Shown one piece after another: positions 1 to 47,896 of a DNA stretch of 47,896 bases; the first letter of the stretch is position 1; each line of letters begins with the position of its first letter. Origin of the DNA: a virus (lineage: Duplodnaviria > Caudoviricetes). The position numbers were made by a program, and so were the translations under genes. The notes below the pieces were generated by a model that saw only the letters and a program-made list of their open reading frames with translations, ran no database searches and was not told the DNA's origin. The DNA is taken from the IMG/VR virus record IMGVR_UViG_3300030332_001503, positions 1-47,896 of that record; one strand, written 5' to 3'.

Positions 1-163
1 TTGCATGCAGAAGACGCTGCCAGGCCATCGCCTCCTTCACCGGCGCGAACACCGAGGTGGTCTTGCGCCCCGCCTCCAGAATCTCAGGGGTCAGCGATTC
101 ATCCAGGAACGCACGCACTTGCTCGCGGAAATGCCGCTCCTGCTCGGGTACTCGTAAATCCAT
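1..163 (-). CDS. Acyl-CoA dehydrogenase family protein, N-terminal part (runs off the window)
   Basis: Not in the ORF track. ATG at 163 reads MDLRVPEQERHFREQVRAFLDESLTPEILEAGRKTTSVFAPVKEAMAWQRLLHA, the typical 'MDL...FR.EVR.FL...W.R.L' start of acyl-CoA dehydrogenases. Confidence 0.65.
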   Translation of the reverse strand, partial: MDLRVPEQERHFREQVRAFLDESLTPEILEAGRKTTSVFAPVKEAMAWQRLLHA

Positions 164-477
164 GGTTCACCCCGCTTGCGATAACGTCCGACAGCATAGA
201 ACCGGCAGGTTTCAACGGCAGTGACATCGAACACCAGCACCCTGGTGGAAACGGTCATCACCCGTCGCAGGCACAACCCGGTGGCTTGGTATAACTGACG
301 CCGAACCTTTCTAGGAAGTTCGGGTTGTAGGAGCTTGCCTTGCAAGCGAAAGGCCGGAGCAGGATTCCAGAGACGGTATTAATGGTGCCGCTGGAGAGCT
401 CTCTCGCATCCTGCTGGGAGCTTCGCTCCCTTTCGCGGGCATCGCCCGCTTCCGCAGTGGGTCCTGGACACAGCTCC

Positions 478-550
478 GGAAACGAAAAAGGCCAGCCACC
501 CGCAAGTAACTGCCCCTTTTTGTTGTATTTCCTCGAACGGAAGGATTCGA
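478..550. repeat. Degenerate third copy of the tRNA-Pro 3' end plus terminator (old att site)
   Basis: GGAAACGAAAAAGGCCAG...ACTGCCCCTTTTTGTTGTATTT...ACGGAAGGATTCGA aligns with about 4502..4575 and 47643..47715. ACGGAAGGATTCGA (537..550) is an exact 14-bp match to the tRNA T-arm. Confidence 0.7.
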
Positions 551-560
551 GAAGACCTTA

Positions 561-573
561 CAACTCATTGATT
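561..573 (-). promoter_or_regulatory. IHF binding consensus next to the old att
   Basis: Reverse complement AATCAATGAGTTG matches WATCAANNNNTTR. Confidence 0.5.
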
Positions 574-749
574 TACAATACTTTTCCCTAAAATTCCTCT
601 CCTCGTAACCCCATAAGCACCCCAAAATCAACCACCAGGAGCCTCGAGGGAGACTTTAGGCTGCTACTCGCACGCACCTAGCTGGGTCTAACGCCTTATC
701 AGCGTTTTGCCACCGGCGCCTTAAGCTCGGGATGACCGTGCGGTCGCTG

Positions 750-765
750 CGTGATGTGGATCACA
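750..765. promoter_or_regulatory. Possible CRP/Vfr site
   Basis: CGTGA-N6-TCACA (9/10 to TGTGA-N6-TCACA), 55 bp upstream of the 821 start. Confidence 0.35.
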
Positions 766-820
766 CCCTCATCGCCGGGTAAATTGTTCAGACTCAGATC
801 AAAACTAACCAGGGGGGAGT

Positions 821-1150
821 ATGGCTCTCATAACGTGTCCGGAATGTACCCGGGAGATTTCCGACCAAGCCGCCACCTGCCCGGGGTGTGGCGTATCCAT
901 AGCAGGCCAAGCCAGTGCCGGAGGCAATAATAGTGCTCCCAAGCGCCCCGTCACCATCGAGGAGACAGGAAAGAAGTACAAAAAGCAGATGCTTCTCTCC
1001 GCCGCTGTTATGTGCGCTGGCGTCGTTTGGGCGGTTGGCTCAGCCAGCACGCCAGGCGTAGGCGTGCCCGCCGGGCCGGTGTTCCTGATTTTCTTGGGGC
1101 TAATGTGGTTCATCGGCGCACGCATCGCAGCTTGGTGGAATCACGGGTAG
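821..1150 (+). CDS. Zinc-ribbon domain membrane protein
   Basis: MALITCPEC...CPGCG zinc ribbon, two C-terminal hydrophobic helices, G-rich SD. Confidence 0.8.
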   Translation: MALITCPECTREISDQAATCPGCGVSIAGQASAGGNNSAPKRPVTIEETGKKYKKQMLLSAAVMCAGVVWAVGSASTPGVGVPAGPVFLIFLGLMWFIGARIAAWWNHG

Positions 1151-1387
1151 CAGGTAGTCAAGGTTATCCCCCCCTGGAGAGAGTAGTGCTACTGGTGCCC
1201 ATTCCGTCTACCGGGCTAAAGCAAAGTCATACCCACTTAGGAGGGGCCAAACTGATGGGGGAGTGGCTACCGAGCGCTGATTGGAAAACTTATCGCGATA
1301 GAAAAATCCTATCGAAACGATTTTGCAATTGATTGCAAGGCTGTAAGTCCCTGATCCGCATCGCCTTCACATTCATTTCTGTCCTAC

Positions 1388-1434
1388 TTATCCACAATAA
1401 CTGTGGGTAAACCTGTGGAAACTCTTGTGAGAAT
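1388..1434. promoter_or_regulatory. DnaA-box cluster
   Basis: Perfect TTATCCACA at 1388..1396, then opposed boxes TGTGGGTAA (1402), TGTGGAAAC (1414) and TGTGAGAAT (1426) at 12-bp spacing. Confidence 0.55.
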
Positions 1435-1576
1435 CGTGCTATGACACTATTATCCCTTGCCCCAGCGGGCCTGGAACAGTGCTCGCGGGACATAAAAATA
1501 AGATCTAGGCCTTGCGGCTAACGCAGGCCACGAGTGGGAAGGCCCGCCCTTGCGGGTACACAGAGGGGAGAAGGCA

Positions 1577-1921
1577 ATGGTTAGAAAACCGCTGATAGAA
1601 GACAACTCCATCGTAGTTCGGTGCTATGCACGAAAGTCAGACAACCAATGGGTTGCAGTCTGCGTAGACCTTTGTTTGGCGGCACAAGGTGATTCCTGCG
1701 AAGAAGCGAAGACTCGCCTCCACTCTCAGGTGGAAGATTATGTAATGGACCTGCTGGAATCTGGCGAGGTGCTGACTCGCCCAGCGCCGGCATCCCAATG
1801 GCTCACCTATTGGCGTATCGGGCTGACCGTAAAGATACTTCGCAAGCTTAAGAACGCTAGAGCCTTTGCGGCAGCGGCGTTCCGCGATAGCATTTCCATG
1901 GAGGGTATGCGCGCAGCATGA
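1577..1921 (+). CDS. hicB: HicB-like antitoxin (short form, no obvious HTH/RHH)
   Basis: WVAVCVDLCLAAQGDSCEEAKTRL HicB motif, GGGGAG SD, ATGA overlap with the hicA-like gene. Confidence 0.75.
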   Translation: MVRKPLIEDNSIVVRCYARKSDNQWVAVCVDLCLAAQGDSCEEAKTRLHSQVEDYVMDLLESGEVLTRPAPASQWLTYWRIGLTVKILRKLKNARAFAAAAFRDSISMEGMRAA

Positions 1922-2187
1922 GAAGAGCCCCGCCCACCTGTAAACAGGTGAAAGCGGCGCTCAAGTCTCTGGGATTCGAGAAAGTAAAACCTCGAAAGGG
2001 TACTTCACATGAAAAGTTTCGCCATCCGGAGTTTCGGAAAGAAAAGCGAAACGTCACCGTTGACTGCCCAAAAGCGCCGTTTCGACCTGAACTTATAATC
2101 TCCATGGCGAGACAGGCAGGTCTCAAGAAGAATGAATTCTGGGATTTGTGTCTTGGCCGAATAAAGCCTGAAGACATACACGACTAG
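1918..2187 (+). CDS. hicA: HicA family mRNA interferase toxin
   Basis: Basic 89-aa protein with ALKSLGFEKV...KGTSHEKF...VTV...IISMARQAGL, the HicA dsRBD-like signature including the catalytic His. Confidence 0.85.
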   Translation: MRRAPPTCKQVKAALKSLGFEKVKPRKGTSHEKFRHPEFRKEKRNVTVDCPKAPFRPELIISMARQAGLKKNEFWDLCLGRIKPEDIHD

Positions 2188-2209
2188 CCCGCCCAGCGCG
2201 GGCTTTTTT
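2186..2209 (+). terminator. Intrinsic terminator after hicBA
   Basis: AGCCCGC-ccagc-GCGGGCT followed by TTTTT. Confidence 0.85.
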
Positions 2210-3168
2210 GTGTCCAGTCCCGGCAGCTAGTCAGCCCAGACCCACTTCTATTGCCAACCGGGAATTAACCCCGATACCCATTGCCCAGGCATGCCGTTTC
2301 GGGACCTCTGTACCCCCAAAAAGAACAGACAGACTTACCTCCTCATTGAATAGCTTCTGTCAGAAGCGCGGCAAATCATCCTGCAGAGAATGGCTACTAG
2401 CACTGACGCACCGCAAAGTTGCGCCATCTAATACCCCCTCGACACCGTTTTTGCGGTTAGCCTCTACTCACACCCATTGGGCAATCCTCCATATCGAGAG
2501 AATCCTGCCAGGTGAAGGAAGAAGGGCCTAGGTATGGACGAGCGAAAGTCGCCGAGACGACAGGGCGAGCATGCTTACGCCAACGGTAACAACGAATCCA
2601 ACGAGTATGAGAGGGGATACTTTCAAGCCCAGCGCGGGATCCGAACCCTCCCGCCCGAACTACGGGGCGCCCAGTAAAAAAGCGAGGGCCTCGGGGCAAT
2701 CCCGCGTGCACCAGCCGACTTACCAAAAGCGCCCGAGCCCTCTCCCGCAGCGCAACGGTACAAGAAGCGCCGCGACTCTGACCGATACTTACCCGAACAC
2801 TCGCGCACAACACCTATAATCTATCTCCTACACGTTCCGTCCATCATCTCCTACAGACACGCGACTGCGCTCTGCCCCACCCTGCGCTGACTGGCGAGTA
2901 CTCCCGGCCGCCGGCAACAAGCAGCCAGAGCGCGTGAACGTGATTCAATACTGGTGGATGACCGTCGGGCGACCATACAGTGACAAAAGGGTGTGTGTCG
3001 TGGTCTATCCGGGAAAGCCAACGGCAGCTTGGCAGTGAGCTTCGTACGGGGCCAACTGGGCACAAACGCCGTTCTAGAGCGGCGGCTCTACCTCTTAAAC
3101 GCCAGCCTAATGCTGCTGAAGTTGGCTGGGTATCGATTGCTGAAGGCTGGAGGAGCAGGAGAAGACAG

Positions 3169-3648
3169 ATGAAAGACGCTACGCTAAATGATGTTGAGGG
3201 GTATGGAGAGCTATCTTTCTCCTTCAGTGGTCAAGTCAGCACCTCTGCTGGATGGTTCCAACCGAAGAAAGCTGAAGATCTAGACAAATTCGATCCGTTC
3301 AGCGAGGCGACATTTTACGGCTGGATTGAAAAAAACCACATAACAGAGGCCATTCCTGTTCAAGTTATGGCCGTCGACCCAAGTAGCCAAACGGTGAGGA
3401 TAGCACCGGCCACACATCGATGGCCCAAATGGATCGCAGAGGTTCAGCACGAGAAAGAAGGCAACCGCACGATTGAATTCCAGTTTCCATGCGAGCCTTC
3501 GATAGAACAGGCGTGCGGCATGCTACAGCAGCATCTGGTTCCCAAAGGCGCCTTATTGCCCTCCGTTAAACGCAGCGACGGGGAACCATGCAGGGTACGG
3601 GTGGAAGCTGCAGGCTGGAGCGTTACAAGTATTCGATCTGCCATCTAG
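3169..3648 (+). CDS. Hypothetical protein
   Basis: ATG preceded by AGGAG; 159 aa of globular-looking sequence. Confidence 0.6.
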   Translation: MKDATLNDVEGYGELSFSFSGQVSTSAGWFQPKKAEDLDKFDPFSEATFYGWIEKNHITEAIPVQVMAVDPSSQTVRIAPATHRWPKWIAEVQHEKEGNRTIEFQFPCEPSIEQACGMLQQHLVPKGALLPSVKRSDGEPCRVRVEAAGWSVTSIRSAI

Positions 3649-3782
3649 CTGAACCGGAATCACGGAACGTATCGCCAACGACTCACCTCGGCGATATTGC
3701 AGAAGGCGCCGAACCTGGAGCCTACAACGACAGCACTGGGCTCTTTAAGCCCGGTGTCTCATATCAGCAGTAGGGGAACAAA

Positions 3783-4007
3783 ATGTCGAATGTTAACGAG
3801 TACCATAGCGTCAGCCAGCAGCTAGTCTATGCCGCGACAAATAAAAACAAACAAGATAAACGGGCAGCAGCGTTGGCACTGGCCTGCGGCTTGGTGGAGA
3901 GTGCAGTTAACAGCAACAAAGAGTTTGAGTTGCACGCTGGTTTCATTCGCGACTTGGCAGTGGAGATCGAAGCCTTCGCCGATGGTGTAGTCGGGGACGA
4001 CGGATAA
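3783..4007 (+). CDS. Hypothetical protein
   Basis: 74 aa with AGGGG SD. Confidence 0.55.
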   Translation: MSNVNEYHSVSQQLVYAATNKNKQDKRAAALALACGLVESAVNSNKEFELHAGFIRDLAVEIEAFADGVVGDDG

Positions 4008-4382
4008 CTATCACCCCGAGCACCCCGTATACTTCACTTTTACTTCACTTTCGGCGCGTCGGGCTCAGGTCCTAGCACCACTGCCCAGCCCGGTACTCTA
4101 CGCTGCCTCACGGTCTGGGTGCCGCATAGGTACGGACTAGCCGGGCATCGACGCCATCTCGAGATACTCGAACCTTCCGGGTCGACCAGCACATGGCTGA
4201 TAGGCTAGTGAGGAACACCCTGCATACTGACGGGGAACGGATCGCTGAGTAACCTCGAAGCAATCTGATGGCGAGTTGGAACCGGTTTGTTCACGCAACG
4301 AGCTGGTTCTGCATTCACAATGGGACTATCGCGTCTGCAAAGTGGTTACCTCGGCCCAGGGTAGGGCGGACCAGCACGACCA

Positions 4383-4487
4383 GGCACAGTAATCAAAAAG
4401 ATGACTAAGAACTTACGAGGCGGGCCACGAAGAAGTGGTGTGGACCGAGGCCGTGGCTGACCTGGATTGAGCCAGATCACGGGCTGA
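4383..4487 (+). pseudogene. Frameshifted 3' remnant of a tyrosine integrase closely related to the prophage integrase
   Basis: Aligns with 47501..47604 (GH...KMTKNY...HEEVVWTEAVADLD..ITG*) with at least three 1-nt indels. Confidence 0.85.
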
Positions 4488-4552
4488 GTTTTAAACGGCC
4501 AGGAAACGAAAAAGGGCCAGTGCTCGTAAGCCACTGACCCTTCTCGTTTTAT

Positions 4553-4601
4553 TTGGTCGGGACGGAAGGATTCGAACCTTCGACCCCTTGCACCCCATGC
4601 A
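4553..4601. repeat. Prophage att core, left copy (3' portion of tRNA-Pro)
   Basis: 49-bp TTGGTCGGGACGGAAGGATTCGAACCTTCGACCCCTTGCACCCCATGCA identical to 47693..47741. Confidence 0.95.
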
Positions 4602-4698
4602 GGCGGCCTAATCGGCCTATGTGGTTGATTTTATTGGCTTTCAGACTTGCTGAACTGACCAAAAAGACAGTGCTTTGTGTCGTTTCGCAAACCTTACA

Positions 4699-4711
4699 AA
4701 TCAATGACTTG
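4699..4711 (+). promoter_or_regulatory. IHF consensus in the phage att arm
   Basis: AATCAATGACTTG matches WATCAANNNNTTR, about 100 bp inside attL. Confidence 0.55.
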
Positions 4712-4744
4712 CGGATTCGTTTTGCATCGGCTCAAGCCGCCCAT

Positions 4745-4766
4745 ATACTGCCCGTATGTCCAGTAT
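4745..4766. promoter_or_regulatory. LexA (SOS) box overlapping a sigma70 promoter and start codon
   Basis: ATACTG-cccgtatgtc-CAGTAT (CTG-N10-CAG); TTGCAT (4722) and TATACT (4744); ATG at 4756. Confidence 0.6.
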
Positions 4767-5064
4767 CTCCCTCACCATCAAACAGCAGTGGGCCGGCTGC
4801 CTCGTCGTCCACCCGTGGAGCCGTGCTCAAATCGGCGTGCGGCGCAAAGGCGGCGGTCTGCGGTACGTGCCGTTCGGCGGCCTGCTGCACAAATCCTGGC
4901 TCCCCCTGTGGGTCACGCCCGTGGCCCTCGCGGTCACCGACTGGAACTACTCTGACGCCCATCAATCGGACCAGCGGCACATCATGTCGGGATTCGTGGT
5001 GGGCGCCCTGATCGAGCAGCGCGCCTTCGTTGTGCTCTATGACGGACGCCCGAAAGAGGTCTGA
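4756..5064 (+). CDS. Hypothetical protein, probably SOS-regulated and leaderless
   Basis: 102-aa ORF convergent with the tail genes; ATG lies 6 nt after a -10 hexamer. Confidence 0.6.
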   Translation: MSSISLTIKQQWAGCLVVHPWSRAQIGVRRKGGGLRYVPFGGLLHKSWLPLWVTPVALAVTDWNYSDAHQSDQRHIMSGFVVGALIEQRAFVVLYDGRPKEV

Positions 5065-5167
5065 GCGTACGCCACCTGTCTGCTCTGGCCTACAGACAGC
5101 CCGAAGCGGCCGCCCTACCCTGCATCTGTCCGCCGTCGGCAGGGAGGCCAGCGACCAGAGGTCAGCG

Positions 5168-5368
5168 TTACTCGGCGGGCAACTGATCCCTCACCAGCGC
5201 CACGAATTCATCATCGGTGGAATACAGGTTCGCCCCCACCGCCGTGAACTCGATGCCATGGCGCGTGGCCGAGCCCTGGACCGTGATGTGGCCGGCGCCG
5301 TCGATCTGCCCGCCTGCCGCCTCGATAGCGTTCGTGATCTGCGCGCGACTTCCGTAGAGCTCAATCAT
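5168..5368 (-). CDS. Small hypothetical protein at the end of the tail operon
   Basis: 66 aa, ATGA overlap with the upstream gene. Confidence 0.55.
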   Translation of the reverse strand: MIELYGSRAQITNAIEAAGGQIDGAGHITVQGSATRHGIEFTAVGANLYSTDDEFVALVRDQLPAE

Positions 5369-5706
5369 GCACACCCCGCGTATTTGACGTGTGGCGTCTC
5401 CGGCGGCGGGTCGATCAGCACGTCCGCCAGGGCGGCGCGGTAGGCCGCGTCGTGGTCAGGGTGCACCAGGACGTTGACGTGATAGCCCGGCACCGGCGCC
5501 ATTTCCGGGTACTCGTTGCCCTCGCCATCGGTCAGGGTCTCGCCGGTGGGCTCCTGGAGCGTGCCCAGCAGCTTGACGCGGATGCGGAAGGGGTCACCAC
5601 CGATGATCTGATCGCCAGTCTGGGGGTCGGCACCGACTAGGCCGGCAGCTTCCAGAGCTTCCATCATTGCCGCTTCGTCGGCGGCGCGAAGGTAGTAAGG
5701 TTTCAT
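5365..5706 (-). CDS. Tail-fibre-associated protein (possible assembly chaperone)
   Basis: Follows the fibre gene with an ATGA overlap; acidic, with PVPGYHVNV...P.TP motif. Confidence 0.6.
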   Translation of the reverse strand: MKPYYLRAADEAAMMEALEAAGLVGADPQTGDQIIGGDPFRIRVKLLGTLQEPTGETLTDGEGNEYPEMAPVPGYHVNVLVHPDHDAAYRAALADVLIDPPPETPHVKYAGCA

Positions 5707-6614
5707 GGCGCGGTAAGCCCCTGTAGTTCGGCGGCGGTTTTGGCTCGCTTTCTAAAAATAATGTCGGAAATTAAAAACCTTCCTTCTGGATTGGAAGAAA
5801 ATTGGCTGCCCAATCTTACCTCGGAGCCTGAAAAATCCATGCTCAAAATGTTGCTATCCGCCGTTCCGTTCAAAGCCACAACGCGGGTTCCTGTAGTAGG
5901 ATCATAAGAAACACCGAAAATTATTTTATCTCCCGGTTGATAGTTTGCGGAAACCTCAAAAATAGGACCAGCTCTGAATTGGGCGCGCGCCTTTCCGTCA
6001 AAGAAATAAAACGCAGCCCTGGTGAGGTTCGAAGAACCCAAAACCATAGCAAAGCAAAAAGCGTCTACAGGGTAATGGGTCGCCGTGCATTCTAATATCA
6101 CCGTCCAGCCTTCATTTAAACCAAACCACTCCGCCGTGTCCAAGTTCTCAATGGTCGCAACGTCAGCGGCTCGAGTGACTGCGCTGCCGTTGGTTTCAAT
6201 TGGTGATGTTGCTGCGCTGCCAGTCTCAAGCTGGAACACGTCCAGAGTGCCGGTCACCGTAACGGTCACGCTGGTGCCGGTCGTGGTGAACGTGAGCGGG
6301 GAACCATCCGTTGCGGTGCCAGAGCCTCCGGCTGTAACCTCCGCCGACCCGGAGCCATAGACGCTCAGGGTATAGGTCGTGGCATCGCTGACACTCACCG
6401 TCTGGGTGGCCGGCGCAAAGCTATTAAGCAGCAGGTTCGTCGCCTCACCTTCCAGGCGCTGGCCCAGGGACTCCCCGGTTACCGGATCGTGATCCCACGC
6501 AGGCTGCCCCGCAGGCACCTCGACAAGCTGCCCCTGCGCATTCCACACCCACTTCGGAGACGGCGCGGACAGGGTAAACATTTCGTCATAGTTGACGGTT
6601 TTAAGGTTCCGCAT
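5703..6614 (-). CDS. Tail/head spike fibre protein with lectin-like C-terminal domain
   Basis: G..LEGEATNLLLNS and QLE.G..ATSPI.T.GSAVTRAAD motifs of phage fibre domains; AT-richer C-terminal third. Confidence 0.7.
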   Translation of the reverse strand: MRNLKTVNYDEMFTLSAPSPKWVWNAQGQLVEVPAGQPAWDHDPVTGESLGQRLEGEATNLLLNSFAPATQTVSVSDATTYTLSVYGSGSAEVTAGGSGTATDGSPLTFTTTGTSVTVTVTGTLDVFQLETGSAATSPIETNGSAVTRAADVATIENLDTAEWFGLNEGWTVILECTATHYPVDAFCFAMVLGSSNLTRAAFYFFDGKARAQFRAGPIFEVSANYQPGDKIIFGVSYDPTTGTRVVALNGTADSNILSMDFSGSEVRLGSQFSSNPEGRFLISDIIFRKRAKTAAELQGLTAP

Positions 6615-7246
6615 CACGCCACCTCCAGAACGAACGATTGGGCTTTAAAGTCGGCGTAGAGGCTGGTCTCGCCGAACTCAGGGTGCAGGCTGCCGATCAG
6701 GGCGAGAATGCGGCTTTCCTGGCTGTTGAGGGCGTCCACCGCGTCGGCCAGGGTCTGGCTGTTGGGGTAGTCGCCGTTGGCCACGGCCGTGCTGTTGTCG
6801 TTCTGGTACAGCGTCAGGCCGCCCGCATCAGGCACCCAGAAGAACTCGGTGTCGGAGGTTCCTGCGATGCCTGCGGTGGTGTCGGCGTAGGTGGGCGCGC
6901 CATTGGCCGCGACGCCGGTGATCAGGTTGAAGCGGCTCTGAATCTTCCGCATCGCCCTGGTGAATATCGTGGCCGTCTCGATGTCGCCCTGTGCCATTTC
7001 GGGAATGCCGTCGGCAGTGAAATCGCGCTGGATGGCGTAGGCGCCCGACCGATCCGCGCCCTTGTACGGGACGGAGAGGGTCAACTGCGTATCGCCGTCC
7101 ACGCTGGCGATGTCGTAAACGACACCCGTGCCGGCCATGACGAAGCTGTCCCCGGCGCTGACGTTGGCCAGCCACGCCGTGCCGACGCCGGACACAACGG
7201 CGCTATCCTGAACCGCCGACGCGGTTCCGGTTCTGTACTGTGACAT
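6614..7246 (-). CDS. Side tail fibre (anchor) protein
   Basis: N-terminal YRTGT...VSGVGTAW...AGD...Y.IASV..DTQLTL..PY.G fibre attachment motif. Confidence 0.75.
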   Translation of the reverse strand: MSQYRTGTASAVQDSAVVSGVGTAWLANVSAGDSFVMAGTGVVYDIASVDGDTQLTLSVPYKGADRSGAYAIQRDFTADGIPEMAQGDIETATIFTRAMRKIQSRFNLITGVAANGAPTYADTTAGIAGTSDTEFFWVPDAGGLTLYQNDNSTAVANGDYPNSQTLADAVDALNSQESRILALIGSLHPEFGETSLYADFKAQSFVLEVA

Positions 7247-7258
7247 GGGGTTCTCCGG

Positions 7259-10200
7259 TTATGCTTTGATCAGGTAGCGGTATTCGCCGATAACGACATA
7301 GGTGTCATAGGTAACCACCCCGCCTCCGCTGTCCGCAGCCAAGCGGCAAATGGGCAGGTATAGGCCGGCCCCGGGCCCGGATGAGGGGAAGAAGTCGCTG
7401 ATCGTTCCCACGTTGGAGCCGTTGATAAAGAAATCGACTTTGGTGGCGTACTCTCGTACCCCGAAAGCAAAGCCATTGATTGAGGGAAAGTCGGGATAGT
7501 CCGCGACCCGCGTTTCTACGCGGCCATCGGAATAGCGCCCAACGTATATGTAGATACCGGTCGACCGAATCACAAACCCGACACCATTCAGGTCGGAGCT
7601 CTGGCGCCATTCACCACGGCCAATGAATAGCGAGGCATTGGCGTCAAATCCAGGATCACCTGAAAGGTTCGGGGAGCCAGGGAGTCCCACTTTCAGGTCC
7701 AGGAAAACCCGGTTGCTCCAGTCGACAGAGCCAATGAAATCTTTTACGCCGGTTACGGGGCGAATCTCTGCGCCACTCGTTGGCGACGATGCCGGGATCT
7801 CCATGCGGATAGACCCGGCGTCCGAACTGCTATCAGCGGCATTGTTATAGAACGTGACGATGGTTCCGCTGTCCGTGTCGACATCCCACTCCTCGCGCCA
7901 ATGGAAGCTCACGCTCTTGTAGCCATCCTGGCCGCCAAAGTTGAAAAAGCCCTCAAGCGATACCGCTGGGCCAACCGACAAAACGCCACCAACTTTGCTG
8001 AAATACTGCTCGTCGCCGTCCCCGAAATAGAAATCGCCGTTATCGTCGATGTAGGCGGTCCAGCTCGCACCGTCGTAATACCCCAGGTGGGTGGCGGTCA
8101 GGTTCAGCCCGGTGGAGGGCGTGTCACCCAGCCGGGACGGGATATTGGACAGGTTGCTGGACCAGTCGGCGCCCAGGCTGCCGGAATCGTCCCAGGTGGT
8201 GCCGTTCCAGCGCTTCAGCAGCTTGGTGCTGTCGTTGTACCAGAGGTCGCCCACCGCCTCGGCGGTCGGGGTGCTGATGGAGAAATACGTGGTGACCTTG
8301 CCGTCGGCGGTGGCTTGGGCGTCGGCAGCCTCGGACAGCGCGGTGCCAATGCCGCTGTCCTGCGCGTCCTGCCATGCCGTGCCGTCGTATCGGTAGGCGC
8401 GGTTACCGTCGTCCGTATCGAACCACAGGTCGCCCTCGCTCATGCCGCTGACCGGCTCCGCGTCTTGATAGAACGACTGAATTTTGCCATCGGCTGCCGT
8501 CTGGGCCGCTGCCGCGTCGGAAAGGGCCTGCTGAGCGTCCGCGTAAGCCTCGCTGAGCGTGTTCGCCTCCCCGCTGTTAATGTCCGCCAGGGAGCCCGGC
8601 TTATCGCTCAGGTTGCTGTACCCGCTGCCCCCGGTGATCACCACGGAGCCGGAGAACGCTGCCGAGCCGTCGCTGTAAACGGCAAACAGGGTGGTCCCGT
8701 CGTACTGGTAGGTGATCATGCCGGTCTTGCCGTCGGCGGACTTCGGCCCCAGGGTGGCAACCGCATCGCCCACGACGCTTTCCACCTGCCCCTCCACGCT
8801 GATTTTCTCTGTGGCGGCCAGGGTGCCGGTGACGATCTTGGAGGCCGTCAGCTTCACGATCTTGGTGCTGTCGATGGCGTCATTGGCCAGATTGGCGTCG
8901 ATGAACGCCCGGTCGGCGTCGGTGACCGTGGCCCAGGGGCTCAGGCCATCCACCTCACCAGCGGCCAGGGAGGGCGTGGTGACCGTGAACTGGCTGCTGA
9001 TCGTGCCCTGGCCGAAGGCGTCATAGGTGGCAAAGCGCAGGTAGTAGGTGCTGTTGTCGGTGAGACCGGACAGCACCACCGGCCCGCCGTACTGCTGGGC
9101 CACCAGATTCTCGGGGCCGGGGGTGAAGCCGGTGCTCTGGCTCATCCATACCCGGGAATCGCGGTAATCCAGATCCTCCGGCGGCTCAAAGTCGATCTGC
9201 GCGCTGCGGAAGCCGGCGGAAATGGTCAGAGCCTCCGGCAGGGGCGGAGCCACGTTCTCCACGCTGAGCCGCGCCGCCTGGGCGCTGATCTGGTTCTGCC
9301 GGCCCCGGCAGTACACCCGGACCTCGAATGCCCGCCATGCGCCCACTGAGAGCGTCTCGCGCTGGTGGTCCTCGGCGTTCTTCTCGTAGGTGTAGACGAA
9401 TTGGGGGTCATTCACCCATTCGGTGCGCACCAAGGACAGGGTGCCGCCCACGTCCGCCCACACCTCGACCTGGTAATCCCGGAAGTACAGATCAAGCCCG
9501 CCGCTACCGGCGCCCTGCTCGCCCTCCTGGCCCATCTCGAACCATTCGGTGACGCTGGTCTTGCGCCAGACGAACTTGGCGTCGCGGCCGCCGAATACGG
9601 TGTCGTTACCCTGCTCGAACAGCTCCAGGCCGGTGACCGGCGGGGCCGGAACCACCTCGTTCGGGTCATCCTCCGGCTCCTCGCTAACGTCGCCAGGGGA
9701 ACGGACATAGGTGGTCGTGATCTCCGCGACGGTGCCGTCCTGATTCACCTTGCCGCGCAGGGAAACGCCTCGAACCTGGACCTCGTAGGTCTTGCCATCG
9801 CTGGGCACGACGAAGGTGGCCTCCGGCGAGGCCGGGCCGACCTCGAACCAGCCTGATTGCCCCTTCTCCCGATACTCCACCAAGCCGTAGGCGTAATTGC
9901 TCACGCTCGGCGGCTGGACGCCCACCTCGATGGTGGACAGGTTCGCGTTGGCGGTGCGCGGGGTGTTGGTAGCCTCGGCCAGGGTCACAACCGGCGGATT
10001 GAGGGTCACCACCGGCTCGTCCTCCACCGGCTCGATGTAGCTGGTGAGGCGCTGCACTGAAAACGCGGACTCCCACACCATCGCGCCAGGGGCCGGCGAC
10101 GTGGTGGCGGTGCCCTGCTGCGGCGCCGGGCCTTTGTCGCTGGAGAAGGTGGCAACGCTGGAGTGATAGACGACGTATGGCTTCAGACGTCGGGCAGCCC

Positions 10201-12721
10201 AAACCAAGTCCCCGCCATTCGCTTTTGCCGTGCGCTCGTTGATGTTCGGCGCGTTGGCGTTGCCGTCGATCAGGATGTAACAGGCTCCGGGGCCGCCAGG
10301 GCCGCCGGACCCTGCCCAGATGCGCAGCTGGGGCGAGGTTGTGGGGCTGTAGTAGGTGCCAGGCGGGATGCTGCCGGCAGCGCCGCTCACGTCGATGTAC
10401 CCATTGGCGCCGATGCTCATGCCGCGAGCGACAATCACCAGCCCCGCACCGCCGGCCCCGCCGTCGCCGCCCGGCTTCTTGTACTCAATGCCACCGCCGT
10501 CCCACTCCGCAAGCGTGGAGCCGCCACCGCTCCCGCTGGAGCCGCGCAGATCCACCGGGTACAGGGTGACGCCGCTTTCGTCCTGCTCATAGATGGGCGG
10601 CGGGGTCTGCCCAGGCTGGACCCGGCCGCCGATGACCGCGCCCATGTTGCGCATGGTCTTAACGCCGTCCACGTCGCGCATGATCGGCTCGTTGGAGCCA
10701 CGATACTGATACCCGCGACCGCCCTGGGGCGTGCTCTGGATGTCGAGGAAGCCCGGCGTGCCCTTGTTGACCGCATCCCACCGGCTGCCGTAGTTGAAGA
10801 AATAGCCGCCGCTGGAGACCATGCTGGTGGTGCCGGCACCGCCTGGGAAGCCGCGCCCCTTGCCGTTGATCTTGGCGTTGTTGAGCGTGAAGAAGCCGCG
10901 CACCAACAGAGCGACGTTGTCGGAAATGAGGATTTCGGCTTCGTCGTCGCAGTTCAGATCACCGGCACACCAGAAATAGGCCGCCTCATCGTCCAGCGAT
11001 TCGCCGCCGGCCAGGTCCAGCACCCCGTCCACGCGGGTTACTCCGCCGATCACGCTCACTACACCCGGAAAGTTCTCGGGACTGATCTCGGTGCCGCGCT
11101 CGTACCAGCTGTTGGGAATCGCGGTGCCCGTTTCCTGCGGCGGCAGTGCCCCGGCCTTCTGGCTGGACCCGAACAGCTTGACCTTCACCTTGCCGGTACG
11201 CCAATCCGTGCTGATCTGCTGGATCTCGAAATTACGGTTCAGGTGGCCATCGTCCGTGGTGCCGGTGTAATCCTGCACCTCGAAGAGGTCCACCCGCACA
11301 ATGTCGCCGACCTCCAGGTCGTTTTGGTCAGGGGTCAGCGTCAGATTCAGCAGCAGCGGCGGCCCCGCATACCGGTCGCGCAGACTCGCAACCAACCGGT
11401 CAATGGTCTGTGTGCTGTGCCACCCGCTGAACAGGCCCCGGAATTCGAGGTCCTTCTGCTCGGCCTTGCCGTGGGTCTGGATCGACTCCAGGTCCGGCAG
11501 GTAGTTCAGGCGGGTGAATTCTTCCTGGAAGATGTCCCAGTTCCAGGACACGAAGATTTCATTGATCACGGCGCCCATGTCGTGGGTCAGGTCGCCGTAA
11601 TCCGCCACGGTGTCGGCGTCCAGGCGACGGACATAGCCACCGGTGGAGTGCACGGCCGTCATGCGCTGCAGGCCCAGCTGCCCGTCCGAGTAGATAGGGG
11701 CATAGCAGCCCATCAGCAGAAGAATCTCCTCCTCGAGAAACTTCTTGCCATCCTCTTCCTCGAGCCCGGCCAGGCGAGTGACAAAGCCCTGGTTCGGATC
11801 ATCCGTAACCCACAGATCCTCCCCGATATTCTCGAAGTCGCTGGTGCGGATGAATTCGGCCGGAACGCCCAGGTGCCAGTGCTCCGGCAGGTATTCACCG
11901 GGGTACCCGTAAATGGCGCCCGTCAGGACGGCATAGGCCAGCATCGGGCCCGGCATTTCCAGGAACACGAACTCGGTGATTTTGGGGCCAGACTCCTGAT
12001 CGCCCTGCCCGCGCTCCAGGGACAGCGCGGTGGTGCCAAGCAACCCGCGCTTCACGCCCGTGAACTTGCCGGGCTCCTTGCTGCTGAATGAGGCGATCTC
12101 GAATTCGTCGTCATCGCCCTCGATGCGGAGAAGGCCGACCTTCTCGCCCGCCACCACCGCGCCTTCGAAGTCCGGGAACTGATAGGGCTCAAAGCCGTTG
12201 GTGCTCAGGACCAGTATTTCGTCATCCTTGGCGCCCAGGTCGCCGTTCAGCCGCGTTTCCTTCGGCTTGAAGATGTCCTCGCGGAGCATCCGCTGAACGT
12301 CGGCGCACTTGAAGCTGTAGGCCATGTCTTTGTAGCTGGCCTCGTCCACGATCTGGGTGGTGGCGAGGATGAAATCGGACCAGTCCAGCTCGGCGTCGCC
12401 AACATAGAACTTGACGGTCTTGCCGCGCAGGCCCTTGCCGTCGCTCAGCCGGTCGGCTTGGAGCGCGGTCAGCCCGTCGTCCAGTGCCTCGAAGTTCAGG
12501 CTGCCGATCTCGGAGTTGGCCTTGTCCGGGTTCAGCTTCTGGGAGGTGCCGGAGATGCTGACCAGCACGCCCTCGATGACGTTCTCGCCGGCCAGGCCGG
12601 TGACAGGGTGGGAGGTCAGGTAGAACAGGTCGCTATCGCCGAAGTCCACGGACACAACGAACTGGGGCGCCTGCCACTGGCTGTCATTGACCTCGGCAAA
12701 GGCGCTGTTATCGATTCTCAT
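7259..12721 (-). CDS. Central tail tip / host-specificity protein (J-like), 1820 aa
   Basis: Size, position after TMP and Dit, FnIII-like segments, Gly-rich region, and two ADGK...GDLW repeats. Confidence 0.8.
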   Translation of the reverse strand: MRIDNSAFAEVNDSQWQAPQFVVSVDFGDSDLFYLTSHPVTGLAGENVIEGVLVSISGTSQKLNPDKANSEIGSLNFEALDDGLTALQADRLSDGKGLRGKTVKFYVGDAELDWSDFILATTQIVDEASYKDMAYSFKCADVQRMLREDIFKPKETRLNGDLGAKDDEILVLSTNGFEPYQFPDFEGAVVAGEKVGLLRIEGDDDEFEIASFSSKEPGKFTGVKRGLLGTTALSLERGQGDQESGPKITEFVFLEMPGPMLAYAVLTGAIYGYPGEYLPEHWHLGVPAEFIRTSDFENIGEDLWVTDDPNQGFVTRLAGLEEEDGKKFLEEEILLLMGCYAPIYSDGQLGLQRMTAVHSTGGYVRRLDADTVADYGDLTHDMGAVINEIFVSWNWDIFQEEFTRLNYLPDLESIQTHGKAEQKDLEFRGLFSGWHSTQTIDRLVASLRDRYAGPPLLLNLTLTPDQNDLEVGDIVRVDLFEVQDYTGTTDDGHLNRNFEIQQISTDWRTGKVKVKLFGSSQKAGALPPQETGTAIPNSWYERGTEISPENFPGVVSVIGGVTRVDGVLDLAGGESLDDEAAYFWCAGDLNCDDEAEILISDNVALLVRGFFTLNNAKINGKGRGFPGGAGTTSMVSSGGYFFNYGSRWDAVNKGTPGFLDIQSTPQGGRGYQYRGSNEPIMRDVDGVKTMRNMGAVIGGRVQPGQTPPPIYEQDESGVTLYPVDLRGSSGSGGGSTLAEWDGGGIEYKKPGGDGGAGGAGLVIVARGMSIGANGYIDVSGAAGSIPPGTYYSPTTSPQLRIWAGSGGPGGPGACYILIDGNANAPNINERTAKANGGDLVWAARRLKPYVVYHSSVATFSSDKGPAPQQGTATTSPAPGAMVWESAFSVQRLTSYIEPVEDEPVVTLNPPVVTLAEATNTPRTANANLSTIEVGVQPPSVSNYAYGLVEYREKGQSGWFEVGPASPEATFVVPSDGKTYEVQVRGVSLRGKVNQDGTVAEITTTYVRSPGDVSEEPEDDPNEVVPAPPVTGLELFEQGNDTVFGGRDAKFVWRKTSVTEWFEMGQEGEQGAGSGGLDLYFRDYQVEVWADVGGTLSLVRTEWVNDPQFVYTYEKNAEDHQRETLSVGAWRAFEVRVYCRGRQNQISAQAARLSVENVAPPLPEALTISAGFRSAQIDFEPPEDLDYRDSRVWMSQSTGFTPGPENLVAQQYGGPVVLSGLTDNSTYYLRFATYDAFGQGTISSQFTVTTPSLAAGEVDGLSPWATVTDADRAFIDANLANDAIDSTKIVKLTASKIVTGTLAATEKISVEGQVESVVGDAVATLGPKSADGKTGMITYQYDGTTLFAVYSDGSAAFSGSVVITGGSGYSNLSDKPGSLADINSGEANTLSEAYADAQQALSDAAAAQTAADGKIQSFYQDAEPVSGMSEGDLWFDTDDGNRAYRYDGTAWQDAQDSGIGTALSEAADAQATADGKVTTYFSISTPTAEAVGDLWYNDSTKLLKRWNGTTWDDSGSLGADWSSNLSNIPSRLGDTPSTGLNLTATHLGYYDGASWTAYIDDNGDFYFGDGDEQYFSKVGGVLSVGPAVSLEGFFNFGGQDGYKSVSFHWREEWDVDTDSGTIVTFYNNAADSSSDAGSIRMEIPASSPTSGAEIRPVTGVKDFIGSVDWSNRVFLDLKVGLPGSPNLSGDPGFDANASLFIGRGEWRQSSDLNGVGFVIRSTGIYIYVGRYSDGRVETRVADYPDFPSINGFAFGVREYATKVDFFINGSNVGTISDFFPSSGPGAGLYLPICRLAADSGGGVVTYDTYVVIGEYRYLIKA

Positions 12722-13101
12722 ACGAACTCGCGTACGTTGAAGTTGACCGAGTAGAAGCCGACGCTATTCACCAGCGACCAACTGGGATCGCCGTCGATCT
12801 GGCAGGTGCGCAGCGTGCCGGAATGGGTGATTTCGAAAGACTCACCACCGGCTACCGAATCCAGGAACTCCTCCAGCTGGGCCAGCTTCGCTTCGTCATC
12901 CTCGGCGACTGTGGAAACGCGCCACTCCCGGTCAATTCGGGTCAGGCGATCAAAGCGCCGGCCGGAAAGCGACGTGGCGCTGGCCGCCTGGCGGCGGGGG
13001 CGCGGGGTCCAGTCGGAAATGGGCACCTCGAAGGTGTATTCCTCGCCCACAGTCCGGCCGCCCGCCACGCTGCGCTTGGCGGTGTAGGTGATCGTTGCCA
13101 T
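12718..13101 (-). CDS. Minor tail protein (distal-tail-like)
   Basis: 127 aa between the TMP morons and the tail tip gene; ATGA overlap. Confidence 0.65.
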   Translation of the reverse strand: MATITYTAKRSVAGGRTVGEEYTFEVPISDWTPRPRRQAASATSLSGRRFDRLTRIDREWRVSTVAEDDEAKLAQLEEFLDSVAGGESFEITHSGTLRTCQIDGDPSWSLVNSVGFYSVNFNVREFV

Positions 13102-13161
13102 TCAGGGCTCCAGAAACGAAGAAACCGCCTCAGGGGCGGTCAATAACAAGGCGGTCGGCTG

Positions 13162-13311
13162 TTACAGGGCGGCGATCAGAGCGGCCACCGAATTGATGAT
13201 CTGAGCTGAGGCCCAAAGGCCGGCCACACCGATGACGGCCCAGGCCAGTCGCCGGGCATGCCGGTTCTCGGCGATCTGCATGCAAACCTCCAGCAATTTG
13301 CTATAATCCAA
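13162..13311 (-). CDS. Small single-TM peptide (49 aa; 39 aa from ATG 13281)
   Basis: Not in the ORF track. MDYSKLLEVCMQIAENRHARRLAWAVIGVAGLWASAQIINSVAALIAAL; AAGGAG before TTG 13311 and GGAGG before ATG 13281; terminator at 13113..13140. Confidence 0.65.
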   Translation of the reverse strand: MDYSKLLEVCMQIAENRHARRLAWAVIGVAGLWASAQIINSVAALIAAL

Positions 13312-13313
13312 AT

Positions 13314-13390
13314 GCGTCGCTCCTTGGTCTGGTCAAGGGGTAGAACGAAGAAACCCCGGAGGGTGGCTGCCCTGCCGGGGTTTCGTTTGT
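13314..13390 (+). ncRNA. Putative sar-like cis-antisense RNA
   Basis: Extended -10 TGcTATAAT (13299..13307), small hairpin 13322..13338, GC-rich hairpin 13350..13384 with a U-rich tail; covers the SD of the peptide gene. Confidence 0.55.
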
Positions 13391-13458
13391 CTGGGCCTCC
13401 GAAAGGCCAATGTAGCGTGTATCAGGGGCAGCAGCCGATGCGGCTGTCAGGCGCCCAT

Positions 13459-13483
13459 AAAAAACCCCGCCGGAGCGGGGTTT
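13459..13483 (-). terminator. Intrinsic terminator after the lipoprotein morons
   Basis: AAACCCCGC-tccg-GCGGGGTTTTTT on the minus strand. Confidence 0.8.
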
Positions 13484-13486
13484 GGG

Positions 13487-13915
13487 TCAGTCGCAAGACA
13501 TTCGTATAACCTTAAGGTTGAACGAATCCCTCGAGTTCGCCACCAGGGCTTTGCCGCTAGGCAAGTATAGAAATCTTCGAAATCCAACATAGCCGCCATA
13601 CGAATTCCGGGCATTTACCTCGCCACAAACAGCGCGACTCCCTGAGTCATCCCTCATGCTTGGAACTTCGTAAAGGCCGCGAAACTGTGCACTATCCGGG
13701 TCTTTTAGGCCATGTCGAACCGCATCTTTGGCCTTTTCTGCCTGGGCCTCTGTCACCGGAAGCTTTTCCCTTGGCTCGCGTGGCTCGGACTGCTTAATCT
13801 CTGGCTTCGCCTCAGTGGTCTTGATGGCTGGCTCGGGCTGTGATGCGCAGCCATATGCGCCCAACAAGGCTATCGCCAGGGCACTCAGGACAAAGCTTAT
13901 TTTTGTTCTCTTCAT
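13487..13915 (-). CDS. Moron lipoprotein
   Basis: Signal peptide with lipobox AYGC; LKDPDSAQFR...VCGEVNARNSYGGYVGFRRF domain; lower GC. Confidence 0.75.
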   Translation of the reverse strand: MKRTKISFVLSALAIALLGAYGCASQPEPAIKTTEAKPEIKQSEPREPREKLPVTEAQAEKAKDAVRHGLKDPDSAQFRGLYEVPSMRDDSGSRAVCGEVNARNSYGGYVGFRRFLYLPSGKALVANSRDSFNLKVIRMSCD

Positions 13916-13983
13916 TGCATTTTCCCCTTTTGTGTCTGAGCCCAAATCCTATTTGAGGCGGCCGGTGTCGTCTACCGGTGACA

Positions 13984-14400
13984 CTAGTCTCTCTTCATCG
14001 CTTCCGCGCAGTAGGGTGACGCCTCCAGCAGGCCGCTATCGCGGCGCAGGATCGCATCCTTTGAGAACGTGTAATCTGAGCGGATCACTATGGCGTCCGG
14101 CCTGACATCACGGACAGAGGCAGTCGTGCTGCTCTGGAATACCAGCCTTTGCCCATCATACTTGAGCCGCCCAAGCGCGTTATTTTCATTCAAGGAATAG
14201 CAGTAAAGGCCTGTGCCATCCCCGTTGACCTTTAATGTGAGCAGGGACGCGGACATGCTGCCGGTCCAGGTGCCGACCAATGCCGGATCAGGAGAAACAA
14301 CCGTCGTTTCTGAGTATTGCCCGCTGAGCATGTCATCGACGGGATTGACGCATCCAACCAGCCCAAAGGCCGCCGCAGTCGCTATTACCAACGATCGCAT
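13984..14400 (-). CDS. Moron lipoprotein
   Basis: Lipobox LVGC; LVGTWTG beta-rich domain. Confidence 0.75.
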   Translation of the reverse strand: MRSLVIATAAAFGLVGCVNPVDDMLSGQYSETTVVSPDPALVGTWTGSMSASLLTLKVNGDGTGLYCYSLNENNALGRLKYDGQRLVFQSSTTASVRDVRPDAIVIRSDYTFSKDAILRRDSGLLEASPYCAEAMKRD

Positions 14401-17304
14401 CTATCTACCCCTTAACAGTCTTCCGTTTCTGGATTTGGGGTCGATCACCACCCTGTCGAGATTGTTGATCTCGTCCCCCATCTTGTTCATGAGGGTATCA
14501 GCAAGTTCGTCTTGGTCGAAGCCCGTGACATCGCCCTGGAATACAATAGTGAGGCTGCCGCCGGAATTTCGATCCTCGGGCGGCAATGGGCTAGGCGGCG
14601 CGGCTTCGGGGCTGCCCCCAAATGAACCGAGAGACCCGCTGCTGCCACCACCACCGCCGCCACCCATAAACCCCTTGGCCGCCCCAGTTGCGATAATCAG
14701 GCCGACCTGCGCTTTCCCCCAAGCCATAATAGCGGCAGCGGCAGCGGGGCCGCCGCCCAGGATGCCGAGCTCTGCCTGTGCCCGCGTTGCGGCAACCACT
14801 GTATTTTGCCATGCCATAGCGGCTGACAGGCCTGTTTGAATGGCCAGCACTATGTTCGCTGCGGCTTGGTTTTCTCCGGCAATCACCTGAAGGAGGGCAA
14901 CCCCCTGCTGGGCAGCCGCCATCTTTGCCGACATAATCATTCTGCTGGCCCGCTGCTCGCGCTCAATGTCCGTATTTCTGAGCGAATCCAGCTCGTCGTA
15001 ATACTCGCGGTTGGACTCCTGGAGCAACGCATTGGCTTCTTGGCGGTCGATCTTGCCGAGCTCGTAGGATTCCAGGATGGTCTCCCGGCGAAGCATCAGG
15101 TCTTCCGCTAACAGTTCCCGCTCAGAGGCATAGCGGTCCTGAATCTCGCCGAGGTCGCGCTCCAGTGCTCGCTCAAACTCCGCCTTCTCCTCCAGCGCCT
15201 TCTGCTCGGCCTCATACGCCTCGATCTGCCGGTATGACCCGTCGATGGCGGCTAGCTGCGCGGCGGTGGCGCCCTCCTTGCGTGCCCGGTACAGCTCCTC
15301 CTGGCGGGCCGTCATGCCCAGGGTTTCGGCTTCGAGCTGGAGTGCTGCGACGCGCTTCTGGATGGAGTCGGTGGCCTTGTCGTTACCGCCCCCACCGCCG
15401 CTACCGGCGCCCTCCAGATCCGCGATGATCTCGTCCGCGATCCGCTTGGAGCGGTCGTAGTTGATGATCTCGCCGCGACCGCTCACCCGGTCCAGAAGCC
15501 GTGCAAACTCCTCGCCGCGCTCGATCGCGGTGTCGGCCTCGATGGCGAATTTCTTGAGGCTGTTAATGGCCTGCTCGGACAGGCCGTTCTTCTCGCCGAA
15601 CTCGTCGATCAGCGGCAGCAGGTTCTCGCCTTCCTCGAAGGCCTCCCGTGCCTGCTCCCGGAACGCCTTGAAACCCTGATAGGTGGCCAAGCCCTCGGCG
15701 TCCTGCCCTCGCCCGCCCAGGCTGCCCAGCGAATTACGGGCCTCAACCGCCAGATCCTCAAAGGCGGCTTTGGCGCTTTCGGCGGCGAGACGCTGCTGCT
15801 CAGCCCACTTGATGCGCAGACCTTCGCGCTGGACCTCGTTCAGCTCCTCGTATTTGGAGATCAGCGTGTCTACGGAGGGTGCGGTATTGTCCATTTCCCG
15901 GCGGAACCGGGCGATTGCCTTGGAGGCGTCGTCAGTATCCCCGCCGAAGGCCGCGATGGCCGCAGAGGCCGCCGCAACGGCGCTCACCACCACCCCAACA
16001 GGATTGGTGCGCGCGGCAGCATTGAACGCCGCCATGGCCACGGTGGCGCCCTTCACGGCGATGGTGTAGGTGGCGTAACCGCCGGCCGCCGCCGCGATGA
16101 TCTGAACAGCCCCGGCCAGATTCTCCAGGTTGGCGGCTTGCTCGGCGCTCAGGTCGTTGGCCTCGGCGAACTGGGGCAGCATGCCGTTGTACACGCTGAT
16201 CACGCCGGTGGCGGTGTCGATCAGACTTTGAAGCTCACCACCGACACCGCCGTCGCCCAGCTGCAGGATGGCCTCAGCGGACGCGCTGGAAAACGCTTTC
16301 ATGGAGCCGGTCAGGCCGGAGCCGAGTATCTCGGCCATGCGAGAAGCGGCACCCTCTGCGTCGCCCAGCGATGTGGTCAGCTCGGAAACGCGCTCACTGG
16401 AACCAAGCAACACTTGGGCGGCGGCACCAGCCTCGGAGCCGAAGATCTTAAAGGCGTCCGCCGTCTGGATGTTGGCTTCGGCCAGCCGGTCAATAACGGA
16501 TTGTAGCCCCCGGGTGGAAATGTCCACCTCCGAAACGGAGACGCCGTAGGATTGGAGTGCGGCCGCAGCCTGGGGGGTGATGTTGGAGAGCTGCCGGATG
16601 AAGCCGACAAAGCCGGTGCCGGCGCGGGACGCTTGGATACCAGCATCGGACAGCGCACCGATGGCGGCGGCTGTCTCCTCCACCGATACGCCGGCAGCGG
16701 TGGCGATGGGGGCCGCAAAGGACAGTGCCTGACCCAGCTGCATCACATCGGTATTGGCGCTCGCCGCCGTCGCCGCCAGAACATCATTGACCCGGCCCAG
16801 CTCCGTGACCTCCAGCCGGAAGCCCGACAGCGCGTTGGACGCCAGGTCAGCAGCGGAACCAAGATCCATGCCGGCGGCGGCCGCCAGCTCCAAGATGCCC
16901 GGCGTTGCGCCAAGCACCTCGTTGACCTCAAAACCAGCTTGCGCCAGGAATCGCTGCGCGTCCGCCGCCTGCTGCGCGGAGAACATGCTGGTGGCGCCCA
17001 GCTCACGGGCCTGATTCTCCAGGACCGCCATCTGCTCGGCGGTAGCCTGAGACACCGCCTGAACGCCCCGCATCGCCTGATCGAACGAGGCCAGATCACC
17101 GACGATCTTGCGCAGGGCCGCCGAACTGGCCACGGCCGCAATGGCCGCCCCCACTGCCTTGAACCCGCCCTCCATCTGGCCGGTTGCGCGGGTAGTGGAT
17201 TTCTCAGCCTCACCAGCATGACGCCCGATCTTGTCGAGGGACGCGGAGCCCTTGTCGACATCGGTGCTGTCAACGCTAAGTACGAGACGCGCGGTTTCGG
17301 TCAT
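14401..17304 (-). CDS. Tail tape measure protein (TP901-type core)
   Basis: 967 aa, Ala-rich; ARELGATSMFSA...LAQAGF...GIQASRAGT motifs. Confidence 0.92.
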   Translation of the reverse strand: MTETARLVLSVDSTDVDKGSASLDKIGRHAGEAEKSTTRATGQMEGGFKAVGAAIAAVASSAALRKIVGDLASFDQAMRGVQAVSQATAEQMAVLENQARELGATSMFSAQQAADAQRFLAQAGFEVNEVLGATPGILELAAAAGMDLGSAADLASNALSGFRLEVTELGRVNDVLAATAASANTDVMQLGQALSFAAPIATAAGVSVEETAAAIGALSDAGIQASRAGTGFVGFIRQLSNITPQAAAALQSYGVSVSEVDISTRGLQSVIDRLAEANIQTADAFKIFGSEAGAAAQVLLGSSERVSELTTSLGDAEGAASRMAEILGSGLTGSMKAFSSASAEAILQLGDGGVGGELQSLIDTATGVISVYNGMLPQFAEANDLSAEQAANLENLAGAVQIIAAAAGGYATYTIAVKGATVAMAAFNAAARTNPVGVVVSAVAAASAAIAAFGGDTDDASKAIARFRREMDNTAPSVDTLISKYEELNEVQREGLRIKWAEQQRLAAESAKAAFEDLAVEARNSLGSLGGRGQDAEGLATYQGFKAFREQAREAFEEGENLLPLIDEFGEKNGLSEQAINSLKKFAIEADTAIERGEEFARLLDRVSGRGEIINYDRSKRIADEIIADLEGAGSGGGGGNDKATDSIQKRVAALQLEAETLGMTARQEELYRARKEGATAAQLAAIDGSYRQIEAYEAEQKALEEKAEFERALERDLGEIQDRYASERELLAEDLMLRRETILESYELGKIDRQEANALLQESNREYYDELDSLRNTDIEREQRASRMIMSAKMAAAQQGVALLQVIAGENQAAANIVLAIQTGLSAAMAWQNTVVAATRAQAELGILGGGPAAAAAIMAWGKAQVGLIIATGAAKGFMGGGGGGGSSGSLGSFGGSPEAAPPSPLPPEDRNSGGSLTIVFQGDVTGFDQDELADTLMNKMGDEINNLDRVVIDPKSRNGRLLRGR

Positions 17305-17961
17305 TCCAGGCCTTCGTTCTGATTTGGTCCAGGCGCCGCAACACATCCACCTCCCACGGCAGGAGGTGAACGCGCTTCAGTGCGGCCCAGTGATGGATCT
17401 CGGTGTAGGAGCAATCGCCCAGCTCACAGAACCAGCCCCACAGGTAGGCGGTGCCTTCCGGGGGCGGCTCTGTTCTCAGGCTCTTGGGTTTCTTGCCGGT
17501 TTGGCGGTAAACCGCCTCAAGCTGCTGCCGGCGGCTGGTGCCGGTCTTGGGGTCCGGGATCGTGTCCGCTATTTCTTTTTCCGCCCACTCGTAGAGTCGG
17601 TGGACGGCTTCCTGAAAAAACGCGCATCACGCGAGGCATGGCGGTCGATCATGTCCCGAAGCTGGGGGGCTTCGCGGAGCAAGGTCTTCACATTCTCCTC
17701 GGTGAATTCCTCCTCCAGGTCCCAGCCGGCCACCAGGGCCGCGCACAGCGTTACATGGCGTTCGGTGCTGTCCACGGCCTCGCCCTTTGCCAGGGCCTCC
17801 ATATCCTGCCGGTAGGCGTCCTGTTTGGCCTGCTGGAAGGCGTCCGCCCACTGGGAGCGGATAACGAGGTGGTAATCGGTAGGCGTGCCATCCGGGTGGG
17901 ACAGGGGCACCTTGGTGCCCTCGTTGGCTTTCTCGCGGGTGAAGAATTCCTTCATGCTCAT
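17276..17961 (-). CDS. Tail assembly chaperone G (17569..17961) and -1 frameshift product GT (ends at 17276)
   Basis: Slippery T TTT TTC at 17614..17620. The -1 frame stays open (FFQEAVHRLYEWAEKE...YLWGWFCEL...WEVDVLRRLD) to TAG at 17276. Confidence 0.8.
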
Positions 17962-18896
17962 GCAGCACCCCGCAGGATCACGATCTGGCTTTCCTCGGTG
18001 GCGTCATAGAGGGCCTGGAAATCCATGGACACGGTGACTTCGCCCTCGCCGGACACGTCCGGCTGGCCGGAGTTGTACTTCACGCGCGGCAGGCTGAATG
18101 TGTAGGCGTTCGTGCCGTCGCTCAGGGTGAACTCCAGGTTGGATTCGGTCTCGTTCAGGAACTTCTCGTAGAGCGCCACGCTGTCGAAGAAGGTGGTGAT
18201 CGAGCCGGTCAGGTTGGAGCGGGCGATGCTCACGCACTCCGCCGTATCCGAGCCCACAACGAACAGCGGGGACAGACCGTTCTCCAGGGTGAGGGACAGC
18301 TCGGTCACGGTCGCAATCGAGGCGCCGCCCTCGTTGATCTGGCCGGAGAACGAATCGAACGGGCTGGTGGTGCTCGCGTCCTGATAGGTGGCGCCGGCAA
18401 TCGGGGTCTGCGCCGGCGCATCCATGGAGCGCCCCACCAGACTGAACGAACTGGTTACGATGGCGTTGGTGGAGACGGTCAGGTTCCAGGTGTTGAACTC
18501 ACACCCCAGATACCGCAGGTACTGGCCGATGTCCGCGAAGTGCCGCTCGATGGTGAACGGTCGGCGCTCCACGCCTGCCAGCAGGGTGTCGGTGCCGGCG
18601 GACGGGGAATCCTCCTCCCAGGTGCCACACAGCACCGCCTCCAGCATGGTGTCGAAGGCGCCGCCGTAGCTCAGCTCGGTGGAGATGTCGCCGCCCACCT
18701 GCTTGTTGCCGTGGCGCATGTCGGCGATCTGGCGGTCGGCGCGCAGCTCGTTGCTTTGCAGGGCCTCTTTCGTCAGAGCCAGCGTGGTGCCGGTCTGGCG
18801 AATCGGAATAAACGTCGGGGTTGCCGGAGTGGTGCCGGCTTCGGTTTCGGCCACCAGGGCCATAGAGTGGCGTGAGCCGTTTGCAGGGCAGCCCAT
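17958..18896 (-). CDS. Major tail tube protein
   Basis: 312 aa, acidic and beta-rich, upstream of the G/GT chaperones; GGAGG SD. Confidence 0.85.
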   Translation of the reverse strand: MGCPANGSRHSMALVAETEAGTTPATPTFIPIRQTGTTLALTKEALQSNELRADRQIADMRHGNKQVGGDISTELSYGGAFDTMLEAVLCGTWEEDSPSAGTDTLLAGVERRPFTIERHFADIGQYLRYLGCEFNTWNLTVSTNAIVTSSFSLVGRSMDAPAQTPIAGATYQDASTTSPFDSFSGQINEGGASIATVTELSLTLENGLSPLFVVGSDTAECVSIARSNLTGSITTFFDSVALYEKFLNETESNLEFTLSDGTNAYTFSLPRVKYNSGQPDVSGEGEVTVSMDFQALYDATEESQIVILRGAA

Positions 18897-18960
18897 AACG
18901 AACCTCCGTCAGATACAAAAAAGCCCGCTCAAGGCGGGCCGATAGGAAAAGGGGTTGGGT

Positions 18961-19425
18961 TTACGCCCGGCTGATCCAGGCGCTGTAGAAAATCGTCATC
19001 GTCGTTCGGGACCAGTTCTCCACCCGGCGCGGCTGTTCGTAGCCGCAGGAGCGGATCAGGACCTTGAGCGGGTCCCAGACCAGGAATTCCTGGGCCTGGA
19101 AATCGGCGATCAGGGTCTCGGACAGGGCCGGGGCGTCGAAGCGCGTGCCGGCCTTGTAGCGGTTGGCTATCTGGTCGGCCAAAGTGATGGCCGGGATGTC
19201 CCCGCTGTTGAGGGGGTGATTCAGGTCGATTTGCAGGAACCCATCGTGGCGGTCCTGGCCCTGATCCCCGAGGGTGGCCACGCCCGGCTGGCTCGGGACG
19301 ACGAACAGGGCCGCCCACGGATCCGTGCCCGGGGTGAAATCCTTGTTCTGGAACGCCGTGGTCAGGCCGAAATCGCCATCCAGCCAGCTCAGGACCAGCG
19401 CATTGCGAACGTCGAGGAATCTCAT
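18961..19425 (-). CDS. Tail terminator-like protein
   Basis: Position, plus N..F.P...PW...G.LQID motif. Confidence 0.75.
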   Translation of the reverse strand: MRFLDVRNALVLSWLDGDFGLTTAFQNKDFTPGTDPWAALFVVPSQPGVATLGDQGQDRHDGFLQIDLNHPLNSGDIPAITLADQIANRYKAGTRFDAPALSETLIADFQAQEFLVWDPLKVLIRSCGYEQPRRVENWSRTTMTIFYSAWISRA

Positions 19426-19820
19426 ACGCGGTTCTTCCTGGCAGCCTCGTCGGCGATCTGGTTAAAGCGGGCCACGGTCCGGCGGACCATGCCCTCCGGG
19501 GCCTGCCTGGACCAGCCCTCGAACTCCAGGCGGTGCGCGTAAGGCAGGTTGTTGGCCATGAACGTCACCCCGCCGCCCTTGAGGGCCGCCACGACTTCGT
19601 TCATCTCGTTGACGGCCTGCTGTTTCTCGATCTCCCGGGCGAGCTCGCCGTCTGCCGGGGCGCCCTGGGAGATCTGCCAGTTGCCGACGAATCGACCGGT
19701 GCGGCGTGGCGACAGGTTGATGACCTCCGCGAATACCTGGATTTCCACCGCACGGGCGGTTTTCTCCAGGGATCGGCCGGCCATCCGGCTGAATTTCTGC
19801 ACGTCTGCCGCGAAGCTCAT
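19422..19820 (-). CDS. HK97 gp10-like tail completion protein
   Basis: SPRRTGRFVGNW...NNLPYAHRLEFEGWSRQAP.GMVR. Confidence 0.8.
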   Translation of the reverse strand: MSFAADVQKFSRMAGRSLEKTARAVEIQVFAEVINLSPRRTGRFVGNWQISQGAPADGELAREIEKQQAVNEMNEVVAALKGGGVTFMANNLPYAHRLEFEGWSRQAPEGMVRRTVARFNQIADEAARKNRV

Positions 19821-20170
19821 GCATCCCTCAACTGGACGGTCCAGGCGACCGAGGCCGGGTCCTGCCACGTATTCATCACGCGCTTGCCGTCGATGTCGTC
19901 GCCGATCTTTGGATCAGTGCCGATCTCGCTTTGCAGCACGGTCAGCTTTTCGTCGGTGGCCAGGATGTGCTCGTTGTCCACCTGCTCGGTCTTGAAGCCC
20001 CCGAACACGCCGCGACCCTGGAAGGTCTCGGTGGCCTGGGTCTCTTCGCCGGTCAGGGGGTCGTAATTCGTGCCAGTCACCCGCGTCAGGGTGAAGCTGC
20101 GCACCGCATCGGCCAGGGCGCTGTCGAACGCCGCAGCGATACCGGTTTGTACGTCAGCGCGAAGCCCCAT
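19817..20170 (-). CDS. Head closure / head-tail joining protein
   Basis: YDPLTG...V.WTVQLR motif and position. Confidence 0.7.
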   Translation of the reverse strand: MGLRADVQTGIAAAFDSALADAVRSFTLTRVTGTNYDPLTGEETQATETFQGRGVFGGFKTEQVDNEHILATDEKLTVLQSEIGTDPKIGDDIDGKRVMNTWQDPASVAWTVQLRDA

Positions 20171-20547
20171 CAGGCTCTCCGCACCGGAAAGGTGGACCCG
20201 CCGCCGACCGGGAAGTACGGCCGGAGCAGGTCAAAGACAAAGGACAGGTTGCCCGAGCGAGCCCGGGCCCCGTCTTGGTACTCCGTTTCCGATTCCACCG
20301 TATCCGCCTTCACCCGGGTGCGTTTGATGTCGCCCTGAGTGTCGGCGTACAGGTTGCCGGCGGCGGATTCCTGGGCGAGATACGCCCCGGCCGTCTTGAT
20401 GGCATCCTCCACCGGATCGCTGGCCACCACGGCCCGGGCCGTCATCCAGGTGTTGGCCTGAAGCACAGCGGCGGCCTTGTCGGTCTCCTCTGCCCAGCTG
20501 GCGCCCAGAATCTGGTCCACGTCCGCGACGGTGATGTAATCGGTCAT
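20170..20547 (-). CDS. Head-tail connector (adaptor) protein
   Basis: YITVAD...KADTVESETEY...LLRPY motif; follows the capsid gene. Confidence 0.7.
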   Translation of the reverse strand: MTDYITVADVDQILGASWAEETDKAAAVLQANTWMTARAVVASDPVEDAIKTAGAYLAQESAAGNLYADTQGDIKRTRVKADTVESETEYQDGARARSGNLSFVFDLLRPYFPVGGGSTFPVRRA

Positions 20548-20550
20548 CGG

Positions 20551-20709
20551 TTATTCCTTCGGCTTGGCCGCCGTTTTGGCTTTAGCCGCCGGCTTGGCCG
20601 CCGTTTTGGCGCGCTCGGCAGCATGCTTGCGCTCCAGGCGCATGACGGTCTCGATGTCCACCGGGGCACCGGGGACCAAGCCGTCCTGGTTGGTCTTCTC
20701 TTCAGCCAT
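20551..20709 (-). CDS. Small Lys/Ala-rich protein after the capsid gene
   Basis: Not in the ORF track. 52 aa MAEEKTNQDGLVPG...AKTAAKPAAKAKTAAKPKE; GGAGG SD; internal 20-bp repeat at 20561 and 20591. Confidence 0.65.
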   Translation of the reverse strand: MAEEKTNQDGLVPGAPVDIETVMRLERKHAAERAKTAAKPAAKAKTAAKPKE

Positions 20710-20745
20710 GATTGCCTCCGAAGAGGCGGCCCGAAGGCCGCCGGT

Positions 20746-21756
20746 TTAGTTGGTTACGATGAACGCCATCGGCACCAGCTTGCGCTCGAGGACGCGAGTC
20801 CAGACCGCAGCGGTGGCCAGCTCGGCCTGGGTGAAGCTGTTGCCGGACGGGGTGCCGACCTGCTGGAAGCCGAACGGATGCAGCAGCCACGTTTTGCGCA
20901 GCCACAGCTCTTCCACGCCAGCACCATCGGCGGCGGATTCGTCTTCATCCAGTGCCACCGGGTTCAGCGGGGAGCCCTCGCCGTAGCCGAAGATGCCCGG
21001 GCCGAACAGCACCGAGGTGTACTTCACGCCATCGGTGGTGCCGGCCACGGCGGGCAGGGAGTCGTCGACGATGATCCGGCGACCCATGTACGCGCGGTAC
21101 AGCAGGTTGCCCTCGGAATCGCGCACGTCCTCGGCGTCGTTCAGCTTGGTGATCTGCTTCGCCACCATGGAATGCACGGCGATAGCGGTCACGCCGTCCA
21201 CCTGGTCGCCCATGGTGTAGGCGGCCTCGATGAAGGCATCGCGGCTGAAGCGAGTGTCGGCGCCCTGGTCGGCGACGGCCTCGGCGGCGATGTCGTAGAC
21301 CATGTCACCGTCGTCGTTGGCCACGTTGTCGGCCATCACGCCCTTAACCGCAGCGATCAGCCGGCGCTGCCACTGGCGCTGGAAGTACATGTCGGTCTTG
21401 GCGCGAATGGCGTCCATTGCGCTGCCGCCCATGGCCAGCTCGGAAGCGAGGTTGGCGGTTGACCAGCCCTTGTTCACGAACGCCTTGCGGGCGATCTGTT
21501 CGCCCTGGTCGATCTTGGACGGGGTGGCGTCGGAGGCCGGGTTATCGGAGCTGTAGTTGACCTCGTCGGAGCCGTCCAGGTCGTTCCAGTAAGGCAGCTC
21601 GATCAGCTTGCCCGGCTGGGAGGCCATGGTGTCCAGCATCTGATTGCGGGTGACAATGCCGGACTGGAAGAACGCGGTCTTTTCGGGACCGTTCACTTGC
21701 GGGAGGTCCTGGAAGATCTCCACGTCGATGATGTCGGAAAGGCGGGTAGTCGCCAT
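20746..21756 (-). CDS. Major capsid protein
   Basis: MATTRLSDII...FFQSGI...LPYWNDL...GRRIIVDD...LLHPFGF; 336 aa. Confidence 0.9.
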   Translation of the reverse strand: MATTRLSDIIDVEIFQDLPQVNGPEKTAFFQSGIVTRNQMLDTMASQPGKLIELPYWNDLDGSDEVNYSSDNPASDATPSKIDQGEQIARKAFVNKGWSTANLASELAMGGSAMDAIRAKTDMYFQRQWQRRLIAAVKGVMADNVANDDGDMVYDIAAEAVADQGADTRFSRDAFIEAAYTMGDQVDGVTAIAVHSMVAKQITKLNDAEDVRDSEGNLLYRAYMGRRIIVDDSLPAVAGTTDGVKYTSVLFGPGIFGYGEGSPLNPVALDEDESAADGAGVEELWLRKTWLLHPFGFQQVGTPSGNSFTQAELATAAVWTRVLERKLVPMAFIVTN

Positions 21757-21762
21757 GATTGC

Positions 21763-22464
21763 TTACCTCTGTTGGTGGTGTTCGTCACGGAGGCGCTTGT
21801 AGGCTTCCGGGTCCTGTTCTTTCAGGGCCTTCAGCTCTGCGCCTGTATGCTCAGAAAACTTCTTCGTGACGGCCCCGCCGCCTTTCCCGCCGGGAGCCCC
21901 GCCCCCTGACGCCTTGCTGCCGTCCACAAGGAACGGGTATTGCTCGGAGAGATATTTGCCCAGCTGCTTGGCGTCCCACGCCTCGCCGTCCGGGCCATTG
22001 ATCTTTACCCCTTCCGGGGTGTGGGCAATGAACTGCATGGCCTCTTTCTTCAGCAGGCCGTAGCGCTGCACGCCACCGGTTGCCTCTTTGTCGATGAGGC
22101 CGGCCACAATGCCCTCAGCAGTGGCGGTGCGCTCGCTGTTGGCGACCTTGTCGCGCAACTCGGCCAGCTCTTTGTCGAGCTTTTCGGCCCGCTCGCGCTC
22201 CGTCTTGGAGAGCTGTTCCCATTCCTGCTGCTTCTCGAGACGTTCCCGCTCGCGCCGCTCCGCCTCGGTCTCGAATTCCTGAAGTTTGCGCTTCGCCTCG
22301 GCCCGCTCTTCGCGCTCTTTGCGCAGGGCCTCTTTGAGTTCGTCGGCAGGGTCGATGCCCTCCACCTGGAGGCGGTAGCCGTCGCCGTGCTCGCCGTACA
22401 GGGCCTGTTGAGCCTCTTCCAGCGCCTCGAACTCTTCCTTGGTGATCTCGAATTTCAGTGCCAT
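21763..22464 (-). CDS. Capsid scaffolding protein
   Basis: Charged coiled coil with ASGGGA linker, directly upstream of the capsid gene. Confidence 0.8.
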   Translation of the reverse strand: MALKFEITKEEFEALEEAQQALYGEHGDGYRLQVEGIDPADELKEALRKEREERAEAKRKLQEFETEAERRERERLEKQQEWEQLSKTERERAEKLDKELAELRDKVANSERTATAEGIVAGLIDKEATGGVQRYGLLKKEAMQFIAHTPEGVKINGPDGEAWDAKQLGKYLSEQYPFLVDGSKASGGGAPGGKGGGAVTKKFSEHTGAELKALKEQDPEAYKRLRDEHHQQR

Positions 22465-22549
22465 GTCTGCAAACCCCGTTTGCTGGTTTCGCCTGCCCCG
22501 CAGGCATAAAAAAGGGCCGCCGAAGCGACCCGTCTAAATCGAATGTCTG

Positions 22550-23563
22550 TTACAGCGTCAGCCCCTCGCGGGCCGCCAGTTGATCGAGCGTCAGCACCCG
22601 GCCGGCGTCATCGGTAAACTGGTTGATCTTGACCTTGCCGGAGCGGAACAGCGCGGCGCGGCGCGGCCCCAGCACGTCATCCTGGAATTCCTTGCTTTGC
22701 CGTCGGAGAAAGCCGCCATAGGTGAGCTGGTTGTCCACCGGCCCATCCATGCTGGCGCGCTCACCCAGCCCCCCGAGGCGATACTCCTCTTTCACTTCCG
22801 GCACCCGGATGCTGCGGCACCGATAGTGCAGCGGCGGGCGCGGCCCCTGACCCAGCGGGTGCAGGGTGCGGTCCAGGCCGGCGCATGTGATGGTGGTGTG
22901 GCTGTCCAGGGTGGCCATGAAGCGCTCACCCTCGAGAATGTCCGCGTTCGCCCGGTACACCTCATCGCGGGCCGTGGCGCCGATGTGGTTGGTGGCCGTG
23001 CGGATCACCGCTTCGGCCTGCTGCCGGGAGCGCGTAGTGACCAGCCGGGATACCTCCCGGGCCATCTGATCCGTGGTCTTGCTTTCCAGGACGCCCGCTT
23101 GGACAACCCGCATGCTGTCGCGGCCGACGCCCTGGGCGAAATCGTCAAAGGCTTGGCGGATGGTGAGACGCTTTTGGGTTTTGCCGCTCAGCAGCGTCAT
23201 CTTGCTGCGCGTGGTGATCGCCCGGATTTGCTCAGGGGTGAAGCCCTGCCGAATCTCTACCGTGGCGCCAGACGCCAGCAGCTTGGCCGCGAATCCGGCT
23301 TCCTGCTCGGCGAAATCCTCAAGCTCCAAGGCGCCCTGAATGCCGGTCGTGGCGTGGACGATGATCTCGCGCAGGTCGCGTTCCAGGGCCACCATCCGCC
23401 CTGCCTGAAATTCTGTGGCGCTAGCGGCGGCGATCCTGGCCCGCAAGTCCCGGGCAAGCTGTCGCAGAATCGGCAGCGCTCGCTTAACCTGGCCGCCGCC
23501 AAACTGCTGGATGTAGATCTGGTGCCGGATCAGGGCCTCAAGGAGCTTGCCGTGTGAGGTCAA
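22550..23563 (-). CDS. Minor head protein (SPP1 gp7 / Mu F family)
   Basis: ATLDSHTT..C...D...PPLHYRCRS motif. Confidence 0.85.
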   Translation of the reverse strand: MTSHGKLLEALIRHQIYIQQFGGGQVKRALPILRQLARDLRARIAAASATEFQAGRMVALERDLREIIVHATTGIQGALELEDFAEQEAGFAAKLLASGATVEIRQGFTPEQIRAITTRSKMTLLSGKTQKRLTIRQAFDDFAQGVGRDSMRVVQAGVLESKTTDQMAREVSRLVTTRSRQQAEAVIRTATNHIGATARDEVYRANADILEGERFMATLDSHTTITCAGLDRTLHPLGQGPRPPLHYRCRSIRVPEVKEEYRLGGLGERASMDGPVDNQLTYGGFLRRQSKEFQDDVLGPRRAALFRSGKVKINQFTDDAGRVLTLDQLAAREGLTL

Positions 23564-24924
23564 AGCTCAAGGCCCCCGGTCTGGACCTCCGCGTCGATCT
23601 CTTCATCGGTGCGGTCGGGGTCAATGCCGCCGGTCTTGCGGCGCCAGGCCCGGTAATCCGCCTTGGCGATCAGGCCCCGATCCACTTCCTGGATGCGCGC
23701 CATGACCATTTGCGGGTCGGCGCCCTGCTCGTAGAACTCCTGATTCAGCCGGAACTTGATGTCGTCGAACACATCCGCGCTGGTCATGAACAAAGCCGCC
23801 CATTCCAGGCAGTTCTCCAGACCGTCGCTCACGTTGTCCGCCAGAGTGGAGAGGTTGGCGTTCTCGGCGCCCGTCCGTGCCCTCACGGCCTCTTCCCGCT
23901 CATTGCCACCGCGCTGCTCGATGAGCTTGGCGCCGATGGCGAGCATCTGGGCCTCTTTCTGCTCCATCAGCTTGAGGGGCAGATTCCGCTCCTCAGCCTG
24001 GACCAGCTCGACCTTGCCGCCCTTCGTCTGGATGCCGCGCCGCGCCCCGACGGTCACCCCGTTGGGGTTGAGATCTTTCCATTCCTGGGTGCTGGTTTCG
24101 CCCACATCCACATGGAACATCGGCTGGCCAACGATGAACGACGCCTCTTCCAGGTCCGCGCTGTTGCGGTAATGGCCGATATTCACGTCCGCGATGTCGA
24201 GCAGCAGCGGATTGTCGGGGTGTTCGTCGTTGTTGCCGGCGCCGATGAACTGGAACGGGATGAACGGCCACCGCTCACCGTTCGCCATGCGTGGCTCAGA
24301 GCGGGACACCTCTTCGTTGTGCCGGAAGACGCGCTGAACGTAGTAACCCTGATCATCCAGGCTCAGGACGCGGTACTGCTTCTCCCGGTTGACCTGGAAC
24401 TCATCGACCCGCACATCGTAGTGCTCGAGCAGAACCACCAAGGCCAACTGCTCGCCGTCGCGGCGCCAGTTGGTGATGGTGGGCCAGGGGTAGGCGCGGA
24501 GCGTTGCCTGCAGGCCTTGAGCTTGCTCCTGGGTCAGCCCGTCCTCGGCCTCCGGATAGTCCACCAGGACGCCATGGATGCCGTTTATCGCTGTGTCCGA
24601 GACCGCGCCACGGGCGAACTGCGTCAGACTCATGCCTGATCCGTCGGCGTCGTCGCGCATGTACTCAATAACGGACGGCAGCTCGGCCTCCGGCTTCTTG
24701 CGGAACACCGCGCCCAGCATGCCGTCATGGGTTCGCTTGGTAACGCCCAGCCACAGGGCCCCCATCTTGTAGCCCGCATACCGATCCGGGTCGCTTGGAT
24801 CAGGGTTGCGCAGGTACACAGTGCCCCGGCCCTTGATGGCGTCAGAGCCCTCGACCGCATCCCGGACCCGTCGCGCCTTCTTCTCATGGCGCTCGTAGTC
24901 AGGGTGGAGCGTTTCAACGGGCAT
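23560..24924 (-). CDS. Portal protein
   Basis: 454 aa right after TerL; PLLDIADVNIGHYRNSAD motif. Confidence 0.88.
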   Translation of the reverse strand: MPVETLHPDYERHEKKARRVRDAVEGSDAIKGRGTVYLRNPDPSDPDRYAGYKMGALWLGVTKRTHDGMLGAVFRKKPEAELPSVIEYMRDDADGSGMSLTQFARGAVSDTAINGIHGVLVDYPEAEDGLTQEQAQGLQATLRAYPWPTITNWRRDGEQLALVVLLEHYDVRVDEFQVNREKQYRVLSLDDQGYYVQRVFRHNEEVSRSEPRMANGERWPFIPFQFIGAGNNDEHPDNPLLLDIADVNIGHYRNSADLEEASFIVGQPMFHVDVGETSTQEWKDLNPNGVTVGARRGIQTKGGKVELVQAEERNLPLKLMEQKEAQMLAIGAKLIEQRGGNEREEAVRARTGAENANLSTLADNVSDGLENCLEWAALFMTSADVFDDIKFRLNQEFYEQGADPQMVMARIQEVDRGLIAKADYRAWRRKTGGIDPDRTDEEIDAEVQTGGLEL

Positions 24925-24928
24925 TCTG

Positions 24929-27085
24929 TTACCTCATGAACCTAATGGGGCCGACGCTGGCCGGCTTGATCACCGGGTACTCGTAATGGATGAAGTAGCC
25001 GCCGGCGTCGCAGTTAGATACAACCGGAGACTCATCCGAAAGCCGGAAGCATCCATAGCTAGGTACTGTCAGGCAATAAACGCTTTGTTCGCCTAGCGGG
25101 GAAACACTGATGACAGTTTTTACGGGCACTGTATTTGTTTGCACCGAACTCGCTGCCGCACTTTCCGCATGTTCGAGTTTCGTTGTCAATTCCGCTCTGC
25201 CTTCTTGCGTGAGCTTTGCACGCCTTTGAGCAGTACCTGTTTGAGCTGCCCTTAGTAGAAATTGGCGCGTCAAACTCAATGCCGCAGCAGCTGCATATAG
25301 CGCTCTCTGTGGCGCGTAGAGCGTTTTTGGTTTTTTCGTATTGCCGTCTATGCCATTCAGCACCTTCTTCGGACGAATGCCATCTGCTCGCAAGGTGCCT
25401 GTATTCTGAGGCCATTTGCGCCATTCGCTCGCGGCATTCAGGAGCTGAGCTGTGAAGCGACACATGCTCAGACCCTGGAAGGCATTCCAGATTTTCGATT
25501 TGATTGTTTGCGCGATTTTCGTCCGCGTGATGGATATGGAAGCCTTCGGGTATTTCGCCAAAGTAATGGCTCCAAACAACGCGGTGTAAACGCCTTTCGC
25601 CTTGCCTACCAGACGCTTGATAGTAGTTGCCGCAAATGTAGAATCGGCACCCGTCAAAGTCTTGTCGGGTATCGCTGACAACACGCACTCTTGGCCCATT
25701 AAGTCTTTCGCTTGCACCCATTTTCCAGTCCTCGTAAGGAATTTGTGGTCATGCGTGCATTTTATCACGTAACCATCAGCAAAGGTGATCCTTACGGTGT
25801 TTTTATGCCCAGTTTTCCCGGCTAACTGATAGGGCACGAACCCGCCATATGGCCCTAGCACTTCGCCTGATTCTGGGATTTCATCGAACCTGAAGTCTCC
25901 CATGCGCGTGGTAACGATTGTGTCGCCAGAAAAACACGCATGGTCGAGGCCCTGCTTCTTGTCCGGTTCGCCGTGCTGGTTATAGGCCTGCTGCTCCAGG
26001 CACTTCACATACCCGGGGCACCGGTCGACGTTGACCCGGTAGTCGCCCTGGAAGGCGGCGTTCATCGCGTTGATCCGGTCCTTAACCGGCGGGTTCTGTT
26101 TCGGGGCGTGGATCGTGAAGCCCGCCTCCCGCAGGATGGCCAGGTCGGTCTTGCTGGCGTCCACGCTGCGCCGGCCACCGCCGGAGGCATCCGGGTACAC
26201 ATGGATGGCATGACCTGGGTAACGGTCCTTGATGAGCCGCACCATGTCCGGCGTGTCGTAGCCGTTGCCGATTTCGCCGACCGCTACCGGGTGGCCGTTG
26301 CGCTTCACATGGACGACCGCCGACATCTGGCCGACGTTGAAGTCCATGCCGATGAACAGCGGCTCGCCCGGCTCTTCCGTTTCGTGCGTGTTGCAGCGCT
26401 TCCGGTCGAACTGGATGTACACCGTGCCAGTCGTCAGGTTGACGAACTCGCCCTCGATGTAGGCATCCAGCAGGTGCGATGGGTAGATGTCGCGCAGGCT
26501 GTCGATGTAGCCGTCCGGCAGGTGCGGATTGCTGTACGACGGCGCCCGGATGATCTCATAGCCCGGCGGGCGCTTTTCGTGCCACGTCTCGTAGACGAAG
26601 CGGAAGCCCTCCGGGGTAGTGGCCACCCCAACGGTGTTGGGCGAGCCGTCCGCTTTCTTCTGGCGGTTACGGGACAGTACCCGGCGCCAGACTTCGGCGG
26701 CGTCGTCCCGTTTCAGCGTATCCAGCTCATCCACATCCGAATCGCCGACCTCAAAGCCGATGATCCGCTGGGGCGTGTCCATGCTCCGGAAGATGATCCG
26801 GCCGTAGCCGTCGATCTCCAGGACGTTGTGCGGGTGTTTCGTGAGCCGGTACGGCACCCGTAGGTCTGACAGCAGCCCCTCGAAGCGCGGCCAGGCGATC
26901 ATGCGGATCAGGTCGTAGGTCGGCTCGTAGAACGCCCGGTCTGACTCCGGGTGGGCCAGCTTGCCCAGTAGGGAGCGGACGATCAGCGCCTCGGTCTTGC
27001 CGGCCCCGAAGCCGGCGACAATGGCCGGGTATCGCGCCTCGCTGAATATGAACTGGTCCTGTGGGACCGTCGGGTTAATTTCCAC
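24929..27085 (-). CDS. terL: Terminase large subunit precursor containing an intein (718 aa; about 410 aa after splicing)
   Basis: GTG start at 27085; Walker A AGFGAGKT, Walker B VDE, ATTPEG, nuclease IGMDFN, and a DHA|CDA motif split by the insertion. Confidence 0.92.
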   Translation of the reverse strand: MEINPTVPQDQFIFSEARYPAIVAGFGAGKTEALIVRSLLGKLAHPESDRAFYEPTYDLIRMIAWPRFEGLLSDLRVPYRLTKHPHNVLEIDGYGRIIFRSMDTPQRIIGFEVGDSDVDELDTLKRDDAAEVWRRVLSRNRQKKADGSPNTVGVATTPEGFRFVYETWHEKRPPGYEIIRAPSYSNPHLPDGYIDSLRDIYPSHLLDAYIEGEFVNLTTGTVYIQFDRKRCNTHETEEPGEPLFIGMDFNVGQMSAVVHVKRNGHPVAVGEIGNGYDTPDMVRLIKDRYPGHAIHVYPDASGGGRRSVDASKTDLAILREAGFTIHAPKQNPPVKDRINAMNAAFQGDYRVNVDRCPGYVKCLEQQAYNQHGEPDKKQGLDHACFSGDTIVTTRMGDFRFDEIPESGEVLGPYGGFVPYQLAGKTGHKNTVRITFADGYVIKCTHDHKFLTRTGKWVQAKDLMGQECVLSAIPDKTLTGADSTFAATTIKRLVGKAKGVYTALFGAITLAKYPKASISITRTKIAQTIKSKIWNAFQGLSMCRFTAQLLNAASEWRKWPQNTGTLRADGIRPKKVLNGIDGNTKKPKTLYAPQRALYAAAAALSLTRQFLLRAAQTGTAQRRAKLTQEGRAELTTKLEHAESAAASSVQTNTVPVKTVISVSPLGEQSVYCLTVPSYGCFRLSDESPVVSNCDAGGYFIHYEYPVIKPASVGPIRFMR
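25013..25936 (-). mobile_element. Intein (308 aa, Hint domain) in the TerL nuclease domain
   Basis: Starts CFSGDT (block A), CTHDHKFLT (block B TxxH), VYCLTV (block F), ends VVSN followed by Cys+1; lower GC than the flanks. Confidence 0.92.
25059..25721 (-). CDS. HNH homing endonuclease with C-terminal Cys-rich zinc fingers, nested out of frame in the intein
   Basis: LHRVVW...IPEGFHIHHADENRANNQIENLECL HNH motif; CSCCG, YCSKAC, CGKCG and CHQC; SD GAGGA 7 nt before the ATG. Confidence 0.88.
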   Translation of the reverse strand: MGASERLNGPRVRVVSDTRQDFDGCRFYICGNYYQASGRQGERRLHRVVWSHYFGEIPEGFHIHHADENRANNQIENLECLPGSEHVSLHSSAPECRERMAQMASEYRHLASRWHSSEEGAEWHRRQYEKTKNALRATESAICSCCGIEFDAPISTKGSSNRYCSKACKAHARRQSGIDNETRTCGKCGSEFGANKYSARKNCHQCFPARRTKRLLPDST

Positions 27086-27605
27086 CGGGGCGATTGACCA
27101 CGACGGTGACGCCCTCCGGCGGCAGAGCAATCTGGTCCTTGAACGCCTGAACGTCGATGTGCTTGCCGATCAGCTCCAGCCGCTTCACGCGGTCGGACAG
27201 CTTGACCTTCACCACGACGCCGCAGGGCTCTTTCTCGCCATCGATGTATTCGTACTGCTGCTCAACGTCGATACCGGCCACCAAGCCCTTGCGCCAGATC
27301 TCCGGCCACTGGTGAATCGGCTTCAGCCCACCGTCCTCGTTGTACAGGTCGGCAAGGTCTGCATCCGCCTCAGCAGCCAAGCGATTGAGCAGCCAGTCCG
27401 CGTCCACCTTGGTGCGCTCAGACCGGGAAGCCTTGGCCTGGGCGATAGCTTCGGCTATCTGGGGTTTTCTAAGGTTCTCGTTCCCCACGGATGCTGCCGT
27501 TTTGGCGCTGTATCCCGCACGGATGGCCGCCTGTGTGGCGTTCAGGTCGCGCAGGTACTCTTCGACGAATGCCTGTTGCTTGTCGGTCAGCTTGGGATTC
27601 AGCAC
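27075..27605 (-). CDS. terS: Terminase small subunit
   Basis: LTDKQQAFVEEYLRDLNATQAAIRAGYSAKTA signature. Confidence 0.92.
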   Translation of the reverse strand: MLNPKLTDKQQAFVEEYLRDLNATQAAIRAGYSAKTAASVGNENLRKPQIAEAIAQAKASRSERTKVDADWLLNRLAAEADADLADLYNEDGGLKPIHQWPEIWRKGLVAGIDVEQQYEYIDGEKEPCGVVVKVKLSDRVKRLELIGKHIDVQAFKDQIALPPEGVTVVVNRPGGN

Positions 27606-27663
27606 CGCTGAGTCCTCCTATCCTGGGCCCCGCCCAGTTACTCGTTGCCGGGCACCGCCCGGG

Positions 27664-27831
27664 TTACTGTTGCACTACCTTGAATTTGATGCCCTTCTTC
27701 ACCCAATACCGCACCTTGTCGGGATCAGGCTCTAGGCCGGTCAGTTCACTCATGAGGCGAACGCCCAGGATGTAAAGCGGCAACCACCAGCGCAGGGAGA
27801 CACGGACCATAATCTGGCAGCGCGCCCTCAC
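27664..27831 (-). CDS. Small phage hypothetical protein
   Basis: Not in the ORF track. 55 aa with RWWLPLYILGV...TGLEPDPDKV; GTGA overlap. Confidence 0.55.
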   Translation of the reverse strand: MRARCQIMVRVSLRWWLPLYILGVRLMSELTGLEPDPDKVRYWVKKGIKFKVVQQ

Positions 27832-28046
27832 TGAGCGCTTTCCGGCGGCTCGCCGATCGACAGGTACTCGCCGTCAACGATCAAGGTCACCGTTACGGTC
27901 GACTCACTATCGACGCACTGGTCCAGCGAGAGGGCTTTTTGGCCCCGAACCACGACACCTTTGGCATCAACCAGCACAAGGGCTTTGCCGCCAAGTTCGG
28001 TCTGGCAATCACGTTCAGCCAGATAAAGCTTAACCGGGTTAGTCAT
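27828..28046 (-). CDS. Hypothetical protein
   Basis: 72 aa, coupled to neighbouring genes. Confidence 0.55.
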   Translation of the reverse strand: MTNPVKLYLAERDCQTELGGKALVLVDAKGVVVRGQKALSLDQCVDSESTVTVTLIVDGEYLSIGEPPESAQ

Positions 28047-28390
28047 TGCGTAGCCTCAGCTGGTGCGCTCTTCTCGATGATGATGGCGTCCATCTTGGGC
28101 ATGACGCCGGCCAGGGCGATCAGCAGGGTGGCGATGGTCACCAAGCCGCCCAGGATCCACACCGCCCCGCGCACAAACGAATTCATCTTGGCCAGGACCA
28201 CCTTCATCTGGGTGGTGTCCTGTCGGATCACGTTCAGGTCCTGGATGCTGGCCTCCAGGTTGCCCACCCGGTGAGGCAGGCGCTCGGAGTCCAGGGCGTT
28301 TACGCGGTGGCGGAGAGTGTGCACTTCCTGCTCCACTGCCCCGAGTCTCGGGGGGATGCTGTCCATGTCGTTGGGTGCCTCATGTGTCAT
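28043..28390 (-). CDS. Coiled-coil plus single-TM membrane protein (XhlA-like)
   Basis: RL.A.E heptads followed by one TM helix; lies in the lysis region. Confidence 0.6.
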   Translation of the reverse strand: MTHEAPNDMDSIPPRLGAVEQEVHTLRHRVNALDSERLPHRVGNLEASIQDLNVIRQDTTQMKVVLAKMNSFVRGAVWILGGLVTIATLLIALAGVMPKMDAIIIEKSAPAEATQ

Positions 28391-28501
28391 CCCGGGACGA
28401 TCTCCACCATTGCCGCGCAAGCCACGCAGCCACAAGCCAGAAAAGAAAAACGATAATCAGGGTCAGCGTCAGGGCGTACACCGTGGTGTACAGCCAGCGC
28501 T

Positions 28502-28993
28502 TCACCGGGTCGCCCTGCATTGCGTGCGGACGTACTCCTGTAGTGCCGTCAGTTGCTGGGTGACGGTTCCGATTCGCTCTCGGAGACGCCAATAATCCCG
28601 TTCAGCGGCGTCAGTAAGTCTGGGGCCTCCTGCATCGTCCACGCCGGCGGAGCCGGGGGCGGAGGGCACTCCGGGGCACTCTGCCTGGAGGCGCAGCCGG
28701 CGACGGCCAGCAGCGACATCATCAGAAAGGCGATCGATCTCAGCCTGCGCATTGCTCAGCTCCTCGGTATAGCGGGCGTCCAGGGCCTCGACCTCAGCCT
28801 GGCGCTCCAGGGTGCGAGCCTGGGCGGCCTTGATCTTCTGCGCGGCGCTTTCGGCCAGCTCCTGGCGGTATTGGGCGATGCCCTCGCCGATCCGCCAGCC
28901 GTTGACCAGCCATCCGCCGGCAAAAGCGGCACCCAGCGCCACCAGCAAGGCGAGCGCCGGCGCCAGTTTCTTCAGCAGGGGGAGCCAGCTCAT
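28502..28993 (-). CDS. Rz: i-spanin (Rz-like)
   Basis: N-terminal TM, coiled coil, RL..AAERDY..LR...LQEYVRTQC. Confidence 0.88.
   Translation of the reverse strand: MSWLPLLKKLAPALALLVALGAAFAGGWLVNGWRIGEGIAQYRQELAESAAQKIKAAQARTLERQAEVEALDARYTEELSNAQAEIDRLSDDVAAGRRRLRLQAECPGVPSAPGSAGVDDAGGPRLTDAAERDYWRLRERIGTVTQQLTALQEYVRTQCRATR
28549..28752 (-). CDS. Rz1: o-spanin lipoprotein (Rz1-like), embedded in Rz
   Basis: Lipobox VAGC and Pro-rich CPPPPAPPAWTM. Confidence 0.85.
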   Translation of the reverse strand: MRRLRSIAFLMMSLLAVAGCASRQSAPECPPPPAPPAWTMQEAPDLLTPLNGIIGVSESESEPSPSN

Positions 28994-29202
28994 TCCGGCT
29001 TATCCCGCTGCCATTGCCAGAACTTCACCACCAGGGGCGGCAAAGCGAACAGGGTTGCGAAAGCGGCAGCGGTGCCGGCCGGTATGTTCGGCGGGTCAAA
29101 GAACACCTTGATCACCACCAGGGTGGTCAGGGTCAGGCCCCACAGCGCCAGCAGGATCTTTGCCCAGCCGTTGCGCGCTATGAAATCCTGGAAGTCGCTC
29201 AT
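28990..29202 (-). CDS. Putative holin
   Basis: 70 aa with two TM helices, between endolysin and spanin. Confidence 0.65.
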   Translation of the reverse strand: MSDFQDFIARNGWAKILLALWGLTLTTLVVIKVFFDPPNIPAGTAAAFATLFALPPLVVKFWQWQRDKPE

Positions 29203-29606
29203 ACCAGCTCGAAATGCACCAGATCATCGAAGTTGTTGTCGTTGACCTGGGTGTCCATATCCCAGTCACCACCCCAGCGCAGGGCGCGAGACATGCGGCC
29301 CTCGGCCAGCAGACGCGCCGCCGTGCCCATCACGAAGCCGGCGAAGTAGTGAAAGCGCTCGCGGTCCTGCCAGTCGATGGGGTACGGTGCCGCGTCCACC
29401 CCCTCGCTGGGCTCGCTGTTGTGCCGGCTGTTCGGCCAGCGGACCTGGCTCTTGCCCTGATCCACCATGCGGTTCTGCGTCACGCGGTCGCGGTGGCCGG
29501 TGATGATGGTGCAGTCGAAGCCCTTCACGACCTCGTCCATCAGCACTTGCAGATCGGCATGGCAGGTCGCCAGACGCTGTTTGCTGCGCTCGCTGAATTG
29601 GGGCAT
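29199..29606 (-). CDS. Endolysin, M15 family peptidase
   Basis: FSERS..RL..CH.DL...GHR...Q...SRHN....VD...LRWGGDW...DLVHFEL zinc-peptidase motifs. Confidence 0.88.
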   Translation of the reverse strand: MPQFSERSKQRLATCHADLQVLMDEVVKGFDCTIITGHRDRVTQNRMVDQGKSQVRWPNSRHNSEPSEGVDAAPYPIDWQDRERFHYFAGFVMGTAARLLAEGRMSRALRWGGDWDMDTQVNDNNFDDLVHFELV

Positions 29607-29622
29607 GTCCAGGTCCAGGAAT

Positions 29623-29646
29623 AAAAAAGCCCGCTCAAGGCGGGCC
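29623..29646 (-). terminator. Late-leader terminator (tR'-like)
   Basis: GCCCGCC-ttga-GCGGGCTTTTTT on the minus strand; identical copy at about 18917..18942. Confidence 0.75.
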
Positions 29647-29797
29647 GAAGGGTTCACCGTTTGCCGGTGATTGGGGTCCAGAACGCAAAAAGCCCCAGCG
29701 CTGGGCTGAGGCTTAGAGGCAATTCTCGAATATGGCTCTTTTATACCCGTGGACTGCCGGGCAGTCAACACCCGGCCAGTGGATTTTTGGTCACTGG

Positions 29798-30193
29798 TCA
29801 GGCGGCCATGGATAGCATCGCGGCCACCATGTTGATGCCGATTTCCAGACGCTTCACGGCAGTGTCCCGGTTGACCTTCAAACGCCGGGCCAGCTCGCTC
29901 TTGCTGACGCACCGGTATTCGTCCGATGAATCGCCATAGTAGGTTTTGAGCGTCTGGAATACCGGCTGATTATTCACCCGGATGTGGTGCATGATGTGGG
30001 AGTCGAACGCCTCCAGGTCGCGATCTTCCCACGCCTGGACCGGGTAACCGCTATCGTCCACGATCTGACCCACCATGCGGTCGATCATGGGCCCCATCCA
30101 GCTTATCGCATCCTTGGGGCCCGGCCGCTGCCGGCGACTCCAGATACCCCATTGCTCCAGTGCGAATTCCGCTTCCGCGTTGATGTACGCCAT
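29798..30193 (-). CDS. Late antiterminator Q-like protein
   Basis: LEQWGIWSR N-terminus, C-terminal HTH, position before the lysis genes. Confidence 0.75.
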   Translation of the reverse strand: MAYINAEAEFALEQWGIWSRRQRPGPKDAISWMGPMIDRMVGQIVDDSGYPVQAWEDRDLEAFDSHIMHHIRVNNQPVFQTLKTYYGDSSDEYRCVSKSELARRLKVNRDTAVKRLEIGINMVAAMLSMAA

Positions 30194-30194
30194 A

Positions 30195-30407
30195 TCACCG
30201 CCCTCTCGCCTCGAAAATGCCCTGACAGTCCACGCAGCGGGTGATGCCGCCCAGTGCCCGCCGCCGTTCCGGTATTTCGTCGTCGCACTCCACGCAGTGC
30301 GTCTCGGATTCGATCTCGAACTGCTGACGCCGGGCCGCTATCGCTTCTTCGTGCGCTGCGTCCCGCTCCTCGATCAGCTCGCCTGCTCTGTCTGCGTTAT
30401 CAGCCAT
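30195..30407 (-). CDS. TraR/DksA C4-type zinc finger protein
   Basis: MAD.ADRA...CVECDDEIPERRRALGGITRCVDCQ. Confidence 0.88.
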   Translation of the reverse strand: MADNADRAGELIEERDAAHEEAIAARRQQFEIESETHCVECDDEIPERRRALGGITRCVDCQGIFEARGR

Positions 30408-30810
30408 TTGTCCTTCCCGCCTGCTCAATCAGAATCTTGATCGTCTCCACGGCATGGCCAGCCCGGACCATGTGCTGGGAGCACCGGTAAACGTTCCAGC
30501 CAAGGCGCATTGCCGCGTCGTACTTCTGCAGGTCGCCCTCGATGCCGGTGGCCGACTGGTGCCGGCCCAGGGCCATCTTCCCGCCCCGGGTGCGGCCGAA
30601 GTGGGTGATGCCCTCAACCTCCACGGCAACCTTGAGCGCCGGAAAGGCGAAGTCGAACCGCCAGTCCTTCAGGCCTGCTTCCGCCAGTCGCTTACGCAGG
30701 CCCTTTCCGGGGCCGCCGCAGGCATGGGCGCCAAACCGGTATTCCCGCTCCCAGCCTGTGATCTCATGGGCGCGCAGGTGCAGGGCGAGGGTTTCCTCCG
30801 CCGCGCTCAT
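30400..30810 (-). CDS. PD-(D/E)XK / Vsr-like endonuclease
   Basis: EYRF...WRFDFAFP..KVAVEVEG...D..KYD.A..LGW.VYR. Confidence 0.8.
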   Translation of the reverse strand: MSAAEETLALHLRAHEITGWEREYRFGAHACGGPGKGLRKRLAEAGLKDWRFDFAFPALKVAVEVEGITHFGRTRGGKMALGRHQSATGIEGDLQKYDAAMRLGWNVYRCSQHMVRAGHAVETIKILIEQAGRTNG

Positions 30811-31178
30811 CGGTGCCACCCCTCAATCGCGGCCAGCACCTCCGCCGAGCACGGCAGCTCGCCCTTCTGGCGCCGGTAGTGCGCCACCAGGCCGGCAAAG
30901 ATCAGTTTCTCCATTCCCCGCCGGCCGATGTCCCGGGGTGAGCCGTAATACTCGGTGACGAACTGGGCGGTGTTTTTGTCGATCGACGCCTCATGCCGGT
31001 GGTGGCGTGGGCACAGCGGAATGGTGAAGTCCTGACCGATCCACACCTTGCTGTGCTTGCCGGTGGACCCGACGCAGTGATGAATCTCCGCCGGCATGCC
31101 GCAACAGGCGCAGCCCTGGTCGCGGAGCCATTGGTGCCACCGGCGCTGGGCTGCTGTGGGTGCTTTGCCGCCTTGCAT
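30807..31178 (-). CDS. Ref/DUF968-like HNH-fold nin protein
   Basis: CACCG..AEIHH...TIPLCPRHH. Confidence 0.75.
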   Translation of the reverse strand: MQGGKAPTAAQRRWHQWLRDQGCACCGMPAEIHHCVGSTGKHSKVWIGQDFTIPLCPRHHRHEASIDKNTAQFVTEYYGSPRDIGRRGMEKLIFAGLVAHYRRQKGELPCSAEVLAAIEGWHR

Positions 31179-32260
31179 TAGGACACCTCCATCACGGCTT
31201 GGATGAACGCCGTGGCCGCCTCGGCATTGATCGCATTGCCATAACCGCGCAGTCGTCCCACTCGGGCGGGAGCGCCATCAACCAGCGGGGATGTGCCGGG
31301 TTCAACTGGCCGGAGCTTTCCATCCCGGCAGAGGAGCCAGTCAGCGTCTCGCCAGAAGCCGTTAGTCGGAGCGGGCCCAGTTCCCGCGCTTGCACCGGCA
31401 GGCCGTTGCGAATGTCCGGTGCCACTTGTCCGCGCTTCTCCGCGTCGTTGGCCCGCGGCGTCGCCCAACCGCACATAGCCGCCATCGACTTCAAGGCCAT
31501 CCCGCCCTGTCGTCCAGGGGGCACCTTTGCTCCGGTCCCATCGTTCGCTCTTGGGGTGGGCCATCCGGCTAGCAGCACCTTCCCGTCCAGATTTTCCAGG
31601 CCTCTCACTGTCTCCGGTTGTCCTTTGTGGTTGCTGGCTCCTGGTGTCGGCCATCCCCCCAGGGTCGCCACCGCCGACAACGGCTTCCCCCTCGCATGCG
31701 CCCATCGCTTCTCGTTGAATTCGTCGCTCGCCGACTCGCTCCGGTAGTCCCGCGCTGCTGGCGTTGGCCACCCAATACGCACGGTCTCGGATGTGCGGGG
31801 CACCGACGCCCGCAGACGGGAACGGGACACACCCGAAGGCGTAACCCAGGGCTTCCACGTCAGCTTGTACAAGGTCGAACCACGGCCCTGTAGATTTGCT
31901 CGCAACCTGCTCTCCAAGGACGACTGGAGGTGCGCACTGCTGGATGAGCCAGTGGAAGGCAGGCCATAGGTGCCGCTCGTCATCAAACCCGCCTCTTTTG
32001 CCTGCCGAGCTGAAAGGCTGGCATGGGCAGGAGCCGGTCCAGACTGGTGTATCGTCGGCAACTCCGGCGCGGCGAAGGGCATAGCTCCACACACCGATTC
32101 CGGCGAAGAAGTGGCACTGGGTGTATCCCACAAGGTCATCTGGTCGAACATCCTCAATGCTCCTTTCGTCAACGTCGCCAGGCGCAATCAGGCCGGCCGC
32201 TATCAGCTCGCGCAGCCACTGGGCGGCGAACGGGTCGATTTCGTTGTAGTAGGCGGTCAC
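31178..32260 (-). CDS. DNA cytosine-C5 methyltransferase, catalytic chain (360 aa)
   Basis: FFAGIG (I), GSCPCQPFS (IV), GEQV (VI), PHIRDRAYW (VIII), LRGYGNAI (X); no motif IX in this frame; GTGA overlap with ninB. Confidence 0.88.
31192..32151 (-). CDS. Nested +1-frame protein: putative second methyltransferase subunit (WPTP repeats plus motif IX), 319 aa
   Basis: AAGGAG 8 nt before ATG 32151; four GW(P/A)TPxA repeats; [18 protein letters not shown] resembles motif IX. Confidence 0.75.
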
Positions 32261-32676
32261 GCGCACTCCCCCATTTCCCGCATGATCTGCTGGTATTCGC
32301 TGTCCTCGGGCTTGGGCAGCAGGCACCCGTGGTCAACGCACCAGTTGTCGATCTGCGTCATGTAGTCTGTCATTTCGCCCTTATCCAATTCGGTGGTGCT
32401 GCGCAGCTTGGTGATTTCGGTCTGGCCCACGGTCTTGGTTTCGTGGCCCAGGAATTTGTGGCGCATCAGGTCGTGGGCGTCGTCCTTGGTGAGCCGGTGG
32501 CCGCGCTCGGTGAAGTGGCTGGCCATGACGGTGAGCCACTGCCAGTACATGGCGTTTTGCGAAAGCGTGCGGCTGGCCTTTGTGATCTTGACCCGCACCG
32601 GGAAATCCCGGCGCAGCAACTCGCCCACCAAGTCGCCAAGCTGTTCTTTGGCGAACAGGGTTATCGTGTCAGCCAT
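32257..32676 (-). CDS. ninB: NinB/Orf family recombination protein
   Basis: RTLSQNAMYW...STTELDKGEM..Y...I motif. Confidence 0.8.
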   Translation of the reverse strand: MADTITLFAKEQLGDLVGELLRRDFPVRVKITKASRTLSQNAMYWQWLTVMASHFTERGHRLTKDDAHDLMRHKFLGHETKTVGQTEITKLRSTTELDKGEMTDYMTQIDNWCVDHGCLLPKPEDSEYQQIMREMGECA

Positions 32677-32830
32677 GCACCACCTCCAGAATCTCCATGC
32701 CATTCGCCCGGTGTTTCGCCACAACCGCCATACCCTCAGGCGTGTTTACGATGGCCTGGGGCCAGCCGGTCATTTCGGCTTGGAATTGGGCTTCTTCCAG
32801 GGCGGCTTCGGCGTCGGTGAATGGAGTCAT
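32669..32830 (-). CDS. Small phage hypothetical protein
   Basis: 53 aa FTDAEAALEEA...ILEVV; coupled overlaps. Confidence 0.6.
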   Translation of the reverse strand: MTPFTDAEAALEEAQFQAEMTGWPQAIVNTPEGMAVVAKHRANGMEILEVVHG

Positions 32831-33144
32831 GCCGCCTCCTCGCCAGCCGGCGCAGGCAGGGAAACCATATGCACGTTCCGCCCGGTAACCGGGCACGGCG
32901 TCAGCTCCTCGGACTCCACCAGCCGGCGGGCCGCAATCAGCGAGTTGGTGCGCGCGGCCACGGTGGACGTCTCCAGTCCGGTGAGCTGCGCGATCTGCCG
33001 GCGACTGACCCATCCGTCGGTGTGCTGGCCAGTTCGGATCAGCAGGGCCACTCCGGCAAGCACCTGCTTTTCCTGCCGGCCCAGGTCGGCGGTTTTGAGG
33101 GTGTCGTAGGCCATGAGGCTGGATTCGCGGACGGAGGTTTTCAT
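32827..33144 (-). CDS. Winged-HTH phage protein
   Basis: SRRQIAQLTGLETSTVAARTNSL...CPVTGR. Confidence 0.7.
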   Translation of the reverse strand: MKTSVRESSLMAYDTLKTADLGRQEKQVLAGVALLIRTGQHTDGWVSRRQIAQLTGLETSTVAARTNSLIAARRLVESEELTPCPVTGRNVHMVSLPAPAGEEAA

Positions 33145-33308
33145 TGCACGTCCTCCACTTGGCAGCTGATGGTCATGTTGCCGATACGCGAAGCCCCCAT
33201 GAGGCGGCAGTCTTTCTGCGTTGTGGCAATCGTCAGCAGGTAGCCAAAAAACATGCCGACCACAAACCCGAGAGCCACGAGCAGAACCCATCCGTTTTCG
33301 GTCTTCAT
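33141..33308 (-). CDS. Small membrane protein
   Basis: Not in the ORF track. 55 aa MKTENGWVLLVALGFVVGMFFGYLL...; GAGG SD; ATGA overlap. Confidence 0.55.
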   Translation of the reverse strand: MKTENGWVLLVALGFVVGMFFGYLLTIATTQKDCRLMGASRIGNMTISCQVEDVQ

Positions 33309-33959
33309 CTACGCCACCTCGCTCTTGCTGGTCAGTCGGCCCGCCACGCCATCCAGCGCGTCGGACAATCGGTTAATGCCGGGTTGTGCCTCGGCGCCCT
33401 GCTTCATCACCGCGAGGCACCGTTGCGGGCTGCCGATCAATCGCGGCTCCGGCACAAACTGGTCATGCTCCCCGGCGTTCGTCGCCTCGCTCATACCCAG
33501 CAGCTTCGACGGATGCCGCTCCGGCGGGCGGGAGATGTACGCCTGATAGCGTTTCTTGAACTCCAGGCCCTTGAACGGCAGATCGCGGTCGGTCACGTCG
33601 CACAGCTTGATCCAACCGCCCATTTCCTCGATGGCCGCCATGGTGCGCGGATCGTCGAACACCACGGATTCGTAGGGGCCAACGCGGCGGATGGCATCTT
33701 CGACCCTAGCCCAGGCCGACAGCGCCCGGGTATCGCCGTCGCCCTCGATGTGGCGCACGATGTCGGCAGGCTTGGGCACGAAGTCGCCGTGCTGGGTATC
33801 GTTGACGTGGGCGGTCAGGGCTTGCTTGATCGCGTCCAGGTCGAACCGCTTGAGTGCGTTAAACATCAGGTCCAGGGCGCCATCGGATGGCGGCTTGCCG
33901 TACACCTCGCAGACCTGGGTCCACAGCGTCACAAACTCGGGGTAGTCGTTCGCGTTCAT
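33309..33959 (-). CDS. Replication accessory protein (helicase loader-like, DUF6475-type)
   Basis: Follows the initiator gene; F.PKPADI and FDDP...GGW..L motifs. Confidence 0.7.
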   Translation of the reverse strand: MNANDYPEFVTLWTQVCEVYGKPPSDGALDLMFNALKRFDLDAIKQALTAHVNDTQHGDFVPKPADIVRHIEGDGDTRALSAWARVEDAIRRVGPYESVVFDDPRTMAAIEEMGGWIKLCDVTDRDLPFKGLEFKKRYQAYISRPPERHPSKLLGMSEATNAGEHDQFVPEPRLIGSPQRCLAVMKQGAEAQPGINRLSDALDGVAGRLTSKSEVA

Positions 33960-34750
33960 TGGATAATCCCTCGCTCTCTCGCCATGCGCTGGCCGCGTTC
34001 ATGGGGGGTTTCCTGGGGCGGTTTGCCGGTGCGCCCGCCGTCGAACTTCTTGGCATTGCGTAGCCAGGTGTTCAGGGCTGCGTGCCAATCCTTCATCGTC
34101 GAGCCCTTGGCCCGGTGGTAATCACGGAACTGCGGTAGCTGGTCATGGATACTCACGCCCTGCTCCGCCGCCACCTGCCGGTTGTTCTCGCTGGGCTCGA
34201 AATCTTCAGGGAGCTGGGTTGCTCGCTTGGGCTTGCGCTGCTTGCCAGCGCGAGGCGCCGAAGGCGCAATATCTTGTGACGGTCCCGGTGTTTGTAATGG
34301 TGATGGTGAAGGTGATGGTGACGGGCACTCCTCATGCATTGCCTGAGCATTGCTTGTGGCATGCTTGGAGCATTGCTCGTTGCTTTTCTCTTGCTTTGCT
34401 TGTTGCTCGGCGTCCTTCTCCCAGCGCGCTTGTGCTGCGGCTTTCGCCTTCTCGCTGGCCTTCTGCTTCTTGTCGCGGGCGGCATCCATCTCGCGCTCGA
34501 TGCGCTTGTGCTTCCACTCGCCGTTCTCGACCGTGAAGAAATGCTCAAGCACTGCTCGGTGCATGCTCCAAGCATCAGGCGGGAGCCGGGTAATCTGAGC
34601 CAGGATGGCGTCGTTGTCGGGGAGTGCGCCGTTCTTCCAGTAGTCCATGATGAGCAGCAGGTAGGCGCCGTGCTGCTCAGTAGTGAGCCTGGACGTTCCG
34701 GACATGTAGTCGCCGATGTATAGCGGCATCCAGAGGTCGACATCAGCCAT
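33956..34750 (-). CDS. Replication initiator (YdaU/DUF1376 family)
   Basis: WMPLYIGDY...LTTEQHGAYLLLIM.YW; SPSPSP linker; DW.AA..TW.RN C-terminus. Confidence 0.85.
   Translation of the reverse strand: MADVDLWMPLYIGDYMSGTSRLTTEQHGAYLLLIMDYWKNGALPDNDAILAQITRLPPDAWSMHRAVLEHFFTVENGEWKHKRIEREMDAARDKKQKASEKAKAAAQARWEKDAEQQAKQEKSNEQCSKHATSNAQAMHEECPSPSPSPSPLQTPGPSQDIAPSAPRAGKQRKPKRATQLPEDFEPSENNRQVAAEQGVSIHDQLPQFRDYHRAKGSTMKDWHAALNTWLRNAKKFDGGRTGKPPQETPHERGQRMARERGIIQ
34336..34405. repeat. Iteron-like repeats (probable phage ori)
   Basis: GCATTGC(T)-type repeats at 34336, 34347, 34359 and 34370 (11-12 bp period), followed by TTGCT repeats, inside the initiator gene. Confidence 0.65.
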
Positions 34751-34985
34751 TGCGCCGCTCCTCGGCGATGGCTACGGCGCCGTCTACCGCCTCAATGATC
34801 TTCCGCGCAACTTCGTATGCCTGCATCGTCGGCAAGCGGATGCATGCGTCCTCCTCTGGGCCTAGACCGGGCTGCACCAGAAAGAAGCCACTACCATCCT
34901 GGATCGCCTCAAGCCTGAATGGCTCGTACTCTGTAACCAGAGGAGAATTTTTAGCTGTCTGGAAATCTGTGTCTGCCTTTGCCAT
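34743..34985 (-). CDS. Hypothetical protein
   Basis: 80 aa from ATG 34985 with GGAG SD. Confidence 0.55.
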   Translation of the reverse strand: MAKADTDFQTAKNSPLVTEYEPFRLEAIQDGSGFFLVQPGLGPEEDACIRLPTMQAYEVARKIIEAVDGAVAIAEERRNG

Positions 34986-35046
34986 AATTAACTCCACGTT
35001 GTATCTAAAGCCCCGGTTCCGCCTGCAAGCGCCGGGGCTTTCTTGT

Positions 35047-35637
35047 TTAAGCTGATTGCGCCTCAAGCTGGGCCAGCCGCGCCCGAAGCTCCGCCATTTC
35101 CTGTTCCGGGCTGACTTGCCGCCGGTCGCCATCGGAAAAGAATCCGCCGCCAATCACGCGTGCCGCCCCTTGGTACGCGGCGGATGCCGACTCTTTGCTG
35201 TCAAACAGCCCCAAGAAGTACGTTCTCCCGTGATTCTTAATCGCTGCCCGGTATTGCGTTGTGCCGCCCGAGATTACGGCACTGACACCCTTAAATTTCG
35301 TGGTGTTGTCGGATCGCATTGCGCCGTTAAGGCTGTTCTGCCATTGCTCGCAGCCCCTGAGATTCCAGGCTCTGTTGTCAGACGGGTTGCCGTTGATGTG
35401 GTCAACGTAACCGCGCGGACCCTCCCCGTTTATCAGCGCAAATATGATGCGGTGAGCAAGGTATTTGCGGCCCCGATACACAACCTGCCGATAACCTCTA
35501 GAGCTGCCCCTTGTGTCTGCTCTTTGCCCGATCTGGCGCTGAGAAACCTTCACCTTCCAGCGCAGGGCTCCTGTTGAGGGGCAGTAGTCCACCAACTCAC
35601 GCCACATTGCTGCATCTATCGGTGTTGCGCTGCTCAT
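35047..35637 (-). CDS. HNH endonuclease with AP2-like domain
   Basis: YLAHRII...VDHINGNPSDNRAWNLR...N; KGV...YRAAI...YFLGLFDS.E.A..AY. Confidence 0.88.
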   Translation of the reverse strand: MSSATPIDAAMWRELVDYCPSTGALRWKVKVSQRQIGQRADTRGSSRGYRQVVYRGRKYLAHRIIFALINGEGPRGYVDHINGNPSDNRAWNLRGCEQWQNSLNGAMRSDNTTKFKGVSAVISGGTTQYRAAIKNHGRTYFLGLFDSKESASAAYQGAARVIGGGFFSDGDRRQVSPEQEMAELRARLAQLEAQSA

Positions 35638-36020
35638 GCCTCACCCCCAAACAGGCGCTCCGCCCGTTCAGCGATCTTTGCAAGCGCCTTGGTAGCGCCG
35701 ATGTATTCCCGCTGCAGCTTTGCCCGTTCGTCCTCAGGCTCCAGCGGCTGCGGGCGGCTGTACCCGCATTCGTCAGCCATGAAGAACATGGCGGCGGAGG
35801 AACCCTGTTCCCGGGCGCGGCGCATGATGAAAAGCATCTGCTCCAGGCCCAGCTTCTCCGCCTTGGCGGTGTTGATGCAGTCGGAAAGCCAGCGGCCGGC
35901 GGCCTGCGGGTCCGTTTCCGGTTTGAGCATCGCGCCCACCACCTTCGGGCCGCCCAGCATCAGGATGTCGGTGCGCAGCGCCTCGAAGATGTCTTCGTGA
36001 AAGAGCGTTGCTTGCTCCAT
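35634..36020 (-). CDS. CII-like regulator
   Basis: Position right after cro; GGPKVVG..L HTH-like segment. Confidence 0.6.
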   Translation of the reverse strand: MEQATLFHEDIFEALRTDILMLGGPKVVGAMLKPETDPQAAGRWLSDCINTAKAEKLGLEQMLFIMRRAREQGSSAAMFFMADECGYSRPQPLEPEDERAKLQREYIGATKALAKIAERAERLFGGEA

Positions 36021-36098
36021 TTCGTCTCTCTCCTACTCGTTCCCACGCTGTCGGAAGGCGTCGGAAACCTGAATTCAGTCAAATAAAAAGCGCCCCGG

Positions 36099-36302
36099 TT
36101 ATGCGGCGCTTTCGTCTCTGCGTTGCGACGGGAACGGCCGCACCTCGGACGCTTCAAACGAGCCGTCCGGCAGGTGCGTGACATAGATCTGACGGCCCGA
36201 CCTGAGCGCCTTGCTGAGTCCGGGCTGAGTCATACGGAGAAGCGAGGCGGCCATGGCCTGCCCCTTCTCCTGAACAAAGTCGCCAAGGGTTTGCTGATGC
36301 AT
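36099..36302 (-). CDS. cro: Cro repressor
   Basis: GQAMAASLLRMTQPGLSKALRSGRQIYV...EVRPFPS, strongly lambda Cro-like; AAGGAGG SD. Confidence 0.9.
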   Translation of the reverse strand: MHQQTLGDFVQEKGQAMAASLLRMTQPGLSKALRSGRQIYVTHLPDGSFEASEVRPFPSQRRDESAA

Positions 36303-36324
36303 GGGATTTCCTCCTTTGAGGGAG

Positions 36325-36394
36325 AATATAACCGCCGGTTCTTCTATGGTCAATACCGCCGGTTGTTTGCCCCTATAACCGCCGGACATATAGT
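36325..36394. promoter_or_regulatory. OR region: three 17-bp operators with PR and PRM
   Basis: TATAACCGCCGGTTCTT (36327), CAATACCGCCGGTTGTT (36351), TATAACCGCCGGACATA (36374). PR is TTGACC-17-TATATT on the minus strand; the PRM -10 TATAGT lies 7 nt before the cI ATG. Confidence 0.88.
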
Positions 36395-36401
36395 TGCCGC
36401 C

Positions 36402-37163
36402 ATGAAAAAAGACAGGAAAAAGCCGCTCACGCCGGAGGAGCGCGCCGAGTGCGCGGCGCTGAAGGCGCTTTGGGATGCCGAAAAGGGGCGCAGGAAGATC
36501 ACCCAGGAGGAAATGGCAGCCAATCACGGCATGAGCCAGCCTGCCGTCGGCCATTACCTGAATGGGCGCAACAGGCTCAATCTGCGGGTCGCTCAAGCCT
36601 TTGCTTCATACCTGGGCGCCCATATTGCTGATTTCAGTGATCGCCTTGCCGAAGAGCAAAGGCGGCTTTCTGGCGCTGGAGGGTCGTTTCATGTGGCCGA
36701 AGACCCCGCCGAGTACGGCGCCCCCTCTGAGGATGAATACGCCCTGATCCCCCAGTACGACGCCCGGGCCTCAGCCGGGGACGGGTGCCTGAACGATCAT
36801 GTGGAGGTAAAGGGTGGACTGGCCTTCAAACGCGACTGGCTGCGCAAGCTGGGCCTGAAGCCTGAGAATTTGCAGGTGATCTACGCCGAGGGCGACAGCA
36901 TGGCCGACACCATCATGGACGGCGAGGTGATGCTCGTGGACTGCGCCGACCGGGAGCCGCGCAGCGGGAAGATCTACGCGATCCTGCGGCCAGACGGCGG
37001 GGTCAGCGTCAAGCGCCTAATCCAGAAATCCGTCACCGGCACCTGGACGGTCGCCAGCGACAACCCGGACAAGCGCCGGTACCCAGACGAAGACGCCAGC
37101 GCGGAAGTGCTGCACGACATCCCGATAATCGGGCGTGTGGCCTGGCGCGGCGGTGGACTATAA
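36402..37163 (+). CDS. cI: CI repressor (HTH plus S24 peptidase)
   Basis: KKPLTPEE...TQEEMA...MSQPAVGHYLNG; AG cleavage site, GDSM catalytic Ser, VKRL Lys. Confidence 0.93.
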   Translation: MKKDRKKPLTPEERAECAALKALWDAEKGRRKITQEEMAANHGMSQPAVGHYLNGRNRLNLRVAQAFASYLGAHIADFSDRLAEEQRRLSGAGGSFHVAEDPAEYGAPSEDEYALIPQYDARASAGDGCLNDHVEVKGGLAFKRDWLRKLGLKPENLQVIYAEGDSMADTIMDGEVMLVDCADREPRSGKIYAILRPDGGVSVKRLIQKSVTGTWTVASDNPDKRRYPDEDASAEVLHDIPIIGRVAWRGGGL

Positions 37164-37182
37164 CAACAACCCAGGAGGGGGC

Positions 37183-37467
37183 GTGGAAATATCCACCATT
37201 GAAGAACTCGAGGGCGTCACATACGAGCAGCTAGCCGAGTTTCTAAGCGGCAACGGTGGGTTCTCAAAATGCGAAGCCTGCGGGTCCCAGGATTGGGAGA
37301 TAACCAGGATTTCTGGCGGGCACATCCTGTACCTGTACCAGGACGTGGTTTTCTTGGAAAACAAGACAATGGTCTACCTGCCGGTGACGTGTGGCACCTG
37401 TATGAACACCCGTTTTTTTAATGCTTTGGGCATTGCCTACAGCGTTCTTGCCGGAGGCCAATCATGA
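37183..37467 (+). CDS. Zinc-binding hypothetical protein (immunity-region accessory)
   Basis: AGGAGG SD with GTG start; CEACG...CGTC. Confidence 0.7.
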   Translation: MEISTIEELEGVTYEQLAEFLSGNGGFSKCEACGSQDWEITRISGGHILYLYQDVVFLENKTMVYLPVTCGTCMNTRFFNALGIAYSVLAGGQS

Positions 37468-37778
37468 CCAAGCCTGAAGTCATCGATATTGCCACGGCAC
37501 GCCTGCCCGCGCACAATAGACCACGAAAGAGAGGCGGCGGCCCCGGAGGGCCTGACGATATGGAACGTAGAGTTGAGCGCCTGGAAAGCATTACCGACGA
37601 TCTGCGCATGGGCATGGTCCGCGTGGAGTCTCGGCTCGACAACATCGAAAAGAACATGCTGACCCGCGCCCAGGCCGCGATTGCGGCCCTTGTTGCGGTG
37701 CTCGCCGTGCTCGGCGGCGGATGGTGGATAGTTCAGCAGTACCTCTCCCCTATCCTTCAAGGCGTGGGCGGCCAGTAA
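37464..37778 (+). CDS. Coiled-coil plus C-terminal TM protein (immunity-region accessory)
   Basis: GGGPGGP-MERRVERLE heptads then a TM helix; ATGA overlap. Confidence 0.7.
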   Translation: MTKPEVIDIATARLPAHNRPRKRGGGPGGPDDMERRVERLESITDDLRMGMVRVESRLDNIEKNMLTRAQAAIAALVAVLAVLGGGWWIVQQYLSPILQGVGGQ

Positions 37779-37801
37779 ACCGCCAGCCATAGCCCACCAA
37801 G

Positions 37802-37825
37802 AGCCCGCCCAGCGCGGGCTTTTTT
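37802..37825 (+). terminator. Terminator of the cI operon
   Basis: AGCCCGC-ccagc-GCGGGCTTTTTT. Confidence 0.85.
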
Positions 37826-37887
37826 GTGCCTGACCTTCCCTGATCTGACCTCTTCGTGACCGGCCGGTCACAAATAATGGAGAAATA

Positions 37888-37931
37888 TATAACCGCCGGT
37901 ATTGACCCGATAATATAACCGGCGGTAGTGT
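37888..37931 (+). promoter_or_regulatory. OL operators and PL
   Basis: TATAACCGCCGGTATTG (37888) and TATAACCGGCGGTAGTG (37914); TTGACC (37902) with TAGTGT (37926). Confidence 0.85.
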
Positions 37932-37969
37932 AAACCCATCAACACGGACAACCCGCAGGGGAGCGAACC

Positions 37970-38428
37970 ATGAACGCACATCAAGCCGCCAGCGATTGGG
38001 ATTACCAGGATGCACTCCATCCGCAGCGTGCCGCCTACGACGCATGGTGCGAGGCGTATCTGGTCGAGGTGCTGAAGTCCGACGAGCTCGAAACCGCGTT
38101 CAGCGCGCAGGAGCATCTGGAATCCGAGTTCGATGCGCTGGTGCTGTTCCTGGCCTTTAGCGCCGCCGAGTTCCGCCCGCTGTGCCTGAGCGAGTTCCGC
38201 CGCCAGACCTTCGGCATGAGCCGGGACCAACTGCGAGACGCGCTGGACGACGGCGAGATTGATCCGGTGGAGATTGTGCGCCTCGCGGTGTTCGCGCCGG
38301 ATGATGCTCGCCGGACCTGGGCGCCGCATGTTCGGCAGGCGATGGACACGTTCCATGACGCTGTGATGAAAGTCGCGCCGTCCTGGGGCTGGGTGGAGAC
38401 GATTTTTGAAGGGAGGAATGAGCCGTGA
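37970..38428 (+). CDS. Early hypothetical protein
   Basis: First gene after PL; GGGGAG SD. Confidence 0.7.
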   Translation: MNAHQAASDWDYQDALHPQRAAYDAWCEAYLVEVLKSDELETAFSAQEHLESEFDALVLFLAFSAAEFRPLCLSEFRRQTFGMSRDQLRDALDDGEIDPVEIVRLAVFAPDDARRTWAPHVRQAMDTFHDAVMKVAPSWGWVETIFEGRNEP

Positions 38429-38694
38429 ACAGCGATCAACTGCACAGCCTGACGGTGCTAGCTCACCAGGGATACCGCGCCGCCGTCGACCGAGATTCAA
38501 GCCTCGCCCTGGTTGTCCAGACTCGCCTTGGCGGCTGGTGGGAATGCGCCCTCAGCGTCGGCGACCTGGACCTCGCCTGCGCAGCGTACCGGGCCGCCGA
38601 GTGGGTTCGGGCCGCCTCAGCGTTCTTTGTTTTTCGGCAGCCCTGCACCGTGACTGTCAACGGCGCCGAACTGATGTGGAGGGGAAAGTCATGA
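38425..38694 (+). CDS. Early hypothetical protein
   Basis: GTGA and ATGA overlaps. Confidence 0.6.
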   Translation: MNSDQLHSLTVLAHQGYRAAVDRDSSLALVVQTRLGGWWECALSVGDLDLACAAYRAAEWVRAASAFFVFRQPCTVTVNGAELMWRGKS

Positions 38695-39215
38695 GCGAGA
38701 TTGATTGGAGCAAGGCGCCGGAGGGCGCGACGCATTACACGCCGCGCGGCCTGGATGTCTGCTGGTTCCGACATGACGGCGAAGGGTGGCGCTCGTGGAT
38801 TGACGGTCGATGGGGTGTCGCTTACGGCAGTGAGGGGTTCTTTGAATCCCTGATCCCCCGCCCCACCCAATGGCGCGGCCCCGAGGATGGCCTGCCGCCG
38901 GTCGGGATGGTGTGTGAGTACACGGGTTCGGCGAAAGTGCCTGGTGACCCCTCTGAGTGGAGGCCGGGCGACCAAGTCGAGATTTTGGCTCACCGGCAGG
39001 CGCTGATGGCTATGGTGGCTGTCGGGTGGAACCGGCGCACCGGCACCGCCCGAGGCTCTGTCGCGGCGATCCTCCGCCCCCTCAAATCCGACAAGGAGCG
39101 GGCAGTGGAGGCGGCTATGAAAGTGATGCCGTACCCGGGCTCCCCGTCTACCCGGACCGACCTGGAGTGCGCCTACGACGCCGGCCTTCTCCGCCTGCCG
39201 GAGGAACAGTCATGA
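38691..39215 (+). CDS. Phage hypothetical protein
   Basis: IDWSKAPEGATHY and GLPPVG..CE motifs common in phage early genes. Confidence 0.75.
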   Translation: MSEIDWSKAPEGATHYTPRGLDVCWFRHDGEGWRSWIDGRWGVAYGSEGFFESLIPRPTQWRGPEDGLPPVGMVCEYTGSAKVPGDPSEWRPGDQVEILAHRQALMAMVAVGWNRRTGTARGSVAAILRPLKSDKERAVEAAMKVMPYPGSPSTRTDLECAYDAGLLRLPEEQS

Positions 39216-39526
39216 GCGAGATTCTCGGACACGACGTAAACGGGCGCCCGCTGCGGGCTGGGGACAAAGTCGTTGTGCTTTCCCCCGATAAGGCGCCCCA
39301 GCTCAAGGGTGCGGTTGTCACTGTGCTCGGACCTACAACCAGCTCCTGCCTGGGGGATATAGTCCGGGGCGATGTCGATATTGACGTGCCTCACCCGAAC
39401 GGCGGCTGGTTCGGGGCGACGCCTCACAAGAACCTGCGCCGCATCGACGACCGCACCGACCATCAGCCCAGCGAATACACGTTCGATTCACTGATGGACC
39501 ACCTGAAAAGCGGGGCGCCGGCATGA
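39212..39526 (+). CDS. Early hypothetical protein
   Basis: GGAGG SD; ATGA overlap. Confidence 0.65.
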   Translation: MSEILGHDVNGRPLRAGDKVVVLSPDKAPQLKGAVVTVLGPTTSSCLGDIVRGDVDIDVPHPNGGWFGATPHKNLRRIDDRTDHQPSEYTFDSLMDHLKSGAPA

Positions 39527-39732
39527 GCAACTTGAGCTTCGGCGAAATCCTGATGGGCGCCACCACGATCATCGCGTTTGTCGCCCTGATGACGGTCATC
39601 GGCGAACAGGACTACCAGGACGCCCTGGCCGAGGAACGCGCCACCTGTTTGATGGTGGCTCAGGGCCACTGGCCGGCAGAGACAGCAGAGGGCTACGACT
39701 GCCCAAAACGAGTAGCAAGGAGCGAGTTATGA
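39523..39732 (+). CDS. Small membrane protein
   Basis: N-terminal TM; C.MV..G.WP motif. Confidence 0.65.
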   Translation: MSNLSFGEILMGATTIIAFVALMTVIGEQDYQDALAEERATCLMVAQGHWPAETAEGYDCPKRVARSEL

Positions 39733-40040
39733 GTGAGTTCAAGGGAACGCCTGGGCCTTGGCATCTTGGCCCATACGCCCATGTGGTACTGCCGTCGCAA
39801 GACCTGCCTGATTCTGAGGGTGGCGGCATTGGTATCTGTCACGTCTACGGCACCGAAAAGCGGAAATACAACGCGGATCTGATCGCCGCCGCCCCGGACC
39901 TGCTCGAAGTGTTGCAAGAGGTGCAAGAGTTCGCTCAAGGCTGGTCGCAATACGAAATGCCAATTGGCCTGGATGACCGCATCAATGCCGCCATCGCCAA
40001 GGCACTGAACACCGATACGAAGGGAGAGGGTCATGAGTGA
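39729..40040 (+). CDS. Phage hypothetical protein
   Basis: TPGPW...NADLIAAAPDLLE.L motif. Confidence 0.75.
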   Translation: MSEFKGTPGPWHLGPYAHVVLPSQDLPDSEGGGIGICHVYGTEKRKYNADLIAAAPDLLEVLQEVQEFAQGWSQYEMPIGLDDRINAAIAKALNTDTKGEGHE

Positions 40041-40314
40041 GCAGATGAAAGACGGCGGGTCGGCGTTCCCGCAAGGCAAGCAGGTTGGCCAATGTTCCGT
40101 CTCCGAGGGCGGCATGACCCTGCGGGACTACTTCGCGGCAAAGGCGCTGCCGGCCATTTATCGGGATATGTGGGAGGACTGGCGGGCCAGTGCGCGCGGA
40201 GAGGCTCCGACAATGTGCGTACCCGAGGACTGGATGGTCGGCGTAGCGCTGGACGCCTACAAGATGGCCGACGCGATGCTGATCGCCCGAGACACCGATA
40301 AGACAGAGCGCTGA
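40033..40314 (+). CDS. Phage hypothetical protein
   Basis: GGSAFP...GMTLRDYFAAKAL...AYKMADAML.AR motif. Confidence 0.78.
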   Translation: MSEQMKDGGSAFPQGKQVGQCSVSEGGMTLRDYFAAKALPAIYRDMWEDWRASARGEAPTMCVPEDWMVGVALDAYKMADAMLIARDTDKTER

Positions 40315-40364
40315 TCTGTTGTTTTGCGGGGTCCGCCCCGCCTTTTATTCGAGAGGAGCACGAC

Positions 40365-41414
40365 ATGAGCAATCAAGGGAAGCAGATGGCAGTACAGGCC
40401 ATCGACATCATCAAGAAGCAGGAAGCGAAGTTCATGGAGCTGGACGCCGCCAACGGCTCCCTGGTGGATTTCGCGCAGGAGTGCCTGTTTGCCCGCCAGC
40501 AGCTGCTCAAGAACGAGTTCACGCTAAAGACGGCAGCGAACAACCCGAACAGCCTGCAGGGCGCCATCCTGAACGTGGCGGCCATCGGTATCAGCCTGAA
40601 CCCTGCCAGCGCCCACGCCTACCTGGTGCCGCGTGACGGCGCGATCTGCCTGGACATCAGCTATCGCGGTCTCTCCAAGATCGCCACCGATGCCGGCGCG
40701 ATCAAGTGGGCGAAGGTGGAGCTGGTCTACGAGCACGACAAGTTTTCATGGCGCGGCCCTGCCCTGGCACCGGATCACGAAGCCGACCCGTTCAGCGACC
40801 GGGGCGCCATCAAAGGCGGGTACTGCATCGCCAAGTTGCCCGACGGTGAAATCCTCACCGAGGTCATGCCGGTGGACGAAATCAACAAGATTCGGGACAC
40901 CAGCAAGGCGTATCAGAAAGGCGGCGGCCCGTGGAAACAGTGGTACGAGGAAATGGCCAAGAAAACCATCCTCAAACGTGCCTACAAGTCCTGGCCGCAA
41001 ACGCCGAACCGTCGCCGCGTGGATCTGGCCGTCGAAGCCTTGCACCAATCTGAGGGCACCGCCTACACCATTGAGCAGCACACCGAGTTTATGGAGCTGC
41101 TGCGCAAAGGCGACGCCCTGAAGTTCTACATGATGCGGCTTTCCCTGCCCGACCACGTCTGGATTGCGCTCTACAACAGCTTCGACAAGGGCCACAAGGT
41201 CGAAGGCAAGAAACAGTCGGCGGAGCTGGAACACCAGGGCATCGCGCAGTTCAACGACATCAAAGACGCGATCCACGACGCGGTGGCCAGCGATGACCGT
41301 GGCGCCGTCGAGGAAGTGCTGGGCGAGCTGGACGCCGACGAACGCGCGTTCGTGCTCAAGCACCTGTCCGCCGACGCCGTCGAGTACATCCAGGCCATGG
41401 AGCAAGCAGCTTAA
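40365..41414 (+). CDS. recT: RecT/Red-beta family single-strand annealing protein
   Basis: GISLNP...AYLVPR...LDISYRGL...W..WYEEMAKKTILKRA.K.WP. Confidence 0.88.
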   Translation: MSNQGKQMAVQAIDIIKKQEAKFMELDAANGSLVDFAQECLFARQQLLKNEFTLKTAANNPNSLQGAILNVAAIGISLNPASAHAYLVPRDGAICLDISYRGLSKIATDAGAIKWAKVELVYEHDKFSWRGPALAPDHEADPFSDRGAIKGGYCIAKLPDGEILTEVMPVDEINKIRDTSKAYQKGGGPWKQWYEEMAKKTILKRAYKSWPQTPNRRRVDLAVEALHQSEGTAYTIEQHTEFMELLRKGDALKFYMMRLSLPDHVWIALYNSFDKGHKVEGKKQSAELEHQGIAQFNDIKDAIHDAVASDDRGAVEEVLGELDADERAFVLKHLSADAVEYIQAMEQAA

Positions 41415-41482
41415 TCCGGCGCTCACCGGGGAGTGGCGGGCCTTACCCGCCCCCTTCGGGGGAACTGACAACGGAGAGAGAT

Positions 41483-41782
41483 ATGGACGACATAGAGCGC
41501 ATTGACCAAATGATGGCCCTGCTCCGCGCCATGAAGTCGAACAAAAAGAAGATGGCGAAACTGAGTGATATTGATTGCACGACGCTGACACCTAAAGCGG
41601 CCAATAAGCGGAGTGCTGACGCGGACTGGCTGGGCATGGACATCATCCGGCAACAGCACCAACTCCATGCCCTCGCTGTCGAGCTGGGGTTTGCAGATCG
41701 CCGTGACAGCTATGACCAAATTGAGCTTCGCGACGGCTGGCATCGCTATCACTTTCAACCGCCTGAGCCTTTTTCGTCATAA
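41483..41782 (+). CDS. Hypothetical protein
   Basis: 99 aa with GGAG SD. Confidence 0.6.
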   Translation: MDDIERIDQMMALLRAMKSNKKKMAKLSDIDCTTLTPKAANKRSADADWLGMDIIRQQHQLHALAVELGFADRRDSYDQIELRDGWHRYHFQPPEPFSS

Positions 41783-41792
41783 CGGAGAGACC

Positions 41793-42185
41793 ATGAACAT
41801 TCTGACCTTCACAACACGATTCGGCCAAGACGCCCAGGTGCGATACACGCCCAACGGCAAGGCCGTCACCACGGTTCGCTGCCCGGTGGAAGCCGGCTGG
41901 GGCGAGAACAAGCACACCTCATGGGTGACAGCCGTCATCTTCGGCGAGCGCGGCGAGAAGCTGGCACCTCACATTCTCAAGGCGGGCAAGGCCACGGTTT
42001 CCGGCGAGTTCAAGGCGCGGGAGTTTGAGTCCAACGGCGAGAAGCGCATGTCGCTGGAAGTGCTGGTGCGCGAGATTGAGCTGCAGGGCGAGCCACGCCA
42101 GGCCGGCCAGAGCCACGAACCGGCCAATACCGGCCAGCAGTCCGCGCCGCCCGCTGATGATTTCGACCGGGATTATCCGTTCTAA
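41793..42185 (+). CDS. ssb: Single-stranded DNA-binding protein
   Basis: DAQVRYTPNGKAV OB-fold start; acidic tail DDFDRDYPF. Confidence 0.9.
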   Translation: MNILTFTTRFGQDAQVRYTPNGKAVTTVRCPVEAGWGENKHTSWVTAVIFGERGEKLAPHILKAGKATVSGEFKAREFESNGEKRMSLEVLVREIELQGEPRQAGQSHEPANTGQQSAPPADDFDRDYPF

Positions 42186-42195
42186 GGAGCTGTCC

Positions 42196-42489
42196 ATGAT
42201 CCGCTACGCACTGCTACTACTCCCCTGCGCCGCCCTGGCCGACCCGACGCTCTACGTTCAGGGCGGCATGGGCTACCAGATCGGCATGGAAGAGAAGGCC
42301 ATCATCCGGGGCCAGGAGTACCGGGCCGAGATTTACACCGCCCTGCCCGACTGGGTAGCCGACGTTCAGTTAGGCGTGGAGTACCGCAATTTCTACCTGC
42401 AGGGCCAGCACGTCAGCAGTGTGGAGACGGGTCAGGACCATGGGTTCAACGTCATCAGCGCCGGTTACCGGTGGGAGTGGGAGCTATGA
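42196..42489 (+). CDS. Small secreted / outer-membrane beta-strand protein
   Basis: AAGGAG SD, signal peptide ending ALA, amphipathic strands, HVSS...DHGFN, aromatic C-terminus. Confidence 0.65.
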   Translation: MIRYALLLLPCAALADPTLYVQGGMGYQIGMEEKAIIRGQEYRAEIYTALPDWVADVQLGVEYRNFYLQGQHVSSVETGQDHGFNVISAGYRWEWEL

Positions 42490-42659
42490 CGCCGATGCAG
42501 CGACTGGTGGAGCGCAAGGCCCGAATCCTTGGCGCCTCACCACAAACACGACAACGCGCCCAGCTCATTGCGATTGAGCGGGTACAGGGCGGTGAGCCTC
42601 GCATCCGTGCGGTGCGGGCTGCCGTGAGCTACGCAGCACAGGAGACGGATCATGGGTGA
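42486..42659 (+). CDS. Hypothetical protein
   Basis: 57 aa, coupled overlap. Confidence 0.55.
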   Translation: MTPMQRLVERKARILGASPQTRQRAQLIAIERVQGGEPRIRAVRAAVSYAAQETDHG

Positions 42660-42933
42660 AATCGACAAGGCGGAAGCCCAGCGGCACTACGGCCGGGGCT
42701 ATGCCGCTGGCCGAAAGCGCCTTGAACGGGACAAACGGGCGGAGGCCCGGCTACTGGACGAAAGGCAATTTTGGGATGAGGCGTTTCTCTCAATGAGCGC
42801 CGAGGCATTCCGGGCCCAGGGTTGGAAACAGGGCGATACGCCGATAACGAACCTGGACCAGAGAGTTGATTTGGCTGCGGACTGGGCCGACCGGGCAGTT
42901 AAGGTCCGCCGCAAACGACTGGCAAGGCTATAG
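42652..42933 (+). CDS. Hypothetical protein
   Basis: AGGAG SD; Y.RGYAAGRKR motif. Confidence 0.65.
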   Translation: MGEIDKAEAQRHYGRGYAAGRKRLERDKRAEARLLDERQFWDEAFLSMSAEAFRAQGWKQGDTPITNLDQRVDLAADWADRAVKVRRKRLARL

Positions 42934-42943
42934 GAGGCCCGCA

Positions 42944-43942
42944 ATGACTGAGCAGCAGATAACCGAATTCGACCGCTGGTTCGAGCAGCGCATGGACCCG
43001 GAGCTAAACCTAACGCCCGGCGACAAGGAGCTGTGCCGCCATGCCTGGAAAGCCGCCCTCTCCCATGCCGAGTGGGAGGCGCAGCCGGATTACGTCCTGG
43101 ATGCCCTGGACAATCTGATACATGACAACTATGAGCGCAGCTACCGTGGCGCCAAAAATCGGCAAGACGACGCCGAACTAATCCGCTGCGCTCTGCGCCG
43201 ATCCCACCCCGCGCCCCAGGTGGCGGTGCCGGAGAAGGTTCGTGAGTTGATCGGTGCTGTGCGCTCGGTAAACCGGTCCCGACAACACTCAATCCATATT
43301 GAAGGCGACGACGAACCCTGCTTCTGGCAGCGCGCCGAATGGGTTCGTTATGTTCTGGAACTGGCTGACGAGGCCGAACAAACCATCACCGCCGCCCCCA
43401 CCGCGCCCGCCGGGGAGCAAGATCCGCTTCCTGTCGGCCTGAGCCTTGGCCCCCTGACCGACCTGATCCACGAAATGGACAAATTGTGTCAAGCCACGCC
43501 GGTAGACTTCGCCGATGCCGTTGACGGGGGGTACGTGGATGCAGGCGTAGACCTGCACGACAAGATCATTGCCGAATGCTGGCGCCTTGCAGGCATGAAG
43601 CGACAGCAACCTGTAAGCGATCCTGATGGGTTGGGTGCTGAGCGCGCCCGGCGCCTGGAGACGGCGACCGTGGCAAAACTGCTGTTCAAGGCATGGTCTG
43701 AATCTGAGCCGGATCACGCCATCACCCAGCACCCGGCCTCCTACGCCGAGACGTTCACAGATATGGCCAAAGCAGTGATGCCGCTGCTGTCCGCCCCCGC
43801 ATCGGATGAGCGGGAGATAGCGGCCAAGGCAATTGAGCAGACCACCCGTGAATACTTCAGCGACGAGAGTGGGCCGCATAATCTGCACGACTACCTGCTG
43901 TGGAGGGCCAAACGCCTCCGCGCCGGGAAGGAGGGTGAGTGA
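42944..43942 (+). CDS. Mosaic phage hypothetical protein
   Basis: AGGAGG SD; short modules joined by PAP/AAP linkers. Confidence 0.65.
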   Translation: MTEQQITEFDRWFEQRMDPELNLTPGDKELCRHAWKAALSHAEWEAQPDYVLDALDNLIHDNYERSYRGAKNRQDDAELIRCALRRSHPAPQVAVPEKVRELIGAVRSVNRSRQHSIHIEGDDEPCFWQRAEWVRYVLELADEAEQTITAAPTAPAGEQDPLPVGLSLGPLTDLIHEMDKLCQATPVDFADAVDGGYVDAGVDLHDKIIAECWRLAGMKRQQPVSDPDGLGAERARRLETATVAKLLFKAWSESEPDHAITQHPASYAETFTDMAKAVMPLLSAPASDEREIAAKAIEQTTREYFSDESGPHNLHDYLLWRAKRLRAGKEGE

Positions 43943-44358
43943 TGGGGCACCGATATTTCTGCGGCGGATACGAATTTCCCCGCGAGCACGAGGCCGTTCA
44001 GTATGGCGACTTGATGGGCCTTCCGATTACGCGAGAAACCCGGCGAAATGACCGTGATCCCTTGCTCGGTCATGGCACCCATGTTTTTCGGGATGGCGGC
44101 TGGCTTTGGAGTGGCCACATACCAGGGAATCGACCCGTGGCCGCCGACCCGAGCAACACCGACCAGCCCCCGGTGTGCTCGACCGATTGCCCTTATCGCC
44201 ATTCTTGGGATGGGAACAAGCTACAGCGTAATGCTCTCCGCCTGGAGTCGGGATGGTCAATCGAGCGGCACCGCTGTGGCTGGAACATTAAGCCCGGGCG
44301 GCTGGGCGGCGATCCGCTCGATTACGCCCCATGTATTCAGGAGCACTCCAATGACTGA
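43942..44358 (+). CDS. Hypothetical protein
   Basis: TGATG coupling; frame choice uncertain. Confidence 0.45.
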   Translation: MGHRYFCGGYEFPREHEAVQYGDLMGLPITRETRRNDRDPLLGHGTHVFRDGGWLWSGHIPGNRPVAADPSNTDQPPVCSTDCPYRHSWDGNKLQRNALRLESGWSIERHRCGWNIKPGRLGGDPLDYAPCIQEHSND

Positions 44359-44725
44359 GCGCACAGACCGCGAGCTGCTGGAGCTGGCCGCGAAGGCGGC
44401 CGGAGAATGGCCGGAATCCTGGCATGACAGCGAAGCCTACTTTACCGGTGTGCTGTCTCGCTGGAACCCCCTGGAAGACGACGGCGACGCCTTTCGGCTA
44501 TCTATAAAGCTGGGCCTCCGCGTGCAGTATTGCGATGTTAGCTGCTATGCAGCAGGCAATGGTCACGTTGCGGTAGTAACGGTGCAGCCGGGCGGCATGC
44601 GGAACCGGTTTGTTGGTGATGTGGAGGAATGGGCATCTGACCCTTACTCCGCCACCCGCCGCGCCATCGTCCGCGCCGCAAGCCAAATATCCCTGGGCAT
44701 GGAGAACCACAATGGTATGGCCTAA
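44351..44725 (+). CDS. Phage hypothetical protein
   Basis: TDRELLELAAKAAG...WNPLEDDGDAFRL...ATRRAIVRAA family motif. Confidence 0.78.
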   Translation: MTERTDRELLELAAKAAGEWPESWHDSEAYFTGVLSRWNPLEDDGDAFRLSIKLGLRVQYCDVSCYAAGNGHVAVVTVQPGGMRNRFVGDVEEWASDPYSATRRAIVRAASQISLGMENHNGMA

Positions 44726-45368
44726 AGGAAAGACCCAAGCAAAAGACCTGATCGGCATGACGTTCAATCGGCTGACCGTGATTGAGCGCAGCGAAAGAAA
44801 GTCTGGCGGGAAGGCATGGTGGCGCTGCCAGTGCGAGTGCGGCGGCACGGCAGTGGTCACATCTTGGGACCTCAAGAGTGGCCACACCAAAAGCTGCGGC
44901 TGCCATAACGCCAGCAACCGACGGCAGAAAGCCTTGAGCCACGGATACAACAGAACTCCGACTTATTACACATGGAGCAATATGCTGGCTCGATGCAGCA
45001 ATCCGAAGGCCTCCCGCTACGAGCAATACGGCGGGCGCGGCATAGCCGTATGTGACCGATGGTTATCGTTTGAGAATTTTCTTAATGACATGGGCGAGCG
45101 TCCGGAAGGCCTCTCCCTGGATCGCATAGACCCGGACGGGGGCTACTCGAAAGAGAACTGCCGGTGGGCGTCTACTTCCCAGCAAAGCAATAACCGGCGG
45201 AACAACGTCTTTGTTGATTACGAGGGCAAACGATACACCATTAAGCAGCTGTCGGATTTGCTTGATGTGCCATACGAGCGTCTGCGGTACGCATTAAGGC
45301 GCTACCCGGATAGCTGGCTGAAATTTGTCCGCGCCGCTGCCGCCATGGCAGAGGGAGGGGAGCAGTGA
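44712..45368 (+). CDS. Free-standing HNH endonuclease
   Basis: DLIG..FNRLTV...W.CQCECG...SCGC; YGGRGIAVCDRW; SLDRIDPDGGYSKENCRWA; GGAG SD. Confidence 0.85.
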   Translation: MVWPKGKTQAKDLIGMTFNRLTVIERSERKSGGKAWWRCQCECGGTAVVTSWDLKSGHTKSCGCHNASNRRQKALSHGYNRTPTYYTWSNMLARCSNPKASRYEQYGGRGIAVCDRWLSFENFLNDMGERPEGLSLDRIDPDGGYSKENCRWASTSQQSNNRRNNVFVDYEGKRYTIKQLSDLLDVPYERLRYALRRYPDSWLKFVRAAAAMAEGGEQ

Positions 45369-45565
45369 GAGTGAGCAACATGGAACTGCACAGGGAGCGG
45401 GCCTGCCGGCGCGCACATCACGACTGGATATTGGGCCGCATTTGCGACCCTGGGCGCCATGGCGCCCTCCCGGGCTCGGCATGGGCACAGTGGTACACCG
45501 AGGAATATGAGCGGCACCGCAGCCAGGACGAGCCCCACCCGGGGCGTGGGGGTGGCCATGAGTGA
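45365..45565 (+). CDS. Hypothetical protein
   Basis: Coupled overlaps only. Confidence 0.45.
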   Translation: MRVSNMELHRERACRRAHHDWILGRICDPGRHGALPGSAWAQWYTEEYERHRSQDEPHPGRGGGHE

Positions 45566-45905
45566 AATGCCATCAGCATTTAACGAGACATGGCGCACCG
45601 CTCGCAAGGAACACCGGTGCTGCGAGTGCCGAAGCAAGATTCAGGTCGGCGAGCGCTATCGCTATGTGTCTGGAGTTTGGGATGGCGAAGGCCGCAGTTT
45701 CAAGCAGTGTTCCGACTGTGCTGAGCTTTCCATCGCATTCACCGCCGATGCTGCGTTCCCGGAGGAGGCACCGGGACTAGGAGCGCTTGCGGAGTTCATA
45801 GCGGACGGCGATGAGTGGCGCTATGTCGACGAGGCACACCTGGGGCGCCTGGGGCTCACCTGGTGCCTGGAAGAAAGGACCGCCCAGCGCGGCAGGGAGG
45901 AATGA
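45558..45905 (+). CDS. Zinc-binding phage hypothetical protein
   Basis: ARKEHRCCEC...I..GERY...CSDC. Confidence 0.72.
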   Translation: MSEMPSAFNETWRTARKEHRCCECRSKIQVGERYRYVSGVWDGEGRSFKQCSDCAELSIAFTADAAFPEEAPGLGALAEFIADGDEWRYVDEAHLGRLGLTWCLEERTAQRGREE

Positions 45906-45906
45906 T

Positions 45907-46299
45907 ATGGGACATGTGATAGATGAGCTGCGCGAGCTATCTGGTGAATTCCTGGATGACATGGAGGCGCGCGACCTGTGCATTGCTGCGGCTTGCGAAA
46001 TCGAGGCACAGGGAAGGCGGATCGAATACCTGGAGGCACAGGTCGAGGCTTGCTCGTCCCGGAATTCTTCGGACGTCGACCGCATCGCCGAGCTGGAGCG
46101 CGAGGTACAGCTGGCACGGGATGCCGTGGTCAACGCCGAGAAGCTGGTCCACGCAGCGCAGACGGACTACTACGAGGCGCGGCGGCGCGCGGTGGCGCTC
46201 AGAGAGGCGCTGGAAGATGTGCTGGGCTGGCAGTCCCTGGCCCCGGCCGGCGTGCTGGACCGTGCACGGGCGGTGCTCACCCAGGAGGAAGGAGGCTGA
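45907..46299 (+). CDS. Coiled-coil hypothetical protein
   Basis: GGAGG SD; RIAELE heptads. Confidence 0.65.
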   Translation: MGHVIDELRELSGEFLDDMEARDLCIAAACEIEAQGRRIEYLEAQVEACSSRNSSDVDRIAELEREVQLARDAVVNAEKLVHAAQTDYYEARRRAVALREALEDVLGWQSLAPAGVLDRARAVLTQEEGG

Positions 46300-46300
46300 A

Positions 46301-46513
46301 ATGCTCCAGCGAGAACTGATCAATATTGGCGAGTTCCAGCGGCGGGTCTGGGGCGAGAACGGCACCCCGCTCACCGCCCAGGCAATCCGCAACCAGCTCA
46401 AGCGCGGCGACCTGCCCGGACAGCAGGTGGGCAAGCTCTGGTTTGTGGACTGGACGGCGTACCAGCGCCAGACTGGCGATGAATTGGTCGATGCGGTACT
46501 GAGGGCGGGATAA
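46301..46513 (+). CDS. xis: Excisionase-like protein
   Basis: 70-aa winged-helix pattern (G.LPG.QVGKLWFVD) overlapping the int start. Confidence 0.7.
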   Translation: MLQRELINIGEFQRRVWGENGTPLTAQAIRNQLKRGDLPGQQVGKLWFVDWTAYQRQTGDELVDAVLRAG

Positions 46514-47604
46514 TGGCGCCAAGGCCCAGGAAGAAGCGAAACAGCGGATTGCCGCCGAACCTCTATGCGAACGGGCGGGCGTTCAAATACCGCCGGCCGG
46601 ACACAGGGACATGGCACGGCATGGGCACCGACAAGGCCAAGGCCATCGCGGCGGCAAGCCAACTCAACGGGCTACTGATGGCCGGCGGCGACCTGGTGGC
46701 GGGCGTAATGGGCGACTCTATGAGCCTGAATGCGTTCCTCGACTACTACGAGGCCGAGGTGTTACCGCCCCGGGAACTGGCCCGGGCCACACTGGATCTG
46801 TACGCCGTGCGCTTCCGTCAGATTCGGGCGGCGCTGGGCGAGCGTGACATCGGGCAGATCACCATCGGCATGGTCTCGGCGTTCCTCGATAGCCTGACGC
46901 CGCGGGCGTCGAATCAGGCCCGGGCCATCCTGGCGGATCTGTTCAACCATGCGGCCGCAAAAGGTCTGGTGGCGGACAACCCCGCCGAGGCGACCATACC
47001 CAGGCCCGAGAAGAAGGCGCGGCGCCGACATACCGTGGCCGGTGTCCAGGCTATCTATGCCGTGGCGGAGCCCTGGCTGCAGAATGCCATCGATCTGGCC
47101 CTGCTCACCGCCCAGCGCCGCGAGGACATCCTGGCGATGCGATTCGATGACATCCGCGACGGTGCGCTGCATGTGGCCCAGCACAAGACGCGGCGTGCCA
47201 GTGATGCCGGCTGGATCCGGTTACCGATGACGCCGCAGCTCAAAGCCCTGGTGGCCCGCTGCCGGGATGACGTGCCCTCCCCGTTCCTGATTCACCGCAA
47301 GCCGGAGCGCCGGGTAGCGAGCGACCGCCATTGGACCCAGGTCGATAACCGCTATCTGACCCGGGCATTTAAAGCAGCCAGGGACGCCGCCAATCCCTAC
47401 CCAGACTGGTCACCGGCCCAACAGCCAGGCTTCCATGAGCTGCGCGCCCTGAGCCTGCACCTGTACAAAAAAGCGGGCAAGGATGGGCAAAAGCTGGCCG
47501 GGCACAGCACGCGGAAGATGACGAAGAACTACGAGGTGGACCACGAAGAAGTGGTCTGGACCGAGGCCGTGGCCGACCTGGATTTGAGCAAAATCACGGG
47601 CTGA
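46513..47604 (+). CDS. int: Tyrosine integrase (lambda Int family with N-terminal arm-binding domain)
   Basis: TAQRREDI (R), KT, FHELR (HxxR), LAGH, TKNY catalytic residues. Confidence 0.95.
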   Translation: MAPRPRKKRNSGLPPNLYANGRAFKYRRPDTGTWHGMGTDKAKAIAAASQLNGLLMAGGDLVAGVMGDSMSLNAFLDYYEAEVLPPRELARATLDLYAVRFRQIRAALGERDIGQITIGMVSAFLDSLTPRASNQARAILADLFNHAAAKGLVADNPAEATIPRPEKKARRRHTVAGVQAIYAVAEPWLQNAIDLALLTAQRREDILAMRFDDIRDGALHVAQHKTRRASDAGWIRLPMTPQLKALVARCRDDVPSPFLIHRKPERRVASDRHWTQVDNRYLTRAFKAARDAANPYPDWSPAQQPGFHELRALSLHLYKKAGKDGQKLAGHSTRKMTKNYEVDHEEVVWTEAVADLDLSKITG

Positions 47605-47605
47605 G

Positions 47606-47635
47606 TTTTGATTCTATTTTGATTTTGTTTTGATT
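47606..47635 (+). repeat. Three TTTTGATT direct repeats (candidate Int arm-type sites)
   Basis: Copies at 47606, 47617 and 47628 (11-bp period) between int and the att core. Confidence 0.6.
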
Positions 47636-47648
47636 CGGCCCAGAAACG

Positions 47649-47686
47649 AAAAAGGGCCAGCGCTCGTAAGTCACTGACCCTTCTCG
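47649..47686 (-). terminator. Terminator downstream of tRNA-Pro (phage-supplied)
   Basis: AAGGGTCAGTG...CGCTGGCCCTTTTT hairpin with U-tract on the minus strand; related copies near 4510 and 485. Confidence 0.7.
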
Positions 47687-47693
47687 ACTTTAT

Positions 47694-47772
<79 letters not shown>

Positions 47773-47896
47773 ATTGTGCTGCTCCGCCAGGGGAAGGTTC
47801 AGTGCGGCGAAGCGGCGGGAATCATAACGGATTCCCCGGTCGGATGGAACCCGGAATCCGCGCCGGTCGGCGCGGATGCTCAGGCTTTGAGCAGAC

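Follow-up and report, generated by a model that had tools for sequence, protein, structure and literature searches.

An HNH nuclease gene overprinted on a phage terminase intein, in a layout common among its relatives

Inteins with nucleases in a second reading frame

Inteins with out-of-frame nucleases have been described, and an origin by invasion of a mini-intein has been proposed for them (Gosselin et al., 10.1101/2025.01.02.630785; Phillips et al., 10.64898/2026.09.14.751524); in the text available from these two papers, they are reported with EndoVII-like, VSR-like and LAGLIDADG nucleases. Here we describe a terL intein of the same kind on a stretch of viral DNA of 47,896 nucleotides (IMG/VR record IMGVR_UViG_3300030332_001503, positions 1 to 47,896; the window), whose overprinted gene encodes a nuclease of the HNH type. 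The layout is genuine and widespread among phages, and its kind has already been described for other nucleases; the suggestion of an initial annotation of the window that the architecture might be unreported is thus not upheld by what is available of the two papers. For this HNH family and this insertion site, no description was found in the open-access and bioRxiv literature.

As set out in the main text of Gosselin et al. (2025), the inteins described there are likewise contiguous, have an unstructured in-frame middle and carry the nuclease in frame 3 of the same strand; terL hosts many of the non-canonical ones, and the invasion of an intein by a free-standing nuclease is proposed. Their frame 3 subtype, however, is Endonuclease VII-like (IPR004211), whereas the window encodes an HNH_3 protein with zinc fingers, and the two are set apart by Pfam matches (at E ≤ 0.1 the window ORF has no EndoVII family match, and only HNH_3 is reported). 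The HNH inteins of that main text carry their nuclease in frame, the overlap there typically spares the splicing domain, into which it reaches in the window, and the window differs also in its insertion site, a C-terminal nuclease motif. The cyanobacterial dnaX intein (Phillips, DeSimone and Gogarten, 10.64898/2026.09.14.751524) shares with the window an out-of-frame nuclease, a putative Shine-Dalgarno (SD) site, a dN/dS that is low in the nuclease frame and high in the intein frame, and the coexistence of empty and filled alleles. In contrast to the window, it has a +2-frame LAGLIDADG homing endonuclease and resides in bacterial dnaX; the layout is called a rarity, and the available text of the paper has no occurrence of the word 'promoter'.

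The ShiLan domain (Arsenault et al., 2025, PMC11855218) is also a stop-free insert of a phage gene with an HNH hidden in another frame but, as described there, it sits in a methylase and is without a splicing domain; an insert of this type is ruled out for the window by its Hint domain. Mycobacteriophage terminases carry inteins as well (TerL inteins a-g; Novikova et al., 2016, PMC5050341), for which splicing and the cutting of empty alleles were shown, but all seven sites reported there lie in the ATPase domain, whereas the window site lies in the nuclease domain.

The terL locus and its two frames

The terL-bearing virus of the window is a marine phage, with the following features at the locus:

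27075..27605, minus strand: terS, small terminase (Pfam Terminase_2, E 7e-41; context)
24929..27085, minus strand: terL precursor ORF, 718 aa from GTG, one open frame (Terminase_6N and 6C, phrog_2)
25937..27085, minus strand: N-extein, 383 aa, comprising the ATPase and the greater part of the RNase H-like nuclease domain; its last residues are D-H-A
25013..25936, minus strand: class 1 intein, 308 aa, with C1, T61/H64, block F and S307-N308, from profile and structure searches
25127..25672, minus strand: filler, intein residues 89-270, stop-free, with low-confidence structure (pLDDT 42-72) and amino acids that are not conserved
25059..25721, minus strand: HNH_3 nuclease gene, 220 aa, with a helical linker and two Cys4 zinc fingers, in the -1 frame (= +2, 'frame 3') relative to the intein
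25010..25012, minus strand: codon of the +1 Cys, the splicing nucleophile; Pro in the closest empty alleles
24929..25012, minus strand: C-extein, 27 aa, starting with C-D-A
23560..24924, minus strand: portal gene directly downstream of terL (DUF4055; role assigned by position; context)

The predicted spliced TerL has a computed length of 410 aa. The insertion site was placed through a relative (L052) in a solved-structure search, in which an empty TerL (L153) gave no match; the final His of a relative's N-extein aligns to the DKDNH of SPP1 G2P, and the Asp of the C-extein probably corresponds to D403 of that protein. The GC content is 0.51 in the intein, compared with 0.65 in the N-extein.

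The intein displays C1, T61-x-x-H64, VYCLTV (286-291) and S307-N308, followed by the +1 Cys, and matches both Pfam Intein_splicing (42 bits, cut-off 35.8) and TIGR01445. A Hint fold is modelled at its two ends (residues 1-80 and 271-308, pLDDT about 98), and Foldseek returned 33 PDB matches for the model at E ≤ 0.001, which, among the matches listed, are all inteins or intein-like. C1, H64 and N308 are invariant across 60 aligned inteins, and all 97 delimited inteins of the family begin with Cys, end with Asn and are followed by Cys, Ser or Thr. A penultimate His is usual in class 1 inteins, if not universal; the residue here is Ser307, and relatives end in HN in 68 of 97 cases and in SN in 23. 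Class 3 inteins are recognised by a triplet of Trp B12, Cys F4 and Thr G5; as these positions read Phe66, Cys288 and Val306, and Cys1 is present, this class is ruled out. From the intact motifs and the position in an essential gene, we infer that the intein probably undergoes protein splicing. Its filler is made up of 16% Ala, 13% Thr and 16% Lys+Arg, and profile searches found no endonuclease in the intein frame; with no in-frame nuclease in any relative either, a canonical homing intein, in which blocks B and F flank an in-frame endonuclease, is ruled out.

In the other frame, the 220-aa ORF matches HNH_3 (E 1.4e-16, 60.2 bits, cut-off 24.8) and phrog_15471 (E 1.8e-40), and its model has a pLDDT of 89. 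H64, H65, N73 and H86 of the HNH are invariant across 27 sequences, and the catalytic and zinc-binding positions that are invariant in the family are all intact in the window. Searches of solved structures gave weak matches only: in fold, the nuclease part is most similar to I-HmuI (PDB 1U3E; Foldseek E 0.014, probability 0.98), although overall the match is weak (TM 0.27; phmmer E 0.39), and the two Cys4 zinc fingers distinguish the window protein from it. I-HmuI is intron-encoded and nicks DNA, and the likeness suggests that the window HNH may also act by nicking. Besides the filler, the gene overlaps folded residues 72-88 and 271-293 of the splicing domain, and its TAG stop straddles intein codons 292/293, inside block F. 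Profile searches of both frames thus find an intein in one and HNH_3 in the other, and bear out the initial annotation, which had placed a 308-aa intein within the terL nuclease motif DHA/CDA, a filler rich in Ala, Thr, Lys and Arg and free of nuclease motifs in its middle, and a full 220-aa HNH and zinc-finger ORF, with its stop codon within block F, in another frame.

Start signals, selection and spread

Three further features precede the HNH gene:

25729..25733, minus strand: Shine-Dalgarno-like GAGGA, 7 nt before the ATG, made of intein codons
25749..25751, minus strand: in-frame TGA that ends the HNH frame on its upstream side, with 9 sense codons between it and the ATG
25759..25767, minus strand: TGATAAAAT, predicted to be an extended -10 promoter element; it precedes the ATG by 37 nt and has no -35 box

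The SD had been described exactly so, as part of a separate gene with start signals of its own; the upstream stop had been noted too, but at seven codons. The ATG consists of the last base of a Lys codon and the first two of a conserved Trp codon. The SD and ATG are conserved in seven of seven close-clade clusters, all of which have GGAG/GAGG-type sites and an A-ending codon before the Trp, and in the same seven TAnnnT recurs at the same position, formed by an A-ending Ile or Val codon. Across the 83 nested clusters, the extended -10 motif occurs in 28, where 9.1 would be expected (200 recodings gave at most 15), and, with the pattern used here, is absent from 55; a stock sigma-70 scan reported no promoter on the HNH coding strand, the predicted -10 element included. 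SD sites before HNH-frame starts have a median of -6.4 kcal/mol, compared with -4.8 and -3.5 in the other two frames (p about 0.004); that of the window is moderate (-5.9 kcal/mol), with no unusual fold that would hide it in a hairpin (z -0.87). Among the 26 family members without an SD at their best start, seven have an extended -10 at 3-12 nt before the start, compared with none of the 74 SD-bearing ones, a placement that fits leaderless transcripts. The conserved SD, ATG and -10-like hexamer suggest that the HNH may be expressed independently. A fusion produced by -1 ribosomal frameshifting from the terminase-intein frame would agree with the shared strand, the -1 frame, the moderate SD of the window and the SD-less members, but we regard it as very unlikely, since the in-frame TGA leaves only nine codons before the ATG, the ATG, SD and -10 hexamer keep their place in all seven close-clade clusters, and the -10 placement in SD-less members fits leaderless transcripts.

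In the RNA libraries of one study, two contigs span the HNH region (X19, 25013-25769, 37 differences, no gaps; X20, 25538-25727); the libraries may contain DNA, and these contigs are not counted toward expression.

As the annotation had envisaged, dN/dS was computed per frame. In the HNH frame it is 0.22 between the window and a relative, L001, and 0.13 when pooled (8 pairs; 14 of 28 pairs were left out, with synonymous sites near saturation); in the intein frame it is 0.73 over the overlap, again between the window and L001, and 1.56 pooled. Both frames stay open across the 28 substitutions that separate L001 from the window. The HNH frame is under purifying selection, whereas the filler, as read in the intein frame, is selected only against stop codons; the proposal that selection holds both frames open is supported, with this limit on the filler. 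With a contiguous intein, an intact nuclease ORF in another frame, and purifying selection in the latter and relaxed selection in the former, the window intein falls within the class of out-of-frame-nuclease inteins. For the window copy alone, it would not be very improbable that chance left a second frame open (58 to 1088 of 10000 random synonymous recodings, depending on codon usage); it is the family pattern that excludes chance.

The closest terL loci are mostly empty (78 of 80), and the insert is absent from 78 of the 79 complete ones, including six at 95-98% identity (a comparison of the terL locus only). They differ from the window also just upstream of the intein:

25937..25940, minus strand: element-linked upstream bases, made up of the Ala codon at -1, where the closest empty alleles have Phe, and the last base of the preceding His codon

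As these alleles read DH-F-P-D at the site, the element brings its own +1 Cys. Run X7 shows no differences in the 924-nt intein compared with 21 in 442 nt of flank, none of the 21 differences listed for X4 lies inside the intein, and run X14 holds both empty and filled alleles. Identical inteins in diverged flanks and coexisting alleles point to what may be recent homing, but ordinary recombination in a mosaic phage population could also leave identical inteins in unlike flanks. In an extein tree that is mostly unresolved, a single clade for the two intein-bearing N-exteins is rejected (AU p 0.00047).

A passive or decaying passenger, with an inactive HNH and spread by general recombination, would be in keeping with such mosaicism (L001 has a different portal and C-terminal tail from the window) and with two relatives, L119 and L283, in which the HNH frame is interrupted inside an intact intein. 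The intact catalytic and zinc-binding positions, the low dN/dS of the HNH relative to L001, and the fall of divergence to zero across the intein in X7, with none of the differences listed for X4 inside it, make this explanation very improbable. Still less credible is a domesticated packaging helper of terminase, for which HK97 gp74 is a precedent (PMC10448857, as far as available) and which would explain why the HNH always lies in or beside terL: an HNH of this type would not be expected to be missing from nearly all complete closest loci, and close relatives do not retain it at their terL locus.

Layouts across the HNH family

Distinct HNH relatives form 113 clusters, of which 85 are nested in the same way in a longer same-strand ORF, 15 lie between split-intein halves (14 with both halves, one with the C half only) and 13 are free-standing; all 13 of these intein-free relatives adjoin terL or terS. 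Nesting was also found at 39 of 80 metagenome loci. An in-frame HNH, the case that the initial annotation had named against its reading, occurs in none of the 113 clusters or 80 loci, nor was an in-frame fused form found among 342 longer candidates, which is weak evidence. Hint-type Pfam matches at E ≤ 0.01 were obtained for 82 of 84 nested ORFs, many below Pfam's own cut-off; 12 of 147 loci had been dropped (HNH match under about 100 aa or E > 1e-8), and two without a Hint match (L053 and L122) were excluded from the intein counts. Tetrasphaera phage TJE1 is a member of the family, and the annotations of TJE1, Highwayman, phiCDHM19 and LS06-2018-MD07 list only terL at the locus. That compensating indels or assembly errors turned an ordinary in-frame HNH intein into this layout, as the annotation had also considered, is refuted and has next to no probability left: the ORF overlaps folded intein blocks at both ends, contigs from four other studies span the region without gaps, L001 keeps both frames despite its substitutions, and no in-frame relative was found (the lack of a longer homolog being weak evidence).

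The 15 split relatives resemble the fractured genes with split inteins of Dassa et al. (2009, PMC2677866), although the nucleases there, in the text available, are GIY-YIG or Vsr-like and an HNH fracture is only predicted; for the window itself this arrangement is ruled out by its contiguous ORF. The nested state is the commonest in this nuclease family, among relatives down to about 31% identity, and looks like a long-lived state, not the fleeting intermediate in the invasion of a mini-intein by an HNH that had been suggested for the window. Nuclease and splicing domain have co-evolved only modestly (Spearman 0.26, compared with 0.36 for nuclease and extein, over 93 loci), which does not support a fixed ancient pairing of the two.

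Proposed mechanism and implications

We consider it highly likely that the locus holds a selfish element, a predicted self-splicing intein with an overprinted HNH gene, which is probably equipped with a promoter and a ribosome-binding site of its own and probably drives the copying of the element into empty terL genes. Ribosomes would read through the whole intein, and splicing by Cys1, His64, Asn308 and Cys+1 would rejoin D-H-A to C-D-A. This would restore the terminase nuclease site at its metal-binding H-x-x-D end and make splicing essential. The HNH would be transcribed from the internal -10 element or as part of the terminase mRNA, translated from its own SD and ATG, and would nick or cut the empty junction of a prophage or of another phage infecting the same cell. 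Repair would then copy the element together with a short adjoining tract in which Ala and Cys replace Phe-Pro, supplying the +1 nucleophile that empty alleles lack. The -1 frame would be favoured for the HNH because few synonymous choices suffice there to avoid stops in the intein frame.

More tentatively, and with more doubt than confidence on our part, the overprinted intein may be the ancestral and long-lived state of a large mobile family that targets terminases, and a source of its other forms: split terL would have arisen through stops in the filler and free HNH genes by escape, some split forms would have re-fused in the other frame, and the element would install its own +1 Cys by co-conversion. 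If true, the element could colonise sites without a splicing nucleophile, and the published direction, in which a free nuclease invades an intein, would be reversed for this family.

Phage terminase genes commonly carry out-of-frame-nuclease inteins, which the 2026 preprint calls a 'rarity' and which annotation misses. As a single nuclease family occurs overprinted, between split halves and free, published models of how inteins evolve can be tested on one tree for the order of their steps, and the empty alleles without a +1 nucleophile offer a clean test of whether inteins bring the nucleophile with them, a speculation in the available text of Arsenault et al. (PMC11855218). The split relatives provide new candidates for trans-splicing inteins, and the roughly 660 nt of dual coding, with selection measurable per frame, make the element a good model for overlapping genes.

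The terL intein and the gene within it

Judged by its integrase, repressor, capsid and terminase genes, the window is that of a temperate tailed phage, and at least half of the sequence words of 24900-26100 recur in 18 sequencing runs, nearly all labelled marine, three of which are possible sources of the window. Its terL region comprises three nested features:

27085..24929, minus strand: terL, a single open frame of 718 aa
25936..25013, minus strand: intein in terL, residues 384-691 (Pfam Intein_splicing, TIGR01445)
25721..25059, minus strand, -1 frame relative to the intein: HNH ORF, 220 aa (HNH_3, phrog_15471)

The intein scores 42 bits for Pfam Intein_splicing (cut-off 35.8) and also matches TIGR01445; its model is predicted with pLDDT ~98 at residues 1-80 and 271-308 and 42-72 in the middle, and the best PDB matches of this predicted structure are inteins. 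The element has a GC content of 51%, against 65% in the N-extein. The 220-aa ORF matches HNH_3 (E 1.4e-16) and phrog_15471 (E 1.8e-40), and its model (mean pLDDT 89) finds I-HmuI as its best, weak fold match (E 0.014). The GAGGA-7 nt-ATG start and the HNH stop codon within block F are as the initial annotation described them; the in-frame stop upstream, placed there at 7 codons, is separated from the ATG by 9 sense codons.

The N-extein of a relative can be aligned with the nuclease domain of the SPP1 terminase; its last residue falls on the His of DKDNH, which from chain length would be H400. As H400 and D403 of the SPP1 terminase bind metal and are required for nuclease activity (PMC3592435, available text), the intein would part this His from the last Asp of the nuclease site, and packaging would need splicing. 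In contrast, all seven TerL intein sites in the available text of Novikova et al. (PMC5050341) lie in the ATPase domain. The ATPase domain also holds the intein in Gordonia phage Clown terL (L149 2038-3177), which is named in the available text of Gosselin et al. and conceals a different out-of-frame protein in frame 2, with zinc fingers first and the HNH last (HNH_3 E 3.9e-6).

Elsewhere in the window we find a second, free-standing HNH_3 gene of 196 aa in the replication region (35047-35637, minus strand) and a C5 DNA methylase ORF (31178-32326, minus strand; Pfam DNA_methylase), overlapped on the same strand in another frame by a 331-aa ORF without a Pfam match (31192-32187, minus strand). 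Methylases with a second subunit encoded in an alternative frame are known, and this pair is reminiscent of them.

Selection on each frame and the family of relatives

A second frame stayed open by chance in 58-1088 of 10000 recodings of the single copy; for this one copy alone, chance is possible. An artefact is ruled out, since the closest intein-bearing relative (L001) keeps both frames intact despite 28 substitutions, of which 15 fall on HNH third positions, and contigs from four other studies span the element without gaps. Between the window and L001, the HNH frame has a dN/dS of 0.22, the intein frame 0.73 and the N-extein 0.07; pooled over eight unsaturated nested pairs, it is 0.13 in the HNH frame and 1.56 in the intein frame. 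As the latter is close to the 1.44 of the non-coding third frame, the intein-frame filler is constrained only to avoid stops. The element is real and under selection, and the earlier proposal that selection holds both frames open stands, for the filler only as selection against stops.

HNH searches returned at least 147 sequences including the window's, of which 135 with a long match form 113 clusters at 90% identity. Among the matches listed, 85 of these clusters lie nested in a same-strand ORF longer than the HNH's own; 73 share the window's frame relation and 12 have the other. This bias arises because recoding the window's HNH leaves fewer stops in the +1 frame (1.5-4.2) than in the +2 frame (5-19). 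Hint-type Pfam matches at E<=0.01, many under the curated cut-off, occur in 82 of 84 listed host ORFs excluding the window's. All 97 delimited inteins among the matches listed (83 contiguous, 14 split) start with Cys and end with Asn; the next residue is Cys in 89, Ser in 6 and Thr in 2, and the inteins occupy several registers about one D-H-x-x-D motif. Among the 28 listed non-nested clusters, 15 have intein halves flanking the HNH (14 with both halves, one cut by the contig edge), and the 13 without an intein all directly adjoin terL or terS. A second set of at least 80 metagenome loci, not de-replicated, contains 39 nested, 24 split or broken (some possibly errors or pseudogenes) and 17 Hint-less loci. 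Whether homologues hold the HNH in frame had been posed as a check; none of the 80 listed metagenome loci does. The nested form also occurs in four GenBank phages (Tetrasphaera phage TJE1, Highwayman, phiCDHM19 and LS06-2018-MD07), annotated there as terL only.

Several loci depart from these layouts. In L119 and L283 the intein frame is open and the HNH frame interrupted, probably by decay towards a mini-intein; L053 and L122 nest the HNH in an open frame without a Hint match, as degenerate inteins or ShiLan-like inserts. In Brochothrix phage BL3 terL (L147, about 1930-2610) the intein halves occupy two ORFs, and all that is left of the HNH between these is a zinc-finger remnant; phiCD119 terL (L148, about 1540-2600) has several interruptions in stretches that are continuous in phiCDHM19. 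L070, L103 and L133 carry LAGLIDADG domains further upstream in the same terL, apparently in a second, canonical intein. A weak match to 84% of the TJE1 intein is seen at Xanthomonas phage FoX3 27397-28164 (search hit H76), where the annotated gene is not terL but a helicase or head morphogenesis gene.

Mobility and expression

The element is probably mobile, as judged by comparison of alleles. Of the 80 closest terL loci, 78 (many of them near-duplicates) are empty, one is L001 and one is incomplete. The N-exteins of the window and L001 are each nearer to an empty allele than to one another, and grouping them is rejected (AU test, p 0.00047) on a poorly resolved tree. In run X7 the 924-nt intein is free of differences from the window, all 21 lying in the 442 nt of flank. 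X4 has 23 differences, of which the 21 listed are all outside the intein, and X10 has 2 of 26 listed differences inside it; X14 yields filled fragments as well as empty joints. The nearest six empty alleles, at 95-98% identity, have D-H-F-P-D-[AS] where filled alleles have D-H-A/C-D-A; none of the 78 empty alleles has a +1 Cys, Ser or Thr, so the element must bring its own +1 Cys. From position 3790 of L001 onward, its TerL tail and portal gene differ from the window's, each being matched by empty alleles, and a putative recombination boundary lies directly after the L001 intein.

The HNH would be made from its own start, perhaps from its own promoter. The best Shine-Dalgarno (SD) medians are -6.4 kcal/mol for HNH-frame starts and -4.8 and -3.5 kcal/mol for the other frames (p about 0.004), although candidates are fewer in the HNH frame. 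In all seven close-clade clusters, which are related and hence not seven independent events, the ATG arises from an A-ending codon ahead of a conserved Trp, and a TAnnnT hexamer 38-43 nt farther upstream from an A-ending Ile/Val codon. Ile/Val codons of this type number 15 of 310 in the exteins and 11 of 69 in non-overlapping intein parts, the latter count covering just part of the N-terminal region. Family-wide, an extended -10 motif within 90 nt upstream occurs in 28 of 83 listed nested clusters, against 9.1 expected; a stock promoter scan found none on the HNH strand, and no -35 box was seen. In seven members that lack an SD (L015, L026, L028, L029, L041, L065 and L127), an extended -10 element precedes the start codon by 6-9 nt, suggestive of leaderless transcription of the HNH.

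Direction of evolution and relation to known inteins

On a midpoint-rooted FastTree of 113 HNH sequences (root insecure, local supports), the four states can be explained by 15 changes, whereas shuffles need 37.8. Free genes arise several times within nested groups (L087 with L083, for example, at support 96), and the second frame's main group is placed within a split group (85-94). In split loci among the matches listed, the C half is in the +1 frame with respect to the HNH 9 times out of 14 and, by hand count, 20 times out of 22 in the second set, as expected if inherited from a nested form, whereas ordinary stop-start overlaps would give +2. Together, placements and frame favour a long-lived nested state feeding the others, with repeated invasion as the alternative and the root insecure; nuclease distance tracks extein distance (Spearman 0.36, 93 loci) more than splicing-domain distance (0.26). 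That the nested state, with its self-supplied nucleophile, was ancestral to the split and free forms is a tentative proposal, which we hold to be rather doubtful.

The layout, thought possibly unreported in the initial annotation, is of an already known kind. Gosselin et al. 2025 (10.1101/2025.01.02.630785) describe, in the available text, inteins whose nucleases are LAGLIDADG or VSR-like on the antisense strand, or EndoVII-like in frame 3 of the same strand; many of these inteins are in terL, and the origin proposed for them is the one suggested in the initial annotation, invasion of a mini-intein by a free-standing nuclease gene. Phillips et al. 2026 (10.64898/2026.09.14.751524) report a dnaX intein with a +2-frame LAGLIDADG gene, SD and frame-dependent dN/dS, Dassa et al. 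2009 (PMC2677866) the split layout with nucleases other than this HNH, and Arsenault et al. 2025 (PMC11855218) a hidden HNH without an intein. The HNH_3/zinc-finger family, the nuclease-motif site, the three-state series and +1 co-conversion were not found in the open-access and bioRxiv literature searched; the bioRxiv supplements may list members of the family, TJE1 for instance.

Anatomy, selection, empty alleles and distribution are established directly, and we consider the mechanism that we infer as a whole highly probable: class 1 splicing would restore TerL, the HNH would be produced from its own start and perhaps its own promoter and would nick or cut the empty junction, and repair would then copy the element together with two flanking codons.
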